From a candidate division WOR-3 bacterium (GTDB lineage: Bacteria > SDB-A), in the NCBI GenBank assembly GCA_016934535.1, contig JAFGSQ010000010.1:1-64000 (forward strand): a stretch of DNA of 64,000 bases, in the 5' to 3' direction. Positions 1-64,000 of this stretch are shown one piece after another; position 1 is the stretch's first letter, and each line of letters opens with the position of its first letter. Under the pieces are notes generated by a model that made no database searches, had not been told where the DNA came from, and saw only the letters and a program-made list of their open reading frames with translations. The position numbers were made by a program, and so were the translations under genes.

Positions 1-1278
1 CTTATCGGAGTGCTTCTTACCCTGATAGCAGTCGCCGGTTACGCGACCCAGTCAAGGATCAGTGTCCTCAACATGGCAGGATACATGTCGGACATTATGT
101 CTTGTTGGTCGAACCCCGGCTACATGGTCGTTCATCACAATGAAATAGGAAAAGACGCCGTCGGAATGGAATTCGGCTTTGACAACCCGACCAACAACGG
201 CGACATGGACAGGTGGGGTTATCTCCATTACGGCAATGCCAATCAGTATCTCGGCATAGCCGTCAACCGCCCGGCCACTTTCCGCGGTTTGTTCGATTTC
301 CAGAACAACCTTCCAGCGGGCATGACCTGGACTCCCGCCGGTTTGATGGCAGGAACCGAAGACTACGTCAATGACACGCTTCAGGTTCCCAACAACATTC
401 TCGACGTAATCTGGTCGAAGAACTGGGGCCCGAAAGCCGGTCTCGGAATAAACCTCAATTTCGGTTACTGGGGATATTCGACGACAGCTCCCAACTGGGA
501 ACCCACTCTTAATTCTATGAAGATAGGATTACTCCTCGGCTACTACACCATGCCCATGGACGTAACAGTCGGATTCGACATGCTCACTTCGAGCGCTGAA
601 ATCAAAGCTATAGCAGGCGCAGTGACAACGACCGACAAATTCGACAATTCGAACATGGCAGTCAACCTCGGCTTCAAGTACAAAATGTATCCCAACCAGA
701 CGACGAAAGTAATTCTTCCCTTGGTTGGCTTAAGCTACGAAACCGGAAACGGCGAATACGATCCCAACGGAGTGGACTGGAATCCCACACTCAAATATAC
801 TGATCTGTCATTCGTTCTTGGAACAGGAATAGTATGGTCAGGAGCCACCTGGCAGGCCGGACTCGCAGCCGAACTCGGTTACGAAACAGGCAAACTCACA
901 AAAGAAAACGACGTCTCCAACAACAACGACCAGGAAGGCACGATGAACACCATCACCTTCCCCAGGGTTAAAGCCGGTGCGGAATCACAGGTTTTCTCAT
1001 GGCTGACTGCAAGAGCCGGAATGACCTATCAGCTCAACATGGTCACCGAGAAACTGACTACGACAGCCGCCGGAGCCAGCGTTGAAAACGAAAGAAAGAC
1101 CCAGTTCGGCAAGAACATGAACGTTCAGGTCGGCCTCGGCGTCCATTTCGGACCAAACTTCACGATAGACACCGAAGTAAGTGAAGACCTTCTTTACAAC
1201 GGTCCCTATCTCATCTCCGGCGCCAACAACGGCACCGATCCGATGAATCTTTGCGTATCAGCGGTTTATCACTTCTGA
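1..1278 (+). CDS. Outer-membrane beta-barrel protein (porin-like), 5' end outside window
   Basis: Frame is open from base 1 (LIGVLLTLIAVAGYA, signal-peptide-like). Alternating Gly/aromatic beta-strand pattern, C-terminal beta-signal AVYHF, strong terminator downstream. Confidence 0.75.
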   Translation, partial: LIGVLLTLIAVAGYATQSRISVLNMAGYMSDIMSCWSNPGYMVVHHNEIGKDAVGMEFGFDNPTNNGDMDRWGYLHYGNANQYLGIAVNRPATFRGLFDFQNNLPAGMTWTPAGLMAGTEDYVNDTLQVPNNILDVIWSKNWGPKAGLGINLNFGYWGYSTTAPNWEPTLNSMKIGLLLGYYTMPMDVTVGFDMLTSSAEIKAIAGAVTTTDKFDNSNMAVNLGFKYKMYPNQTTKVILPLVGLSYETGNGEYDPNGVDWNPTLKYTDLSFVLGTGIVWSGATWQAGLAAELGYETGKLTKENDVSNNNDQEGTMNTITFPRVKAGAESQVFSWLTARAGMTYQLNMVTEKLTTTAAGASVENERKTQFGKNMNVQVGLGVHFGPNFTIDTEVSEDLLYNGPYLISGANNGTDPMNLCVSAVYHF

Positions 1279-1292
1279 TAATCTGATCATAT

Positions 1293-1329
1293 AAAAAAAG
1301 GGCGGAAGTTTTCTTCCGCCCTTTTTTTT
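1293..1329. terminator. Bidirectional intrinsic terminator
   Basis: AAAAAAA-GGGCGGAAG-tttt-CTTCCGCCC-TTTTTTTT, a 9-bp GC-rich stem with A and T tracts, between convergent genes. Confidence 0.9.
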
Positions 1330-1381
1330 ATTCTAATCAATTGTTCCTTAGCTTATACAATTTTTCTTCACCGACTCCGTG

Positions 1382-1407
1382 AGGATGAATTGTATTCAAT
1401 TCATCCT
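1382..1407. repeat. Palindrome AGGATGAATTG-tatt-CAATTCATCCT, duplicated at 1626-1651
   Basis: Identical 26-nt hairpin present twice in the same intergenic region. Confidence 0.9.
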
Positions 1408-1469
1408 TCGTTTTCTCAGTGGCGGATATTTATTCGTTATTATAATTTGTTAAAACAAATACAGTTTCT

Positions 1470-1688
1470 ACCACGAAGCAGAGACATGCTGAATTACATT
1501 CAGCATGTCTCTTACACGAAGGTCTGCTTATTTGCACATAACAAATAATCAGACTACACGAAGTATAAAATTTGAAATACAAATTTTATAAAGAATAATT
1601 TGTTTGTTTTACCTTCACTTCGTGAAGGATGAATTGTATTCAATTCATCCTTCGTGTAGAAAAAATGTACTCATTTTTCCTTCGTGGT
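1470..1688. repeat. Nested inverted-repeat, multi-hairpin element (3x CACGAAG ... 3x CTTCGTG); candidate structured RNA or non-autonomous mobile element
   Basis: Pairings 1470-1478/1680-1688, 1513-1522/1649-1658 and 1557-1564/1617-1624. Hairpins at 1480-1512, 1522-1554, 1564-1590, 1626-1651 and 1659-1679. Confidence 0.75.
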
Positions 1689-1746
1689 TGATATTCTTTC
1701 TTATCTTTTCTTTTATTCTTAACTAAATCTTCGTGCTATCGGTTAA

Positions 1747-3411
1747 TCAGGCTTTCCTGTTTCTCACCTTTTCTTTTATCCTCTGGATGTGACCTCTTCC
1801 CATGCCCTTGACTTCGCATCCGAGTTCAAAAAGTTTTTCAATTTTATCGTCTGAAAGAATTCCGAAGCAGTCGACTACTGCGATAGAGCCATCTGCCATC
1901 GAAATTATCTTTTCCGCTTCAAGCTTCAGATACGGTTCGTGCGGCACCGCGAGGACTACGGCGTCTGCTTGTTTCAAGGCTTTCTCGAGATCTTTTTCAA
2001 CCACGACATTTTTCAGTTCTTCCTGGTTCCTGAAAAAATGCTTTCTCGAGCTTTCGGGCGACGGATAAACGTCCTGTTCCTCCAGTTCGTACCAGTGCGC
2101 GACGTAAGGATCGTGTACACGGACGTCAGCACCCATCTCCGCGAGTTTTCTCGCTATGAGTTCGCTTCCGCTGTATCTCGTATCACCGACATCCTGCCTG
2201 TAGCTTGCGCCGCATATGACGACTGTAGAACCGGCAATATATTTTCCCATGTTCCTCAAAGCGTCTCTGGCCAGTTGAGCGGCGTGCAAACCTCTCGTGT
2301 CGTTTATATCAATAGACGCTGGAGTGATTCTGAACAGGTCGTCTCCATCGTCGAATCCAAGTATGTGCCTGTACGCCCAGTATCCTAGCCCTCCGTCTTT
2401 CGGAAGACAGTATCCGCCTATGCCCGGTCCAGGAAAAATTATGTTGCTGTGTGTCGGCCTCATCTTAATTGCTTTGATGACTTTAATAAGGTCCACTCCG
2501 TTTCTTTCCGCGAAAACGCTCCATTCGTTTATGAAAGCGAGTATTGCAGCCCTGTATGAATTCTCGACTATCTTAGTAGTCTCTGATTCGATCGGCCTGT
2601 CCATCACCGTCAGAGGGAATTCCTTTGTGTTGAGGACTTCGTTGAGAAATTTCACAACTCTCTCTTTCGCCTCTTCGTCGCAACCTGCGCACACTCTCCA
2701 GAAATCGCGAATGCTTCTTACATATTCTCTTCCCGGCATCACTCTTTCGAAACTGTGCGACAGCAAAGGCTTTCCTTTCAAGTTTCTCTTGAGGAAAGCT
2801 TTTTTTAGAATGGGATATGCGACAAATTCAGTCGTCCCGGGGGCGACGGTAGTCTCTATTAGAACCAGACACTTTTCCTGTATTTTTTCGCCGATTATTC
2901 TTATCGTTTCTTCCAGGGCTCTCATGTCAGTTTCACCGGTTCTCATGTCGCCTAGGTCTCTTTTTACAAAATCGCACTGTACATCGACGATGACGCAGTC
3001 TGCAAGCTTGAGGCAGTCGTTGTTGTAGGTCGCAACTAAGTTTTTACGCTCGATGACGCATCTTTTTATCAGTTCTTCTACTTCCGGATCTTCAGCCTTG
3101 ACAGGAGATTCTCCCCTGTTCAAAAGATGAATCTTCCACAAGCTTCTCGCGCTGGGTCTCTGACATCCAATTACGAATTTACCGGGTTCCCCTTTATCAT
3201 TCGCGGAGTCGGCGACTATTGCCGCCATTACTGCTCCAACAAATCCGACCCCCATGACCACGACTATTTCTTTTCCTTCGTCCCGGGCTTTTTTTGAGAG
3301 GGCTTCAATTTTGTCATATTCCTTGTCGTATTCTTCCTTTTTAGGAAGAGGGAATTTCTCGCCTTGCGGGCTTTCCGAGTATAATTCGCATTCGGGGGTA
3401 ATCTTTTTCAT
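1747..3411 (-). CDS. Nucleotide-sugar dehydrogenase (UDP-glucose/GDP-mannose/UDP-HexNAc dehydrogenase family)
   Basis: Rossmann GVGFVG, ETTVAPGTT, ERVMPG, KIVENSYR, catalytic GIGGYCLPKD, C-terminal SYRQDVGDTRYS; SD GGAGG. Confidence 0.92.
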   Translation of the reverse strand: MKKITPECELYSESPQGEKFPLPKKEEYDKEYDKIEALSKKARDEGKEIVVVMGVGFVGAVMAAIVADSANDKGEPGKFVIGCQRPSARSLWKIHLLNRGESPVKAEDPEVEELIKRCVIERKNLVATYNNDCLKLADCVIVDVQCDFVKRDLGDMRTGETDMRALEETIRIIGEKIQEKCLVLIETTVAPGTTEFVAYPILKKAFLKRNLKGKPLLSHSFERVMPGREYVRSIRDFWRVCAGCDEEAKERVVKFLNEVLNTKEFPLTVMDRPIESETTKIVENSYRAAILAFINEWSVFAERNGVDLIKVIKAIKMRPTHSNIIFPGPGIGGYCLPKDGGLGYWAYRHILGFDDGDDLFRITPASIDINDTRGLHAAQLARDALRNMGKYIAGSTVVICGASYRQDVGDTRYSGSELIARKLAEMGADVRVHDPYVAHWYELEEQDVYPSPESSRKHFFRNQEELKNVVVEKDLEKALKQADAVVLAVPHEPYLKLEAEKIISMADGSIAVVDCFGILSDDKIEKLFELGCEVKGMGRGHIQRIKEKVRNRKA

Positions 3412-3452
3412 CTGACCTCCATTTAATAATGCAGAAAAATTTTAGGTAATAA

Positions 3453-3860
3453 TCAGTTCTTTTTTGCGAAAAGTTCTTTCACCGGTTCCCGGGTCAAAAC
3501 TATTATTGAAAAAACACCCAGGACAGTTCCGTAAGGCACCATGATGCATAACAAGCAGGCTATCGCCAGACAGTAATGATAACGGGTGGTTTTTCTCAGA
3601 TTCTTTCCGGCTAAAAAAATCAACAGAGCCAAAGTCCATCCGACGAGCACCACAATTCCACCTACGATAATGAATATTACTCCGACCATTGCGGGAGGGG
3701 CTTCACTCTGCTCGTCGAATGCGCCATGAGCGCCGGCAATGAGCAGGATAATTCCTATTGTGATGTGTATGAGAGGAAAACATGAGACCAGCGCAGTGAA
3801 TCCGCTCATTATGAAATGAAACAGAGACAGAGTCTTCAAGTTATTGAGTTCTTCCTGCAT
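3453..3860 (-). CDS. Small integral membrane protein (about 3-4 TM)
   Basis: Hydrophobic segments; SD GAAGGAGG upstream; co-oriented in operon. Confidence 0.75.
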   Translation of the reverse strand: MQEELNNLKTLSLFHFIMSGFTALVSCFPLIHITIGIILLIAGAHGAFDEQSEAPPAMVGVIFIIVGGIVVLVGWTLALLIFLAGKNLRKTTRYHYCLAIACLLCIMVPYGTVLGVFSIIVLTREPVKELFAKKN

Positions 3861-3875
3861 CTTCGGCCCTCCTTC

Positions 3876-4181
3876 TCAAGAGAGAACTTTATTGATCATG
3901 ATCCTCAGAAGACCTATGTTCGCGTTTTCGTCGGCCACTACAATGCCTGTATTTCCAGAGTTTTTAACTACCATGATGACGTCTTTTTCAGTAGAAATCG
4001 AAAAATAACTTATTGGCTGTTCTCTTCCTCCTTCAAGAAAAGGAATGACTTCAAGCACAATCCTTCTCAATACGTTCTCTTTGTCCAGTTCTCTTTCGAT
4101 TTCATCGGTTTTTTTATCTTGAGAAAAATAATAAAACTTTCTCACGCCAGACTGCTGTTTGACCGATTCGATATTTTTCAT
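3876..4181 (-). CDS. Roadblock/LC7 (MglB-like) domain protein, putative
   Basis: About 100 aa; C-terminal GIVVADENANIGLLRIMI resembles the roadblock terminal strand-helix; ATGA overlap with upstream gene. Confidence 0.55.
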   Translation of the reverse strand: MKNIESVKQQSGVRKFYYFSQDKKTDEIERELDKENVLRRIVLEVIPFLEGGREQPISYFSISTEKDVIMVVKNSGNTGIVVADENANIGLLRIMINKVLS

Positions 4182-5121
4182 AAATTCTTCCGCGCCATGT
4201 TGAAAATTTTTCCAAGCTCAATTTTAGCTATGCCGGTCTTCTTTTTGTCGCAAAAGGACGTGATTGAAAAATCTTTGTCTATGTATCCCAGTATTGACTC
4301 TTCTGTATATTCCGCTGTCCAGTAAAGTATTTCTTCACTCAGTGTTTTTACGTTTTCAAGAGCGCTGCGGGCGGAGTTCTCATAATTTTTATCACCCGCT
4401 TCGAAAAAACTCGATCCTTTTTCCAACATGAGATAAAGCGCTATTTTTCTGTCGAAAATTGACTTTATAACGCTTTCACATCCCGAAACATCAAATTCTG
4501 ATTTTTCTTTTTCGGCCTTCAAGGTTCTGACTATTACATCGAGAGCTTCCTTTGTCTTTCCATTTTCGAGTTTGGGCACAGGCAATGAAGTTTTCTCTAA
4601 ATCCGATAATTTACCGACTTCAGGTTGTTCAGACGAAGTGAAATCAGTCTCAAAATCCTTCAGTATCTCATCGAGCTTCTCGTCCTGGATTTCTTTTTTC
4701 GGTTCCTCTTTTCCACCTGGACTTTCTTTTTCCGGTGAAGTTTTAAAAAAACCTTCCGGGGGCGGTGGAACCGGCAAGTTCGCCCACTTTTTCGCGAACT
4801 CCCTTCTGTTTTTCTTACCAGTGTCTTTGTTTTCCTCCAAACCTTCCGCCTTTCTCAATATGTGAGAAATTAAATTCTCGGGGTCTGAATTCCTGACAAA
4901 ATGCTTGTCCTCGGGAAGACCGTGATTCCTGATTTCCGAAAAAGACGGAGAATCAGGATCGAGGAGCAATGATTTGTAAAAAGCAATTTTAGCCAAATCG
5001 GTTTTTTTTTTTCAGCCAAAAATCTACCCAAAGAATGCCACGCGACAGAGTCAAAAGGATCGGCTCTCACTGAACTTATTAATTTATCGATGTCTTTGTT
5101 TTCCTTATTCATTTTTTTCAA
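4178..5121 (-). pseudogene. TPR + low-complexity linker + roadblock-like protein, frameshifted at an A11 run (5002-5012); may be programmed slippage or an assembly error
   Basis: ORF 4870-5121 ends its plausible part at SVAWHSLGRFLAEKKK; another frame continues TDLAKIAFYKSLLLDPDS. Together they form one TPR motif. Confidence 0.65.
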
Positions 5122-5130
5122 CGCTTCAGA

Positions 5131-5162
5131 TACTTATACCACATTGCCGCTTTCTTTTACAA
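5131..5162 (-). promoter_or_regulatory. Putative sigma70 promoter with extended -10 (TTGTAA-N18-TATAAG)
   Basis: TGGTATAAGTA on the minus strand; the same 11-mer occurs upstream of another minus-strand gene at 26241-26251. Confidence 0.45.
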
Positions 5163-5175
5163 GCCTCAGCTGATT

Positions 5176-8100
5176 TTATTTGAACTTCTTCTCTTTAAAA
5201 CACTCTATCCATCTGTCGGTGCTGTCGATGTTTTTATGTTCTTCCATCTCAATTTTTTTCAAACTGAAAGGTTTCAATCGGAAAAAATATTCAGGTGAGC
5301 CGAGAGCGTCCGCTTCTTTTTTCTTGTGGAAATGAGGTTTTTTATAGGAAAGAGATTCAATGGCGGATGCCCTGACAGAGCGTATTTTTTCTCCACCGGC
5401 TTTTTCGAGTATTTCCGAAAGAAAACTTACGTTGTCTTTTCCCGGTAAAGGTTCAAATATCCTGGCTGAAGTGAAAACCTCTCCAACCGCACTGATGAAA
5501 GACGAGTCAGATTCAAAGTGAGCCGAACAAGGCAGAAAAACGTCCGCTTTTCTCGCTGTTTGTGTTAATGTGAAGTCTGAAACAACTAAAAATTCTGCTT
5601 TTTCAAACACCTCTTTATGTTTCTCGTCCGAACAAGGGTCTTCCCTGAATATAAGTACTCCTTTCAACTTTTCACTTTTGCATAATGCTTGCCTGGCTTT
5701 ATTACCCGATTCAGGGGGTTCATAAATCCTATAAGCGAAGCTGTTTGAATGAGATCCGAGCAATATAAAGCCGTTTCCTTTTTGAAACAGTTTTCCGGTC
5801 AAAACGAAATACGAACAAATAAGCCGCAGAGTCTCCGGGTAGGAGTACTGATCGGAGTTAAGAAGAAAAACTACATTTTTTTCGGGAGCGGAAAGAGCGT
5901 CTACGAATTTTTTTATCATCCTTCTCTTTATACCCGTTGTCTCTTCGACGGTCCTGAGAGACCATTTCTTCAGCGATTCTTCAAAAGCGCTGAAATCCGA
6001 AGTTAATTTCGCTATTATTTCCCACTTCAATCCACCCTTGGATATAAGCGAGTTCAGCAGAGCCGCTATTAAATATCCGTCTTCACCGTTTTTAAAACAC
6101 AGGGACAAGTCCGCTTTTTTGGATAAAATACTGGCCTCGTTCGGGTCTATGAGAAAAACCGCCGCTCCTTCGGATTTTCTTTTGTTTATTCTCATGGCCG
6201 CGACAGGATTTCTATTTTCGATGTCTCCTATTGCGACAATCACATCGGCCATATCGAGATCGTTAAAATCTGCCGTCGATCTCCCGTATGTCTCGGGTAA
6301 ATCGTTCAGAAGTTCAGATTCAGGGGAAAAAAGAGCCGACAAGCTCGCGCAAACACCGGTTCTGAACGCATCTGAAATCTTGCGCAGCAAAAACATTTCT
6401 TCTGCGCTCGATTTCCTGGAAAAAAATACCGCGTTTGAATCCTGTTCCCCGGACGAAGACTTGAAACCCGAAACAACGGCATCAATCGCTGTTTCCCAAT
6501 CCGTCTCTACGAGACGGCCGTTTTTATTTATCATAGGTCTGGTCATTCTCGATCCGTCTTTGATCAATTCATGACCGAACCTGCCTCTGAAACAAAGAAG
6601 TCCTTTCGACGGACCCTCGACCTCTCCGTTTCTACCGGAACCTATTTTCCAGGATCCGGTCGGATCCATTTCAACCAAAAGATGACATCCGACCGAGCAG
6701 AAAGAGCAAACCGATTTTATTTTTTCCAGAAGGCGAGGGATGGGTTTTGCGGAAGACGGGACATTCGCGATGGCTCCCGTCGGACAGACGTCTATGCAAT
6801 TTCCGCAGTTTATGCAGTCCGTGTTCCTCAATCCTTCTCCCGGTATAGGGCACACCTGAGTATTGAAACCTCTGTCAATAAACCCGTAAACAGACGGTCC
6901 TACTATATCACTGCACGTTCTCACGCACCTTCCGCAGAGTATGCATTTATTCTGATCGAGAAGGATAAAAGGATGACTTCTGTCTACAGGCGTAATTCTG
7001 ACTTCTCCTAAAAACCTGCTGACGTCGGCGTCGTAAGCCGTAGCGTAATCCCGTAAGGCGCATGCATCCTGCAAGGAACAGCCGCATTCGAGGCATCTCG
7101 ATGCTTCGTTCGGAACGTCTTTTTCGTCTATCCCTTTTTCTACTTCACGTTCGTCCTCGATTCTTTCTTGAGGTTCTTCCTCAAGCATGGCGCTTCTTTT
7201 AAAAGGAGAGGCGAATTTATAGTAATTCTCGGGTGCGCGGCCGAATAAATCCCTCTTTGAAATAAATTTTGTCTTAAAATCAGACGTTTTTCCAGAGAGG
7301 TACCCGTCAATTGCTTTCGCGGCTTTTTGTCCCTGCGCTATCGCATCTATTACAACAGCGGGGCCGAGAACTGCGTCTCCTCCGGCAAACACATCTTCCT
7401 GGCTCGTTTTCAATGTCCTTTCGTCGGCGACTATTGTGTTCCATTTTGTTTTATCCAGGCCGATGCCGGCAAGATCGGGTTTTTGTCCGATGGCGGAAAT
7501 AAGATTGTTGCACTCAATTTCAAAATCGCTCCCGGGGACAGGCACGGGTCTTCTTCTGCCTGATGAGTCAGGTGCACCGAGCTCCATTTTCTGGCACTTG
7601 AGAGCTTTAAGTTCACCTTTTTTCCCGGTCAAAAATCCTGTCGGGGCGGTCAGGAATAAAAGTTCCACTCCTTCTTCCTCCGCTCCGTGAATTTCCAGGG
7701 GATCGGCCGGCATCTCGTTTCTTGTCCTTCTGTAAAGAAGAGTCACCTTAACGACGTCTTTCTCCCTGACGGCAGTTCTCGCGGCATCTATGGCAGTATT
7801 CCCTCCTCCGACTACAATCACTTTTCCTTTGAGCCGGACCTCTCCCTTTAACTGATGCTCTCTGAGATAGTCTATCCCCGAAAGGATTCCCGGTATCTTA
7901 TCCTCGCCTTCTATTCCCATGTTTTGACTCGACCAGGCGCCTGTGCCTATGAAAACCGCAGAAAAGCCTTCTTTTTTCAGGTCTTCGTAAGTGAAATCCC
8001 TTCCGTAACGAACTCCCGTCTTTACCTTCACTCCTAAGTCGAGAATGAATCCAATTTCCTTATCGAGAACGGATTTAGGAAGCCTGTATTCGGGGATTCC

Positions 8101-8802
8101 GTATCTGAGCATGCCGCCGAGTTTTTCCATCATGTCGTATACAGTTACTCCGTAACCCTCTTTTGCGAGATAATAAGCCGCGGTCAAACCCGCCGGTCCC
8201 CCTCCTATTACCGCGACGCTTTTTCCGTTGAATTTTTTCGGAGTTTCATTTTCGTGATGTTCTCTTTCGTAATCCGAAGCGTATCTTTTCAGATAATTGA
8301 TCCCGACCGGCTGTTCGTCCACTTCCTTTCTTCTGCAGTTAAGTTCGCATTTCCTGACGCATATCCTTCCGCATACTACAGGCAGGGGATTTTTTTCCCT
8401 TATGGTTTTGACTGCTTCAGAATACTTTCCCGCGGATATAAGGGCTATGTATGTCTGGACATCGACGTTAGCCGGACAACCTTCACTGCACGGAGCGACA
8501 CAGTCGGCGTAATGATTCGAAAGAAGCAGTTCGAGAGCCATCTTCCGCGTCTGATAAATCCTCTCATTGTAGGTGCTGACAACCATTCCTTCAGCGACCG
8601 GAGTCGAACAGGAAGGAACCAGTTTGTTCATACCCTGCACTTCGACGACGCAGAGAAAACACGAACCAAACGGAGGCAATTCAGGGTCGTGGCAGAGGGT
8701 CGGAATTTCGGCAATGTTGAATTCCCTGACAGTTTCAAGAATCGTGCTTCCCTGTCTGGCTTCAACCTGTTTTCCGTCTATTGTTAAATTGACAGTGGAC
8801 AT
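5176..8802 (-). CDS. NADPH-dependent oxidoreductase large subunit: [2Fe-2S] + GltD-like FAD/NADPH module + NuoG/Fdh-like Fe-S and degenerate molybdopterin domains (StnC/NsoC type)
   Basis: IPTLCH...GSCFLC; CSEGCP, CGRICVRKCELNC, VIGGGPAG, GGMLRYGIPEYRLP, GGGNTAID, YRRTR; CILCGRCVRTC, CINCGNCIDVCP, CSFCSVGC. Confidence 0.88.
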   Translation of the reverse strand: MSTVNLTIDGKQVEARQGSTILETVREFNIAEIPTLCHDPELPPFGSCFLCVVEVQGMNKLVPSCSTPVAEGMVVSTYNERIYQTRKMALELLLSNHYADCVAPCSEGCPANVDVQTYIALISAGKYSEAVKTIREKNPLPVVCGRICVRKCELNCRRKEVDEQPVGINYLKRYASDYEREHHENETPKKFNGKSVAVIGGGPAGLTAAYYLAKEGYGVTVYDMMEKLGGMLRYGIPEYRLPKSVLDKEIGFILDLGVKVKTGVRYGRDFTYEDLKKEGFSAVFIGTGAWSSQNMGIEGEDKIPGILSGIDYLREHQLKGEVRLKGKVIVVGGGNTAIDAARTAVREKDVVKVTLLYRRTRNEMPADPLEIHGAEEEGVELLFLTAPTGFLTGKKGELKALKCQKMELGAPDSSGRRRPVPVPGSDFEIECNNLISAIGQKPDLAGIGLDKTKWNTIVADERTLKTSQEDVFAGGDAVLGPAVVIDAIAQGQKAAKAIDGYLSGKTSDFKTKFISKRDLFGRAPENYYKFASPFKRSAMLEEEPQERIEDEREVEKGIDEKDVPNEASRCLECGCSLQDACALRDYATAYDADVSRFLGEVRITPVDRSHPFILLDQNKCILCGRCVRTCSDIVGPSVYGFIDRGFNTQVCPIPGEGLRNTDCINCGNCIDVCPTGAIANVPSSAKPIPRLLEKIKSVCSFCSVGCHLLVEMDPTGSWKIGSGRNGEVEGPSKGLLCFRGRFGHELIKDGSRMTRPMINKNGRLVETDWETAIDAVVSGFKSSSGEQDSNAVFFSRKSSAEEMFLLRKISDAFRTGVCASLSALFSPESELLNDLPETYGRSTADFNDLDMADVIVAIGDIENRNPVAAMRINKRKSEGAAVFLIDPNEASILSKKADLSLCFKNGEDGYLIAALLNSLISKGGLKWEIIAKLTSDFSAFEESLKKWSLRTVEETTGIKRRMIKKFVDALSAPEKNVVFLLNSDQYSYPETLRLICSYFVLTGKLFQKGNGFILLGSHSNSFAYRIYEPPESGNKARQALCKSEKLKGVLIFREDPCSDEKHKEVFEKAEFLVVSDFTLTQTARKADVFLPCSAHFESDSSFISAVGEVFTSARIFEPLPGKDNVSFLSEILEKAGGEKIRSVRASAIESLSYKKPHFHKKKEADALGSPEYFFRLKPFSLKKIEMEEHKNIDSTDRWIECFKEKKFK

Positions 8803-8811
8803 CTCAATCTC

Positions 8812-10584
8812 CTATTCTTTGTAAACGGCGTCTTTCGGGCAAACTTCCATGCATTTACCGCATGATATGCATAATTCGGCGTCTATGACATGCACTTTTT
8901 TAGGTTCTCCGGAAATTGCTTTCACCGGACATTTCTTTGCGCAAAGCGTACAACCTATGCATTTTTCAGGGTCTATAACGTATTTGACGAGTGCGGAACA
9001 TACTCTGGCAGGACATTTTTTGTCAATTATGTGCGCTTCGTATTCGCTCAAAAAATATTTCAGGGTCGTCAGAACGGGATTCGGGGCTGTCTGGCCGAGT
9101 CCGCATAGCGAAGCGGATTTTATTTTTTCCGCCAATTCGTAAAGTTTCGGGATGTCTTCACGTTCGCCTTCTCCATTGGTTATCCTGGTCAAAATCTCGA
9201 GCATTTTCTTGGTCCCGATTCTGCAGAAAGTGCATTTACCGCAAGATTCTTTCTGAGTGAAGCTGAGAAAAAATCTCGCAACGTCTACCATGCAAGTGTC
9301 CTCGTCCATGACTATCAGACCGCCGGATCCCATAATCGCTCCGGTTTTGACAATTTCCTCATAGTCAATGGAAATGCCGCACATATCAGCGGGTATGCAT
9401 CCTCCGGACGGTCCGCCCATCTGCACAGCTTTAAGTTTTTTTCCGTTTCTTATCCCTCCTGCGATTTCGTTGACGACCTCATTGATCGTCAGTCCCATGG
9501 GGACTTCTATCAATCCGCTTCTGTTTATCTTTCCCGCAAGAGCGAATACTTTCGTCCCTTTGCTTTTTTCAGTTCCGACACATGCGAATTTTTCGGCGCC
9601 GTTCATAATTATCCAAGGAATGTTCGCGAATGTTTCGACATTGTTAATATTAGTAGGCTTTCCCCACAACCCGCTGACTGCCGGAAAGGGCGGTCTTACT
9701 CTCGGCATCCCTCTTTTCCCTTCTATTGAAGCGATGAGAGCGGTCTCTTCTCCGCAAACGAAAGCTCCGGCTCCTTCTTTTATTCTCAATGAAAACGCGA
9801 AGGGACTCTTGAAAATCCCGCTTCCGAGGTATCCTCTTTCCGTGGCTGAATTTATAGCTATTTTCAGTCTTTCTATTGCCTTGGGATATTCCGCTCTGAC
9901 GTAAATGTAGCCTTCCTGAGCGCCGACGGCGTAGGCGCAAATAAGCATTCCTTCAATTACGGAATGAGGATCGCTTTCGAGGACGCTTCTGTCCATGAAA
10001 GCGCCCGGGTCGCCTTCGTCGGCGTTGCATATCACGTATTTTTTATCGCCTGGGCTCATCTTCGTAAAAAGCCATTTTCGTCCCGTAGGGAATCCGCCTC
10101 CGCCTCTGCCCCTCAGACCGCTGGCCGTTATTTCTTCAATGACTTCCTCGGGAGTGTAATCGAAAATGACTTTTTCAAGCGCTGCATAACCGTCCCTGTC
10201 GATGTAATCATCAATGCTTTCTGGATTTATAATGCCGCAGTTTCTTAGGACGACACGCATTTGTTTTGAAAAAAGATCGGCTTCCCCCTTCTTGTCGAAA
10301 TCATAGACGACAAGATCTTCTATCTCCCCGTCTTCAATGACCGCTTCTTCGAGAATCCGGACAGCTTTTTCGGTGTCAATTTCGCCGAATATTGTTTTTG
10401 TGCCGTCTTCTTTTCTCAACTCGACAAGGGGCTCTTTGTAGCACATTCCAATGCACCCTGTTTTTTCAAGTCTCACTTTGTCGTGCAGATTCTTTTCGTT
10501 TATAAGTTCCGCCAGATGATTCCAAACTTTTTCAGCTCCGGCGGATATTCCGCAAGTCCCCATTCCGACGAGCAGCGTTTTCAT
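8812..10584 (-). CDS. nuoF: NuoF/HydB-like NADH-binding FMN subunit (StnB type)
   Basis: N-terminal thioredoxin-like [2Fe-2S] (GTCG...GCIGMC), GRGGGGFPTG, NADEGDPGAFMDR, CGEETAL, CGKCTFCR, C-terminal 2x[4Fe-4S]. Confidence 0.92.
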   Translation of the reverse strand: MKTLLVGMGTCGISAGAEKVWNHLAELINEKNLHDKVRLEKTGCIGMCYKEPLVELRKEDGTKTIFGEIDTEKAVRILEEAVIEDGEIEDLVVYDFDKKGEADLFSKQMRVVLRNCGIINPESIDDYIDRDGYAALEKVIFDYTPEEVIEEITASGLRGRGGGGFPTGRKWLFTKMSPGDKKYVICNADEGDPGAFMDRSVLESDPHSVIEGMLICAYAVGAQEGYIYVRAEYPKAIERLKIAINSATERGYLGSGIFKSPFAFSLRIKEGAGAFVCGEETALIASIEGKRGMPRVRPPFPAVSGLWGKPTNINNVETFANIPWIIMNGAEKFACVGTEKSKGTKVFALAGKINRSGLIEVPMGLTINEVVNEIAGGIRNGKKLKAVQMGGPSGGCIPADMCGISIDYEEIVKTGAIMGSGGLIVMDEDTCMVDVARFFLSFTQKESCGKCTFCRIGTKKMLEILTRITNGEGEREDIPKLYELAEKIKSASLCGLGQTAPNPVLTTLKYFLSEYEAHIIDKKCPARVCSALVKYVIDPEKCIGCTLCAKKCPVKAISGEPKKVHVIDAELCISCGKCMEVCPKDAVYKE

Positions 10585-11075
10585 TTTTTGTCTCCTTCAT
10601 TTTTTCTGTACGAATCCAGAATACTGCGAATCGAATCAGGGGTCAGTTTTCCGTAAGTTTCATCGTCAATCATTACAGCCGGAGAAAGGCTGCAGCAGCC
10701 GAGACACGCCACAGACTGCAGGGTGAATAATCCGTCTTCAGTGTTTTCGTTTTCTCCGACTGAAAGGTGCTCTTCGACCGCTTTCATAATCTCCTTCGAA
10801 CCGTTGACGTGACAGGCGGTGCCCTGGCAGACCTTGATTATATGCTTGCCTACAGGCTTTAGCCTGAACTGTTTATAAAACGTAGCCACTCCGTATATAC
10901 TGCTCTGTGGAATCGTTGTCGCTTCGGATATAACTGAGACGATTTCCGACGGCACGTATGAATAGATATCCTGAGCTGCCTGCAAAAGCGGTATTATTGA
11001 CCCTTTATCTTTGCCGTATCTCCTGAGTTGTCTTCTGAACATCTCGTCTTTAATCTGTTTCGATGCGGATACCAT
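10581..11075 (-). CDS. nuoE: NuoE/HydC-like [2Fe-2S] subunit (StnA type)
   Basis: GVATFY, CQGTACH, ACLGCC; SD GGAGG; 4-nt overlap with nuoF. Confidence 0.92.
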   Translation of the reverse strand: MVSASKQIKDEMFRRQLRRYGKDKGSIIPLLQAAQDIYSYVPSEIVSVISEATTIPQSSIYGVATFYKQFRLKPVGKHIIKVCQGTACHVNGSKEIMKAVEEHLSVGENENTEDGLFTLQSVACLGCCSLSPAVMIDDETYGKLTPDSIRSILDSYRKNEGDKK

Positions 11076-11128
11076 CTGACCTCCATCATTTTACAATTTA
11101 AGCGCGGCGATGTATAATCCCGCTGATC

Positions 11129-12811
11129 ATGTTCAACTGCGCAAGAAAGTCTTTTTATCTGATCGGAGATTTCTCAAAAAAACCGACTCCGGAAAAAATA
11201 CAACACTTTTCCTTTTTCCTGTTCATGTTGGTTTTTTTTCTCGCTCCTCTTGTGTCTAAAAACAGACATTTATCGAGCGGTGGAATTTTCACATCCGCCG
11301 TGCTCGCTGTCGCAATTTTCGTTATTATTTCATACTTTCGCAAAATTGACAACATCCCGCTTTCATTGCCTTTTTTAATCACTTTCACGATTTTTTCTGC
11401 TTTTTCCGCCGTTTTTTCAGAAGAAAAAGAGCTCTCAACGGTCCAGGTTTCATATTTTTTTTCGTGGTCAGCCGCTTTTTTTTGCGGATACGCCTTCAGG
11501 GAAAAAAGAGACTTGTTTTACCGGATTGCGGTTTTCTCGGCTTCTGCCGCTCTCATTTACTCGCTTTGGCAGTACTTTGTAATTTTCCCCGCCATTAAAG
11601 ACATGCTGGCTTCAGGTTCAGGTCTTGTTGAAACGTCTTCGGAACTTATTTCCGCAGGAAGGATATTTTCGACTTTTCAGTATCCGAACTCGTTTGCCGC
11701 CTATCTTCTGCTCGTTTCGGGATTGATATGGATTTTACTTGAAAAAAATGACAGCGGCTCCATATTGAAAGCGTTTCTGTGCGTGGTCTGGTTCTCGGTT
11801 TCATTTTTCATCTACCTGACCTCTTCGAGACTCGCTTTAGCGCTTTGGGCTCTTTTTATAGTAGGAACCGCGATCTATTTTTATAAAAAAAACAAAAAAA
11901 TGCTTTTTTTGATAACAGTGCTCGCCCTGGCGGGCACTTCGACGGCAGTGATAATTAACAGATCGAACGAAGAACCGGCCACCAGGGAAATTCACGAAAG
12001 GGCTCACTCACTCAAAACCGATTCCGGATCAAAACTTCTCACTTTTTACGGTGCCGTAAACATGACTCTGGACAATCCTTTTACCGGATCCGGACCGGGA
12101 ATGTTTAAAAGACAATATCCGCGATACAGACCGGTTGGCCAGACGGACGTCCCCTCCTCCGCTCACAACATCATACTTGACGTGTCCTCGACCGCCGGGA
12201 TCCCTGCCTCCTTGTTTCTCGCCGCCGCGCTTTTCTTTATCCTCGCGGATTCATTATCTTTTCCCCTTCTGTTTTTCACTTTTCTGTCTTTACTACTTCA
12301 TTCACTCGGCGACTGGGATTTCAACAACTTCGGAATTTCTATTGTTTTTTTCACATTAGCCGGAGCCCATTCAAAACCTTGCGCTTTGAAAAAGCCGAAG
12401 CTTTTTTCTCTCGCTCTTGCCCTTTCATTTCCATTTTTTATTTTTTTTTCAATGAGGTCGGGTATCGCCGGAAGGTTTTACGAAAGAGGGGATTTTCTTC
12501 TGCGTTTTGGACACCCGGAATCGGCCGTTTTTTACTCGGACAGAGCCATTCAAATCAACCCATCAAGAGCCGATTACTTCTTTTTGAAAGGTTTGTCCTT
12601 CCGCGACCCGGACAGCGCCGAAAACGCTTTTCTTGAGGCATCGGCACGCTCTCCTCTGTGGTTCGAACCGTATTATCATCTCGGTAAAATAAACATGGCG
12701 AGCGGCGACTGTATATCGGCAAGGCGTTACTTTGAAACGGCTTACGGTTTGTTCCCGTCGTCCGTGGAAATTAAAAGTCTTCTCGATTCACTGGAATCTC
12801 AAGGCCGTTGA
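11129..12811 (+). CDS. O-antigen ligase/Wzy_C family membrane protein with C-terminal TPRs
   Basis: Many TM helices; STFQYPNSFAAYL, TSSR, PFTGSGPG, AHNIIL, LLHSLGD motifs; TPR tail. Confidence 0.85.
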   Translation: MFNCARKSFYLIGDFSKKPTPEKIQHFSFFLFMLVFFLAPLVSKNRHLSSGGIFTSAVLAVAIFVIISYFRKIDNIPLSLPFLITFTIFSAFSAVFSEEKELSTVQVSYFFSWSAAFFCGYAFREKRDLFYRIAVFSASAALIYSLWQYFVIFPAIKDMLASGSGLVETSSELISAGRIFSTFQYPNSFAAYLLLVSGLIWILLEKNDSGSILKAFLCVVWFSVSFFIYLTSSRLALALWALFIVGTAIYFYKKNKKMLFLITVLALAGTSTAVIINRSNEEPATREIHERAHSLKTDSGSKLLTFYGAVNMTLDNPFTGSGPGMFKRQYPRYRPVGQTDVPSSAHNIILDVSSTAGIPASLFLAAALFFILADSLSFPLLFFTFLSLLLHSLGDWDFNNFGISIVFFTLAGAHSKPCALKKPKLFSLALALSFPFFIFFSMRSGIAGRFYERGDFLLRFGHPESAVFYSDRAIQINPSRADYFFLKGLSFRDPDSAENAFLEASARSPLWFEPYYHLGKINMASGDCISARRYFETAYGLFPSSVEIKSLLDSLESQGR

Positions 12812-12979
12812 TCTTTTAACAGGAAAGATTTTATCGAAACCTGCCTGTTTACTCGAAGCAATTTGCCTTCCATGCCGTAATATAAATTACCTTGTTTGTT
12901 TGGATGATTTACAGAATGTTAAGAAATTTTCCTTTTAAATCATTATAAGTGTAAAAATTTTGATGTACAATATTTATAT

Positions 12980-13747
12980 ATGGTTCGGCATCAGGCATCA
13001 AAAGTCCTCGTGGCAATACTCAAGAATAAAGAGGATTTGCTTATCGCGAGAGATCTTCACTGGTACAGGATACCCGTAGATAAAGCGGACAAGCTCCTGT
13101 CGAAGAAATGGCCGCCGGAATGGCTCGCTTTTTACATGCCGAAAATATTCGGAAAAGAGGCGTTTTCGGTGAGACATTACGCCCGGGTTTTGAGGATTGA
13201 AAAGGCGAAAAGATGGCAGTTGTTCCCTCAAAACCCTTTGAACAATGACAGCGACAAGGAATACTATCAGTTGCTGATATCGGATCTTTACAACCTGGTT
13301 CAACCCATCCACAGTAAAAGATTGAGAAGGATAGTTTTCATTCAGACAAGCTTGAAAAAACTCCTCTCGGCCGAAGAGATCAACGATCTCTATGAAGGCA
13401 GTAAAATTGAAGAAAAGATGTGGAATGAATTGAAAATCAGAAATATCAGCGCCGAAAGACAGGTTTTGATAAGTTCCGGAGAGAAAAACTATTTTCTCGA
13501 TTTTGCCATATACTGCAAAAAAGGCAGGATCGACGTGGAAACTGACGGCGATTTTTGGCACAACAATCCGAAAACGGCTGTAAAAGACAACGAAAGGAAC
13601 AACGACCTCGCCTCTCTGGGCTGGCAGGTTCTGCGTTTTTCATCTGGTCAAATTGATAAAGACGGAGCCCGGTATTGCATGAACAAGATAATTCAAACCA
13701 TAAATGCCTTGTCGGGTTTTGACCGTTGTCAGCGCGAAAAAAAATAG
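12980..13747 (+). CDS. DUF559 (Vsr-like PD-(D/E)XK) endonuclease-domain protein with additional N-terminal domain
   Basis: C-terminal YFLDFA...VETDGDFWH...DNERNNDL...GWQVLRF; N-terminal HWYRIP domain. Confidence 0.8.
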   Translation: MVRHQASKVLVAILKNKEDLLIARDLHWYRIPVDKADKLLSKKWPPEWLAFYMPKIFGKEAFSVRHYARVLRIEKAKRWQLFPQNPLNNDSDKEYYQLLISDLYNLVQPIHSKRLRRIVFIQTSLKKLLSAEEINDLYEGSKIEEKMWNELKIRNISAERQVLISSGEKNYFLDFAIYCKKGRIDVETDGDFWHNNPKTAVKDNERNNDLASLGWQVLRFSSGQIDKDGARYCMNKIIQTINALSGFDRCQREKK

Positions 13748-13889
13748 AAGGATTCAGACCTCATTGTCTCTATGGAATAACATTGACTTCAATTTCAAAC
13801 AGCACAATATTTACAAGCATTTTCTGTATAAATTTACATCAGTTTTGTTGTAAAATCTTTTTAACGCGCACAAATCCAAGGGAGGCAAA

Positions 13890-14426
13890 ATGAGAAAGAG
13901 CATTTTACTGATAGCTTTGCCGGCTGCGGTTTTTCTACTCTCGTGCAGTAAAAGCACAAGGGACGGGGCAGACACAACCGCTGTTTCCGACACATCTGCT
14001 GCTGTTGTCCCTGATGAGCCTATGAATCCCAAAGAGCTCGGAGAAGAAATAGGTTCGGTTTATCTGAAAGCCCTTGAAGATGTAACCGATCTGATCAAAG
14101 ATAAACCCGACGCAGAGGAAATAAGACCTGCCGTCGAAGAACTGAAAGAAGCCAACATTCAGATCCTGGTTGAACTCGGAAAACTCAGAGAGGCTATGAA
14201 CCCCTCCGACAGAGGGCTCGTGGACATAGCCATCATGGGAAAACTCGACAGCTTGAGTAAAGTTGAGTGGTACACGACGTACACGACAGTAATCTCTGAA
14301 TATGCTTCAACGAACAGGGATTTCTACGACCTTCTTTCTAGCTTCAACATAATAGGCCAGTACGCTAATTTTGATCTTCTGAAAAACCAGGAACCCGAAG
14401 AAGCAAAACGCCTCGGTATTGAGTAA
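13890..14426 (+). CDS. Hypothetical lipoprotein
   Basis: SD GGAGG; lipobox LLSC after a hydrophobic signal. Confidence 0.8.
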   Translation: MRKSILLIALPAAVFLLSCSKSTRDGADTTAVSDTSAAVVPDEPMNPKELGEEIGSVYLKALEDVTDLIKDKPDAEEIRPAVEELKEANIQILVELGKLREAMNPSDRGLVDIAIMGKLDSLSKVEWYTTYTTVISEYASTNRDFYDLLSSFNIIGQYANFDLLKNQEPEEAKRLGIE

Positions 14427-14591
14427 CGAGGTAAATCAGGACTGCCGGCATGAAGACCGCAAAATAACCGGCTTCATACCGCTTCTTGACGATTGGGACC
14501 GGTGAGTCTTACAACGAAGAGCCGTGCGCTGCAGGACTGTCGCCGCTGCAAACGCCTGCAGCGGCAGCTTCAGTCTTATTTTTCAAAATCA

Positions 14592-15278
14592 TCAGTTTTC
14601 ATTCCGCAGCGAAATTAATGTTTCGTAACGCCTCAGCGCTTTTTTCCCTGAATCGTTGAGAATATAAAGGCCTTTTGATTTTCTATCGAACCAGCCGTAG
14701 AAATTGTTATGAAGAACTCTCTGCGTTTTCTCAAAACAGCCCATTTCTCTCAGCTTTTTCGGACTTGATTCTCCGCATTTTTCGAGAGCCGAAGCTATCT
14801 TTATGGCTTCAAGCCTGTATGAAGTGATTTTTTCAGCGGATCCTGAACTGCCCGACACGTTTAATTCGGCGTATCTCCCATGGATTTCATTGAGAACCGC
14901 GCGAAGCTTTTTCTTCGATTTTCTTTTTGCGAAAGGAAGGGGTTGCAAAAGTATTTCGACTCTTGTTTTTTTCTTCATGAAATAAACGGCTATGAGTCCT
15001 ATTTCAAGTGTCCGCAAGAGTTTTCTTACACTTCTATAATTTCGCGTCCACTTTTTTTCAGATGAAACAGGTACTGCGACGTAGACCGAGTCCGTAATCT
15101 CTTTTCTCAGATTGGCCTGCGCCAGAAGAGCCACAGAAAGGCGGGTTTTCATCTCGACAACAACGATTTCACCGTCTTTTCTTGCAACGATATCACAGTT
15201 GTTGACTTCGCAGTTTACAGAGTATCCCTGCGATTCAAGAAAACGCTTGAGGGGCGAATGGAGGTCCGTCTCTTTCAT
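14592..15278 (-). CDS. DUF2161 family putative PD-(D/E)XK nuclease
   Basis: MKETDLHSPLKRFLESQGYSV...CDIVA...VVEMK; ITSYR; NFYGWFDR. Confidence 0.85.
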   Translation of the reverse strand: MKETDLHSPLKRFLESQGYSVNCEVNNCDIVARKDGEIVVVEMKTRLSVALLAQANLRKEITDSVYVAVPVSSEKKWTRNYRSVRKLLRTLEIGLIAVYFMKKKTRVEILLQPLPFAKRKSKKKLRAVLNEIHGRYAELNVSGSSGSAEKITSYRLEAIKIASALEKCGESSPKKLREMGCFEKTQRVLHNNFYGWFDRKSKGLYILNDSGKKALRRYETLISLRNEN

Positions 15279-15529
15279 CTTTCAATATATCCGGCTTATT
15301 TACCGGGAAATTCCCTCAAAATAAAACAGGCGTCATTGATCCGGAACTGCCTTTTTAAGGCTGTCAAATAAATGACGTTTCGCATCTTTCCCTCTCTTTT
15401 CCGCGGTTCAATGTTAAACTGATAATATTATTCTGCAAAAGCCATACGCCGAAACGAGGCACCTCGGCGAACCGCTTACACATTTTACTCCGCTGAACGC
15501 AAAACAGGAAGAAGAAGGCGGTTTCTATT

Positions 15530-16546
15530 TCACCAGACGGTTATCGTCTGCGGTCCGTCGCCTATGAGCCATTTTCGGGTAACTGAGTCGCCTGTGACCT
15601 CGGCAATACTGTCTGCGCCGAAACAGGCGACATATACCTTTCCCCCACAATATTCGACGTCCATGGCTCCTTCAGGAACGATAATCGGATTCGCGTTGCC
15701 CCTCAATATCTCTCCGTTTTTTCTGTACAGGTAGAGGTTTCCGCTCCCTCCCCACCCGCCGGCCGAGACATAAACGCTGTCGTTTCCTGAAGAGCAGAGC
15801 CTCATGGGCGTTCCTTCAATCAGGATGCTGTCTTTGACGCTCAGATTTACGGGATCGATAATGTAAATCCTTCCGTTGACAGTGATTCCCCAGTCTCCCG
15901 TGCAGGAAACGTGTATTTCGCCGCCCACGGCGGTCATGTACTGAGGATTCGTACCGACCTTTATGCTGTCCAAAACTGAATCTGATACAGCGCTGACAGC
16001 ATAAACATATCCCTGTCCGTAACTGTAGGTCGCCGAATTATAGCCCGTGCAAGCGACAAATACAGTTTGGCCTTCTGCAAGAACTCCTTCCGGGGCTTTT
16101 CCTACGTTTATTCTTTTCTTTATTTCATAAGGATTTGCCGTGGCTACTACGAGTTCGTCGGACATAAAGCACGATGTGTAAATCTTAGAGTTGTGGCAAT
16201 CCAATCCGAATGGATTTACGGTACCTCCGAGACTGATAGAAGACTCAAAACAAATGCCGTCTCCGCTTTTTCTGTACCTGTCGAGAGTCGATGACTGGGA
16301 ACAGACAACATAGAGGAATCCCCCCATTGTGTCGACATCGTTTGGGACTTGCCCTGTGCCAACAGCATTGACGACTGCGCTCCAGTCGGAAGTTTTGACG
16401 AACGAAACCGTTTCCGCCAAATTGTTTATCACGATTATCCAGCATTCCGTCGTGACATTTCCTCCCGGCCCAGCGGGCGAAGATGTTTTTGAACACGAAA
16501 ACAACATCACAAACAGCAGAAGTCCGCAGAATTTCTTTCTTACCAT
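15530..16546 (-). CDS. YncE/YVTN beta-propeller lipoprotein (BtuG-like cobalamin-binding candidate)
   Basis: Lipobox LFSC; repeated (I/V)xVGxxP blades; overlaps the upstream TonB receptor; downstream of a cobalamin riboswitch. Confidence 0.75.
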   Translation of the reverse strand: MVRKKFCGLLLFVMLFSCSKTSSPAGPGGNVTTECWIIVINNLAETVSFVKTSDWSAVVNAVGTGQVPNDVDTMGGFLYVVCSQSSTLDRYRKSGDGICFESSISLGGTVNPFGLDCHNSKIYTSCFMSDELVVATANPYEIKKRINVGKAPEGVLAEGQTVFVACTGYNSATYSYGQGYVYAVSAVSDSVLDSIKVGTNPQYMTAVGGEIHVSCTGDWGITVNGRIYIIDPVNLSVKDSILIEGTPMRLCSSGNDSVYVSAGGWGGSGNLYLYRKNGEILRGNANPIIVPEGAMDVEYCGGKVYVACFGADSIAEVTGDSVTRKWLIGDGPQTITVW

Positions 16547-18720
16547 TTTACACTCACCTCAGTTTTAAAAATTCTTCCTTCAACAGGCATTTGTTCCACG
16601 ACCATATATCTATCATCAAAAATGTTTTTCACTGAAAAAACAAAAGTCCATTCAGAGTGCATAATACTCCTTGAACAAGATACAAATACGTCAAAAACTC
16701 TGTATGGATTGAGGGACGTATTTGAAATTCCGAGAGGATCCGTGTTCGCCTCTCTCGTATATCTTCTGGCAACAGCCCTGTACAATACTTCCGCCGAAAA
16801 AACCCCTCTTTTATATCCCGTTTCCGAAGAGAATCTATAAACCGGGCGATAAGTTATGTAATTTCCGTAATTGATGTCTCCGCCAGTCCTGTTCTTTACG
16901 TCCTGAAGGGAAAGCCCAAGCTTAAAATAAAAACCGGCGGGTATATCCGCACTTAAATAAAAATCACAGCCCAGCCCTTTGGCCTTTCCAAGGTTGAAGG
17001 GTTGATACTGCCCTTTGAAATTTCTTCTCCACACGATCATGTCTTCGAGAATTCCGTAGAAACCTGAAACCGAAAACGACCAGCCCGGCAAGCTTGATCC
17101 TGTCATATTAAAATTCAAGCCGAGTGTGTTGGAAATTTCCGGCTTTAAATCGGGATTGCCCGAAGAATAAACCGTTTCAACCGTGTGCGTGTTAGAAAAA
17201 TCCGGATAATGTATGTTGCGTGAAAAACCGACACCGCCCGAGGACACTGACGTGGAAGAGTGAGAAGAGATATTCAGTCCGGCCGAATACGACCAGAATA
17301 CTTTGCTTTTGCCGTTTGCGCGGCAGATTGACGGAGCAAGTTCAAAATCAAGTCTTCCTTTGCAGACCCCAAGGGATTTAGTCAGAATAGTTGCCAGGGA
17401 AAGAATTATTTCGCTTCTCCTTGCTCTGATTTCGGGTAAAAAATCCCTCAGACCGTCCCTGAAAAAATAATTCTGATTGTTCCAGCGGCAATCTATTATC
17501 AGTTCCGCCCAGGAACTTACCGAAGGTGTGAAATTTAACGACATATCCGTCCGGGTTGAGACGGTTTCTGAACTTTCCGGGAAAAAATAAGCGCTGTCGT
17601 TTTGACCGGGGATGGGTTGTCTTTCAGGGCAGAAATAGAAATTACTCGTCAAACCGTGCGAAACCGACAAGGCACAAGGAACTCCGAAAAACGATACGGG
17701 CAGTTTTGCCCATGCCGTAAAGTTACAATCGTTCATCCTTGACAAAGTCATAAGCGTACCGTCCGCTTGACCAGGTATTCCTTTCTCACGAGCGCTTCCG
17801 GCGACGGACAATTCAATTTTCCTTATAAAATAAGAAAAAATTCTCATTACACCCCTCAGGGATTTCGAATCGCTGTTTGAGATAACTCCGCCGGGGTAAC
17901 CTTCGGCCGGGTATCCTCCGGAATAACCGTCGAAAGAAACGTCGAGAGATATTTTCTCCTTTTCCGTCAAAGGAAATCCCGAACCGAAGCCTAATCTTGC
18001 GGCGATCAATCCGTAAGAACCCGACAATACAGATATCTCGTTTTCTTCTCTTTCCTGACCTTTGAGGAATATCATAATTCGGCCTCCGGGCTCCGAACCG
18101 GCTCCCGGATTATTTACTACGACGATTCTTTTTACCGAAGTGATAGGTATCGAAGAGAGATCAAAAGCGCCGGTAACGGCGCTGTTCACTTTTACACCGT
18201 CGACATATATGCCTACTCTCCCTGCTGACGGGCCGCTCAGCGAAACGCTTGACACATCACCCGCGTTTTGCCTGCTTATCGTAACTCCGGCTATTCCTTC
18301 CAGAACGTCAGGCAAGTCGAAGCACCCTGAACCCTCAATGTTTTCCGAATCAATGATGATAATATTGCCTTCGGTCCTTTTCTCTCCCCAGACGGTTATC
18401 CCCTCTGCTTCTATAGACTGGGACTCCAAGAAAACAAACATTTGCCTTGTTTCAGTCTGTTCAATCTCCAGGAAGAACACACGTTTCTCATAGCCGATCC
18501 TCCGTACAGACAACATGTGTTGACCCCACGGAATGCTCTGTACATGGAATTCACCGCCGGGTCCGGTAATACATACAAGCCTTTCATCGACGAATATGGA
18601 TGCGGCTTCTATGGGAGATAAATCGGCGGCGTCTTTCACCACACCGTATAGGGCGGCGCTTTCAAGCGTCAAACGGAATAATGATATAAAAACGAACCCA
18701 GAAATAAAAAACCCCTCCAT
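16540..18720 (-). CDS. btuB: TonB-dependent receptor, probable cobalamin transporter
   Basis: N-terminal carboxypeptidase-regulatory-like domain, plug (LEGIAGV...IYVDGV), GNPDLKPE, KNIFD...GR...W end; riboswitch upstream. Start codon uncertain. Confidence 0.82.
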   Translation of the reverse strand: MEGFFISGFVFISLFRLTLESAALYGVVKDAADLSPIEAASIFVDERLVCITGPGGEFHVQSIPWGQHMLSVRRIGYEKRVFFLEIEQTETRQMFVFLESQSIEAEGITVWGEKRTEGNIIIIDSENIEGSGCFDLPDVLEGIAGVTISRQNAGDVSSVSLSGPSAGRVGIYVDGVKVNSAVTGAFDLSSIPITSVKRIVVVNNPGAGSEPGGRIMIFLKGQEREENEISVLSGSYGLIAARLGFGSGFPLTEKEKISLDVSFDGYSGGYPAEGYPGGVISNSDSKSLRGVMRIFSYFIRKIELSVAGSAREKGIPGQADGTLMTLSRMNDCNFTAWAKLPVSFFGVPCALSVSHGLTSNFYFCPERQPIPGQNDSAYFFPESSETVSTRTDMSLNFTPSVSSWAELIIDCRWNNQNYFFRDGLRDFLPEIRARRSEIILSLATILTKSLGVCKGRLDFELAPSICRANGKSKVFWSYSAGLNISSHSSTSVSSGGVGFSRNIHYPDFSNTHTVETVYSSGNPDLKPEISNTLGLNFNMTGSSLPGWSFSVSGFYGILEDMIVWRRNFKGQYQPFNLGKAKGLGCDFYLSADIPAGFYFKLGLSLQDVKNRTGGDINYGNYITYRPVYRFSSETGYKRGVFSAEVLYRAVARRYTREANTDPLGISNTSLNPYRVFDVFVSCSRSIMHSEWTFVFSVKNIFDDRYMVVEQMPVEGRIFKTEVSVKW

Positions 18721-18733
18721 TCAATGGAGAGGT
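18702..18733 (-). terminator. Riboswitch expression-platform hairpin (terminator and/or SD sequester)
   Basis: Minus strand ACCTCTCCAT-tga-ATGGAGGGGT followed by TTTTTATTT; contains the called ATG and a GGAGG. Confidence 0.6.
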
Positions 18734-18783
18734 CATGCACAAGCTTTTCGCCCGCACACGAACCCCCCGTCGTGCGTAACTAA

Positions 18784-18928
18784 ATCCTTCAGCGTCAGGT
18801 CTTCTGACTCTCGCTTCATCCTCAGGCGAGCCTTCCCGGATTTTCCAGTGGCACGTTTCGCCTTCGTCAGCGATCACAGCGGCGGGGACCGTCTCCGTTC
18901 ATCGGAACTTCCCTTGTCGCCGAAGAAT
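18784..18928 (-). promoter_or_regulatory. Cobalamin riboswitch
   Basis: Minus strand AAGGGAA...CGGTCCCCGCCGCTGTGA...GCCACTG...GGGAAGG...GAGTCAGAAGACCTG (B12 box); closing stem TTCTTCGGCG/CGCTGAAGGA; upstream of a TonB receptor. Confidence 0.92.
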
Positions 18929-18940
18929 TTTTAAGGCAAA

Positions 18941-18969
18941 ATTAAATCATTTATGATAATAAATGTCAA
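18941..18969 (-). promoter_or_regulatory. Sigma70 promoter of the riboswitch-btuB transcript, overlapped by a Fur-like box
   Basis: TTGACA-N17-TTTAAT on the minus strand; TGATAAT-A-AATGTCA at 18954-18968. Confidence 0.55.
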
Positions 18970-18988
18970 CATATAAAGGCGGATTCAA

Positions 18989-19777
18989 TTGGCAAAAATT
19001 ATATCTATTACCAATCAAAAAGGCGGCGTCGCCAAAACGACAACCGCTGTCAATCTCGGAGCGTCCCTCGCGGCTGCTGAAAAAAAAATACTCATTGTAG
19101 ACGCCGACCCTCAAGCCAACGCGACTATAGGCCTCGGGGTTGATGCCGCAAATATAAAAACTCTCTACGATGTTTTCTCGGGAAACTGCATGGCTCTCGA
19201 CGCGATTATCAAATTTGACTACCTTCCGTTTTTTCATCTCATACCGGCCTCTCAGCATCTGTCTGGAATGGAAGTTGAGTTAGCCGGAGAAAAGGACAGA
19301 AACGAATTCCTCAAAGATTCTTTAAAAGAATTAGGGAATCATTACGATTACATAATTCTCGACACGCCTCCTACCCTGGGGATTCTCACGGTCAACGCCC
19401 TTGCAGCTGCAGACGGGATACTCATAACAATGCAGCCTGAATTCTACGCTCTTGACGGATTGAGCAAACTGATGAGAACATACGAATTGGTCAGTCGGGA
19501 ACTTAATCCTTCCCTCGATATAGAGGGAATAGTTTTCACTCTCGTCGACCCGCGTTTGAAATTAGTTAAGGAAATAATGGACGAGGTCAGGGGGTTTTTC
19601 CCCCAGCACGTCTTTTCGACATACGTGGCGAGAAACATAAGACTTGCCGAAGCTCCGAGTTTCGGGAAACCGATACTTCTCTACGATGCGGAATCCATCG
19701 GCGCCAAGAACTATGTGTCTCTCGCCGTGGAGTTTTTAAAAAGAGAAAGGCTTAAAAATGAAAAAAAGACTGGGTAA
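18989..19777 (+). CDS. parA: Chromosome partitioning ATPase ParA/Soj
   Basis: NQKGGVAKTTT, DADPQANAT, LDTPP, RLAEAPSFGKP; TTG start. Confidence 0.96.
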   Translation: MAKIISITNQKGGVAKTTTAVNLGASLAAAEKKILIVDADPQANATIGLGVDAANIKTLYDVFSGNCMALDAIIKFDYLPFFHLIPASQHLSGMEVELAGEKDRNEFLKDSLKELGNHYDYIILDTPPTLGILTVNALAAADGILITMQPEFYALDGLSKLMRTYELVSRELNPSLDIEGIVFTLVDPRLKLVKEIMDEVRGFFPQHVFSTYVARNIRLAEAPSFGKPILLYDAESIGAKNYVSLAVEFLKRERLKNEKKTG

Positions 19778-20621
19778 AGGTTTTGACGCACTGATAGGCG
19801 CGGCGTCCTCTCTCAAAACGTCAGACGACGCCCTCGTCGAACTCGATATAGAACTTCTTAAAAAAGGTAAATTTCAGCCCCGGACGTATTTCGACGATGA
19901 AACTCTAGCTGAACTGTCTCAGTCGATAAAACAGGACGGCATAATTGAACCCTTGATAATCCGTCCGTCTTCCGACGGCCGATACGAAATAATCTGCGGT
20001 GAGAGAAGATTTGAAGCCGCTAAAAAGGTGGGTCTGAAAACGGTTCCTGTAATAATCAAAGACGTCCCCGACTTGAAGGCTCTCGAAATTTCAATGATAG
20101 AAAACCTGCAGAGAGAAAACCTGAACCCGATCGAGGAAGCCGAAGGATACAGCATAATGTCTTCAAAATTTCATCTGAGCCAGCAGGACATTTCGGACAG
20201 AGTGGGAAAAAGCAGGTCGACGGTCGCCAACTCTCTTCGCCTTCTGGACCTTCCGGATGAAGTCAAACTGCTCGTCAGAAAAGCCAGCATTTCAGCCGGT
20301 CACGCCAGAGCCATACTATCGCTGAAGGAAAAAAGGCTTATGATGATCGCCGCTCAGAGAATCATAGACAAAAACCTCTCCGTACGCGAGACTGAAAATT
20401 ATGTCGAAGACATTAAAAAAACCCACAAACCTGAAAAAAGACGGAAGCCCATCCACGGAAACCCGGAAATTTCCGCGATCGAAAGCAGGCTGTCAGAAAA
20501 AATCGGTAATCCGGTAAAAATCAAGATGGCCGGAAAAAAAGGCCGTCTTGTCATCGAATTCTTTTCTTACGACGAACTGAACCAAATAATGAAGCGATTC
20601 GGTTTAACCGAGCTTCAGTAA
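19758..20621 (+). CDS. parB: Chromosome partitioning protein ParB/Spo0J
   Basis: LGKGFDAL, QPR, GERRFEA, ENLQRENL, HTH GKSRSTVAN. Confidence 0.96.
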   Translation: MKKRLGKGFDALIGAASSLKTSDDALVELDIELLKKGKFQPRTYFDDETLAELSQSIKQDGIIEPLIIRPSSDGRYEIICGERRFEAAKKVGLKTVPVIIKDVPDLKALEISMIENLQRENLNPIEEAEGYSIMSSKFHLSQQDISDRVGKSRSTVANSLRLLDLPDEVKLLVRKASISAGHARAILSLKEKRLMMIAAQRIIDKNLSVRETENYVEDIKKTHKPEKRRKPIHGNPEISAIESRLSEKIGNPVKIKMAGKKGRLVIEFFSYDELNQIMKRFGLTELQ

Positions 20622-20640
20622 TCCTTCATCGGGAGGGCAG

Positions 20641-21714
20641 ATGAAATCAACAAACGAACGCCTGAGAACATTTTGTGAAATACCCGGTTTAACGGGCATG
20701 GAAGCCGCCGTGGCAAAAAAATTCATCGAAGAGGCGAAACCCTTTTCTGACGAAACATACATAGATCATGTCGGAAACGCCGTAGCAGTAAAAAGAGGCT
20801 CGGGCAAAAGAAAAATACTCGCCGCCGCTCACATGGACGAGATCGGACTGATAATTACCAAAATTCTGAAGGGCGGATATCTCAGAGTTTATCAGGTCGG
20901 AGGAGTCGACCGATCTATTCTCCTGGGCCAGGAAGTCGTAGTGCATACTTCGAAGGGCGAAATCGAAGGAGTCGTCGGATCCAAACCTCCGCATCTCATG
21001 GCGCCGGAAGAACAGAAGAAACCCCTTGGCTGGGACGGTATTTTCATCGACACTAGCCTTGATGAAAAAGAAGTCGTCTCAAAAATTGCCGTGGGCGATT
21101 TCATATCTTTCAAGGCCAACAGCGTCGAACTTCTCGACAAAAGTTTTTCATCAAAATCCATAGACGACAGATTCGGCCTCGCTGTACTTGTTATGACGCT
21201 CGAAAGACTGCACAATATCAATACTGACTGGAATTTTTACGCCGTCGGCACAGTTCAGGAAGAATGGACCGGATTAGGCGCAAAAAGCTCCGCCTACGCT
21301 ATTAATCCTGACGTCGCCGTGGCACTCGATGTCACTCACGGCAACATGCCCGGTTTAAAAGAATCGGAAACTTTTAAACTCGGCAAAGGAATAACCCTGT
21401 CGGTAGGACCCAACATACACAGAGGAATCCTTTCCAAAGCGAAAAAAATATGCGAATACGAAGAGATACCTTACGCCAATGAAATAGCACCTTACGGGAC
21501 AGGCACCGACGCTTACACAATCCAGCTGATCAGGAACGGAATCCCGTGCATTGTGATATCCGCTCCGGTCAGATCCATGCATTCTCCGGTTGAGACGATT
21601 TCACACAAGGACGTTGAAAGATCTGCCCGTTTGTTATCTTCCCTGGTCACAGAACTGGATGATGATGATCTCGACATCGACAAACCGGAAATAAAAGAAG
21701 ACGAAAAGGAGTAG
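20641..21714 (+). CDS. M42 family (TET) aminopeptidase 1
   Basis: AAHMDE, DDR, QEE, DVT, GTDA, MHS metal/catalytic motifs. Confidence 0.92.
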   Translation: MKSTNERLRTFCEIPGLTGMEAAVAKKFIEEAKPFSDETYIDHVGNAVAVKRGSGKRKILAAAHMDEIGLIITKILKGGYLRVYQVGGVDRSILLGQEVVVHTSKGEIEGVVGSKPPHLMAPEEQKKPLGWDGIFIDTSLDEKEVVSKIAVGDFISFKANSVELLDKSFSSKSIDDRFGLAVLVMTLERLHNINTDWNFYAVGTVQEEWTGLGAKSSAYAINPDVAVALDVTHGNMPGLKESETFKLGKGITLSVGPNIHRGILSKAKKICEYEEIPYANEIAPYGTGTDAYTIQLIRNGIPCIVISAPVRSMHSPVETISHKDVERSARLLSSLVTELDDDDLDIDKPEIKEDEKE

Positions 21715-21717
21715 CCG

Positions 21718-22749
21718 ATGTATCTTGAAAAACTGTCTAATTTATGCGGCGTTGCCGGCTACGAGCACAATGTCAGGAAATTCATAAAAGAGAACGTCTC
21801 AAAATATGTGACTTCCGTGGAGACGGATTCTTTGGGAAATCTTATATGCTATAAGAAAGGAACTGAGAAATCCTCAAAAATTCTGCTTGCTGCTCACATG
21901 GACGAGGTCGGTTTTATCGTTGAAAGCGTCAGCAAAGAAGGATTCATACACTTCACTCCGTCAGGAGGGATAGATCCGAGAGTACTGCCTGCCAAGAGAG
22001 TGCTCATAGGTGATAAAGCCGTTCCGGGGATAATATGCTGGCCGCCTCCCCATCTAAATAAAAAACCCGCTTCTTCGGTACCTGAAGTCTCCGGACTTAT
22101 TGTTGACATCGGCGCTGAAAATGACAAATCCGCACTTAAAAAAATAGCTGTCGGTGATTTCATCACTTTTGACACTAAATTCGGACATTTGACCAAAGAC
22201 AGAGTAAAGGGCAAAGCTTTCGACGACAGAATAGGATGCTCTCTTCTCATGGAGATACTCAAAAAACATGAAGGTTATCCTTTCGACATTTTCGGAGTTT
22301 TCACAGTGCAGGAAGAAGTCGGTCTGAGAGGCGCAGGCGTAATAGGAGAAAGAATAGACCCAAAAGCAGCCATTGTGCTTGAAGGGACAGGAGCGGCTGA
22401 CTTTCCTCCCGACGACGAGGAACTCGATCTTCCTTCATATCCGTCTTTAGGGAAAGGCGCTGTGGTCACTTTGACAGACCGTTCCATTTCGGTCGGGAAA
22501 AAAATGATCGACATCATCGAAAAAACCGCCAAGGAAAACAGGATAAAATATCAGTTCAAACAGCCTCAGATCGGAGGAACAGACGCCGGAAGAATTCACG
22601 TTTCCAGGAAAGGAATTCCCTGCGCTATATTCAGCGTTCCATCACGGTACATACACTCGCCGGTCTCAATTGCTTCGCTTTCTGATTACAGGGAAACACT
22701 GAATATGGCCTACGCCTGCCTGCCTGAATTTGCCAAAACATTTTCATGA
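21718..22749 (+). CDS. M42 family aminopeptidase 2
   Basis: AAHMDE, KAFDDR, QEEVG, LEGT, GGTDAG, RYIHS. Confidence 0.92.
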   Translation: MYLEKLSNLCGVAGYEHNVRKFIKENVSKYVTSVETDSLGNLICYKKGTEKSSKILLAAHMDEVGFIVESVSKEGFIHFTPSGGIDPRVLPAKRVLIGDKAVPGIICWPPPHLNKKPASSVPEVSGLIVDIGAENDKSALKKIAVGDFITFDTKFGHLTKDRVKGKAFDDRIGCSLLMEILKKHEGYPFDIFGVFTVQEEVGLRGAGVIGERIDPKAAIVLEGTGAADFPPDDEELDLPSYPSLGKGAVVTLTDRSISVGKKMIDIIEKTAKENRIKYQFKQPQIGGTDAGRIHVSRKGIPCAIFSVPSRYIHSPVSIASLSDYRETLNMAYACLPEFAKTFS

Positions 22750-22762
22750 CAAGGAGTTAAAA

Positions 22763-23767
22763 ATGAGAAATATAGCCGAAAAATTTACGCAAGTTTACGG
22801 TCCTTCGGGAAACGAAAACAAGATAAGAAAAACCATAGAATCCGAGATCAAATCTTTCGTCGACGAGATTCACACGGACAACCTGGGAAATCTCATAGCG
22901 AGAAAAAAGGGTCCAGGCAAAAAAATCCTATTTGCCGCCCACATGGACGAAATCGGAGTCATAGTCAATTACGCCGACGAAAAAGGATTTTTGCGCTTTG
23001 CGCCTCTGGGAGGAGTTTATCCGATGATAGCCGCCGGCCAGAGAGTCGTTTTTGAAGACGGCACACAGGGCGTCGTAGGCTGTGAATCCAGAGACATTAC
23101 TCCCGGAACCATCCCCCCTCTCTCAAAAATGTACATAGACATAGGAGCAAAAGACAGGAAAGAAGCCCTCGCAAAAATCAGGATTGGCGACAAAGCGGGA
23201 TTCTCAAACGGTTTTTCGGTAAACGGCCAGAGATGGATTTCAAAGGCTATGGACGACAGGATAGGTTGCGCGGTCATAGCGGACGCCATAAAGAAGATAA
23301 AGAAACCCGTAAACGACCTGTATTTCGTTTTCACGGTTCAGGAGGAGGTAGGTCTCAGAGGAGCCAAAACATCGGCTTACGCAATCGATCCCGCGCTTGC
23401 CGTCGCTGTTGACGTAACGGGAACGGGCGACACTCCAAAAGGATTCACGATGTCTGTCGAGATGGGAAAAGGTCCGGGGCTTAAAATTATGGACGCTTCC
23501 ATTGTCGTCACAGAAAAAATGAAAAGTTATATGAGAGAAACCGCTGAAAAAAGAGACATTCCTTATCAAAACGAAATATTGGTTTTCGGCGGAACAGACG
23601 CCGGAGCGTTTAGCATGACCAGATCCGGCATTCATTCCGGATGCATTTCAGTTCCTTCAAGATATATCCATTCTCCCAGCGAAATGGTAGATTCATCCGA
23701 CGTCGAAAACGCATCCAAGTGGATAGTATCAATGTGCGAAACGGACGCCGCCGCCGCCGGGTTTTAA
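22763..23767 (+). CDS. M42 family aminopeptidase 3
   Basis: AAHMDE, KAMDDR, QEEVG, VDVT, GGTDAG, RYIHS; start moved to ATG 22763 after SD AAGGAG. Confidence 0.92.
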   Translation: MRNIAEKFTQVYGPSGNENKIRKTIESEIKSFVDEIHTDNLGNLIARKKGPGKKILFAAHMDEIGVIVNYADEKGFLRFAPLGGVYPMIAAGQRVVFEDGTQGVVGCESRDITPGTIPPLSKMYIDIGAKDRKEALAKIRIGDKAGFSNGFSVNGQRWISKAMDDRIGCAVIADAIKKIKKPVNDLYFVFTVQEEVGLRGAKTSAYAIDPALAVAVDVTGTGDTPKGFTMSVEMGKGPGLKIMDASIVVTEKMKSYMRETAEKRDIPYQNEILVFGGTDAGAFSMTRSGIHSGCISVPSRYIHSPSEMVDSSDVENASKWIVSMCETDAAAAGF

Positions 23768-23770
23768 AAA

Positions 23771-24505
23771 ATGATGAGAACCGACGGCAGAATCGGCGAA
23801 GCTTCTCGGCAGATTAATATAATTGCGCCCTATCAGAAAAACGTGCCCGGTTCCTGTCTTTGCCAGTATGGTGAAACCTGGGTCTGTTGTTCGGTTTCCA
23901 TAACCGACGGAGTGCCGGTCTGGCTGAAAGGCAAAGGCCACGGATGGCTTACCGCAGAATACGGCATGCTGCCCGGGTCTTCCTCTCAAAGAGTGAAAAG
24001 GGAAAGAATATACGCGAATTCCAGGTCTCTAGAGATCGGCAGACTCATTGGCAGGTCCCTTCGTTCTTCGGTGGACGTCAAAGCTCTTCCTCAAATGACC
24101 ATTACAGTTGACTGCGATGTAATTCAAGCCGACGGCGGAACGAGAACAGCCTCAATAACCGGCTCGTGGGTCTCTTTGGTTATGGGTTTGAACCGGCTTC
24201 GTTCTCAGGGAACCTTGAAAAGCGACCCTATTATAAGGCAGATAGCCGCCATGAGTGCCGGATTCTGCCAAAATCGAGCACTGGTCGATCTCAACTATGA
24301 AGAAGACAGTTCCGCAGATTTCGACGCTAATTTTGTTTTCACCAAAGATCTCGACATCGTCGAAATACAATCCTCCGCAGAAGGCTATCCGATCACCAAA
24401 AAACAGTTTGTTACTCTTTTCGAATCGGTTTTAAAAGTCATGCCTTCCGTTTTTTCAGCCCAGGACAAAGTTTTGGATTCTCTCGGTCTCGCACTTAAAT
24501 GCTGA
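23771..24505 (+). CDS. rph: Ribonuclease PH
   Basis: GWLTAEYGMLP, EIGRLIGRSLR, DCDVIQADGGTRTASITG, DLNYEEDS. Confidence 0.95.
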   Translation: MMRTDGRIGEASRQINIIAPYQKNVPGSCLCQYGETWVCCSVSITDGVPVWLKGKGHGWLTAEYGMLPGSSSQRVKRERIYANSRSLEIGRLIGRSLRSSVDVKALPQMTITVDCDVIQADGGTRTASITGSWVSLVMGLNRLRSQGTLKSDPIIRQIAAMSAGFCQNRALVDLNYEEDSSADFDANFVFTKDLDIVEIQSSAEGYPITKKQFVTLFESVLKVMPSVFSAQDKVLDSLGLALKC

Positions 24506-25494
24506 ACGGAAATCTGTTTACAAAAAAGGTCGATTCTCATCAAAGCAGAATCCGATTGGATTCATTTCTTTCTTCTTCCGGAGCTCCGACAAGCCGATCC
24601 AGGCTGAAAAAACTCATTGAGGACGGATTTGTTTCCGTAAACGGAGAAACCGTCCGCGTGCCCCATCATTATGTCAAACGAGGAGACGTGCTGATCGTTG
24701 CTTTCCCTAAAGAACCCGTCATGTCACTTGAGCCTGAAAACATAGACATCAAGATAGCCTACGAGGACGATGAAATTATAGTCGTGGACAAGCGTGCGGG
24801 ATTAGTTGTTCATCCGGCTAAAGGGAACAGGGAAGGAACTCTCGTCAACGCACTCTTGTTTCATTCGAGTCTTTCCGAAAGCGGCTCACTCGAACATCGC
24901 CCCGGCATTGTCCACAGACTCGACAAGGACACTTCCGGACTGATGGTAACTGTGAAGACCGAGACGGCATACAGAAACCTTCAGAATCAGATATCTTCGA
25001 GAAAAATGAAAAGGGAGTACCTCGCACTGGTATGGGGGCAACCTGATAAAAACGGAACAATAGAAGCGCCTATTGGCAGGAGCACAGTCAACAGAAAAAA
25101 AATGGCGGTGACTTCATACAGGTCCAAAGATGCGAGAACTCATTTCAGAACACTAGTAAACTTCGGCGCGGCGACTCTGGTTCTTTGCAGTCTCGACACA
25201 GGAAGAACTCACCAGATAAGAGTTCACATGAAACACATAGGGCATCCAGTCATCGGAGACAGAGAATACGGCGGAGCAACCTCTTATCCTCAGGGTGTTT
25301 CGGGCAAATGGTCTTTTCAGGTAGAAAAGATCAGAAAACTCGTCCCCCGCCAATTCCTTCACGCCGCGAGGCTTTCGTTCGAGCATCCCCGCGACGGCAA
25401 AGGATTGAAATTTTACTCTCCTTTGCCCGAAGAACTCCGTCCCGTTCTTTTATTTCTATCAGAACAAAGATCTATTTATTTGTGCTCTGTGTAG
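24499..25494 (+). CDS. rluD: RluA-family 23S rRNA pseudouridine synthase with S4 domain
   Basis: S4 domain (RLD...SRS), GLVVHP, HRLDKDTSG, TGRTHQIRVH. Confidence 0.88.
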   Translation: MLNGNLFTKKVDSHQSRIRLDSFLSSSGAPTSRSRLKKLIEDGFVSVNGETVRVPHHYVKRGDVLIVAFPKEPVMSLEPENIDIKIAYEDDEIIVVDKRAGLVVHPAKGNREGTLVNALLFHSSLSESGSLEHRPGIVHRLDKDTSGLMVTVKTETAYRNLQNQISSRKMKREYLALVWGQPDKNGTIEAPIGRSTVNRKKMAVTSYRSKDARTHFRTLVNFGAATLVLCSLDTGRTHQIRVHMKHIGHPVIGDREYGGATSYPQGVSGKWSFQVEKIRKLVPRQFLHAARLSFEHPRDGKGLKFYSPLPEELRPVLLFLSEQRSIYLCSV

Positions 25495-26003
25495 ATAACC
25501 GTGACTAAAGTGTTGTCACCGTCGCTGTTTTTTGAGGTGCTCACTGTAGCTTCCGAATTATCTTTCTTTATCTGAACCATGTATCCTTCAGGATGAGATG
25601 TTTCCATGACAATATCCCATCCCGTCAAGTTTTTGTAATAGTTAATTGCGTCTCCCGGGCTGTCATCTGTTTCAAAAACGACAGAATAATTATCGAATTC
25701 GTCTTCTTCGACAAACATTACGCTTTTTGCCCTGGCACCGGGATATACGATGTCTTCGTCAAGGTCGTAGTCGTCGAGATCGACGTCATCGGAATATTGA
25801 TAAGACCCTGTTGAATCTTTTATGGTGATTGAGCCGTCTGAAATATCGACATCGCCGCCAGTAATTCCTTCTGTTATCTGTTCACCGATTTCTTCGCCGA
25901 CTTTTTCAGATATTTTATCACCGAGGTTGCATGCGCCGCAGCAACCCTGCATCAGCGTTATCAAGGCAACGCATGACAACAAAATAATAATAAACCTCGT
26001 CAT
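25476..26003 (-). CDS. Hypothetical acidic lipoprotein
   Basis: Signal peptide with MQGC lipobox; SD GGAGG; PxYPGA-like motif. Confidence 0.75.
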   Translation of the reverse strand: MTRFIIILLSCVALITLMQGCCGACNLGDKISEKVGEEIGEQITEGITGGDVDISDGSITIKDSTGSYQYSDDVDLDDYDLDEDIVYPGARAKSVMFVEEDEFDNYSVVFETDDSPGDAINYYKNLTGWDIVMETSHPEGYMVQIKKDNSEATVSTSKNSDGDNTLVTVIYTEHK

Positions 26004-26015
26004 GATCCCTCCGTT

Positions 26016-26219
26016 TCAGATTTGAACATCTTCTTTTTTCTTCGTTTCCCGCGAGCGTCGCCGGATCAATCCGACCAAAGTTACAACGAATAGGTCGGCA
26101 CCCACTACAACCAGGGCTATCGGCCAGTCTCTTTTTACACTCAAATAACCCGCGTTTGACAACCATAGAAGTGCTCCGACAACGATCAAAAGTATACTTA
26201 AGTTCATTGCAAATTTCAC
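26016..26219 (-). CDS. Small membrane protein (LiaF-TM/DUF5668-like)
   Basis: LLIVVGALLWLSN...DWPIALVVVG; likely GTG start after AGGGGG. Confidence 0.65.
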   Translation of the reverse strand: MKFAMNLSILLIVVGALLWLSNAGYLSVKRDWPIALVVVGADLFVVTLVGLIRRRSRETKKKEDVQI

Positions 26220-26286
26220 TTTTCCCCCTTTCACTTTAATTACTTATACCATAAAGACCTCATCTTTAAAAGCCTGTGCCTGGCGC

Positions 26287-26315
26287 TTGCGCTGGAACGC
26301 CGTTGCTCGTAAACT
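26287..26315 (+). promoter_or_regulatory. Putative sigma70 promoter for the porX-like gene
   Basis: TTGCGC-N17-TAAACT upstream of SD AAGGA and ATG 26340. Confidence 0.4.
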
Positions 26316-26339
26316 AAATAAAAAAATGAAAGGATAAAA

Positions 26340-27899
26340 ATGCCGACAAAATATAAAATCATCTGGATAGACGACGAAGTAGAGCTTTTTGAACCTCACA
26401 TAAAACTCCTTAACAAACAGAACTACGAAGTCAAAACTGCGAACAACGGCTACGACGCAGTCTCCATGATAGAAAGAGAATCGTTCGATCTGGTATTTCT
26501 CGACGTGATGATGCCCGGAAAAGACGGCATAAGCGTTCTCGATGATATAAAAAGCCTGAAACCTTCTCTTCCTGTCGTAATGATCACAAAAAGCGAAGAT
26601 GAAATAACTGTCGACGAAAGCATCGCCCTGAAAGCGGACGATTATGTCGTCAAACCGGTACATCCGAGTCAGCTGATCGCCGTGTGCAAAAAATTCCTCG
26701 AAAGAGAAAGGCTCATAGACACGAGAATACCTCCGAGATACACGGAAGAGCTGAAATCCCTGAAAACTCAGTTCGAAAGCGAAAATCCTTTCACCTGGAT
26801 TGACCTTGCCAAAAAGATAAACACATGGACTTTGAGACTTCTTGACAGCTCTGATTCTCTTCTCAGGGAAATTCACTCCGACATAAGAAAAGAAGCCGAC
26901 CTGGCTTTGTCTTCATTTTTTCAGAAGTTCTACCCCGATATAATCAACGACAAAAATGCTCCGGTTTTATCGCACACTTTCCTTGAACGGATTTTAATAC
27001 CTCTTTACGAAGAAAAACCTCCCCTTCTTTTCGTTATAATCGACTGCATGAGGTCCGACCAATGGACTGAGATATCCAAATTTCTCGAAAAGTATTTTTC
27101 CATAAGTTCGTCCTATTATTTTTCCATTCTACCTTCGGCGACTCCATATTCGAGAAATTCAATTTTTTCCGGCATGACTCCATCGGCTACGGTCACAAAA
27201 TTCCCTGAATTTTTGAACATTCTCGAACAGCCCCATCAGAACAAATTCGAAAAAGATTTTCTCCTATCCTTTTTCAGAAACGTCAAAGGGGCAAAAGACT
27301 CGGACATATTGTATAAAAAAATACTAAATAAAACCGCAGAGACAAACTTTTTATCCGAAATACAAGCCGTATCCAAAACCAAGTTTTCAGCCGTCGTAGT
27401 CGACTTCGTCGATATTCTCTCTCATTCAATTTCGCGCAATCCGATCCTCGAAGAGATGATACACGATGAAAGAGCTCTCAAAAGCGCCACTATAACGTGG
27501 TTTGAAAATTCACCTTTGATGAACGCCATAATCAAAGCAGGGGAACTTGGCGTGACTGTTGTCATAACGACGGATCACGGTTCAATACAGGTCAAGACAC
27601 CCTCAATTCTCAAAAACGCCCAGGGTGAAGTATCGTCGAACCTGAGATATAAATACGGTGAAAAACTCGGCGTGATAGATAAACACAGGGAGAGGGCCGT
27701 TGTGATAAGCGATCCACAACCGTGGGGACTGCCTTCGCACGGACACAATTTTAATTACGTCATTTCCACGCACGATTCTTTTCTGGTCTATCCGACAAAT
27801 CCGGAACAATACACCAGAGAATACATGAACACTTTTCAGCACGGAGGAATTTCCCTTGATGAAATTGTAATTCCTTACGCAGTTTTGAGACCCCGTTAA
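26340..27899 (+). CDS. porX: PorX-like response regulator (receiver + PglZ/alkaline-phosphatase domain)
   Basis: WIDDE...FLDVMMPG...MITKSE...KP receiver; IIDCMRSDQW, SILPSATPYSRNSIF, TTDHG, NLRYKYG, TFQHGGIS. Confidence 0.85.
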   Translation: MPTKYKIIWIDDEVELFEPHIKLLNKQNYEVKTANNGYDAVSMIERESFDLVFLDVMMPGKDGISVLDDIKSLKPSLPVVMITKSEDEITVDESIALKADDYVVKPVHPSQLIAVCKKFLERERLIDTRIPPRYTEELKSLKTQFESENPFTWIDLAKKINTWTLRLLDSSDSLLREIHSDIRKEADLALSSFFQKFYPDIINDKNAPVLSHTFLERILIPLYEEKPPLLFVIIDCMRSDQWTEISKFLEKYFSISSSYYFSILPSATPYSRNSIFSGMTPSATVTKFPEFLNILEQPHQNKFEKDFLLSFFRNVKGAKDSDILYKKILNKTAETNFLSEIQAVSKTKFSAVVVDFVDILSHSISRNPILEEMIHDERALKSATITWFENSPLMNAIIKAGELGVTVVITTDHGSIQVKTPSILKNAQGEVSSNLRYKYGEKLGVIDKHRERAVVISDPQPWGLPSHGHNFNYVISTHDSFLVYPTNPEQYTREYMNTFQHGGISLDEIVIPYAVLRPR

Positions 27900-27903
27900 C
27901 CGT

Positions 27904-28170
27904 TTATTTGCTCTGTGTTACTTTCAGGATCAAACCTTCTTCGTCGATTGTCACCCTTGTTATTTTCTCGGCAACGCTTTCTCCGTATGTTACGTTTCTC
28001 CTGAAAGTGAACACTCTCATCTTTTTTCCCGGTTTTTTAGGAAAACTCACACCGAGCTTTTTACCGAGTTTTCGATCCGGGGTTGCTTCTACAGTTTTCA
28101 CGTCATGGTCTACCCCCGAAAGCTCGGGAAGTTTTTCGAGTATCTTATTAAGCAATTCGTCGTTCCGCAT
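27904..28170 (-). CDS. Hypothetical small basic protein
   Basis: SD GGAG; directly downstream of the clan CD protease. Confidence 0.7.
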   Translation of the reverse strand: MRNDELLNKILEKLPELSGVDHDVKTVEATPDRKLGKKLGVSFPKKPGKKMRVFTFRRNVTYGESVAEKITRVTIDEEGLILKVTQSK

Positions 28171-28184
28171 AAACTCTCCGTTTT

Positions 28185-29195
28185 TTACTTTATAACCATT
28201 CTTGCGCCTGCCATTCCGTAAGACACGAACTGCATAAGCGTTTTTTTGTCGTCCTCGTCAAGATATCCCTGTTGTCTTATCATTTTCCTCGAAAAATCGA
28301 CTTTCGCGTTTTTGAGCGCTTGTGCGACAGGCAAACCCTTCAGGGCGTATTGAAGAAAATATTTCACGACGAGATCAGCCTCTTGGCTCGGGGGTTCGGC
28401 AGGACCATATGAAACAGTAGTCGAACCTACAAGTACATGAGCTCCTTTTTTAAAAAAAGCCATTGCCATGCTTTCTTCACGCCCCCTTCTTTCCAAAAGG
28501 GCACCGTAGCAGGATTCCGTTACAATCACCGATTTTTCGGCGCTTTCTATGTCCGAAGATGAAATTATAACCGGGAATTCATGCGCTCCCTGACCATACC
28601 AGCATCCGGTGTTTTTATCACCGTGGACGTTAAAATACAAAATGCTCTCCCGTGAAGATACTATTCCTTTGTCGAGATCGCCCCTTCTCGCTGGAGGAGT
28701 AAGAATCAAAGGGCTTGCGGGTGACAGCACGATATAAACAGCAGAAGAAGCTTTTTCCCAAACTTCGGCGGAAACTCCTCTTTTTTCCCCGAGGGGAATT
28801 TCTTCAAGATTATTTTTAATGAAATCCGGCAAAAATTCAGGACAATGCCTGCAGGATGGTATCCTCGACACGGGAAATTCGGGAACGAGGTATTCGTCTT
28901 CCGGACAGCCCCAAGGATTGTCGGAAAGAACAAATTTATCCGAATCTGAAGCCGGATTGTCCAGTCTGAAAAAAGGAAGAGCTTCGTCGTCGCCTATCAA
29001 AGTTATGCTGTCGCACTTCGGCATAACTTTTCCAATAATCTCTTCGCGGAGTTCTTCGTTTGTAAAATCGCTTCTCCCGGTCAGCTCTTCTGCGGTAAAA
29101 ATCTGCCCAATAGGAGAAAGAGTTTTTACCACCGTGTCAGTATCTATTTTCTGTTTCCTTAGATTTTCAAGGGGGATTATAAAAGAGCTCTTCAC
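28185..29195 (-). CDS. Peptidase C25 (gingipain)/caspase-like clan CD cysteine protease, no signal peptide
   Basis: LIGD...LPF, SDNPW, VSRIP, YFNVHG (His), TESCYG (Cys), FVSYG terminal motif. Confidence 0.7.
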   Translation of the reverse strand: MKSSFIIPLENLRKQKIDTDTVVKTLSPIGQIFTAEELTGRSDFTNEELREEIIGKVMPKCDSITLIGDDEALPFFRLDNPASDSDKFVLSDNPWGCPEDEYLVPEFPVSRIPSCRHCPEFLPDFIKNNLEEIPLGEKRGVSAEVWEKASSAVYIVLSPASPLILTPPARRGDLDKGIVSSRESILYFNVHGDKNTGCWYGQGAHEFPVIISSSDIESAEKSVIVTESCYGALLERRGREESMAMAFFKKGAHVLVGSTTVSYGPAEPPSQEADLVVKYFLQYALKGLPVAQALKNAKVDFSRKMIRQQGYLDEDDKKTLMQFVSYGMAGARMVIK

Positions 29196-29289
29196 TTTAT
29201 TTTATGCCTTGGCGCGGTTATAATAAATGTTACAATGTTCTGAAAAACGAGTAAACGTCTAAATATAATTTAACTATAAAGGAGCATAC

Positions 29290-30057
29290 GTGATTAGAAG
29301 GATTTTACCGATTGCGGTTATGTGGCTTATATCTTTTTCAGGAAGATCCATACCTTTGCCGGACGGAGCAGAAAACATTGAAAGAAAATATTTCGACAAA
29401 ACCTTCTCGTCCATCTTTCTTCACACCGAAACAGGAAATATTCACATCGTTAGCGACGACACGCTATTCGTCGAAACTGTAAAAACCGTCAGAAACATAA
29501 CTCCAGAATCGGCTCTCGTGCTTTTAGATTATGTCCAGACCGAGATAGATTCATCCGACGGTCAGCTGAAGGTAATCTTTGAAAGTCCGATGGAAGGCTT
29601 CCCGGACGACGTCAGCTGCCAGGTTAGTTTTATATGCCACGTACCGCCTTATTTGGAAATAAACGCTTATTCGGGCGCCGGCAATGTTGACGTTCACGAG
29701 ATTTTTTCAAAAGTTGTCTGCTCGGTCGGCACCGGCAATATAAACATGGCTGGCGGCAACGGTACCGTCGAAATCGAAATAGGAACCGGCAACGTGAATT
29801 TGAGATGGAGCATGAGAAGCACCGACGCACTCCTCATCGACTCCGAAGCCGGCAACATTACCGCTCTTCTCCCGTTGTCTTTGTCCGCCGATTTGTCTGT
29901 AAGACTTGATGCAGGCAATTTTTCAATTTCGGGATTCGAGGAAGTCCTCGTCAACGCATCTTCCGAACAAGGTTTGTACATTTACACCCTGAAGGACGGA
30001 GGAACAAAAGTTGACATAACCAACATAACCGGAAACGTAACAATACTGGGATATTGA
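29290..30057 (+). CDS. Exported DUF4097/putative-adhesin beta-strand repeat protein
   Basis: SD AAGGAG with GTG start; signal peptide; repeated xGNI/V units. Confidence 0.75.
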   Translation: MIRRILPIAVMWLISFSGRSIPLPDGAENIERKYFDKTFSSIFLHTETGNIHIVSDDTLFVETVKTVRNITPESALVLLDYVQTEIDSSDGQLKVIFESPMEGFPDDVSCQVSFICHVPPYLEINAYSGAGNVDVHEIFSKVVCSVGTGNINMAGGNGTVEIEIGTGNVNLRWSMRSTDALLIDSEAGNITALLPLSLSADLSVRLDAGNFSISGFEEVLVNASSEQGLYIYTLKDGGTKVDITNITGNVTILGY

Positions 30058-30058
30058 T

Positions 30059-31051
30059 TTGAAATTCCCCAAAGGCAATTTAATAATAGAAAACACCAAA
30101 CTCAGTTTCGTCGATTTTGACAAAGTTCTGAACGCTTCCAAGCAGGAGAGGGCTTACAAGATTTCGGGCTACATTTCCATTATTTACCCTGAATCGATAG
30201 ACCTCCTTCTCGTCAAGAACGGAGAACCTTACAACGCAATTACATATACTCATGATAAAAAAATGGTGATAGGCATATCTGAAGTCATCGATCGAGCAAA
30301 AAAATCAGTAATGGGAATTGTAAATTTTTACGAAGTTCCGGAAGAACTTTTACTTTTCATTCTGATTTCAGCGACGAGAAAACCTGTGTTCAGCGCTGTT
30401 GGATGGGAAAAGATAGAAAAAATAGTAAGCAACAAAGAAACTCTGATTTCCAAATTTTACTCCATAAATTTCACGGGATTTCTCGAATTCTCATGCGACA
30501 TAGACCATAATTACCTTAAAATACTTAACGGAGAAATAGTGAAGGGTTATTACGCGTCAAAATTGACAAATCAGGCGAGCTGGCCTGAATTCATAATGCT
30601 TCTGGAAGAGTACTTCAAACTGAGGAAGGGCAACATTCTTATAGAGGGATACCTCTGCAAAACCGACGACAAGGAAGTTCAGGCTTCACCCGCACAAATA
30701 GCATTGTTTTACAACGCGATAAACAGCACTTTCGCAAAATTTTCTGAAATTCTGGGCAAAACGATAGTAGAAAACACTGCGGCGACAAGTTACAACAGGA
30801 TAAAAGAGCAGTTCAGCTTTATGGAAAACTCCTCTTTCGAAAACCTGATAATAGAAGGGTCTATAGTCACGACGCCGCAGGAACTTGTCCGCTCGTTCGC
30901 TGTGTGGTTCGATCTTATAAAGACTTCGTTTTCGTCAATAATCGGAGACGTCGAAGCAGAGAACTTCATACACCAGGCCGTTCACGAATACAGATTCGCT
31001 CTGAAATCCATCGGCTTCTTCGAAAAAAGCAGCCTCACTTTCAAAGAATGA
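30059..31051 (+). CDS. Hypothetical protein with two PATAN/DUF4388-like repeats
   Basis: Two similar segments, ISGYISII...LLVKNGE and FTGFLEF...LKILNGE, plus a helical C-terminus; TTG start. Confidence 0.6.
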   Translation: MKFPKGNLIIENTKLSFVDFDKVLNASKQERAYKISGYISIIYPESIDLLLVKNGEPYNAITYTHDKKMVIGISEVIDRAKKSVMGIVNFYEVPEELLLFILISATRKPVFSAVGWEKIEKIVSNKETLISKFYSINFTGFLEFSCDIDHNYLKILNGEIVKGYYASKLTNQASWPEFIMLLEEYFKLRKGNILIEGYLCKTDDKEVQASPAQIALFYNAINSTFAKFSEILGKTIVENTAATSYNRIKEQFSFMENSSFENLIIEGSIVTTPQELVRSFAVWFDLIKTSFSSIIGDVEAENFIHQAVHEYRFALKSIGFFEKSSLTFKE

Positions 31052-31728
31052 ATCCCGGCTGCCTTTACGTAGTATCGACACCCATAGGTAACCTGGAAGA
31101 CATTACGTACAGAGCGGTAAGAGTGCTTTCCGAAGTGGATCTAATCGCGTGCGAGGACACGAGAAGGACGTACATCCTTCTTCAGCACTTCGGAATCCGG
31201 AAAAAAACGATCTCTTTCAACGAAGAAAATAAAAACTACAGAACAGACAAAATCATTTCTTTTCTGACGGAATCCATGTCCGTCGCTCTCGTAAGCGACG
31301 CCGGAACTCCGGTTGTTTCAGACCCTGGCCAATCCCTCGTGGAAAAGTGCATCGAAAAAGGCATTAAAATAATCCCGGTTCCGGGTCCCTCGAGCGTTTT
31401 GTGCGCACTCTCCGTTTCGGGGTTCAGAGCCGAAGAATTCATTTTTTTCGGTTTTCTTCCGAGAAAAAAATCAAAAAGAACTAAAAAACTCCGTTTCATC
31501 TCCGAAACCGACATGCCTTCCGTTATATTCGAGTCGCCACAAAGAATGACAAAAACTATTAATGAAATTTCCGAACACTGCCCCCGCAGAAAACTCGTTG
31601 TCGCCAGGGAGATGACAAAAATAAACGAAGAGTTCTCTTTCGGAAAACCTTCAGAACTCGCCGAGAGATTTGCCGGCAGAAAAGTTAAAGGAGAAATTGT
31701 GATAATAGTAGGAGGCGAAAAATCTTGA
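31048..31728 (+). CDS. rsmI: 16S rRNA (cytidine1402-2'-O)-methyltransferase
   Basis: LYVVSTPIGNLEDIT, CEDTR, SDAGTP, FESPQR, REMTK; ATG 31048 overlaps the upstream stop. Confidence 0.95.
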   Translation: MNPGCLYVVSTPIGNLEDITYRAVRVLSEVDLIACEDTRRTYILLQHFGIRKKTISFNEENKNYRTDKIISFLTESMSVALVSDAGTPVVSDPGQSLVEKCIEKGIKIIPVPGPSSVLCALSVSGFRAEEFIFFGFLPRKKSKRTKKLRFISETDMPSVIFESPQRMTKTINEISEHCPRRKLVVAREMTKINEEFSFGKPSELAERFAGRKVKGEIVIIVGGEKS

Positions 31729-32354
31729 TACCTTCCAAAACAGCGAACTCATTCAGGAAAATTGTCGGTCCCTTGGTTGCTCTTTTGTTAAAATTGCGCG
31801 TTTCTCCCGACGCTCTGACGCTTTTCGGCTTTTTACTGACCCTTGTTTCTTCTTACTTTATTGCGGTCGGCAATTTTTTAGCCGGAGGTCTCATGCTGCT
31901 TTTCTCCGGACTTTTCGACACCCTGGATGGTGAGCTCGCGAGAGCCGCTTCCAGAGTATCCATGAGAGGTGCTTTTCTTGACTCTTCCATTGACAGACTC
32001 AGCGAATTCGCGACCTTGGGTGCTTTTGCATATTGGGCTTTATACAAAGAACCCGGTTATTTCACCGCACTCTGGACCGATAAAAATTCTTTTATTTTAA
32101 TGTTATTTATAGTATTATTTGGCTCATTACTGACAAGTTACCTGAGAGCGCGTGCAGAAGGTCTCGGAAACGGGACGAGGGAAGGTTTTTTTGCCAGACC
32201 GGAGAGAGTAATTTCTACGGCAATTATTGCGATCTTGGGAAAAAACTTTGTTTTTTGGGGCATGGCTGTTCTCATGTTGCTGGTCAGTTTTACATGTATT
32301 CAAAGGTTTTTTATTATCTGGAAGAATTTTTCAGGAGGTAAAGATGGCGGATAA
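31725..32354 (+). CDS. CDP-alcohol phosphatidyltransferase, probable phosphatidylinositol-phosphate synthase
   Basis: DTLDGELAR...[10 protein letters not shown] signature; [13 protein letters not shown]; adjacent to ino1. Confidence 0.85.
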
Positions 32355-33471
32355 GAAAGTCAGAGTTGGAATCATCGGAGTGGGCAACTGCGCCTCCTCT
32401 CTCGTTCAGGGTGTTTATTACTACAGGAATGCCCGTGAAAAAGACTCCATTCCCGGGATTATGCATGTAAATCTCGGCGGTTATCATATACGCGATGTTG
32501 AATTTTCCTGCGCGTTCGACGTTGTCGAAGGAAAAGTAGGCAAAGACCTTTCCCAGGCGATTTTCGCTTTTCCGAACAATACTTATAAATTCACAGACGT
32601 ACCAAACCTCGGCATCAAAGTTCACAGAGGCATGACTCACGACGGGATAGGCAAGTATCTTAAGGACTTGGTAAAAAAAGCACCCGGTCCATCAGACGAC
32701 GTCCAGAAGATAATAAAAGACACAGGAACCGACGTCGTAATTAATTACCTCCCGGTGGGTTCCGAGGAAGCGACAAAATGGTACGTCGAACAGATATTGG
32801 CCGCCGGAGCAGGCATGGTCAACGCGATTCCGGTTTTCATAGCGACATCCGAATACTGGGCAAAGAGATTCGTCGAAGCCGGCCAACCGATAATCGGCGA
32901 CGACATAAAAAGCCAGGTCGGCGCGACTATAACGCACAGAGTCCTCACTCAACTGTTTCTGGACAGGGCCGTCAAACTCGAAAAGACATACCAGCTCAAC
33001 GTCGGAGGAAACACTGATTTTCTCAACATGCTCGAAAGGGAAAGGCTCGAGTCCAAAAAAATATCAAAAACACAGGCTGTAACTTCCCTGCTTCCTTTCA
33101 AAATGAATGAAGAAGACATTCACATTGGCCCTTCCGATTACATTCCGTGGCTCAAAGACAGAAAATGGTGTTACATAAGAATGGAGGGACAAACCTTCGG
33201 AGACGTACCTCTCAACCTGGAAATGAAACTTGAGGTTTGGGATTCTCCAAATTCAGCCGGTGTAGTGATCGATGCTGTGAGGTGTATAAAATTAGCGAAA
33301 GACAACAACATCTCCGGTCCTTTGACAGAACCCGCTTCCTATTTCATGAAATCTCCTCCGAAACAATATCCTGACAGCATATGCAGGGACAAGACCGAGG
33401 ATTTCATAAAAAAACTTTCATCGAAAATGATAAAAGAAAAAAAACCGGAAAAACACACGGGTAAGAAATAG
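32344..33471 (+). CDS. ino1: myo-inositol-1(3)-phosphate synthase
   Basis: [56 protein letters not shown] before ATG 32344. Confidence 0.95.
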
Positions 33472-33480
33472 ACGGGCTTT

Positions 33481-34095
33481 ATGCCTCTTTTCATATCGTT
33501 CGAAGGCGTCGAAGGAAGCGGCAAGACGACACAAATAGAGATGCTGGGATCTTTTCTGTCGAAAAAAGACCGCGCTTTTATCGTCACAAGAGAGCCGGGC
33601 GGAACCGAAGTCGGGAATAAGATAAGGGAATTGCTCCTTCAAAACAAATTCGACATTTCAGCCTACACCGAACTTTTTTTATATCTCGCCAGCCGGGTAG
33701 AAAACACCGAAGAAGTGATAATTCCCTCCCTCGAAGCCAATATAATTGTAATTACAGACAGATACGCTGACTCGACAGTAGCTTATCAGGTTTTCGGAAG
33801 AGGGCTTCCTGAAACCCTTGTAAACGAACTCAACATGATCGCAACCAGGGGAATTAATCCGAACATCACCTTTCTACTCGACTTTGAACCCGAATGCGGC
33901 CTGGAAAGAAAAGGACTGAAAAAAGACAGGATCGAGAAAGAAAACATTGATTTTCACGTCAGAGTTCGCGGCGGTTACAGAACTCTCGCCAGAAAACACC
34001 CCGACAGAATTGTCGTAATTGACGCAAAACTTCCCGCCGACGAGATCCATTTGATGATAACCGGAAAAATCCAACAGCATCTCCAAAGTATTTAA
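33481..34095 (+). CDS. tmk: Thymidylate kinase
   Basis: FEGVEGSGKTT, REPGGT, DRYADST, AYQ. Confidence 0.95.
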   Translation: MPLFISFEGVEGSGKTTQIEMLGSFLSKKDRAFIVTREPGGTEVGNKIRELLLQNKFDISAYTELFLYLASRVENTEEVIIPSLEANIIVITDRYADSTVAYQVFGRGLPETLVNELNMIATRGINPNITFLLDFEPECGLERKGLKKDRIEKENIDFHVRVRGGYRTLARKHPDRIVVIDAKLPADEIHLMITGKIQQHLQSI

Positions 34096-34128
34096 ATGAA
34101 AAATACAGGAAATTCAAGGGGGGTAACC

Positions 34129-35760
34129 ATGTCAAGAAAACAGCTGTTCTTGATAATTTTCGCCAGTTCATTTCTCAGCTCCGTTGTGGGAGCGTCGTTA
34201 TGTCTTGTAGCCAAAAACACAAACTCTTCGGAGAGGACTTTGCGCGAAGAACTGGAGTTTTTCTCTCAGTCGCTCGATATAATCATGTCGAATTACGTCA
34301 CCGACATTGAAACAGGCGAACTGATTGAATCTTCGGTCAAAGGAATGCTCGACAGACTCGATCCGTACAGCGTTTATTTCGACTCTGTTGAATTTGCCCG
34401 AATGCAGGAAAACACTTCGGGTAACTTTGGAGGTCTCGGGATAGAAATTGGAATCAGAGGCAGCGTTCTCACTGTCATAGCGCCCATGGACAATACGCCG
34501 GCGGAAAGGGCGGGGCTTATGGCCGGGGATCAAATCCTTGAAATAGATGATGAAAGCACTCAGGGAATAACCACCGAAGAAGCCGTCAACAAATTGAGAG
34601 GAGTACCCGGCACTCAGGTTAAAATCAGGATTCTACATCCTGGGCAGACCGAACCGCTCGACATTGCCATAACGAGGGAAATCATACACCTAAAATCCGT
34701 ACCTTACGCTGAAATAATTGACGGCACCGAAATCGGTTATATCCGTCTTTCAAACTTTTACAATGACGCTGGAATGGAAGTATCTGACGCGGTCAGAACT
34801 CTCGCCGAAAGCGGAGCAAATAAATTCATCCTGGATCTGAGAGGCAATCCGGGCGGACTTCTGAGAGAAGCGATAGATATTTCAAACGTATTTCTTCCAA
34901 AAGGCTCGACTGTAGTATCGACAAACGGCAGAGTCGGCAGAAACAGATTTTTTTCAGAAAATGAACCGATTTCCCCCGCCAGCCCTCTGATAGTTCTCGT
35001 CAATTTCAGCAGTGCTTCCGCTTCTGAAATCGTCGGAGGCGCCATACAAGACCACGACAGAGGCCTCATAATGGGGTCGAGAACTTACGGAAAAGGCTCT
35101 GTCCAGAGTATCTTCCCTCTTTACAGCGGAACGAGAGGCGCCATTAAACTGACGACAAGCCGCTACTATACGCCTTCCGGTAGACTCATAGACGCAGGCC
35201 ATTCGAGAACAAAAAGCCAGATTGAAAACGGCGTCTCTTTGGCAGATTCCGGACCTTACGTCACTGTCGGCCCTTTGAAAAGAAACGTTTTCGGAGGTGG
35301 AGGCATTTATCCGGATTTCCTTTATTATTCTTCTTTGCTGACTGACGAAGAAATAGATCTTTCCACCAAAGGCATCTATTTCACATACGCTATGGAATAC
35401 TCCCTAAAACACCCTTCAATTCCGTTGGATTTCGTTATCTCTGACGCTGACATGGAAAATTTCTACCGTCTCGCAGCCGATTCCGGCATCTACATAGGCG
35501 AGACTACGCCCGAAGAAGTAAGAAAAAACATAATATCCCAATTGAGAATTACAATTGCCACGACAATGTTCGGTGCAGACGGCAGATACTACGAATCTTT
35601 GAAATCGGACGAAGCTGTGGAGATAGCGGTCAGGCTGTTGCGCGAGACTTCATCCATGAGGGACATATTCGGCGTCGCTGAAAATCATCTCCACTGGCAG
35701 GTGATTGACGAAAGAGCTCTGGCCTACGAAGACAGCATCAGAGCAATAATTGATGAATGA
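34129..35760 (+). CDS. ctpA: S41A carboxyl-terminal processing protease (PDZ)
   Basis: LDPYS, FGGLGI, DLRGNPGG, SASASEI, GKGSVQ, YYTPSGR. Confidence 0.92.
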   Translation: MSRKQLFLIIFASSFLSSVVGASLCLVAKNTNSSERTLREELEFFSQSLDIIMSNYVTDIETGELIESSVKGMLDRLDPYSVYFDSVEFARMQENTSGNFGGLGIEIGIRGSVLTVIAPMDNTPAERAGLMAGDQILEIDDESTQGITTEEAVNKLRGVPGTQVKIRILHPGQTEPLDIAITREIIHLKSVPYAEIIDGTEIGYIRLSNFYNDAGMEVSDAVRTLAESGANKFILDLRGNPGGLLREAIDISNVFLPKGSTVVSTNGRVGRNRFFSENEPISPASPLIVLVNFSSASASEIVGGAIQDHDRGLIMGSRTYGKGSVQSIFPLYSGTRGAIKLTTSRYYTPSGRLIDAGHSRTKSQIENGVSLADSGPYVTVGPLKRNVFGGGGIYPDFLYYSSLLTDEEIDLSTKGIYFTYAMEYSLKHPSIPLDFVISDADMENFYRLAADSGIYIGETTPEEVRKNIISQLRITIATTMFGADGRYYESLKSDEAVEIAVRLLRETSSMRDIFGVAENHLHWQVIDERALAYEDSIRAIIDE

Positions 35761-36664
35761 AATCCTGGCCGTAGGATCAGTCGCTCTTGACACAATAGAA
35801 AACGACAGAGGCAGGGTTGAAAACATACCAGGCGGATCGCTTTCTTATTTTGTCAGCGCCGCCGCTTTGTACAAAAAAGTCATTCCGGTCGGCGTCGTCG
35901 GTTTCGACTTTCCAGCCTTGACAGAAGCGTGGGGAGAAGGAAGGAAAATAGACACTTCGAATTTTATAATTGAAGACGGAAAGACTTTCCGTTGGGGCGG
36001 GAAATACGCCGAAGACCTGGACTTCAGGCAAACGCTCTTCACCGAGCTTGGCGTTTTCGGAGACTTCAAACCAAAATTGTCAGGATCGGCGAAAAAGGCA
36101 AAATACGTTTTTCTCGGAAATATTTCACCGGAGTTACAGTTGTCCGTAATAGACCAGGCCGACGATAGATCCTTCAAGGCTTTGGACACAATGAACTACT
36201 GGATTGACGGATTTTACGAAATCCTGATTGAAGCGGTTTCAAAAATCGACCTTTTATTCATAAACGATCAGGAACTCTTTCATCTCGCGGGTAAAAATTC
36301 TGAAACAAGTTCCCTTCTCGAACTTTTCGGACTCGGATTGAAATACCTGGTTCTCAAGAAAGGGAAAAACGGCGCTTTCATTTTTTCAAGGAGCAAATAC
36401 GGATATTCCGGAATATATAAAACGGCGATAGCCGTCGACACAACCGGCGCCGGAGATTCTTTCGCCGGCGGATTCATGGGGCACCTGGCTTCTTCGACGG
36501 ACTCTACAGACATAAACACAGCCGCTGGCTGGAAGAATTTGAAGTCGTCTCTCGCCCACGGAGCCGCCGCCGCGTCTTTTGCAATTGAGGATTTCGGCTT
36601 GGCGAGTTTGATTGGAGCCGGAAAAAGAGATCTCGAAAAAAGGGCTCGAGAGATACAAGCATGA
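35753..36664 (+). CDS. PfkB family carbohydrate/nucleoside kinase
   Basis: VGSVALDTI, GGS, DTMNYWI, DTTGAGDSFAGG. Confidence 0.9.
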   Translation: MNEILAVGSVALDTIENDRGRVENIPGGSLSYFVSAAALYKKVIPVGVVGFDFPALTEAWGEGRKIDTSNFIIEDGKTFRWGGKYAEDLDFRQTLFTELGVFGDFKPKLSGSAKKAKYVFLGNISPELQLSVIDQADDRSFKALDTMNYWIDGFYEILIEAVSKIDLLFINDQELFHLAGKNSETSSLLELFGLGLKYLVLKKGKNGAFIFSRSKYGYSGIYKTAIAVDTTGAGDSFAGGFMGHLASSTDSTDINTAAGWKNLKSSLAHGAAAASFAIEDFGLASLIGAGKRDLEKRAREIQA

Positions 36665-37074
36665 AATACCCCAGAGTGTTCTCGCTTGTCCTCAAGCTGG
36701 CTGGAATTGTTTTTCTTGTTTTTTTTCTGACGTCCGGCGTGTTCGACACGACTTTGGCTTTCAAAAACCGGATATTCAGAACAGGAGCTCTCGTCTTTTC
36801 AGTGATAGCCTGGCGTTATTTCGAGGAACTAAAGAAAATTGAAAATCATTTTTTTCCTCTCATTTTTTTTTCGTTTCTGTTTCTTGGGATTTTCAACGCG
36901 TTTTTTCGTGTAGTGAAAATCACTCCTTTCTCGGCTTCGGTTTTTTTACTGCTTTTTGTCGCAACGGCTCTGATAAAGGTTCTGTTGACCTTTAAAAACG
37001 TTAAATACACAAAGTCGGACCCGGTGGTTTATTCTGTACTCGGCTTTTTTTCTTTTATGTCGCTGGCGGGCTGA
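36661..37074 (+). CDS. Hypothetical membrane protein
   Basis: ATGA overlap with the pfkB gene; several TM segments. Confidence 0.65.
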   Translation: MKYPRVFSLVLKLAGIVFLVFFLTSGVFDTTLAFKNRIFRTGALVFSVIAWRYFEELKKIENHFFPLIFFSFLFLGIFNAFFRVVKITPFSASVFLLLFVATALIKVLLTFKNVKYTKSDPVVYSVLGFFSFMSLAG

Positions 37075-37075
37075 A

Positions 37076-37708
37076 ATGACGAAAATAGGTGCTTCTCTCA
37101 TATCTTCGGATCTTCTCAATCTCGGTGAAGTGATAAGAAATCTTGAAAAAGCCGGAGTCGATTTCATTCATTTCGATGTCATGGATGGACATTTCGTCCC
37201 AAACCTCACTTTCGGGCCGGAACTCGCCCGTGCTGTAAAAAAATTCACTGATCTCCCTCTGGACGTCCATCTAATGACAGACAATCCCGAAAAAACAGTC
37301 AATTGGTTTTTAGACTGCAAGCCTGAATACATTTCGTGGCACGTAGAAATTGACGCCGATCATGAGGCCATATCATCTTTGCTCAGAGAAAAATCAATAA
37401 AACCTGGCTTGGCCATAAACCCCTCTACAGATACAGAAAAACTCTTTCCTCATCTCAGATACATTGATTTTGTCCTTCTGATGAGTGTAAATCCGGGTTT
37501 CGGCGGGCAAAAGTTCATGCCTGATGTGCCGGGAAAAGCGGCCGAAATATTAAAACGCAGCGCTATGGATTTATTCATAGACGGCGGCATCAACGCCGAC
37601 ACTGCTCCATATGCTGTCCGCGCCGGAATAAAAAATCTTGTTTCAGGTTCTTACTTAGTTAGATCTGCCGATTATTCAAAAACTGTCAGAATACTGAAAG
37701 ACAGCTGA
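37076..37708 (+). CDS. rpe: Ribulose-phosphate 3-epimerase
   Basis: HFDVMDGHFVPNLTFG, DVHLM, MSVNPGFGGQ, IDGGIN. Confidence 0.96.
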   Translation: MTKIGASLISSDLLNLGEVIRNLEKAGVDFIHFDVMDGHFVPNLTFGPELARAVKKFTDLPLDVHLMTDNPEKTVNWFLDCKPEYISWHVEIDADHEAISSLLREKSIKPGLAINPSTDTEKLFPHLRYIDFVLLMSVNPGFGGQKFMPDVPGKAAEILKRSAMDLFIDGGINADTAPYAVRAGIKNLVSGSYLVRSADYSKTVRILKDS

Positions 37709-37816
37709 TTTTTTTTTGATGTATTCGCACTGTTTTTGTGCGGATTACTTCATATGGTATCTTCTGATTTTTTCTATTTCACGCATTATCAAGCCATAAA
37801 GTAACCGCCATAATGA

Positions 37817-37832
37817 TGGCATAATAAATGCT
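37817..37832 (+). promoter_or_regulatory. Putative sigma54 (-24/-12) promoter
   Basis: TGGCATAATAAATGCT with exact GG-N10-GC spacing, about 23 nt upstream of ATG 37855. Confidence 0.55.
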
Positions 37833-37854
37833 TTATATTTTGTGGAGGTTTAAA

Positions 37855-38619
37855 ATGAATAAACGAACAATGATTATCAGCACCGCCGTGTTTCTTGCTC
37901 TTTTCGGATGCTGCCGAAGACCTGATATGGTAAGAAACGCCGTAACTGTCACAGGAGACAGAGTGGTAAAAATTTTCTGGGATAAAAATGACGAATCAAA
38001 CATTGACTTCTACAGAGTATACAGATGTTACACTGCATCAGGTTATTATGAACTAATAGCTGAAACTCATTTTGAATATTTTTACGATTATGCCGTAACA
38101 AACGGAATAACTTATTATTATGCTCTGTCAGCCGTAAACGGATGCGGAGATGAAGGCACTTTGACGGATTATCTGATATACGACACACCTCGCCCCCAGG
38201 GTTATTTCGCCGGCATCTGCGATATTACGGTGAATCCGGAGCTTGCGGGATGGGACTTTTCATCATATTCGCACTGTGATGCGCAGTCGCCTCTTTGTGA
38301 CATATATTATGAAGTTTATAACGGAACCGGCTACATTGTCTGCGCGGACCTCAGCACTGATATTCAGGACATGGGCTGGGCTTATTCTTTCGACGATGTT
38401 TCTTACGCTCCGACAAGCGGATGGTCGACAACCGGCGATGCAATAGCCGTTCCGAATCACATATACGTAGTGTGGACGAGAACGAACAACTACGCGAAAA
38501 TATACGTGCGTTCTGTTTCACCCCTGGAAATAGTCTTCGATTGGGCATATCAGCTCGAACCAGGCAACAGGGAATTGAGTGTCGGAATCAGGCAAAATAA
38601 ATCCATCGAGACAAGATGA
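37855..38619 (+). CDS. Lipoprotein with fibronectin type III-like domain
   Basis: SD GGAGG; lipobox LFGC; W...YRVYR...NGITYYYALSAVN FN3 pattern. Confidence 0.8.
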   Translation: MNKRTMIISTAVFLALFGCCRRPDMVRNAVTVTGDRVVKIFWDKNDESNIDFYRVYRCYTASGYYELIAETHFEYFYDYAVTNGITYYYALSAVNGCGDEGTLTDYLIYDTPRPQGYFAGICDITVNPELAGWDFSSYSHCDAQSPLCDIYYEVYNGTGYIVCADLSTDIQDMGWAYSFDDVSYAPTSGWSTTGDAIAVPNHIYVVWTRTNNYAKIYVRSVSPLEIVFDWAYQLEPGNRELSVGIRQNKSIETR

Positions 38620-38945
38620 AAAAATTTTTCTTTCTTTTTTCGCTGTTCGTGTCTTTCCTTCCTCCTCGCCCGTCCCCTTGTGCTGTCCGGGGGACGGGCA
38701 CTTATGGGAACGGACCTTCGCCGGTCTCGCTTCCGACCCAAATGAACAATCCCGGACCTTTTAAAAGCGGTAAAAACCCGACGCCAGACTTGCCGCCTTC
38801 TGTGATGCTTTCTCTGTTTTCCAGATTTGATTTCTTCTGGGATGAAAACAACGACGGCAGTTCTTACAGGCCTGTGTTGAGGATTGAACCTGAACGTTTT
38901 TTCCTTAAGTATTCAAAAAACAAATCTCTGAACACCGGCTTCTGA
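38616..38945 (+). CDS. Hypothetical Pro-rich exported protein (uncertain)
   Basis: ATGA overlap with the upstream gene and signal-like MKKFFFLF; no recognisable family. Confidence 0.4.
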   Translation: MKKFFFLFSLFVSFLPPRPSPCAVRGTGTYGNGPSPVSLPTQMNNPGPFKSGKNPTPDLPPSVMLSLFSRFDFFWDENNDGSSYRPVLRIEPERFFLKYSKNKSLNTGF

Positions 38946-38969
38946 ATTTACTTTCGGCCAATCTCCCTC

Positions 38970-38998
38970 TTGTAAGATGAGCGCGTATTTGCGATAAT
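38970..38998 (+). promoter_or_regulatory. Sigma70 promoter of the rib operon
   Basis: TTGTAA-N17-GATAAT with extended-10 TG. Confidence 0.5.
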
Positions 38999-39004
38999 GT
39001 ACCC

Positions 39005-40090
39005 GTGTCAAAATACAAAGATGTCATATTCATGAAAAAAGCACTCAAACTTGCCCGGGGAAGAGAGAGAAAAACCATGCCCAATCCTTCCGTGGCTTGC
39101 ATAGTTGTCAAAAAAGACAAGATTGTTGCAAAGTCCGTTCACAAAGGATCCGGTCACCCTCACGCCGAAAGAAGAGCTCTTGAAAAAGCTGGCAGAGACG
39201 CAGCAGGATCGACTTTATACGTCAACCTTGAACCATGCTGTCATTGGGGAAGAACTCCTCCCTGCACAGAAAAAATTATTGAATCGAAAGTGAAAAGGGT
39301 CGTCTACGCAATTCGCGACCCCAACATTCTTGTGTGCGGCAAAGGCAGATCTGAACTTGAAAAAGCGGGTATCGAGGTGTCCTCTGGTGTTTGCGCGGAA
39401 GAGGGTTTTGAAATAAATGAACATTTTTTTGTCAGTTGCCTTTTTGAAAGACCTTTTGTTTCCTTGAAATTCGCGACTTCAGCCGACGGATTTGTAAGAG
39501 ATAAAAACGGCTCTTCAAAGTGGATAACAGGCGATAAAGCGAGATTTTACGGAAGAAAACTCCGTGCGCTTCACGTTGCCGTAACAGCCGGGACAAACAC
39601 GGTTCTGGCAGACAATCCTTTCCTTACAGCGAGGCTTCCGATGCAAATTGACCCCCTCAGAGTGATTATAGACAAAGAAGGAAAAATTCCCGAAAACAGC
39701 AACGTTTTCCTGGACGAAAATTATATAGTATTTACTACAAATGAAAATTATCCACTTAAAGCTGAACACATAGAGAAGGACCGGTTCAGTATTTCCGCCG
39801 TCCTCGAAATTCTCTACAAAAAATACAACGTGAAGTCATTACTTGTCGAAGGAGGTCCGGCTTTCACCGCATCTTTTGTCAAAAACTCCCTATACGACTG
39901 CGTCTATCACTTCGTCGCCCCCATTTTCCTCGGCGAAGGACTCGGTATGATGCCCCTCGGTTTTTCACTAGAAGAGCATCCCCGCCTGTTGCGAAAAAAC
40001 GCACTGTACTTCGGGGAAGACCTTCTGGTCGTCTATAAAAACCCGCTCAACAAAATCAAAATCGGGGAAGACGGTTGTTTACAGGTCTGA
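39005..40090 (+). CDS. ribD: Riboflavin biosynthesis deaminase/reductase
   Basis: PNPSV, HAE, NLEPCCHWGRTPPC, SKWIT, DNPFLT, VEGG. Confidence 0.95.
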   Translation: MSKYKDVIFMKKALKLARGRERKTMPNPSVACIVVKKDKIVAKSVHKGSGHPHAERRALEKAGRDAAGSTLYVNLEPCCHWGRTPPCTEKIIESKVKRVVYAIRDPNILVCGKGRSELEKAGIEVSSGVCAEEGFEINEHFFVSCLFERPFVSLKFATSADGFVRDKNGSSKWITGDKARFYGRKLRALHVAVTAGTNTVLADNPFLTARLPMQIDPLRVIIDKEGKIPENSNVFLDENYIVFTTNENYPLKAEHIEKDRFSISAVLEILYKKYNVKSLLVEGGPAFTASFVKNSLYDCVYHFVAPIFLGEGLGMMPLGFSLEEHPRLLRKNALYFGEDLLVVYKNPLNKIKIGEDGCLQV

Positions 40091-40653
40091 TTGAAGAAAC
40101 GGGAATTTTAAAAAAAATTGACAGGCGCGGACAATTCTGGGAAATCACGGTTTCATGCTGTAAAATACTCGAGGATCTTAAAACTGGAGATTCGGTTTGC
40201 ACCGACGGAATGTGTCTGACTGCTATTGAAACCGGCAAAAATTTTTTCAAGGCTCAAATGTCGCGTTCAACTGTGAATTCAACCAAATCTAAACACTACC
40301 GATCCGGTGACACAGTCAATCTCGAAAGAGCGATGAAAGCAGACGGCAGGATAGGAGGACACTTCGTCCAGGGCCATGTAGAAACTACAGGAAAAGTATT
40401 GAGATTTCTGCGATCGAAAGGAAATTCCAAATTGGAAATCCTGGTTCCGAGCGAATTTTCTGAAGGAGTCTCTTTAAAAGGATACATAGCTGTAGACGGC
40501 ATAAGCCTCACCATAAACGCTAAAAAAGGCTGTGCGATTGAAATGACAGTAATCGAAGAAACGTACAAAAAGACAAATCTCAGATTCGTGCGTCAGGGAC
40601 TACAGGTGAACATAGAAAGGGATTTCATGTCACCGATAATACGGAGGGCATAA
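40075..40653 (+). CDS. ribE: Riboflavin synthase (alpha chain)
   Basis: MFTGLIEE, VNLERA, GGHFVQGH, DGISLT. Confidence 0.95.
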   Translation: MFTGLIEETGILKKIDRRGQFWEITVSCCKILEDLKTGDSVCTDGMCLTAIETGKNFFKAQMSRSTVNSTKSKHYRSGDTVNLERAMKADGRIGGHFVQGHVETTGKVLRFLRSKGNSKLEILVPSEFSEGVSLKGYIAVDGISLTINAKKGCAIEMTVIEETYKKTNLRFVRQGLQVNIERDFMSPIIRRA

Positions 40654-41853
40654 ATGATATCAGAAATTGAAGAAGCTCTGGAAGACATAAAATCCGGCAA
40701 GATAGTCATCGTCGTCGACGATGAAGACAGAGAAAATGAAGGCGACATGATAATAGCCGCCGAAAAAGCCACTTGCGACGACATAAATTTCATCACTAAA
40801 TACGCGCGGGGATTGCTTTGCGTATCAATGCCGGAAGAAAAAATGGATAAGCTGGGGATTCCGATGATGACTCAGAAAAACACCGCTCCCTATCAAACCG
40901 CATTCGGCGTATCCATAGACGCGTCTGAAGGTATAACGACAGGCATCAGCACTCACGACAGAGCGAGAACTGTCAACCTTCTCGCATCCGAAAAATCAGT
41001 ACCGTCTGATTTCGTAATGCCCGGACATATATTCCCTCTCAAAGCAAAAAGCGGGGGGGTTCTGCGCAGAGCCGGCCATACCGAAGCTGTCGTAGACCTG
41101 ATGAAGATTTCCGGCCTGAATCCCGTCGGAGTGCTGTGCGAGATACTCGCTGAAGACGGTACGATGGCGAGAATGCCTCAGTTGGAGCTCATTTCCCGGG
41201 AACTGGACCTTAAAATAATCACTATTAAGGACCTCATCTCATACAGAACAAAAAAAGAGAAACTCGTCCGCCGCGCAGCCGTATCTTCACTTCCAACCAA
41301 ATGGGGTGAATTCAGGTTATATCTTTACGAGACAGACATCAACGCCGACGTCCACGCCGCGCTCGTCAAAGGCGACATTAACTCCAAAGACAGCATTCTC
41401 GTTCGGGTTCATTCCGAATGTTTCACAGGCGACCTCTTCGGATCCATGAAATGCGACTGCGGGGAACAGCTTCATACAGCCCTCAAAATGATAAGCGATG
41501 AAGGGACGGGCGTCCTCCTATATATGCGCCAGGAGGGAAGAGGGATTGGTCTCGTGAATAAGATACGGGCTTATTCCCTTCAGGAAAAAGGATACGACAC
41601 CGTTGACGCGAACCTGTGTCTTGGTTTCAAGCCTGACGAAAGAGACTACGGTCTGGGCGCTCAAATTCTGTCGGATCTCGGCTTGTCGAAAATCAGAGTC
41701 ATGACAAACAATCCCAAAAAATTGATCGGGTTATCAAGCTTCGGGCTGACAATCGCCGAAAGAGTACCTCTGGAGACGCATCCGCACGATAAGAACATCG
41801 AATATTTAAAAACAAAAAAAGAGAAACTCGGTCACATGTTAAAGGAGGTTTAA
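40654..41853 (+). CDS. ribBA: Bifunctional DHBP synthase / GTP cyclohydrolase II
   Basis: [25 protein letters not shown]...CDC, QEGRGIG, TNNPKK. Confidence 0.96.
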
Positions 41854-42321
41854 ATGCCTGTTGTAAAAGAAGGCAAATATTCAGGAAAAGGAAAAAAAAT
41901 TGCTCTCATAGCATCGCGCTTCAATTCGACGATTACTGCGCGACTAATAGACGGCGCTTTGGACGCGTTGCGCAGACATGAAGTGCTGGATCAGGATATT
42001 TTCGTCGTGTGGGTTCCCGGCGCTTTCGAAATTCCTCCCGTCGCAAAATTATCCGCCGAATCGGGAAAATATGACGCGGTTATCTGCCTGGGTTCTGTCA
42101 TCAGGGGAGACACGCCTCATTTCGATTACGTCGCCGCTGAAGTTTCAAAGGGAATCGCGTCCGTAGGCATTTCTTCAAGGACACCTGTTATATACGGCAT
42201 TATCACCGCAGACTCTCAGGAACAGGCTCTCGACAGGTCGGGAATCAAGTCCGGGAACAAAGGTTTTGACGGGGCGATGACGGCTCTTGAGATGGCGAAT
42301 TTGTATTCCGAACTGGAATGA
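41854..42321 (+). CDS. ribH: 6,7-dimethyl-8-ribityllumazine synthase
   Basis: SRFN, VPGAFEIP, IRGDTPHFDYV, NKG. Confidence 0.96.
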   Translation: MPVVKEGKYSGKGKKIALIASRFNSTITARLIDGALDALRRHEVLDQDIFVVWVPGAFEIPPVAKLSAESGKYDAVICLGSVIRGDTPHFDYVAAEVSKGIASVGISSRTPVIYGIITADSQEQALDRSGIKSGNKGFDGAMTALEMANLYSELE

Positions 42322-42324
42322 TTA

Positions 42325-42726
42325 TTGCAAAGCCTACACAATCTTAGAAAACTCATAATAAAAAAACTTTACCGGGAAGAATTTTGTGAAGAAGACGGAA
42401 ATATTTTTTTTGAATTCTACGGCAAAGATCTGGCTCGCGAAGACACGGACTGGATTGATGGAAAGATCGACACCATCAGCAAAAACCTTCAGGAAATCGA
42501 CGAACTTATAAAAAAGAGTTTAATGAACTGGGACATCGAAAGGGTCGGAATTGTAGAAAGGCAGATACTTCGACTCTCCATAGCCGAAATCCTTTTTTAT
42601 CCGGAGGTTCCGATTCCTGTCGCTATGGACGAAGCAATCAGACTTGGAAAAGAATTCTGCGGCTTGAAAGCGTCCTCTTTCATAAACGGAATTCTCGAAG
42701 CCGTTGCGAGGAAACCATCAAAATAG
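42325..42726 (+). CDS. nusB: Transcription antitermination factor NusB
   Basis: NWDIER...ILRLSIAE...DEAIRLGKEF...FINGIL; conserved ribH-nusB synteny. Confidence 0.88.
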   Translation: MQSLHNLRKLIIKKLYREEFCEEDGNIFFEFYGKDLAREDTDWIDGKIDTISKNLQEIDELIKKSLMNWDIERVGIVERQILRLSIAEILFYPEVPIPVAMDEAIRLGKEFCGLKASSFINGILEAVARKPSK

Positions 42727-43475
42727 CAGTCTTTTCGGATATTCACGGTAATTTACACGCCTTCGAAGAACTGAAAAAGAAAATGTCCGCTCTTTCTCCC
42801 GATCTGACTGTTTTCATAGGTGATGCACTGGATTACTGTGCTTTTCCCAATGAATGCGTCAAAGGAGTTGAAGATATCTCCGACGTAAAGCTTCTCGGAA
42901 ATCACGAAGCGTGCGTTCTTGAAAAAATAACGGATGAAAATTTCAATCCGGTCGCCAGGGAATCCCTCAAATGGACCAGAGGTGTTCTATCGAAACCAAA
43001 CATGAAAATCATTTCTTCCTGGGACTTGACATACTCCGGTGTTTTTGGTTTTTGGAACACGTTTTTCGCCCACTGCACTTATTCTTCTCCGGATTCGTGG
43101 AATTACCTCTTCGGACTCAAAGAAGCAAAAACAGAGATGAAAAAAATCGGGAGCGACGGAGTCGATCTTGTTTTCATAGGCCATACCCATTTCCCGGCGG
43201 TATACATTACAGACAAAGACGAAAACACAAATTCGACAGATCTGAACCTTCACCCGGAAATTGACCTCGAGCGCGGCATGAGATACATTTTTAACGTGGG
43301 AAGCTCCGGTCAACCGCGTGACGGAAATTACATGCCTTCTTATGTGGTTTTTGATACGCTCAAAAACCTGGTTGTTTACAAACGTTTTGACTATGATGTC
43401 GAGTCTGCTTACAAGGAAATACTCAAGAGCGGACTGCCAAAAAATCTGGCTTCGAGAATTATTTTAGGAACATGA
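42717..43475 (+). CDS. Calcineurin-like metallophosphoesterase (YfcE-like); probable ATC start
   Basis: In-frame (I)KIAVFSDIHGN upstream of the first ATG; GD, GNHE, GHTH, NVGSSGQPRDG. Confidence 0.85.
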   Translation: MKIAVFSDIHGNLHAFEELKKKMSALSPDLTVFIGDALDYCAFPNECVKGVEDISDVKLLGNHEACVLEKITDENFNPVARESLKWTRGVLSKPNMKIISSWDLTYSGVFGFWNTFFAHCTYSSPDSWNYLFGLKEAKTEMKKIGSDGVDLVFIGHTHFPAVYITDKDENTNSTDLNLHPEIDLERGMRYIFNVGSSGQPRDGNYMPSYVVFDTLKNLVVYKRFDYDVESAYKEILKSGLPKNLASRIILGT

Positions 43476-44716
43476 GAAAATTATACATAACAATTTTTGT
43501 TCTGGCTTTGCTGTCTTGCAGAGAAACCAAAAGACGCGAAATCACTTTAATGGACGACTCTCTGCCTTTCCAACCTCAACCTGTTTCAGAAACTCTAACC
43601 GGCGTTTTAGACTCCGGAGAATATCTGTCATCGCTTATTACGCGCGTTGCCGCATCAAGAATGAAAACCGGTGAGATATCCCTGATATTCGGACGGCTGT
43701 TCAAAACAGAACAATGCAGACCCGGCGAAAGTTTGTTTGTTTTCGTTGAAAAGGATTCTGTTGTGTGTTTTCTTTTCAAACGCAAAGAAGACCAGATGTA
43801 CAGAGTTTTCAGAACAGATTCAGGCTGGAGAGGGGAAACGGTTGAAGTTGATGTTTCCTTCGTGCCCTTCGTCATTAAAGGCAAGCTGGACGCTCAAAAT
43901 CCCTCTCTATGGCAGAGCATAATCAATGCCGGAGGCAACGACGACGTTGCAGCCGCGTTCTGCAACCTGCTCGAGTATCAGGCGGATTTCACATTCAGTT
44001 CTCGGGAAGGGGATTCTTTCGAGATACTGATATTCAAAAAATATTCCGGAGGATCCTGCATTGGCAGAACTTCAATAATTTCAGGAAACTACTGGGGAAG
44101 CAGAACTTCCGGAGAGGCTTATCTTTATCCTTATTCCCGTTTTTCTCATTTCAGCCTCGACGGGCAAAGTTCCCAGAGAAGATTTCTCAGTTCCCCTGTC
44201 TCATACTCGCGGATTTCTTCGGGTTTTTCACCGGCCAGATTTCATCCCATTCTTCAATATACAAGGGCGCACAGAGGTGTAGATTACTCTGCTCCCACCG
44301 GAACCCCTGTTTCCGCGATTGCGGCGGGCACTGTCGTCTTGTCAGGATGGTCCGGAGAAGCCGGCATCGCCGTCAGAATAAAACATTCGGGGGGCGTAGA
44401 AAGCGAATACTATCATTTGAGCAAAATAGCCGACGGAATTTCGATGGGAAAAAGAATCGAACAAGGTCAGTTAGTTGGTTTCGTTGGTTCGACCGGTTTA
44501 TCAACCGGTCCTCATTTGCATTTCGGCATAAAAATCAACGGCACTCATGTGGATCCGCTCCCGGTTCTTGCAAGAGCTTCCGGAGAACCTCTCCCGGAAA
44601 ATGAAATGTATGTTTTTGAAAAAGCAGTCAGATATTACGATATAATAAGCACGGTTGTTTCAGACCTCAGTTTTATTGAGATGGAGAAAACGGCGGCGGG
44701 ATTTCCCGGATTCTGA
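43472..44716 (+). CDS. M23 family peptidoglycan endopeptidase, lipoprotein-type signal
   Basis: RFHPIL, HRGVDY, YYHL, STGPHLHF; lipobox LLSC. Confidence 0.9.
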   Translation: MRKLYITIFVLALLSCRETKRREITLMDDSLPFQPQPVSETLTGVLDSGEYLSSLITRVAASRMKTGEISLIFGRLFKTEQCRPGESLFVFVEKDSVVCFLFKRKEDQMYRVFRTDSGWRGETVEVDVSFVPFVIKGKLDAQNPSLWQSIINAGGNDDVAAAFCNLLEYQADFTFSSREGDSFEILIFKKYSGGSCIGRTSIISGNYWGSRTSGEAYLYPYSRFSHFSLDGQSSQRRFLSSPVSYSRISSGFSPARFHPILQYTRAHRGVDYSAPTGTPVSAIAAGTVVLSGWSGEAGIAVRIKHSGGVESEYYHLSKIADGISMGKRIEQGQLVGFVGSTGLSTGPHLHFGIKINGTHVDPLPVLARASGEPLPENEMYVFEKAVRYYDIISTVVSDLSFIEMEKTAAGFPGF

Positions 44717-44718
44717 AT

Positions 44719-45630
44719 ATGAATGCAGTTGAGATAAACGAACTTAAAAAAACATACAAAACGGGATTCTTCCCCAAAAAGATAAAAGCTCTTGACGGTC
44801 TTTCTTTCTTCGTCGGAAGAGGTAAAATCTACGGCCTTTTGGGTCCTAACGGAGCCGGAAAATCAACTACAATGAAAATACTGAGCGGATTGATCAATAA
44901 AGACGGCGGATCTGCAAAAATTTTTTCAGAGTCGGCTGGAACAATGAAATCAAAAAGCATAATCGGATTTCTTCCTGAAAACCCTGTCTTTTACTCTCAT
45001 TTGACGGGAAAAGAATTTTTGTCTCTTTCATTCGCTCTGCTCGGAAAAACTCAAAACAAGCATACACTCGAAGTTTTACTCGAATCAGTCGGAATATCAA
45101 AATCATCGGAAAACCACATAAAAACTTATTCCAAAGGTATGCTTCAAAGACTGGGCATCGCTCAGGCTTTGGCAGGCGACCCGGAAGTCCTCATACTCGA
45201 CGAGCCTCTTTCAGGCGTCGATCCTGTCGGAAGGGCGGAAATAAAAGAGATAATCAGAAAATTAAAATACGACGGAAAAACCGTCATCATATCAACGCAC
45301 ACGCTTCCGGACATCGAAGAGCTGGCCGACGACATCGGCATAATAGACAAGGGAAAACTTGTAATGCAGGATTCTTTGCTCAACATAACGTCAAAATACA
45401 GAAACGCTTTCACTCTGGTTGTCGAGTCCGGCAAAAACGACATCAAAAAGACAGTAACTTCAGCAGTTCCGCAGAACTGCGGCGAAAACCTTTGGAAGAT
45501 AGAAGGAAACAGGGAAACGCTTGAGAAAGTTATGAAGACATGCCAGACGGAAAATGTAAAAATCATTCAATACGGCCCTTCTCTATCTCCCCTTGAACAG
45601 ACTTTCGTGGATTTGATGGGCGCAAAATGA
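44719..45630 (+). CDS. ABC transporter ATP-binding protein (PilH-like)
   Basis: GPNGAGKST, YSKGMLQR, LILDEP. Confidence 0.9.
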   Translation: MNAVEINELKKTYKTGFFPKKIKALDGLSFFVGRGKIYGLLGPNGAGKSTTMKILSGLINKDGGSAKIFSESAGTMKSKSIIGFLPENPVFYSHLTGKEFLSLSFALLGKTQNKHTLEVLLESVGISKSSENHIKTYSKGMLQRLGIAQALAGDPEVLILDEPLSGVDPVGRAEIKEIIRKLKYDGKTVIISTHTLPDIEELADDIGIIDKGKLVMQDSLLNITSKYRNAFTLVVESGKNDIKKTVTSAVPQNCGENLWKIEGNRETLEKVMKTCQTENVKIIQYGPSLSPLEQTFVDLMGAK

Positions 45631-46400
45631 AAAAGGTGTTTGTTCTCGCTGAAGTCACATTCAAAGTTCTTCTCAGAGAAAGGTCTCTTTATTTCATTTC
45701 TGTTTTTCCTGTTTTAATGAGCTTGATGCCAGTGCTTATTAAACCACTCGTCCTCGGAGAATACGAAAAAATTCTTTATGATTTTTCCAACGCCACTTTT
45801 CTTTTGACCGGAATTCTCGTAGCTGTTGTCACGGGGACAACAGTTATACAGACTGAATTCAAGCAAAGGACGATATATCTTATCCTTTCCAAACCTGTCA
45901 GAAGAGATCATTATCTGATAGCCAAATTCCTGGGCATGTACTGGAGTATATTTATTCTGGAAATATTCATTGCTCTTCTTTTTGCCGTTGTTTTTATAAT
46001 GACCAAGGTGCCTTTACGTCTCGAATTCTGCCTAAATTTTATCTTTATCCAGCTTCAGCTTTTAATAGTCTGCGCTTTGAGTGTTTTTTTCTCTTCTTTC
46101 GCGACTCCGATTACCGGCGCCGTGTTCACTTTTCTTACAGTGCTTTCCGGGTTCTATCTTTCTTCAGCCTTGAATTTCAGCGACATAAGTCATAAATTGA
46201 ACCCTCTGACAAAGTTTGTTGTCTCCTTATTAGCATACATTTTACCGGCTTTTTCGGAAATTGACATTAACATCCTCGCGTACAAAAGGATCCCCCTGGG
46301 ATATGATTTCGCTCTTTCCGCTGTTTCATATTCTCTGTTTTACGTTATTTCATGCCTGGCTTTGTCAATCATCTTTTTCGAAAGGAAGGAATTTTTCTGA
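45627..46400 (+). CDS. ABC-2 type permease (PilI-like)
   Basis: E..QRTIYLILSKPVRR...KFLG motif; about 6 TM; terminal FERKEF. Confidence 0.85.
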   Translation: MKKVFVLAEVTFKVLLRERSLYFISVFPVLMSLMPVLIKPLVLGEYEKILYDFSNATFLLTGILVAVVTGTTVIQTEFKQRTIYLILSKPVRRDHYLIAKFLGMYWSIFILEIFIALLFAVVFIMTKVPLRLEFCLNFIFIQLQLLIVCALSVFFSSFATPITGAVFTFLTVLSGFYLSSALNFSDISHKLNPLTKFVVSLLAYILPAFSEIDINILAYKRIPLGYDFALSAVSYSLFYVISCLALSIIFFERKEFF

Positions 46401-47221
46401 GCTTTCTTGAAGCACTTAGAAGCTACCCTTCTGTTCTGCTTGGAACGTACTGGTTTTTTCTCGGAACATGTCTCGGTTCATTTTCAAACGTCTGCATATA
46501 CAGAATGCCGAGAAAAATTTCCGTTGTGAAATCCCGGTCTTTTTGCCCGGAATGCGGAAAAAAAATACATTTTTACCTGAACATTCCCGTTGTTTCCTAT
46601 TTGCTGCTCCAGGGAAAATGCCGTTACTGCAAAAAAGCTATCTCTCCGCGTTATCCCCTCGTCGAATTATCGGTCGGAATACTGTTCTTGTATTCTTTTG
46701 TTTTTTTCGGAACGACTCTCGACGCCGTCAGAATATCCGCTCTGCTTTTTTTTCTTTTCACGGTTTCTGCAACTGACACCGACAGATATATCGTGCCTGT
46801 AAAACTGACTTCGGCTGGAATTGTTTTCGGCCTCTTGACTTCGTTTATCAAAAACGGTTTTGTCACCCCCCTCGAAAGCCTTGCGGGGACAGCAATAGCA
46901 ATTGGTACAGTCGTCTTGTTCAATGATTTGTTTTCAGCCTTATTTTCTAAAAACGGACTCGGTGACGGGGACGCGAGCGTTGCCGGATTGATAGGAGCTT
47001 ACACCGGCTGGAAGGCTTCGTTTTTTTCCTTGTTTTTCGGCTCTGTTTTTGGGCTCATTTTTTCGCTGGCTCTTATGGTTTTTTTTAGAAAAAACGTCGA
47101 AAAAGACTGGCGGGATCCTGAACCGAGATGGAAAAAAATACCTTTTGTTCCTTTTATTTCAGCGGGTTTTCTGATTTGGACCGTATTGTCTAAATATTTG
47201 ACGATTGATTTTTCTTTTTGA
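46397..47221 (+). CDS. pilD: Prepilin peptidase / N-methyltransferase (A24)
   Basis: GSFSNVCIYRMP, SFCPEC...KCRYC, RYPLVE, TD, GDGD, IPFVPF. Start uncertain (CTG 46397 or ATG 46352). Confidence 0.9.
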   Translation: MSFLEALRSYPSVLLGTYWFFLGTCLGSFSNVCIYRMPRKISVVKSRSFCPECGKKIHFYLNIPVVSYLLLQGKCRYCKKAISPRYPLVELSVGILFLYSFVFFGTTLDAVRISALLFFLFTVSATDTDRYIVPVKLTSAGIVFGLLTSFIKNGFVTPLESLAGTAIAIGTVVLFNDLFSALFSKNGLGDGDASVAGLIGAYTGWKASFFSLFFGSVFGLIFSLALMVFFRKNVEKDWRDPEPRWKKIPFVPFISAGFLIWTVLSKYLTIDFSF

Positions 47222-49819
47222 TCACTTTTTAACTGAAATCTCAAGTTGTCCGTTTCTTTCTTCAATGTTTATTGTGTCTCCGGGATTTATGTCTCCCTTG
47301 ATTATCTTTTCAGCCAGCACGTTTTCAACGTTTCTTTGAAGATATCTTTTTATCGGCCTCGCGCCGTATATAGGATCGTAAGCCTCCGACGCTATCATTT
47401 TTTTGGCATTTTCAGATATAGCAATGTTGTTTTTATTTTCTTTCAGCCTTTCTCTTATTTTTTCAATCTGTAAATCAACTATCTTTTCGACCTGTTCGAC
47501 TGTCAAGGGCATGAACATGACGACTTCATCAACTCTGTTGAGGAATTCAGGCTTGAAATGGTTTCTCAGTGCGTCGAGAACGTCCTTTTTGCGTTCGTCG
47601 AACATATATCCGTCTTTTCCCATGCCTTCTACGAGCAGAGCGCTGCCTATATTGGAAGTCATAATCAGTATCGTGTTTTTGAAGTCCACTGTCCTTCCTT
47701 TATTGTCCGTGAGTCTTCCGTCGTCCATAATCTGCAAGAGCGCGTTGAATATATCCGGATGAGCTTTTTCAATTTCATCGAAAAGTATTACGCTGTAAGG
47801 CTTTCTTCTGACGGCTTCCGTCAACTGCCCCCCCTCGTCGTATCCGACATACCCCGGAGGAGCGCCTATGAGTTTGGAAACCGTGTGCTTTTCCATGTAC
47901 TCCGTCATGTCAATTCTTATGAGGTTTTCTTCCGTGTCAAAAAGCACTTCAGTCAAAGCTTTCGCAAGTTCGGTCTTTCCCACCCCGGTAGGACCGAGAA
48001 AAATGAAATTACCTATCGGTTTCGAAGGATCTTTGAGGCCGGCTCTCGCTCTCAATACCGATTTTGAAAGAGCGGAAACCGCCGGGTCCTGTCCAATTAC
48101 TCTTTCGTGCAGGAGTTCTTCAAGCTTCATCAGCTTTTCTCTTTCGCCTTCGATAAGCTTATTGACTGGGATACCAGTCCAAAGAGAGACAACTCCGGCG
48201 ATCTCTTCCTCCGAAACTTCTTCTCTCAAAAGCCTGCCTTCCCCTTTATCTGATCCGGCCTCGAGCGAAGCGAGTTCTTTTTCAAGATTCAGAAGTTTAC
48301 CGTATCTAAGCTCAGCGGCTTTGTTCAGGTCGTATTCCCTTTCGGCTTTATCCGACTCAGTGCGGACCCTTTCAATTTCTTCCCTGACCTTGCCTATCCG
48401 GATTATTTGTTCTTTTTCCTGAGACCATTTTTTCCGCAGCTTTGAATATTTGTCTTTGTTTTTTTCAATGTCTGTTTCGATTTCGGCAAGTCTCGCTTTG
48501 CTCGCTTTATCTTTTTCTTTTTTCAAGGCTTCTCTTTCTATCTCTAGTCGGGTGATTCTCCTGTTCAGGTCGTCTATCACAGACGGCATACTGTCAATTT
48601 CAGATCTGATTTTTGCTGCGGCTTCGTCTATCAGGTCGATGGCTTTGTCAGGGAGAAACCTGTCAGATATGTATCTGTGACTCAAGACAGCCGAAGCAAC
48701 AATTGCGCTGTCGAGGATTTTTATTCCGTGATGAATCTCAAACTTTTCTTTTAGGCCTCTCAAGATCGATATCGTATCTTCTACTGAAGGTTCGTCTACC
48801 AGGACCGGTTGAAAACGCCTTTCGAAAGCGGCGTCTTTTTCAATGTGTTTTCTGTATTCGTCTATTGTTGTGGCTCCGATACAATGTATTTCACCTCTTG
48901 CAAGAAGAGGTTTTAGCATGTTACCGGCGTCGATTGATCCTTCGGCTTTTCCAGCGCCCACGACTATGTGAAGTTCATCGATGAACATGAGAATTTTGCC
49001 TTCCGATTTCTGAACTTCATTTAAAACGGCTTTAAGTCTTTCTTCAAATTCCCCCCTGAATTTCGCTCCGGCTATTAGCGATCCCATGTCTAGGGCAAAA
49101 ATCTTTTTGTCTTTCAAGCCCTCGGGAACATCGCCTCTTTCTATTCTTTGAGCGAGGCCTTCAACTATCGCAGTCTTGCCGACTCCGGGGTCGCCTATTA
49201 GGACAGGATTGTTCTTTGTCCTTCTCAAAAGGATCCTCACGACTCTTCTTATCTCTTCGTCTCTGCCGATAACCGGATCCAGTTTGTTGGACCGTGCGAG
49301 TTCTACAAGTTCGCGCCCGTATTTCTTCAAAACGTCGTAAGTCGCTTCAGGTTCAGCGCTGGTCACTCGCTGACTTCCTCTCATTTCCATGAGCACTTTC
49401 AAGAATTTTTCTCTGTCAATTCCGAATTCGTTAAGTATCTTTCTCGTCCTCTTGCTTGCGTCAGATGTCATCGCCAGAAAAATATGCTCCACGCTGACGA
49501 ATTCATCTTTCATTTTCTGTGCTTCTTCAAACGAATCTGCAAGTATCAGATTAAGATCCGATCCGATTCCCGGAGACAAGGCACCGCTTTGACCGGTCAC
49601 GGAAGGATATTTCATTATTTCTTTCTCGGTTTTTTCAGCCAGACCTTGAACGTCCGTGTTCATCCTCATTAATATCTGAGGTATGAAACCGTTTTCCTGC
49701 TGAATCAAAGCCAGAAGAAGATGCTCGGGTTCTATTATCTGATTCGCTCTTCGTGAAGCTTCAATCTGGGAAGAGTGAACGGCCTCCTGTGCCTTTGTTG
49801 TCAATTTATTAAAATCCAT
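47222..49819 (-). CDS. clpB: ATP-dependent chaperone ClpB
   Basis: MDFNKLT start, GDPGVGKT, coiled-coil M-domain (AAELRYG), [13 protein letters not shown]. Confidence 0.97.
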
Positions 49820-49879
49820 TTTTTCCCCTTTTATTTTAAAAAATACACGCTTTTGCATGTTACGCAACCCTCTTTTGTC

Positions 49880-49918
49880 TTGAAAACGCTTGTCACGAAG
49901 AATATAATAATCTATATT
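49880..49918 (+). promoter_or_regulatory. Tandem sigma70 promoters for thyX
   Basis: TTGAAA(49880)-N17-TATAAT and TTGTCA(49890)-N17-TATATT. Confidence 0.5.
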
Positions 49919-49925
49919 TCGTGCT

Positions 49926-51290
49926 ATGCAGGTAAAATTGTCGGGTATAACATCGTTTGCGGACTCCGAAAAAGCCAAACAAGCGGAAGCCATGGCGACG
50001 TCTTTTGCCAGGTGCAGCAGGTCCTCCCTTTCTCTTTTGGAATTACGTAATCAAGCGCTGGCCGACGTCGAAAGCGCGAGAAAATCAAACGAAAAAATCA
50101 TTTTTGAAATGGGGCACAAATCCATCGCCGAACACGTCTGCCTCAATTTCGATTTATCCGGAATTACCAGATTCGCCGCCGAATTCATTGAACATCACAG
50201 GTTGGCGTCGTTCACCGAAAGATCTCAGCGCTACATGAACATATTTGAAAAACCGGTTGTACCTTATGAATTTCAGGAGCCCGAAAAAAAGAAAGATTTT
50301 TTGGACATCTCGGAAAAATCAACTGCGCTTTACGAAGAACTTTCTGAAAATCTTGAGAAAAAAAACCCTTCCAGGGGTGATCCTTCGAAAGAAGACTCAC
50401 GATACGCACTTACTTTGTCAGCTCCGACTCAATTGGGGATGACGGTCAACGCAAGATCTCTCGAGCATATAATTGTCACGCTCAGAAACTCCGGCCTCGC
50501 TGAAACAGAAAACATCGCCGGCCTGCTCGAGTCCGAAGCAAAAGAACACATCCCGTCTCTCATAAGGCACACTGCAGGAGCAACGGCACAATTGGCAGTA
50601 AGACCGATTTCCTCATCAAACGTGAATTCAGAGGCCGTAAAACTCGTCTCGTTCACTGAAAATGCCGATTCAAAAATCGCTTCGGGTTTGATTTTTGAGT
50701 CAGAAGGCGTTTTCCAGGAACCTGAAAAACTGTCCGAGCAGAGAAAAAAAGAAGTGATTTTAAATATTTATAAAAACCTGAACGTTCACGATCCGCTTCC
50801 CCGTTCTTTTGAACTCGCCGACTTCACTTTTTCTATAAATCTTTCTTCCTGCGCTTTCGCTCAGCTTAAGAGACACAGAATGATGACTTTATTAAACAGC
50901 TTACCTGATCCCGCCCTCGGATTCGTCATCCCGGAATCAGTAATTACAGCCGGTTATGAAAGCAAATTCCGCGAGCTGTCACTTCAATCGGAAGAAGCTT
51001 GGAAAAAAGACGGAATGAAAATATCATCTTCGTATCTTCTCGCAAATTCATTTAAAAGAACAGTACTCGTAAGGATGAATGCACGGGAACTTTGCCATTT
51101 TTCAAGATTGAGGATGGACAGTCACTCTCAATGGGAAATAAGAAAATTGGCCGACGATATAATCGGTCTGGTTTTTGAAAAAGCGCCCTTGTCTTCATTG
51201 TTGTGTTGCGGCAAAGACTCTTTTGAAAAAGTCAAAACTTCTCTCACCTCATCTCAATTTAACCGGTTTTCAAAGCGTCATTCTAAATAG
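49926..51290 (+). CDS. thyX: FAD-dependent thymidylate synthase, tandem two-domain form
   Basis: [29 protein letters not shown]; second repeat [24 protein letters not shown]. Confidence 0.88.
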
Positions 51291-51310
51291 ATTTTTTTGC
51301 GGAGCTAAGA

Positions 51311-54300
51311 ATGTCAGAAAATGAACAAAAAGCAGCCGAAATCCTGAACAAAAAACTCACCCTGGAGGGGAGAGAGCGTGAAATCTCCATGCTTGTTGCA
51401 AAACTGCAGTACACTCTTTCAGGTGAAGGGATATTCGCTCTTGTTACGGGTGCAGACGGAATAGGAAAAACCCGTTTTCTCGAAGAATTCCGATCGAAAA
51501 TCCTCTGCCCTCCTTTCATAGTTCTTCACGGTAAAGCTTCGGGAAAAGTTACCTTCATGTCCGTGTTTTCCTTTTTGATAAGCTCTTTTCTGAATTCTCA
51601 AAAAGGAAAATCCAAACTAATCGCTTCGCTGATCCCTGCCGACACCGCAAGGATCATATCCGCTTATTGCCCTTTGATTTCCGAACATTATCCGTATTCC
51701 GTTCTAAAAGTACCCCCGGCCGGAAAAGAAGCCGTTTTTGATTCTTTTTTAAAAATCATAAAGAAAATATCCTCATTGTGGCCCCTGGTAATAGTTATTG
51801 ACGATGCGGATTATATGGACTCAGGTTCAATCGAATTTCTCGAATATCTGGGATCCAACATCTATGACTGTTCCATCTTTGTGATTGCCGGCGCACTAAA
51901 CACAGGATTTCTCTCTTCAGCCAGATTTTCTTCCGAACTAATCGTATTGAAACCTTTGGATGTGAAAATGGTGGAGGATTCACTACGTTGTTTTTTTCAA
52001 AAACATATTAACCGTGAATTCGTAGAATGGGTTCACTTCCAAACAAAAGGAATTCCTTTTTTCATTGACGAAATTATAAAAACTCTCTTGCGGTCAAACA
52101 TAATATATTACAAAGACGGGACATGGAAAGTTGACGATTTCTATGAGGACGTAAAACTTCCGGAAAACGTCGCTGTTTTTTTGAAAGAGAAATTTGAAAA
52201 ACTTTCAAAAGAAGAATATGCTTTGCTTTCTTCGGTTTCAGTCCTGGAAAGCGCTTTCCCGGAACAGGCCGCCGTATTTATTTCAGAAAACATTGTTTCC
52301 GACCCGATTAAGACGATTTCGTCACTCGTGAATAAAAATTTTCTTGTCAAGGACGAAAACTCTCTGACCGATTTTCAAAATCCGCTGATTCGAAAAGCGA
52401 TTTTCGAAATCACAAAAGAAAGTGACAAAAAACGATCCCACAGAAAAGCAGCCAGGTTTTTCTCGAAAGGTAAATTTCAGGACCCGCTTTTAGAAACCTA
52501 CCATCTCACGAGGTTTTTGACGTCTGATGAATATAATATTCCACTCGCAAAGAAAATTGAAGCGGCCGCCGATCATTACAAAAAAATTCAGAATTGGGAA
52601 AGTGTTGCGGAATACATGAAAATGCTGGTTCAATTGATGAAAGAAATTCCAGAATTCAGTGATACCGACGTTCTTGAAGTCCAATCAAAGCTGCTTATAA
52701 TTTTCTCTAACCTTAAATCTGAAGCCTTTAATGAAAAGCAATACACGGATTTAATAACCCGGCTTTTTTCGGCGGGTCTTATTCAAGACGCTGTCTCTTT
52801 GTCAAACTTCCTTTCGAGGAATTATCTCGAAAGATTCGAGTATAAAAAAGCCAGGAAACTGATGGACGAGACAATCTCCCTTATACCGGAGAGAATGAAA
52901 GAAGAAAAGTGGAAACTGAAATACAACAACTGCCTTTTACTCACAAAACAGGGACATTACACAAAAGCCTCTTCTGAATGCGAAATCCTGATAAAAGAGA
53001 TCGATTCAAAAATAAGCCCGTCAGGAAAATGGTACCCGATGAATCTTTTAGGTTCGATATTTTTTCTCACGGGTAAACTACAAAAAGCGCGTAACATATA
53101 TGAGCTTTCTGTTGAAATAGCCGACAAAGCCGGTGATAAAAACAGCAAAAGCGTCTCTTTCGGAAATCTTGGTCTGGTTCTTCGCGAAATCGGGGAAATC
53201 GACCTCGCTCTGAAATTCACGAGAGAGAGCTTTGAATTATTCCATGAAACAGGAAATACAATGAAAATCGCCAAAACTCACGATTTTCTGTCGAGCTTTG
53301 CTCTCATAAAACAAGATTTAGCCCTTTCAAAAATGCATTCTTTTACTTGCAGGGAACTTGCCGAAAAAAAGGGGATGAGTGCACTCGTTCTTGAATCCAG
53401 AATCAAACTCTGCCGGATACTGCTGGAAGAGATGGATTTCAGCGGAGCCGAAAAAGAATTTTTGGACATCTCGCGTGAGCATTTCGGAGAATTGGAAAGT
53501 TCGTTGAAAACCGAGCTCTCTCTTACAGGTTCGTATATACAGCAGGAAAAACGCCAATTTAATGAAGCCATGAACTCACTTGAACAGACGCTTGAACTGT
53601 GTAAAAAAAACAAGATGAAAATCCTCGAGGCAGTCGTTCTTTCGAGAAAAGCTCAAATTCGGGCTCTTCTCCGCAACCCCAAAAAAGCGGTCGATGAATT
53701 CATTTTGGCTGAAAACATACTTAAAAAATCAGGAGCGGTTTTCTCTCTCGCAAGGCAGAAAGCCGAATTCGGTCTGTGTTTAAAAGGTGAAAAAGGGAAC
53801 AAGTATCTTCTTGAGGCGTTTGATCTTTTCGAAAAGATGCGTTTGCCTGAACAGACGGAATATTTCGCCGCCAGATCCGGTTTGAAAACGCCTTTTCCAA
53901 ACCTTTCTTTGACCGGAGTTAAAAAAAAATCAAAGAGTAAAAAACTTAAAATAACCACCTTCGGCGGTTTGACGGTGGAAGACACTGAATTGAAAAGAGT
54001 TTTTTCAGACAGGGAATGGGGATCGAGAAAAGCGAAGGAACTTCTCGCCCTCCTGCTGGTTTTTTCCGGTAGTAAAGGCGCGACTAGAGAAATGCTTGAA
54101 AATCAGCTCTGGCCTGACAAAGGACCCAAAGAATCCCAAAACAATTTTCACGTTACCCTGACGCATTTAAGAAAGACAATCGGCGCAGAAGCAGTTATCT
54201 GCGAAGAACCTTTTTACAGGCTCGACAACAGTAAATTCACCGTAGATTGCTACGAATTCGATAAAATACACGCTTTTTTCGAACAGGAAAAAAACAGAGC

Positions 54301-54685
54301 TAAATCTCATTCTGCCGAACGATACGCGAGAGAAGCCGTCAGTCTTTACAAAGGGGATTTTCTTCCGGAGATGTACGCTCTTGCAATTGACGACGAGCAA
54401 TTGATTTACAGAGAAAAAATCAAAGAAGCCTTATTGTGGCTCGCTCAGATAGCCGCGGACAGAAGCGACATCAACGAACTTAGAAATTTTTCTCATACTC
54501 TTCTCTCCACGGATCCTTTCGACGAGAGAGCACACAGATTTTTGATGGAATCCTACATTCTCGCGGGCGACAGGAACAGCGTTTTGAACCAATACAAAAG
54601 ACTTTGCAGGCTTCTGGATGCCGAACTCGGCGTTACACCGGAACAAAAAACCCGCGATCTTGTAAAAGGCATCGAAGCCACTTAA
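51311..54685 (+). CDS. STAND NTPase (AAA_16) - TPR - SARP winged helix/BTAD transcriptional regulator
   Basis: GRERE, GADGIGKT, IVIDDADYMD, TKGIPFF; TPRs; TFGGL...KAKELLALL...LWPD...LYKGDFL...DPFDE...ELGVTP. Confidence 0.85.
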   Translation: MSENEQKAAEILNKKLTLEGREREISMLVAKLQYTLSGEGIFALVTGADGIGKTRFLEEFRSKILCPPFIVLHGKASGKVTFMSVFSFLISSFLNSQKGKSKLIASLIPADTARIISAYCPLISEHYPYSVLKVPPAGKEAVFDSFLKIIKKISSLWPLVIVIDDADYMDSGSIEFLEYLGSNIYDCSIFVIAGALNTGFLSSARFSSELIVLKPLDVKMVEDSLRCFFQKHINREFVEWVHFQTKGIPFFIDEIIKTLLRSNIIYYKDGTWKVDDFYEDVKLPENVAVFLKEKFEKLSKEEYALLSSVSVLESAFPEQAAVFISENIVSDPIKTISSLVNKNFLVKDENSLTDFQNPLIRKAIFEITKESDKKRSHRKAARFFSKGKFQDPLLETYHLTRFLTSDEYNIPLAKKIEAAADHYKKIQNWESVAEYMKMLVQLMKEIPEFSDTDVLEVQSKLLIIFSNLKSEAFNEKQYTDLITRLFSAGLIQDAVSLSNFLSRNYLERFEYKKARKLMDETISLIPERMKEEKWKLKYNNCLLLTKQGHYTKASSECEILIKEIDSKISPSGKWYPMNLLGSIFFLTGKLQKARNIYELSVEIADKAGDKNSKSVSFGNLGLVLREIGEIDLALKFTRESFELFHETGNTMKIAKTHDFLSSFALIKQDLALSKMHSFTCRELAEKKGMSALVLESRIKLCRILLEEMDFSGAEKEFLDISREHFGELESSLKTELSLTGSYIQQEKRQFNEAMNSLEQTLELCKKNKMKILEAVVLSRKAQIRALLRNPKKAVDEFILAENILKKSGAVFSLARQKAEFGLCLKGEKGNKYLLEAFDLFEKMRLPEQTEYFAARSGLKTPFPNLSLTGVKKKSKSKKLKITTFGGLTVEDTELKRVFSDREWGSRKAKELLALLLVFSGSKGATREMLENQLWPDKGPKESQNNFHVTLTHLRKTIGAEAVICEEPFYRLDNSKFTVDCYEFDKIHAFFEQEKNRAKSHSAERYAREAVSLYKGDFLPEMYALAIDDEQLIYREKIKEALLWLAQIAADRSDINELRNFSHTLLSTDPFDERAHRFLMESYILAGDRNSVLNQYKRLCRLLDAELGVTPEQKTRDLVKGIEAT

Positions 54686-54730
54686 GCTTTTAATTAAATT
54701 TTAATACCCTTTCCTTATAATATTTTTGTA

Positions 54731-54949
54731 ATGAAGAACAGTTTGATAATGTGTCCCCGCTGTCATTATTTGGGAAGAAATAATGAATCGGCATGCCCTT
54801 ACTGCGGCGATAACATGATATCCTGTTGCCCGCATTGCGGAACCCCCGTGAGGTCTCCTTTTGCAAAATACTGTTTTATCTGCGGAAAAACGCTTTTTTG
54901 CATGAATAGCGAAAACACTCAGGAACCAGGAGGAAAAAGAGATGCTTAA
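54731..54949 (+). CDS. Small zinc-ribbon protein (4x CxxC)
   Basis: CPRC, CPYC, CPHC, CFIC; overlaps the next start. Confidence 0.65.
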   Translation: MKNSLIMCPRCHYLGRNNESACPYCGDNMISCCPHCGTPVRSPFAKYCFICGKTLFCMNSENTQEPGGKRDA

Positions 54950-56795
54950 AATTATGGTCTCGCTGTTTTCAGCGGCGATCCTCCCAAGCATTTTGCATTC
55001 GGCCGTTTTTTACGTCAACGACGAATCCTCTTTTCAGAACGCTCTTATTATTTCGGCTTCGAACGGACAAAACGACACGATTATAGCTGCCGCAGGAAAT
55101 TATGATTTGACATCCGCATTGTTGTATAACTCTGCTGAAAGTTACGGTGTTTTTATTGCCGGAGCTGGTTCAGACTCTACTGTCCTTACCGGCGACGGTA
55201 CATTCAGACTGCTGAGCGTTGTTTCAGTTTACTCGACCGAAGACATCGCAATTAACGGAGTGGGTTTCTCTCACGGCGGTAACGCATCTAACGGAGGAGG
55301 CGTTCTTGTCGAAACATCATCAAGCCGAATATTCATGTCGAATTGTATGTTCGAACAATGCCAGGCTCAGGAAATTGGCGGCGGAGCCGCTCTGATAACC
55401 AATTCCGGAGACATCTTTGTTACCGACTGTCATTTTGACGACAACACGTGCGCCAATGACGGAGGGGGCCTTAACGCAGGATCAACCTCCGGGTCTATAG
55501 CATTGACGAACAGCACTTTTAACGGCAACAGGGCAAACGGTGACGACGCCGGGGGAGCATTGCTGTATTGCGAGAACGGATCGGCATCAGCAACCGGAAA
55601 CAGTTTCTCTGGAAATTACGCTCAAGACGGCGGAGGCGGTTTGTTTACTTATTTTTTAGGCGCCAACAGCTCTCTTTTTGCTCAAAACAACACTTTCACG
55701 GCAAACCATGCGGTTCTCGACGGAGCCGGATTTTTTGTCAGAGTGAATGACAGCGGATCTGTCTGCATCAGTTCAAACAATTTCATCGGCAACACGACGA
55801 CGAACTGGAACGGCGGAGGAATATCTCTTCACCTCAATTCCGGTACTCTCAACTTTTCACAAAATCAATTTAATTCAAATTACTCGGGCGAAGACGGAGG
55901 AGGAGCCTGGATATGGATAGGAACCGGAACGTCTTCCATACAGGATAATATTTTCAGCGCAAACACGGCGCAGGACAATGGAGGAGGAATCTCTTTTACG
56001 TCGGATTTTGCCGTGTCGGTATTGGCGGGGAACATTTTTTTCAGGGATTCTGCGGGGAATGTAGGAGGAGGACTCTCGGCGGCTTCCGCGTCGGGGTCGA
56101 TTTTACTCGACCGTTCGACCTTTTTCGCCAACAGAGCTTTGGAAGGCGGCGGTATCTATTATTATTCCGAACAATCAACTTCAGTTTTTGTCTGCAGAAA
56201 CATAATCTCGTGGAGCGATTTACCCAACGCTTTTTCATATTCCTCTCCCAACTCTGTCTCCGTCATATATTCCGATTTACAGGGTGGAACGGGAAACCAG
56301 TGGTTCGGAACAGGCTGCATAGAGCAATACCCCATATTTGCCGACACAGAGTCCGCGAATCTTCAAATTACATGGGCAAATTTCCCTTTGCACGACAGCA
56401 CGAGATCTCCTTGCATAGACGCCGGCGACCCTTCTTCTTCACCTGATTTGGACGGAACGAGAGCAGACCAGGGCGCATTGTACTACAATCAGCTCACTTA
56501 CGTCGAAGAAATCAATCGTGACTCTTATTTCAGCTGCGACCCTTTTTATTTTCTCAGCGACGGCCGAGGGAATGTCTTTATCCGCTTTTCAGAATATTCA
56601 GGTGAATTCATAGAAGTGTTTGTTCTTGATGTTTCAGGGAGAAACGCAGGCTTTTATTACAGAGGCGTTCTTCAAAATGATTCACCCGAAATTTCCTTCT
56701 CTGCGGCAGATCTTTGTCCGGGTGTTTATTTCGTATCAGTTCAAAAAGAAGGAACATGTTTTTTTCGCAAAATGTCAAAAATAAACCCTCTGTAA
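54942..56795 (+). CDS. Secreted right-handed beta-helix protein with T9SS-type C-terminal sorting domain
   Basis: Signal peptide; repeated FxxN...GGG/GGA units; SPCIDAGDP...D.GA; tail VLDVSGR...L.PGVYFV...K. Confidence 0.8.
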   Translation: MLKIMVSLFSAAILPSILHSAVFYVNDESSFQNALIISASNGQNDTIIAAAGNYDLTSALLYNSAESYGVFIAGAGSDSTVLTGDGTFRLLSVVSVYSTEDIAINGVGFSHGGNASNGGGVLVETSSSRIFMSNCMFEQCQAQEIGGGAALITNSGDIFVTDCHFDDNTCANDGGGLNAGSTSGSIALTNSTFNGNRANGDDAGGALLYCENGSASATGNSFSGNYAQDGGGGLFTYFLGANSSLFAQNNTFTANHAVLDGAGFFVRVNDSGSVCISSNNFIGNTTTNWNGGGISLHLNSGTLNFSQNQFNSNYSGEDGGGAWIWIGTGTSSIQDNIFSANTAQDNGGGISFTSDFAVSVLAGNIFFRDSAGNVGGGLSAASASGSILLDRSTFFANRALEGGGIYYYSEQSTSVFVCRNIISWSDLPNAFSYSSPNSVSVIYSDLQGGTGNQWFGTGCIEQYPIFADTESANLQITWANFPLHDSTRSPCIDAGDPSSSPDLDGTRADQGALYYNQLTYVEEINRDSYFSCDPFYFLSDGRGNVFIRFSEYSGEFIEVFVLDVSGRNAGFYYRGVLQNDSPEISFSAADLCPGVYFVSVQKEGTCFFRKMSKINPL

Positions 56796-56902
56796 CCCCT
56801 TTTCACATCTGATTGTCACAGCGGAAAATCACTGTAAAAATTTTCGTGTTCAATATTGTGCCGTACGTTATATAATCAATTTTAAATACCTGAAGATATT
56901 CT

Positions 56903-58099
56903 GTGAATTTAATCAAACTTAGAAAAAATGCCGAAAAAAAAGCGGTACGCGGTTATCCCTGGATATGGGGCAATGAAATTGACCTGGTCTCCTCTTCTCT
57001 CACGCCCGGTTCCATCGCCGACGTGTATGATTCGGAAAATAAATTTCTCGGAAAAGGATATTACAATCCCTCATCTTCAATCACCGTTCGTTTTCTAACG
57101 AGACGCGACGAGCCTATCGATCTCGCTTTTATCAAGAGAACTATAAATAAAGCGTGGCATCAGAGAAAGCTGATATACCCGCTGGAAAATTGCCTTCGGG
57201 TCTTTTTTTCTGAAGCAGACGGTATTCCCGGCCTTGTTATTGACAAATACGAAGACGCCGTGGTTTTTCAGCTGTCAACCCTCGGCGCTGACAAGATGAG
57301 AGATCTCATTCTGGAGTCCGTCATCGAAATTTTTAATCCGTCTTTTGTCGTCGAAAGATCTGACTCTCCAATCAGGATCAAGGAAGGGCTCGAACAATTC
57401 AAAGGTTGCGTTTACGGCAAAATTGACAGGAAAAAACCGGTGAAAATCAACGGAGTTTTATTTTCTGTTGACCTTCTAGAAGCTCAGAAAACAGGATTCT
57501 TTCTCGATCAAAGAGAGAACTACACTCTGCTTTCCGGTTTTTCCAATTCAAAAAGAGTTCTCGATGCTTTCTGCAACAATGGAGCCTTCGGAATCCATGC
57601 TGCCTTTTACGGTGCAAAAGAAGTCGTTTTCCTCGATTGTTCAAAAAAATCCCTCGAAACAGCTGAAGAAAATTTTTCTCTGGGCTCATTTAGCGCATCG
57701 GCTTACTTCGTGAAGGCCGACGCTGTTTCGTATTTAAAAAAAATGGAAAAGACCGGAGAAAAGTTCGACGTAATCATTTTAGATCCTCCGGCTTTCATTA
57801 AAGACAGAAAAAAAATCAAACAGGGTGTTAAAGGATACAAAGAAATCAACATGCGTGCCATGGACATGCTTTCAGATGAAGGATTTCTCGTCAGCTGTTC
57901 CTGCTCACAGCATCTGGACGTTTCGTCTTTCATCGGCATGCTCAAATCCGCATCGGCCGACCGTAGAACAAGTTTCGACCTTCTGTCCCTGACATTTCAG
58001 CCGAAAGATCACCCGGCTCTCTTGCCCATGGAAGATTTTTGGTATCTGAAATGCGCTGTTTTAAGAAAAACGGGATTCAATAACCGTATTTTTCCCTGA
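56903..58099 (+). CDS. rlmI: RlmI-like SAM-dependent rRNA m5C methyltransferase
   Basis: PUA domain (GYPWIW), SEADGIPGLVID, QKTGFFLDQREN, LDPPAF, SCS, YLK. Confidence 0.88.
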   Translation: MNLIKLRKNAEKKAVRGYPWIWGNEIDLVSSSLTPGSIADVYDSENKFLGKGYYNPSSSITVRFLTRRDEPIDLAFIKRTINKAWHQRKLIYPLENCLRVFFSEADGIPGLVIDKYEDAVVFQLSTLGADKMRDLILESVIEIFNPSFVVERSDSPIRIKEGLEQFKGCVYGKIDRKKPVKINGVLFSVDLLEAQKTGFFLDQRENYTLLSGFSNSKRVLDAFCNNGAFGIHAAFYGAKEVVFLDCSKKSLETAEENFSLGSFSASAYFVKADAVSYLKKMEKTGEKFDVIILDPPAFIKDRKKIKQGVKGYKEINMRAMDMLSDEGFLVSCSCSQHLDVSSFIGMLKSASADRRTSFDLLSLTFQPKDHPALLPMEDFWYLKCAVLRKTGFNNRIFP

Positions 58100-61000
58100 A
58101 AGCCTTTATTTTGCCCTCTTTATCCCCGAGATTTTTAACGACGTCGAGATATTCACCCGCTTTTTTGAAGGAGTTGCAATCCGCAAAAAGGCAGGCGATA
58201 TTATAGGCTATCTCGCTTCTCAGGGATGGATTTCCCAATTTTTCGGATCTTTCGAAAGCCTTGTCGAGATAATCGTGGCTTTTTGAAAAATCGTTTATTC
58301 TCCTGTAAAGCTTTGCTATTTCGAAAAGAATTTCGGTCTCGATTTCCAAATCGTTCCGTATTTCGCAGAGTTTTAATGCCTCGTTGTAATATCTGACAGC
58401 TTCCTCGGCCTCCGACATCCTGTATTTCAAATCTCCAGTCTGGCAAAGTGCTTTTATTTCCCAGCCAATGTTCCCTGTCTCTTTGGCCAATTCGAGATAT
58501 TCTCTGCTGTACTTCCACGCCTCGTCAAATTTGTCTTCGTGTTTTTTCATTTCGCTGATATTGAGAAGACTGTAAGCTTCGCCTTCTTTTATTCCCGCTT
58601 CCCTGAATATCTTCATGGCTTCAGTAAAATGTTTTTCGGCATCGACTATTTTTCCCTTGATGGCTTCCAGGTTGCCGAGATTTATCTGCGCTCCGGCTTT
58701 CTCTTCGTTAAATTCGTTCTTCAGGGCGATTTCGTAGCTTTTGTCGAAACATCTTTCGGCTTCTTCGTATTTTTTCTGCTGCGCCAAAATTGCCCCTATG
58801 TTCGACAGGGCCAAAGCTTCAAATTTCTTGTCACCGATGTCTATCGCTATATTTTTGGCTTTTTCGTAGCTTTCGAGGGCTTCTTTGAAATCTTTCTTTG
58901 TCGCATGAAGGACGCCCATGTTGCCGAGTGTTCTGCTCTCCATGCTTTTTTCACCCGCTTTTTTCGCGTATTCGAGCGCTTTTTCAAAGCAAAGCAACGC
59001 GTTGTCAAATTCCCTTTCTCCGAGATATACCGTCCCGAGTTCGTTGTTTGCGTCGGCAAGAGAATTGTCACCGCCTGATTTTTCAAAAATCTCAATGACG
59101 TTCGAAATCCTGTCCCGTGCCTCTTTTAATCTGCCTGTCTTTTTGAGTATCCTGCCCTCGGTCAACTCGGCTTCAGCCATTTTCTGGTCATTTCCTTCTT
59201 TTTTGTGATGTTCCGCGAGTTTTCTGCATATCCGCAATAATTCGTGATTGGCATTTTTTTTGAGCATTATCTTCATATATTCGTGTGCGTATTCCGCCCA
59301 TTTTCTCCATTCTTCGGCTTTCTCCGACTGTTCGACAAGAAGCTTCGTGTGCATTTCAAGCCCTCTGGAAAGTTTCGTTTCAGCGACTTCGAAAATCTCT
59401 TTGTGAAGTTTTTTTCTTTCCGAAGGCAAAAACAATTGGTAGGCCGCTTCTCTCAGCATGGCATGCCTAAACATGTATATATCTTCGTAATTGAGTTCTC
59501 TGGCAATGATCTGCCCCTGCTCTCCCTTGTCGAGGAAAAATTCTAATTCTTCCTTTATTCCTTCGTCTATAATGGACCTCAGGATGTCTACGAGAAATCT
59601 TTCTCCTATGACAGCGGCTTTCTTTATTATTTCGCGCAGTTCGTAGTCCATCGAGTCGAGTCTCGCCGTCAGAAGATCGCAGAGAGAATCAGGAAGTCTT
59701 TCAATTTTCCCCGATATTTCCATAGGGGAGCCCTTGAGCATGTCCTGTTCTTTTAAAAATACGATAGTTTGTTCGAGGAAAAAAGGATTTCCCTGCGTGT
59801 TGTCGAAAAGATAATTTTTTGCCGCTTCAGACGGTTCTCCGCCTGCAATCTGTTCGAACATTTTTACAATAAGGTCCTGCGTTTCAAACGCACGAAGATC
59901 TATTTCCGTCTCTTTTACTCTTCTGTCGAGATTTATTCTCGGTTTGCCTCCTTTTTCGTCAAATCGTGAAGTGCATATGACGGCAAAAGGGTAATCGGGC
60001 ACGTTTCTTGTTGCGGCTGAAAGCCAATCGATCGTCAATTCGTCGACATTCTGCAAATCATCCACGAATACAATCAAAGGCGTTTTCCTCGACAGAGCTT
60101 TTATGAATTCTTTCAGCGCAAAAATCTGGTTTTCTTTTTTTCTTTCTTCGCCTTGCATTTCGTAGATTTCATCGGCGGGAGGCATTCCGATTATATCTGC
60201 AATGGCCGGGGTTTTCTTCGAAGACCATTGTATGCCGGTTTTTTCAATTTCATCCATGAGTTTATCAGCCGACAAATAATTTTTGTCGAGATTGAAAAAA
60301 TCTATAAGCCATTGCGACACGGGAAACCATGGATACCTGGACGTGTCTTCGCATTGGAGATGCATCACCGTAATCGCTGTTCCTTCTCTTTTGTATTGTT
60401 CTATAAGCTCCCACACAAGCCTGCTTTTTCCAATGCCTGCGTCACCGTATATGTAGCAAACTCCCGCGTTTGTTTTTTGACCGACAATACACGAAGTAAA
60501 ATCGGTTAATCTTCTCAATTCATTATCCCTGCCCACCATTTTGTATTTGAAGACAATGCCCCTGCTTTCCTTAAGATTTTCTATTTCAAATATTTTCTCG
60601 GGGGTTGACCTGCCCTTAAAGAGCATTTCCTTGTAAGGCTTGAAACACGCGTCTTTATCGGTTCTCGATTTAACTCTTTCTGACGCTAAAATTTCTCTCT
60701 CTCCGCAGGCGCTCATTATTCTCGCCGAAGTATTGACAACATTTCCGAGGCAAGTCCATTCGAATCGTTCGGATCCGCCCGTTCTTCCGGCATAAACAAG
60801 TCCGCTGTCAATACCCGCCCTCAGGTTGAATCCGAGGCTCTTGATCTTCAGTGAAAATTTAACGGCGAGGTCTTCGGGATTTTCCTTGGCATCGGGCGCT
60901 CCGAACAAAACCATAGCCACCGTCCCTTTGTCTCCGTAATCCACTTTGTTGAGGAAACCGCCGTATTTAATTGCCGTTTCATAAATGTTCCTTATGACCT

Positions 61001-61688
61001 CGTCCTGTTTTGCCGTTTCAGTTTCGTCTATCTTTATGAAAACGGGGGTAGCGTGCCGGAGTTCTCCTCTTTCACCGGCTTTCATTACTGACTCAGACAC
61101 AAATTTTGCGACTATTTCGTCAGGAACGGACAATTTCACTTCTTCGTTCTGCGGCATGACTGTTTTCAAGCTTCCTTTCCAGCCGATTTTTCCCGCCGTG
61201 ACATTCTCTGCTTCCCTTACTGCCTCCGATATGGCATGGCCGGTGAAAAGATACGAGTTTAAAGTCCCGTCTAATGCGATGACCCTCCAGTCTATACCTC
61301 CGGCTCCCACGCCGCATTTGCAGGTGAAATTGAGTTCACCAAGTTCCGTCTCCCGCCTGCCTTCCCTTTCGAAAAAATAAGTCAATATAACGGCAGCGGA
61401 ATATGCTTTTTTCCCGTCGTCCCCGGGGAAAATCGCTGTAAAGGCGTCTCCGGCAAACGTAGTTATGTGGCCTCCGTATTTATGGACAGTTTTGACAGGC
61501 AAATCAAAAACCCACAGAATCTGTCTTGAGATTTCTTCGGCGCCAGCGTCTCCTTTTTTGAAGAACATCTCTGTCATTTTTGTAAAACCGCCAAGATCAG
61601 TGAAAAGAGCTGAGCCCTGCGTAACTCCAGAAAGCTCACCCCTGGAAAATTTATCTGAAAGAAAAAACGGCAAACAGCTGTTCATCAT
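58077..61688 (-). CDS. Class III nucleotidyl cyclase (tandem C1/C2, sAC-like) - STAND NTPase - TPR protein
   Basis: FTDLGGFT and FAGDA (C1); NKVDYGDKG, FGAP and EWTCLGNVVNTSARIM (C2); GDAGIGKS, FVDDLQ, GNPFF, FRHAMLRE; long TPR tail. Confidence 0.9.
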   Translation of the reverse strand: MMNSCLPFFLSDKFSRGELSGVTQGSALFTDLGGFTKMTEMFFKKGDAGAEEISRQILWVFDLPVKTVHKYGGHITTFAGDAFTAIFPGDDGKKAYSAAVILTYFFEREGRRETELGELNFTCKCGVGAGGIDWRVIALDGTLNSYLFTGHAISEAVREAENVTAGKIGWKGSLKTVMPQNEEVKLSVPDEIVAKFVSESVMKAGERGELRHATPVFIKIDETETAKQDEVIRNIYETAIKYGGFLNKVDYGDKGTVAMVLFGAPDAKENPEDLAVKFSLKIKSLGFNLRAGIDSGLVYAGRTGGSERFEWTCLGNVVNTSARIMSACGEREILASERVKSRTDKDACFKPYKEMLFKGRSTPEKIFEIENLKESRGIVFKYKMVGRDNELRRLTDFTSCIVGQKTNAGVCYIYGDAGIGKSRLVWELIEQYKREGTAITVMHLQCEDTSRYPWFPVSQWLIDFFNLDKNYLSADKLMDEIEKTGIQWSSKKTPAIADIIGMPPADEIYEMQGEERKKENQIFALKEFIKALSRKTPLIVFVDDLQNVDELTIDWLSAATRNVPDYPFAVICTSRFDEKGGKPRINLDRRVKETEIDLRAFETQDLIVKMFEQIAGGEPSEAAKNYLFDNTQGNPFFLEQTIVFLKEQDMLKGSPMEISGKIERLPDSLCDLLTARLDSMDYELREIIKKAAVIGERFLVDILRSIIDEGIKEELEFFLDKGEQGQIIARELNYEDIYMFRHAMLREAAYQLFLPSERKKLHKEIFEVAETKLSRGLEMHTKLLVEQSEKAEEWRKWAEYAHEYMKIMLKKNANHELLRICRKLAEHHKKEGNDQKMAEAELTEGRILKKTGRLKEARDRISNVIEIFEKSGGDNSLADANNELGTVYLGEREFDNALLCFEKALEYAKKAGEKSMESRTLGNMGVLHATKKDFKEALESYEKAKNIAIDIGDKKFEALALSNIGAILAQQKKYEEAERCFDKSYEIALKNEFNEEKAGAQINLGNLEAIKGKIVDAEKHFTEAMKIFREAGIKEGEAYSLLNISEMKKHEDKFDEAWKYSREYLELAKETGNIGWEIKALCQTGDLKYRMSEAEEAVRYYNEALKLCEIRNDLEIETEILFEIAKLYRRINDFSKSHDYLDKAFERSEKLGNPSLRSEIAYNIACLFADCNSFKKAGEYLDVVKNLGDKEGKIKAFREKYGY

Positions 61689-63445
61689 GTGGCCGCCTGC
61701 AATGAAATCAGTGTGTTTCGGATTTCTTCACCGCTTAAATTTTTAAAGCTGTCAGAGTTTTTGCACGCGTGCGCTATATACGACAAAGCGCCGAGGTGCA
61801 TTTCCGGAGAAAGCGTCGGGGAAACGAGAAGGATAATTACATTTACTTTTTTCGCCTTTTTCCCCCACGATATTCCTTCTTCTGAAATTGCTATGACAAT
61901 TTTCGGCTTTTTCATTATTCGCAGTCTGCAATGAGGAAGCACGACTCCATCCGAGAGGATTGTCTCCTGCAGATTTTCTCTGACATTCGAAGCGTCTATC
62001 ACAGCCATTCGGTCGGGGAAAAATCCCTTTTTCTCGCCCTCTCGCGCCAGTGCGTCTATGGTCATTTTCCTGTCATAAATTCCGTCGAGGCGGATGCAGG
62101 AGATGTCATCTTTACTGAAACGATGGCGTTTCGGCAAAACTCTCGGACTCTTTACCATATCTTCTTCACCGATTACCCATGTCTGCCATTTTTTTATGTA
62201 TCTTTCAGTGACAAAAACCCCGAACACTGAAAATAATACAAGGGAGGGAATGACTATGTCCGCGACAGTCTGCCCTTTTTCACCGAGAATGCTGACGAGA
62301 AAAGCCGATTCCACCGCCGCGACGCCGTCCTGAGGAACCATGAGCGGAGGTACGCAATTTACTATTTTCGGTTCATTTTTCATAAGTTTCAAAACGAATT
62401 TTACACTGACGTACTGAGAAACGCCTCTGCTTATTATGTAAATTAAAATCGGCGAAAGAATTGGCGTGCTGAACTTTGCAAAATCAATCTCCGCTCCGAT
62501 AAGAGCGAAGAACAGCAGGTTGAAAGCGGGCATAATGTTCTCGATTTTCATAGAGTCAAAGGCCATCGATCCCGAAAAATTTGATATCAGCGCTCCTGCG
62601 ACCAGAACCGCTATGAGAAAAGGCAGGTGGAGAAGTATTGATAATCCTGTAATGACGGTTACAATCCCCGCTACAGTCAAAAACATCTCCATGGAAGGAG
62701 CCGGGTGCTCGGAAAGAAGCCTGACCATAAAAAAATCCATGCGCCTCTTTTTATCGCTATTTCCGATCCCGTGAATCAGGATCCAGAGAAATACGAACGC
62801 CCCTATGCCTATCAATACAGCCACACCGATGTCTTTGGTGGTTTGCGTAAAGGATAGTTCCCCGCCTGTCTGTGTTTTTATCTGAATTAAAACGGAAAAA
62901 ATGAGTATTGCGAAAAGGTCGACTATGGCCATGATGTTTCCTATTATATTTCTTATGTCTCCTTCGATTTCATATCTGTTCATTATCGCAAAAATAATTG
63001 CCGGAGACTGAGCTATTGCTATAGACGCTATGAGAAGGGATATAAACAAATCTATTCCGGATTCTTCAAACATCTTCCCGTAAAAATAAAATGAGAAAAA
63101 AACCACAGTAAATGTCATTGCGACGTTGGCGATCGAAACCCAAAAAACTTTTTTCAGGATTTTTCTCATTCTTGTGAAATGAAGTTCTTCCCCTATGCCG
63201 AAAGCGATCAGCGAAAGGAAAGCAAATATAATAAATTGAAAAGAAACAAATTCTTTCGAATATACTTCGGCAACTTTGTCGGAAATGTTTCTCATAACGA
63301 GGATAGTGAGAGGACCTATAACGATTCCGCCCAGTATCTGTCCGATTATCTCGCTGATTCTCATCCTTCTTGCCACTCTTCCGCCGAGGTTTCCCGCAAG
63401 AATCAGCAATCCGATTGTCAGTATGTGAAGACCGTAGCTATTCAT
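61685..63445 (-). CDS. Cation:proton antiporter fused to a C-terminal PTS EIIA (Fru/Ntr-type) domain
   Basis: About 12 TM with GQILGGIVIGP, IAFGIGEEL, FFALIG, PQDGVA; tail RE...T...GVVLPHCR...HLGAL. Confidence 0.85.
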   Translation of the reverse strand: MNSYGLHILTIGLLILAGNLGGRVARRMRISEIIGQILGGIVIGPLTILVMRNISDKVAEVYSKEFVSFQFIIFAFLSLIAFGIGEELHFTRMRKILKKVFWVSIANVAMTFTVVFFSFYFYGKMFEESGIDLFISLLIASIAIAQSPAIIFAIMNRYEIEGDIRNIIGNIMAIVDLFAILIFSVLIQIKTQTGGELSFTQTTKDIGVAVLIGIGAFVFLWILIHGIGNSDKKRRMDFFMVRLLSEHPAPSMEMFLTVAGIVTVITGLSILLHLPFLIAVLVAGALISNFSGSMAFDSMKIENIMPAFNLLFFALIGAEIDFAKFSTPILSPILIYIISRGVSQYVSVKFVLKLMKNEPKIVNCVPPLMVPQDGVAAVESAFLVSILGEKGQTVADIVIPSLVLFSVFGVFVTERYIKKWQTWVIGEEDMVKSPRVLPKRHRFSKDDISCIRLDGIYDRKMTIDALAREGEKKGFFPDRMAVIDASNVRENLQETILSDGVVLPHCRLRIMKKPKIVIAISEEGISWGKKAKKVNVIILLVSPTLSPEMHLGALSYIAHACKNSDSFKNLSGEEIRNTLISLQAAT

Positions 63446-64000
63446 TGTACAGTATGTACTCGATGGAATCCGCTTTGTAATACAGTGTCTTGGCTCTGAC
63501 CGTATCTCCTCCCTTTTCCAGAAGTCTTGCGTAAGCTCTCCAAAGCTCAGGATCTTCAGGTCTCTTTTCGGACAACAGCCTGAAAAGCCTTTCAGCTTTC
63601 ACAAGATCTGCCTGCTCTTCGTTTACTGCGGCGAGAGAATATAGAAAACGGATGTTATCCGGTTCGATTTGCACCAAGCGTTCAAGAATGCCCTCGGCAT
63701 CGGCAAGTTTTCTTCTCTGTTGTAATAAAAGAGCGAGTGAATACCGGGCGTAAACGTCTGAGGAATCCGAAAGGACAGCTTTTGAATAAAAATACTCCGC
63801 TTTTTCAAGGTCCCCGATCTTCCTGTAAATGTTTCCCATGGCCAGATTCCCATGAAAGTTCAGTGAGTCAGCGACAATAGATATTTCGGCCGCCTCGTGA
63901 GCTTTCTCTGTTTCTCCGCATGCAAACAGAGCCCTGGCGTACAATCCGTTCGCCGTTGGAGATTCCGGGTTTATTTCAACCGCTTTTTTACTCTCAGAAA
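63438..64000 (-). CDS. TPR protein, 5' end outside window
   Basis: Frame open to the window edge; consecutive TPR motifs; 8-nt overlap with the antiporter start. Confidence 0.8.
   Translation of the reverse strand, partial: SESKKAVEINPESPTANGLYARALFACGETEKAHEAAEISIVADSLNFHGNLAMGNIYRKIGDLEKAEYFYSKAVLSDSSDVYARYSLALLLQQRRKLADAEGILERLVQIEPDNIRFLYSLAAVNEEQADLVKAERLFRLLSEKRPEDPELWRAYARLLEKGGDTVRAKTLYYKADSIEYILYNE

Follow-up and report, generated by a model that had tools for sequence, protein, structure and literature searches.

The closest described relatives of the element reported here are the ORF-bearing intervening sequences (IVS) of 23S rRNA genes and the REP/REPIN elements. The IVS in the 23S rRNA of Coxiella burnetii has three tandem GACAGAT heptamers, whose number differs between strains, and cutting by RNase III has been shown for IVS; according to the same source, the origin of the rRNA IVS has been open since about 1990 and their mobility is unexplained (PMC4990558). 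The described tagged REP families carry either a GTAG or a CGTC tag and comprise many stem subfamilies with complementary changes (PMC3733652). REPs, REPINs and rRNA IVS are common in bacteria, and for most of them the mode of spread is unexplained.

The element lies in a 64,000-nt stretch of DNA (the window), to which coordinates refer, on the plus strand unless stated otherwise; G000 denotes the window's own genome. It sits between two convergent genes, for a porin-like protein and a nucleotide-sugar dehydrogenase, and is built from two inverted arms with three CACGAAG words each, ..AC / GT.. bounds and a short centre. An exact-word scan placed CACGAAG on the plus strand at 1472, 1515 and 1557 and on the minus strand at 1618, 1650, 1680 and 1729; seven of the 16 matches in the whole window are thus packed within 264 nt. 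The features of the region are as follows.

10–1278, plus strand: gene for a porin-like outer-membrane protein (weak PopA-family match, 34.5 bits, below cut-off)
1293–1328, no strand: two-way terminator hairpin that serves both convergent genes (16-bp perfect arms, 4-nt loop, A-run and T-run flanks)
1375–1412, minus strand: decayed arm fragment, with degenerate heads CTCCGTG (1375–1381) and CTTCGTT (1406–1412) around a copy of hairpin D
1413–1471, no strand: linker and outer boundary of the left arm, with ...TTTCTAC directly before the first head
1472–1563, plus strand: left arm, with CACGAAG heads at 1472–1478, 1515–1521 and 1557–1563, palindromes A and B between them and TA after each
1480–1512, plus strand: palindrome A, stem 1480–1494/1498–1512, 15 bp, perfect
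1522–1554, plus strand: palindrome B, stem 1522–1534/1542–1554, 13 nt at 92%
1564–1590, plus strand: palindrome C, TATAAAATTTG / CAAATTTTATA, stem 1564–1574/1580–1590, 11 bp; the innermost hairpin of left arms
1591–1617, no strand: central spacer, the place of the cargo in relatives
1618–1686, minus strand: right arm, with heads (CTTCGTG on the plus strand) at 1618–1624, 1650–1656 and 1680–1686 and palindromes D and E
1624–1653, minus strand: palindrome D, stem 1624–1636/1641–1653, 13 bp, perfect
1659–1679, minus strand: palindrome E, 7 pairs in the predicted RNA fold
1687–1735, minus strand: right outer boundary GTTGATATTC, T-rich linker and fourth head (1729–1735)
1747–3411, minus strand: nucleotide-sugar dehydrogenase gene, 554 aa (TIGR03026, 202 bits, above cut-off)

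An earlier note on this DNA had described three nested CACGAAG/CTTCGTG pairs at 1470–1688, and all of their coordinates hold. In the outermost pair ACCACGAAG (1470–1478) is complementary to CTTCGTGGT (1680–1688), in the middle pair TACACGAAGG (1513–1522) to CCTTCGTGTA (1649–1658), and in the innermost pair CACGAAGT (1557–1564) to ACTTCGTG (1617–1624). The words recur with periods of 43 and 42 nt in the left arm, as had been noticed together with the palindromic nature of the spacers, and with periods of 32 and 30 nt in the right arm. The five hairpins of the note are all present, with the correction that the stem at 1624–1653 has 13 bp instead of 11; 1659–1679 forms 7 pairs in the predicted fold. 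The centre (1564–1617) is free of ORFs and the only ORFs that overlap the element are mechanical ones of 40–52 aa, in agreement with the note, which had also rightly placed the element 3′ of the dehydrogenase gene with its stop at 1747.

The element is bigger than first noted, since it has a fourth CTTCGTG at 1729–1735 and the decayed arm at 1375–1412. It extends over about 1375–1735, with a core at 1464–1696, and its right end is 12 nt short of the dehydrogenase stop codon. The hairpin of the decayed arm (1382–1411, stem 1382–1392/1397–1407) is identical to 1626–1655 at 30 of 30 positions, and the sequence at 1411–1435 is 72% like the right-arm boundary at 1676–1700. The outer boundaries read TCTAC-CACGAAG (1467–1478) and CTTCGTG-GTTGA (1680–1691). 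Similar parts are seen at other loci of the genome: the ATTTCTAC/ATTTTTAC boundary also stands ahead of left arms on contigs C29, C50, C66 and C71, and a hairpin of the palindrome C type follows the last left head on C17, C29, C50, C66, C70, C71 and C76 as well as in sister species. A GT(T/G)GATAT(C/T) boundary with a linker of ≈50 nt also joins successive units on C29 and in the sister genome G001 (contig C53).

The terminator hairpin at 1293–1328 is outside the element and bounds the transcribed space. It was not listed by a simple terminator scan, probably as its stem takes up the T-run. The dehydrogenase mRNA would enter the element before it reaches the terminator (1328–1293), and the element would in that case be transcribed.

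The window element belongs to a family of dispersed repeats and is not a one-off RNA. In the 2.2-Mb genome, 59 of the 265 exact CACGAAG words fall into 17 clusters with at least two words, compared to two clusters for the reversed control word, and 11 clusters have at least three words. A stem of at least 8 bp follows the word in 31 of the 265 cases, while the corresponding number is 0–1 for five control words. The exact three-word pattern was found in all four genomes of the genus and, among 37 further genomes, in neither of two other genera of the family and in none of 35 distant genomes.

The unit in the genus is a 7-nt word followed at once by a palindrome of variable sequence, 2 nt and the next word. 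Modules from G000 and sister loci that were chosen for being palindromic (94, of which 79 are distinct and 35 are from G000) have the hairpin starting 0 nt past the word in 65 cases and the next word 2 nt past the hairpin in 50 of the 64 with a following word, and they contain 67 different 5′ arms; in 28 short-stem modules, chosen in the same way, 98% of the cells pair compared to 54% with shuffled 3′ arms. The test of word-defined intervals, which alone is free of this circularity, revealed spanning palindromes with at most one mismatch for 22 of 28 intervals in G000 (shuffled mean 0.74) and for 35 of 43 in sister loci (shuffled mean 1.17). The palindromes are always directly 3′ of a word in the modules compared, and arrays of the same words that lack palindromes exist as well. 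The spacings between words group around 10, ≈31 and ≈42 nt, and spacings of 27, 30, 32, 33, 34, 37, 38 and 41 nt also occur.

Modules are found in spacers at all loci examined, and of ten loci with an ORF on both sides seven are tandem, three convergent and none divergent. No common neighbour gene was found at dozens of loci; four unannotated proteins of ≈540 aa beside elements were considered as a recurrent neighbour, and proved not to be paralogues. The copies differ by 10–25%, half-elements occur alone and the number of modules differs between copies. The orthologous site in sister species has other or fewer modules (G001 and G002) or falls on a contig break (G003). On contig C76 of G000, positions 3556–3579 represent two neighbouring hairpins fused into one; both are intact in G003 at what appears, from the shared flanking genes, to be the same site.

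Arrays are found at 10 of 152 contig ends compared to 0.4% of random windows. Identical stretches of 70–87 nt occur at three contig ends, which could also result from assembly-graph overlap. In contigs from the sequencing runs the depth over the repeat is up to ≈1490, compared to ≈10 in the flanks (X1), and contigs break there; no joint across this element was found in the contigs of four runs, and no RNA run is among those listed with the stretch. The gcvP–uvrB spacer has an insertion in G000 only, and neither clean insertion ends nor a target-site duplication was found at this locus.

Searches elsewhere were made with both sequence and pattern. The region 1464–1740 gave no match to plasmids and phages in the distant mode of blastn. 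Three CACGAAG words with gaps of 22–36 were found at 120 or more loci in genome contigs, with at most one hairpin-followed word each among the matches listed, and these were rejected as hairpin arrays in favour of chance or coding repeats. A 23-base pattern gave at least 119 loci in metagenome contigs, of which the sole filter-passing match listed is a GC-rich coding repeat by eye. Neither of the two pattern scans bears on how widely the element is distributed.

The earlier note had also suggested an empty site of the inverted repeats that flank cassette genes such as GxxExxY, and relatives with cargo bear this out. In G001 (C53) a 123-aa PDDEXK_3/GxxExxY gene is located between the last left and the first right head of hairpin-bearing arms, and in G002 (C126) a gene pair (119 and 70 aa) occupies the central loop. 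Elements in the genus also bracket other small accessory genes, such as toxin–antitoxin and Fic genes. A PDDEXK_3 gene was found only in G001, where there is a single one, and in none of G000, G002 and G003; as assembled, three of the four genomes thus lack a helper in trans.

In unrelated bacteria PDDEXK_3 genes are found between inverted arrays of three 7-mers, without palindromes and with the words 8–10 nt apart. In the canonical cassette layout a PD-(D/E)XK gene of roughly 120 aa is enclosed by arrays of a 7-nt word in inverted orientation. Among 22 PDDEXK_3 loci from 16 genomes, at least 19 have 7-mer arrays on one or both sides, and the consensus word of the 22 loci is CRCNRAK, which CACGAAG fits. 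The two arms agree at 354 of 378 word positions, where the words were picked by a motif, and at 26 of 58 linker positions. One of these genomes, G055, has CACGAAG itself as its word (45 word pairs, control 0) and numerous copies that lack an ORF, among them elements with centres of 46–95 nt. The ..AC / GT.. outer boundary is likewise seen in G055, G041, G046 and others.

In the protein tree the G001 nuclease, with its hairpin arms, is sister to the G055 nuclease (support 89/85). The word type tracks this tree and not the host (5 changes compared to a shuffled mean of 10.3; 0 of 200 shuffles reach 5), which is expected from linked inheritance alone and does not imply recognition. Several word types occur within one genome and travel with the cassette. 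Genomes with PDDEXK_3 have a median of 25 triple-heptamer arrays and those without a median of 0 (Mann–Whitney p 7e-7), a difference that genome size and the nuclease cassettes' own arrays may exaggerate; the top counts, 253 and 208, stand beside three nuclease gene matches each.

The 22 sequences compared share the nuclease motif D67..E77-x-K79 as well as E27 and Y30 of GxxExxY, and the predicted model (pLDDT 95.5) has a PD-(D/E)XK fold. The sequence had no significant match among solved structures. Fold searches with the model returned the generic PD-(D/E)XK fold, with a best Z of 7.8 and a Z of 6.4 for the Holliday-junction resolvase Hjc, and no PD-(D/E)XK subfamily stands out.

The nested repeats implied a tree-like fold, and the minimum-energy folds do recover the nested 7-mer helices (7–9 bp between junctions) with the hairpins as branches. 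The predicted energies are −91.8 kcal/mol for the plus strand as RNA (z −12.9), −92.3 for the minus strand as RNA (z −13.3) and −63.9 for the plus strand as DNA (z −13.3), with 0 of 200 shuffles as stable in each case. Such stability could point to a dedicated structured RNA, either an sRNA or a 3′ UTR element, for which the tree fold with its two four-way junctions is the selected unit. Consistent with this are the position, which probably falls in the 3′ tail of the dehydrogenase mRNA ahead of the terminator that both genes share, and the stem pairing kept through double changes; homologues and compensatory changes are both plentiful. However, the two strands fold with equal strength, and so does the sequence as DNA; the stem mismatches on the word strand (5 G:T and 9 A:C in a wobble-pair strand test) show no RNA bias for either strand. 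As half-elements stand alone and the numbers of modules per arm vary, what is conserved is not the tree fold, and the orthologous spacer differs in G001 and G002, where the full nested architecture is absent. Rfam gave 64 weak matches, the best on the terminator at 1293–1328, and none at the gathering threshold; rRNA families had no match in 1200–1850. The chance of a dedicated RNA is thus very slim, and the suggestion of a single structured ncRNA with the tree as its functional unit is not supported. The words might instead be read in double-stranded DNA, as phased iteron-, centromere- or regulator-like sites for a protein such as one with a DnaA-type helix-turn-helix, for which the end of a Y1 protein of the genome is a candidate (weak Bac_DnaA_C match, 21 bits, below cut-off). 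The main spacings are close to 1, 3 and 4 helical turns and the words are far better conserved than the linkers, but the spacings scatter, dozens of loci lie by unrelated genes, several word types coexist per genome with their cassettes and the palindromic DNA between the words is left unexplained, which makes such an array highly unlikely.

A REP/RAYT system, in which a single-copy Y1 (HUH) transposase moves tagged palindromes as single-stranded DNA and inserts them 3′ of CACGAAG, would account for the position of the palindromes directly after a word, with the heptamer arrays merely as target-rich landing pads. The unpaired tag with a stem-loop and the stem subfamilies with complementary changes resemble those described for tagged REPs (PMC3733652), and the orientation of the flanking genes is REP-like. 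G000 also encodes a 308-aa Y1_Tnp protein (48 bits, above cut-off), which scores 54.8 bits against the model for REP-associated tyrosine transposases (sub-threshold, 80), and a second Y1 paralogue. Yet modules are beside none of eight Y1 gene loci in six genomes of the family, and G004 and G005, both without CACGAAG-palindrome arrays, have Y1 genes too. The tag of 7 nt is neither GTAG nor CGTC, words are arrayed without palindromes, and the head-to-tail arrays that dominate here are absent or rare in the described families (PMC3733652); we regard such a system as unlikely. The copies could also be inert debris, that is, decayed old cassette insertions tolerated in spacers with no present mobility or role. 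The lack of a nuclease gene in three of four species as assembled, the divergence between copies and the degenerate words and fused hairpins are what would be expected of debris. The palindromes are nevertheless near-perfect despite their wide sequence divergence, and selection or ongoing renewal is therefore needed; the identical stretches at contig ends, if not due to graph overlap, and the excess of arrays at contig ends also speak against debris, which we find quite unlikely.

Our preferred reading, to which we give a probability of roughly 60%, is that the element in the window is a non-autonomous member, without an ORF, of a class of palindromic elements with heptamer arms, a class that is probably selfish DNA. 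It shares with the class the CRCNRAK-type inverted arms, the ..AC / GT.. boundaries and the short ORF-less centre, but its words are 30–43 nt apart as opposed to 8–10 nt in canonical arms. We infer that the usual spacing of 9 nt is restored only with the palindromes folded out (0 nt and 2 nt around them). The recognised unit would then be the 7-mer and not a continuous duplex, and the active form would be single-stranded, DNA or RNA, in which folding out returns the words to the 9-nt spacing and the two arms can pair. Copies may spread, lose and swap modules via breakage and recombination at words and hairpin loops, with the cassette-borne PD-(D/E)XK nuclease as the most likely helper, in trans. 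The nuclease gene was not found in this genome, and its copies may therefore now be stranded. As RNA, the window copy would belong to the 3′ untranslated region of the dehydrogenase mRNA, where at most it might stabilise the transcript in a REP-like manner or provide a processing site of the RNase III type; helices of seven base pairs that junctions interrupt are a poor RNase III substrate.

The palindrome-interleaved, REP-like form of the heptamer-armed element is new here. The locus shows that an element of the heptamer-armed build can lose the gene it carries and proliferate within a single genus into a REP-like mosaic, and that palindromes can pull the 7-mers 30–43 nt apart with no loss of the word, of the inverted arms or of the 0-nt and 2-nt junctions. 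The spaced-apart words give a testable prediction on the form in which they are read, and the cassette link names the GxxExxY nuclease as a candidate enzyme. More tentatively, heptamer-armed elements might be a prokaryote-wide counterpart of the REPIN–RAYT system, in which a few-copy GxxExxY nuclease maintains tens to hundreds of ORF-less elements via a 7-nt word and the rRNA IVS are the special case that landed in rRNA; this is possible but doubtful. If true, the palindrome-interleaved arms of the genus would be a natural experiment and the words would be read in single-stranded, folded, branched or junction-like nucleic acid, because only folding restores the spacing. The repeats also break metagenome assemblies and could serve as genus markers.

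In the literature outside subscription journals, we found no description of heptamer-armed elements outside rRNA. Searches gave no relevant paper among those listed for CACGAAG with palindromic repeats and none on repeats at GxxExxY genes, and for PDDEXK_3, four-helix-bundle proteins and IVS they returned a superfamily catalogue and IVS papers alone. The terms "PDDEXK", "inverted repeat" and "palindrom" are absent from a paper on insertions in CPR rRNA genes.

The element resembles the rRNA IVS in its small size, in terminal inverted repeats that enclose either a small ORF or none, and in the tandem heptamers of its arms, which vary in number; the GACAGAT given for C. burnetii (PMC4990558) is near the CACAGAT and CGCAGAT words found here. 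Of 26 genes of the IVS protein family PF05635, ≈8 have inverted tandem-repeat arms by eye and two by a strict script. Unlike the IVS, the window element is intergenic, between the porin-like and dehydrogenase genes and not in an rRNA helix, and it has no ORF; the cargo of CRCNRAK arms is a PD-(D/E)XK nuclease and not a four-helix-bundle protein. The arms are broken by palindromes and are therefore predicted to form no continuous 28-bp stem.

With tagged REPs, BIMEs and the REPIN–RAYT system, as described (PMC3733652), the family shares short palindromes outside genes that bear a conserved, unpaired tag on one side, a palindromic unit of 20–40 nt in many extragenic copies and stem subfamilies with complementary changes. 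Clusters and mosaics with inverted partners, sites downstream of genes, restriction to a genus and many non-coding copies beside few nuclease-type genes are further similarities. Compared to the same account, the family differs in its longer CACGAAG tag, in head-to-tail arrays as the rule and in the variety of palindromes among the modules of a single array. The repeats do not flank the Y1_Tnp loci as in a REPtron, and the associated gene elsewhere is PDDEXK_3 and not an HUH Y1 enzyme.

Two other kinds of array were compared and rejected. Integron attC sites have an inverse core RYYYAAC and a core GTTRRRY around one imperfect palindrome and are arrayed beside an IntI integrase gene; here the words on either side of a palindrome are repeated in direct orientation within an arm and match neither core site, and the two tyrosine recombinase genes of G000 (C4:14838 and C50:51219) are not beside arrays. 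CRISPR arrays have constant repeats of 23–50 nt and unique, non-palindromic spacers, whereas here only a 7-nt unit is constant, what varies is palindromic and the array orientation reverses.

MITEs are short non-coding derivatives with inverted ends that outnumber their gene-bearing parent, and the elements are like them in all of these respects. They differ from MITEs in that the parent has no transposase of a known family, no target-site duplication was found at the gcvP–uvrB locus and the ends are arrays of short words and not a single long inverted repeat. From the canonical GxxExxY cassettes the window copy differs in being empty and in having its words split by palindromes, and its family in having multiplied into a REP-like mosaic, in a genus where the arms bracket other small genes as well.

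The element in the window, described in the earlier note as nested inverted repeats at 1470-1688, could be confirmed on the sequence. All five of its hairpins are real, the fourth being a perfect 13-bp stem at 1624-1653 and not the 11 bp claimed. Seven of the 16 CACGAAG matches of the 64-kb window (both strands) fall within 264 nt.

Features of the window element and its surroundings
1472, 1515 and 1557, + strand: CACGAAG word (7-mer match)
1618, 1650, 1680 and also 1729, - strand: CACGAAG word (7-mer match)
1480-1512: hairpin, 15 bp perfect
1522-1554: hairpin, 12/13 bp
1564-1590: hairpin, 11 bp
1624-1653: hairpin, 13 bp perfect
1659-1679: hairpin, about 7 pairs
1293-1328: hairpin with core GGGCGGAAG, perfect 16 bp, with an A-run on one side and a T-run on the other, located between convergent genes

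The proposed nested tree is the minimum-energy fold of the element, and none of 200 shuffles was as stable, whether as + RNA, - RNA or DNA (z-scores of -12.9, -13.3 and -13.3, respectively). No Rfam family reached the threshold over the element; the top weak matches were on the hairpin at 1293-1328. This hairpin looks like a two-way intrinsic terminator, and it was missed by a simple terminator scan, probably because the T-run was counted into the stem. The repeat-bearing stretch exceeds the limits first given for it, with a decayed arm at 1375-1412, the hairpin of which matches 1626-1655 at 30/30 positions. The neighboring nucleotide-sugar dehydrogenase (1747-3411, - strand) has 554 aa, ∼140 aa beyond the TIGR03026 profile, which matches residues 50-510.

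The repeats are built from modules in the order CACGAAG, palindrome, usually TA, TT or TG, and the next CACGAAG. Intervals picked by their flanking words alone were spanning palindromes (≤1 mismatch allowed) in 22/28 cases in the window genome, G000 (window contig C18; 0.74 cases when shuffled), and in 35/43 cases in loci of the sister species (1.17 cases when shuffled). A catalogue of 94 modules (79 distinct), selected for palindromy, holds 67 different 5′ arms; in 65/94, 0 nt separate the word from its hairpin, and of the 64 modules with a next word, 50 have it 2 nt downstream of the hairpin. Six of the seven stem positions vary among 28 short-stem modules, yet 98% of the cells pair, compared to 54% with the 3′ arms shuffled. 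No RNA-strand signal was found in the stem mismatches, with five G:T vs nine A:C on the word strand.

Left arms start with ATTT(C/T)TAC-CACGAAG and end in an AT-rich hairpin (TATAAAATTTG...), and right arms, read from the outside, start with GATATC(A/C)AC-CACGAAG. As the arms in G000 occur not only paired but also in tandem strings (contig C29) and singly (C10, C33, C73, and C76), the nested tree is just one of several arrangements. The related word C(A/G)CGAA(T/A) forms palindrome-free arrays with a 10-nt period. Other palindrome families, two of them being GATTTTTGAATCGAAGATTCAAAATATC and CGGTATTATTTTGGTTACAAAATAAACCG, accompany CACGAAT/CGCGAAT words at G000:C28:17360-17650, C76:100-150, C20:24230-24340, and C14:4450-4500.

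CACGAAG is not over-represented in G000 overall (2.23 Mb, 76 contigs, 43% G+C; 265 copies vs ∼273 expected), yet its clustering is strong, with 59 copies in 17 clusters of at least two words, vs two clusters for the reversed control word, and 11 clusters have at least three. A stem of at least 8 bp follows 31/265 copies, compared to 0–1 for five scrambled words. At least two degenerate words were seen at 10/152 contig ends vs 0.4% of random 100-nt windows; the background of degenerate words is high (57 arrays vs 33 for the reversed motif), so only exact-word counts are trustworthy. The repeat family is restricted to the genus, the exact three-word pattern being present in 4/4 genus genomes, 0/2 other genera of the family and 0/35 distant genomes; the two-word pattern gave the same split among the genomes of the family. 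G000:C50 and C66 end in 87 bases that recur unchanged as the first 87 nt of contig C53 in the sister species G001 (locus L023:1-87), and the first 70 nt of G000:C70 match the same element core, while the neighboring genes show just ∼75–80% identity between the two genomes. These ends may reflect recent spread or merely shared assembly-graph ends from one sample.

The genes on either side of the G000 copies are ordinary and unrelated: gcvP/uvrB, histidine ammonia-lyase (HAL), and genes for a citrate transporter, a prismane protein and secreted proteins bearing a type-IX sorting tail. Unannotated neighbors of ∼540 aa were considered as a recurrent neighbor gene and rejected, as they are not paralogues. 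Of the 10 G000 loci with an ORF on both sides, seven are tandem, none divergent and three convergent; in one of the convergent cases the ORF, of 148 aa, is doubtful. The arrays turn over at orthologous sites. At the locus of the window element, the G002 spacer is 139 nt long and its one hairpin is enclosed by CGCGAAT/ATTCGCG words, a lone CTTCGTG is present in G001, and the G003 contig breaks here. The gcvP-uvrB spacer contains an array in G000 only; the array ends fall in words, and no clean target duplication was definable at this insertion. Between HAL and DUF498, G000 has a spacer of 250 nt and G003 one of 3.4 kb, with added genes and arrays. At G000:C76:3556-3579 a single chimeric hairpin has the 5′ arm of one type and the 3′ arm of the next, fused at the shared loop, and both hairpins are intact at the apparent counterpart in G003:C29 (L013:377-445), judged by the same flanking genes. 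Judging from these sequences, the chimera looks like a 31-nt deletion between shared TGTAAACA loops.

In the window copy, the cargo position is occupied by the C hairpin (1564-1590) and 27 nt instead of a gene. The earlier note had asked for cargo ORFs in the central loop of homologs, and relatives do carry genes in this center, between the last left and first right word. In G001:C53, a 123-aa PDDEXK_3 (GxxExxY) gene lies exactly between these words (Pfam E-value 7e-44), and in G002:C126 the center holds two genes, one nucleotidyltransferase-like (119 aa) and one of 70 aa. In G002:C12, arrays enclose an MNT/HepT pair and also a Fic gene. Elsewhere they adjoin BrnA-type antitoxin genes (G002:C48 and G003:C1), a HicA/HicB pair in G003:C13 and another Fic gene in G000:C76.

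Genes for PDDEXK_3, a small PD-(D/E)XK nuclease, were found in 16/61 sampled genomes. At least 19/22 of the loci have arrays of ∼3 CRCNRAK 7-mers on one or both sides, with words 8–10 nt apart and ..AC and GT.. outside, and most of the 12 loci whose flanks were inspected have inverted arms on both sides. The distant genome G055 (6.1 Mb) uses CACGAAG itself (45 word pairs vs 0 for the control), and its arrays include ORF-less elements with centers of 46–95 nt; this build is that of the window element without the palindromes. The build is common to the window element, the nuclease cassettes and their ORF-less copies. Triple-heptamer arrays occur in 33/61 genomes, with top counts of 253 and 208 matches (controls 0–5) and a median of 25 in PDDEXK_3 genomes vs 0 in genomes without the gene (Mann–Whitney p = 7e-7). 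At least nine arrays, a cut-off picked after the data were seen, were found in 13/16 PDDEXK_3 genomes vs 3/45 others. Left and right arms agree at 354/378 word positions (words picked by motif) and 26/58 linker positions; the word, and not merely a stem, is the part that is kept.

In a tree of 22 nucleases the word type tracks the protein and not the host, with five changes vs a shuffled mean of 10.3, a value reached in 0/200 shuffles. Two or three word types coexist in several genomes, and the G001 nuclease is sister to that of G055 (support 89/85). Since gene and arms are inherited together, the tree shows the cassette moving as a unit, not the protein reading the word. The nuclease has conserved D67, E77-x-K79 and E27/Y30 motif residues, and its model (pLDDT 95.5) shows nothing more specific than the generic PD-(D/E)XK fold, with a best Z of 7.8 and values of 7.7 for Cas4 and 6.4 for Hjc. 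At L191 (G031:C32) the 3′ end of the upstream host gene is duplicated across the cassette, on its far side, and at L194 (G059:C8) the 5′ end of the downstream host gene is duplicated likewise; this suggests tandem duplication, or insertion bringing a replacement gene end. Nuclease cassettes at L190 (G041:C66), L192 (G046:C22), and L208 (G059:C27) stand in tandem with same-word ORF-less elements, forming short strings.

We propose that the 7-mer would be the recognition unit and that the palindromes may fold out in single-stranded DNA or RNA, bringing the words back to a 9-nt spacing (7 + 0 + 2), with the GxxExxY nuclease as the putative helper. The dehydrogenase mRNA would have the window copy as its tail, since no terminator separates the stop at 1747 from the hairpin at 1328-1293. 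Against this proposal, no PDDEXK_3 gene was detected in three of the four genus species, and helices of 7 bp suit RNase III poorly as substrates.

The literature searched contained no account of elements of this kind beyond rRNA genes, the element had no match among plasmids or phages, and chance hits dominated the matches listed for two sequence-collection scans. An integron-like reading was rejected, as no integrase adjoins the arrays. The 23S rRNA intervening sequence (IVS) of Coxiella is reported as a 428-nt element; RNase III cuts its 28-bp terminal stem, and it carries three GACAGAT heptamers in tandem, variable in number among strains, while its origin is left open there (PMC4990558). 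Genes of the IVS protein family were present in 25/61 sampled genomes, with inverted tandem-repeat arms of other motifs around ∼8/26 by eye and 2/26 by a strict script. Four-helix-bundle (23S_rRNA_IVP) genes lie between inverted arms at seven loci of unrelated genomes (L220, L221, L225, L227, L230, L231, and L247), the arms being tandem 7–9-nt repeats of quite different words, e.g., TAGGCTT, GAACTGA, and AAGGTAA.

Short extragenic palindromes (REPs) were compared together with the Y1 (IS200-like) transposase genes of G000.

Y1 transposase loci in G000
L001:937-1863, - strand (G000:C43:4237-5160): Y1 transposase, 308 aa
G000:C59:9095-9577: second Y1 transposase copy

The 308-aa protein matched the REP-transposase model below the threshold, and its C-terminus weakly matched a DnaA-type helix-turn-helix. 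Y1 genes are single-copy per paralogue and occur in all six family genomes, including the two genera without these arrays, and modules flank 0/8 Y1 loci in these six genomes. The G001 orthologue has an in-frame TGA. Tagged REPs differ from the family of the window element in their GTAG or CGTC tag and in that head-to-tail arrays are rare, and share with it a tag-plus-stem-loop unit and complementary stem variants (PMC3733652).
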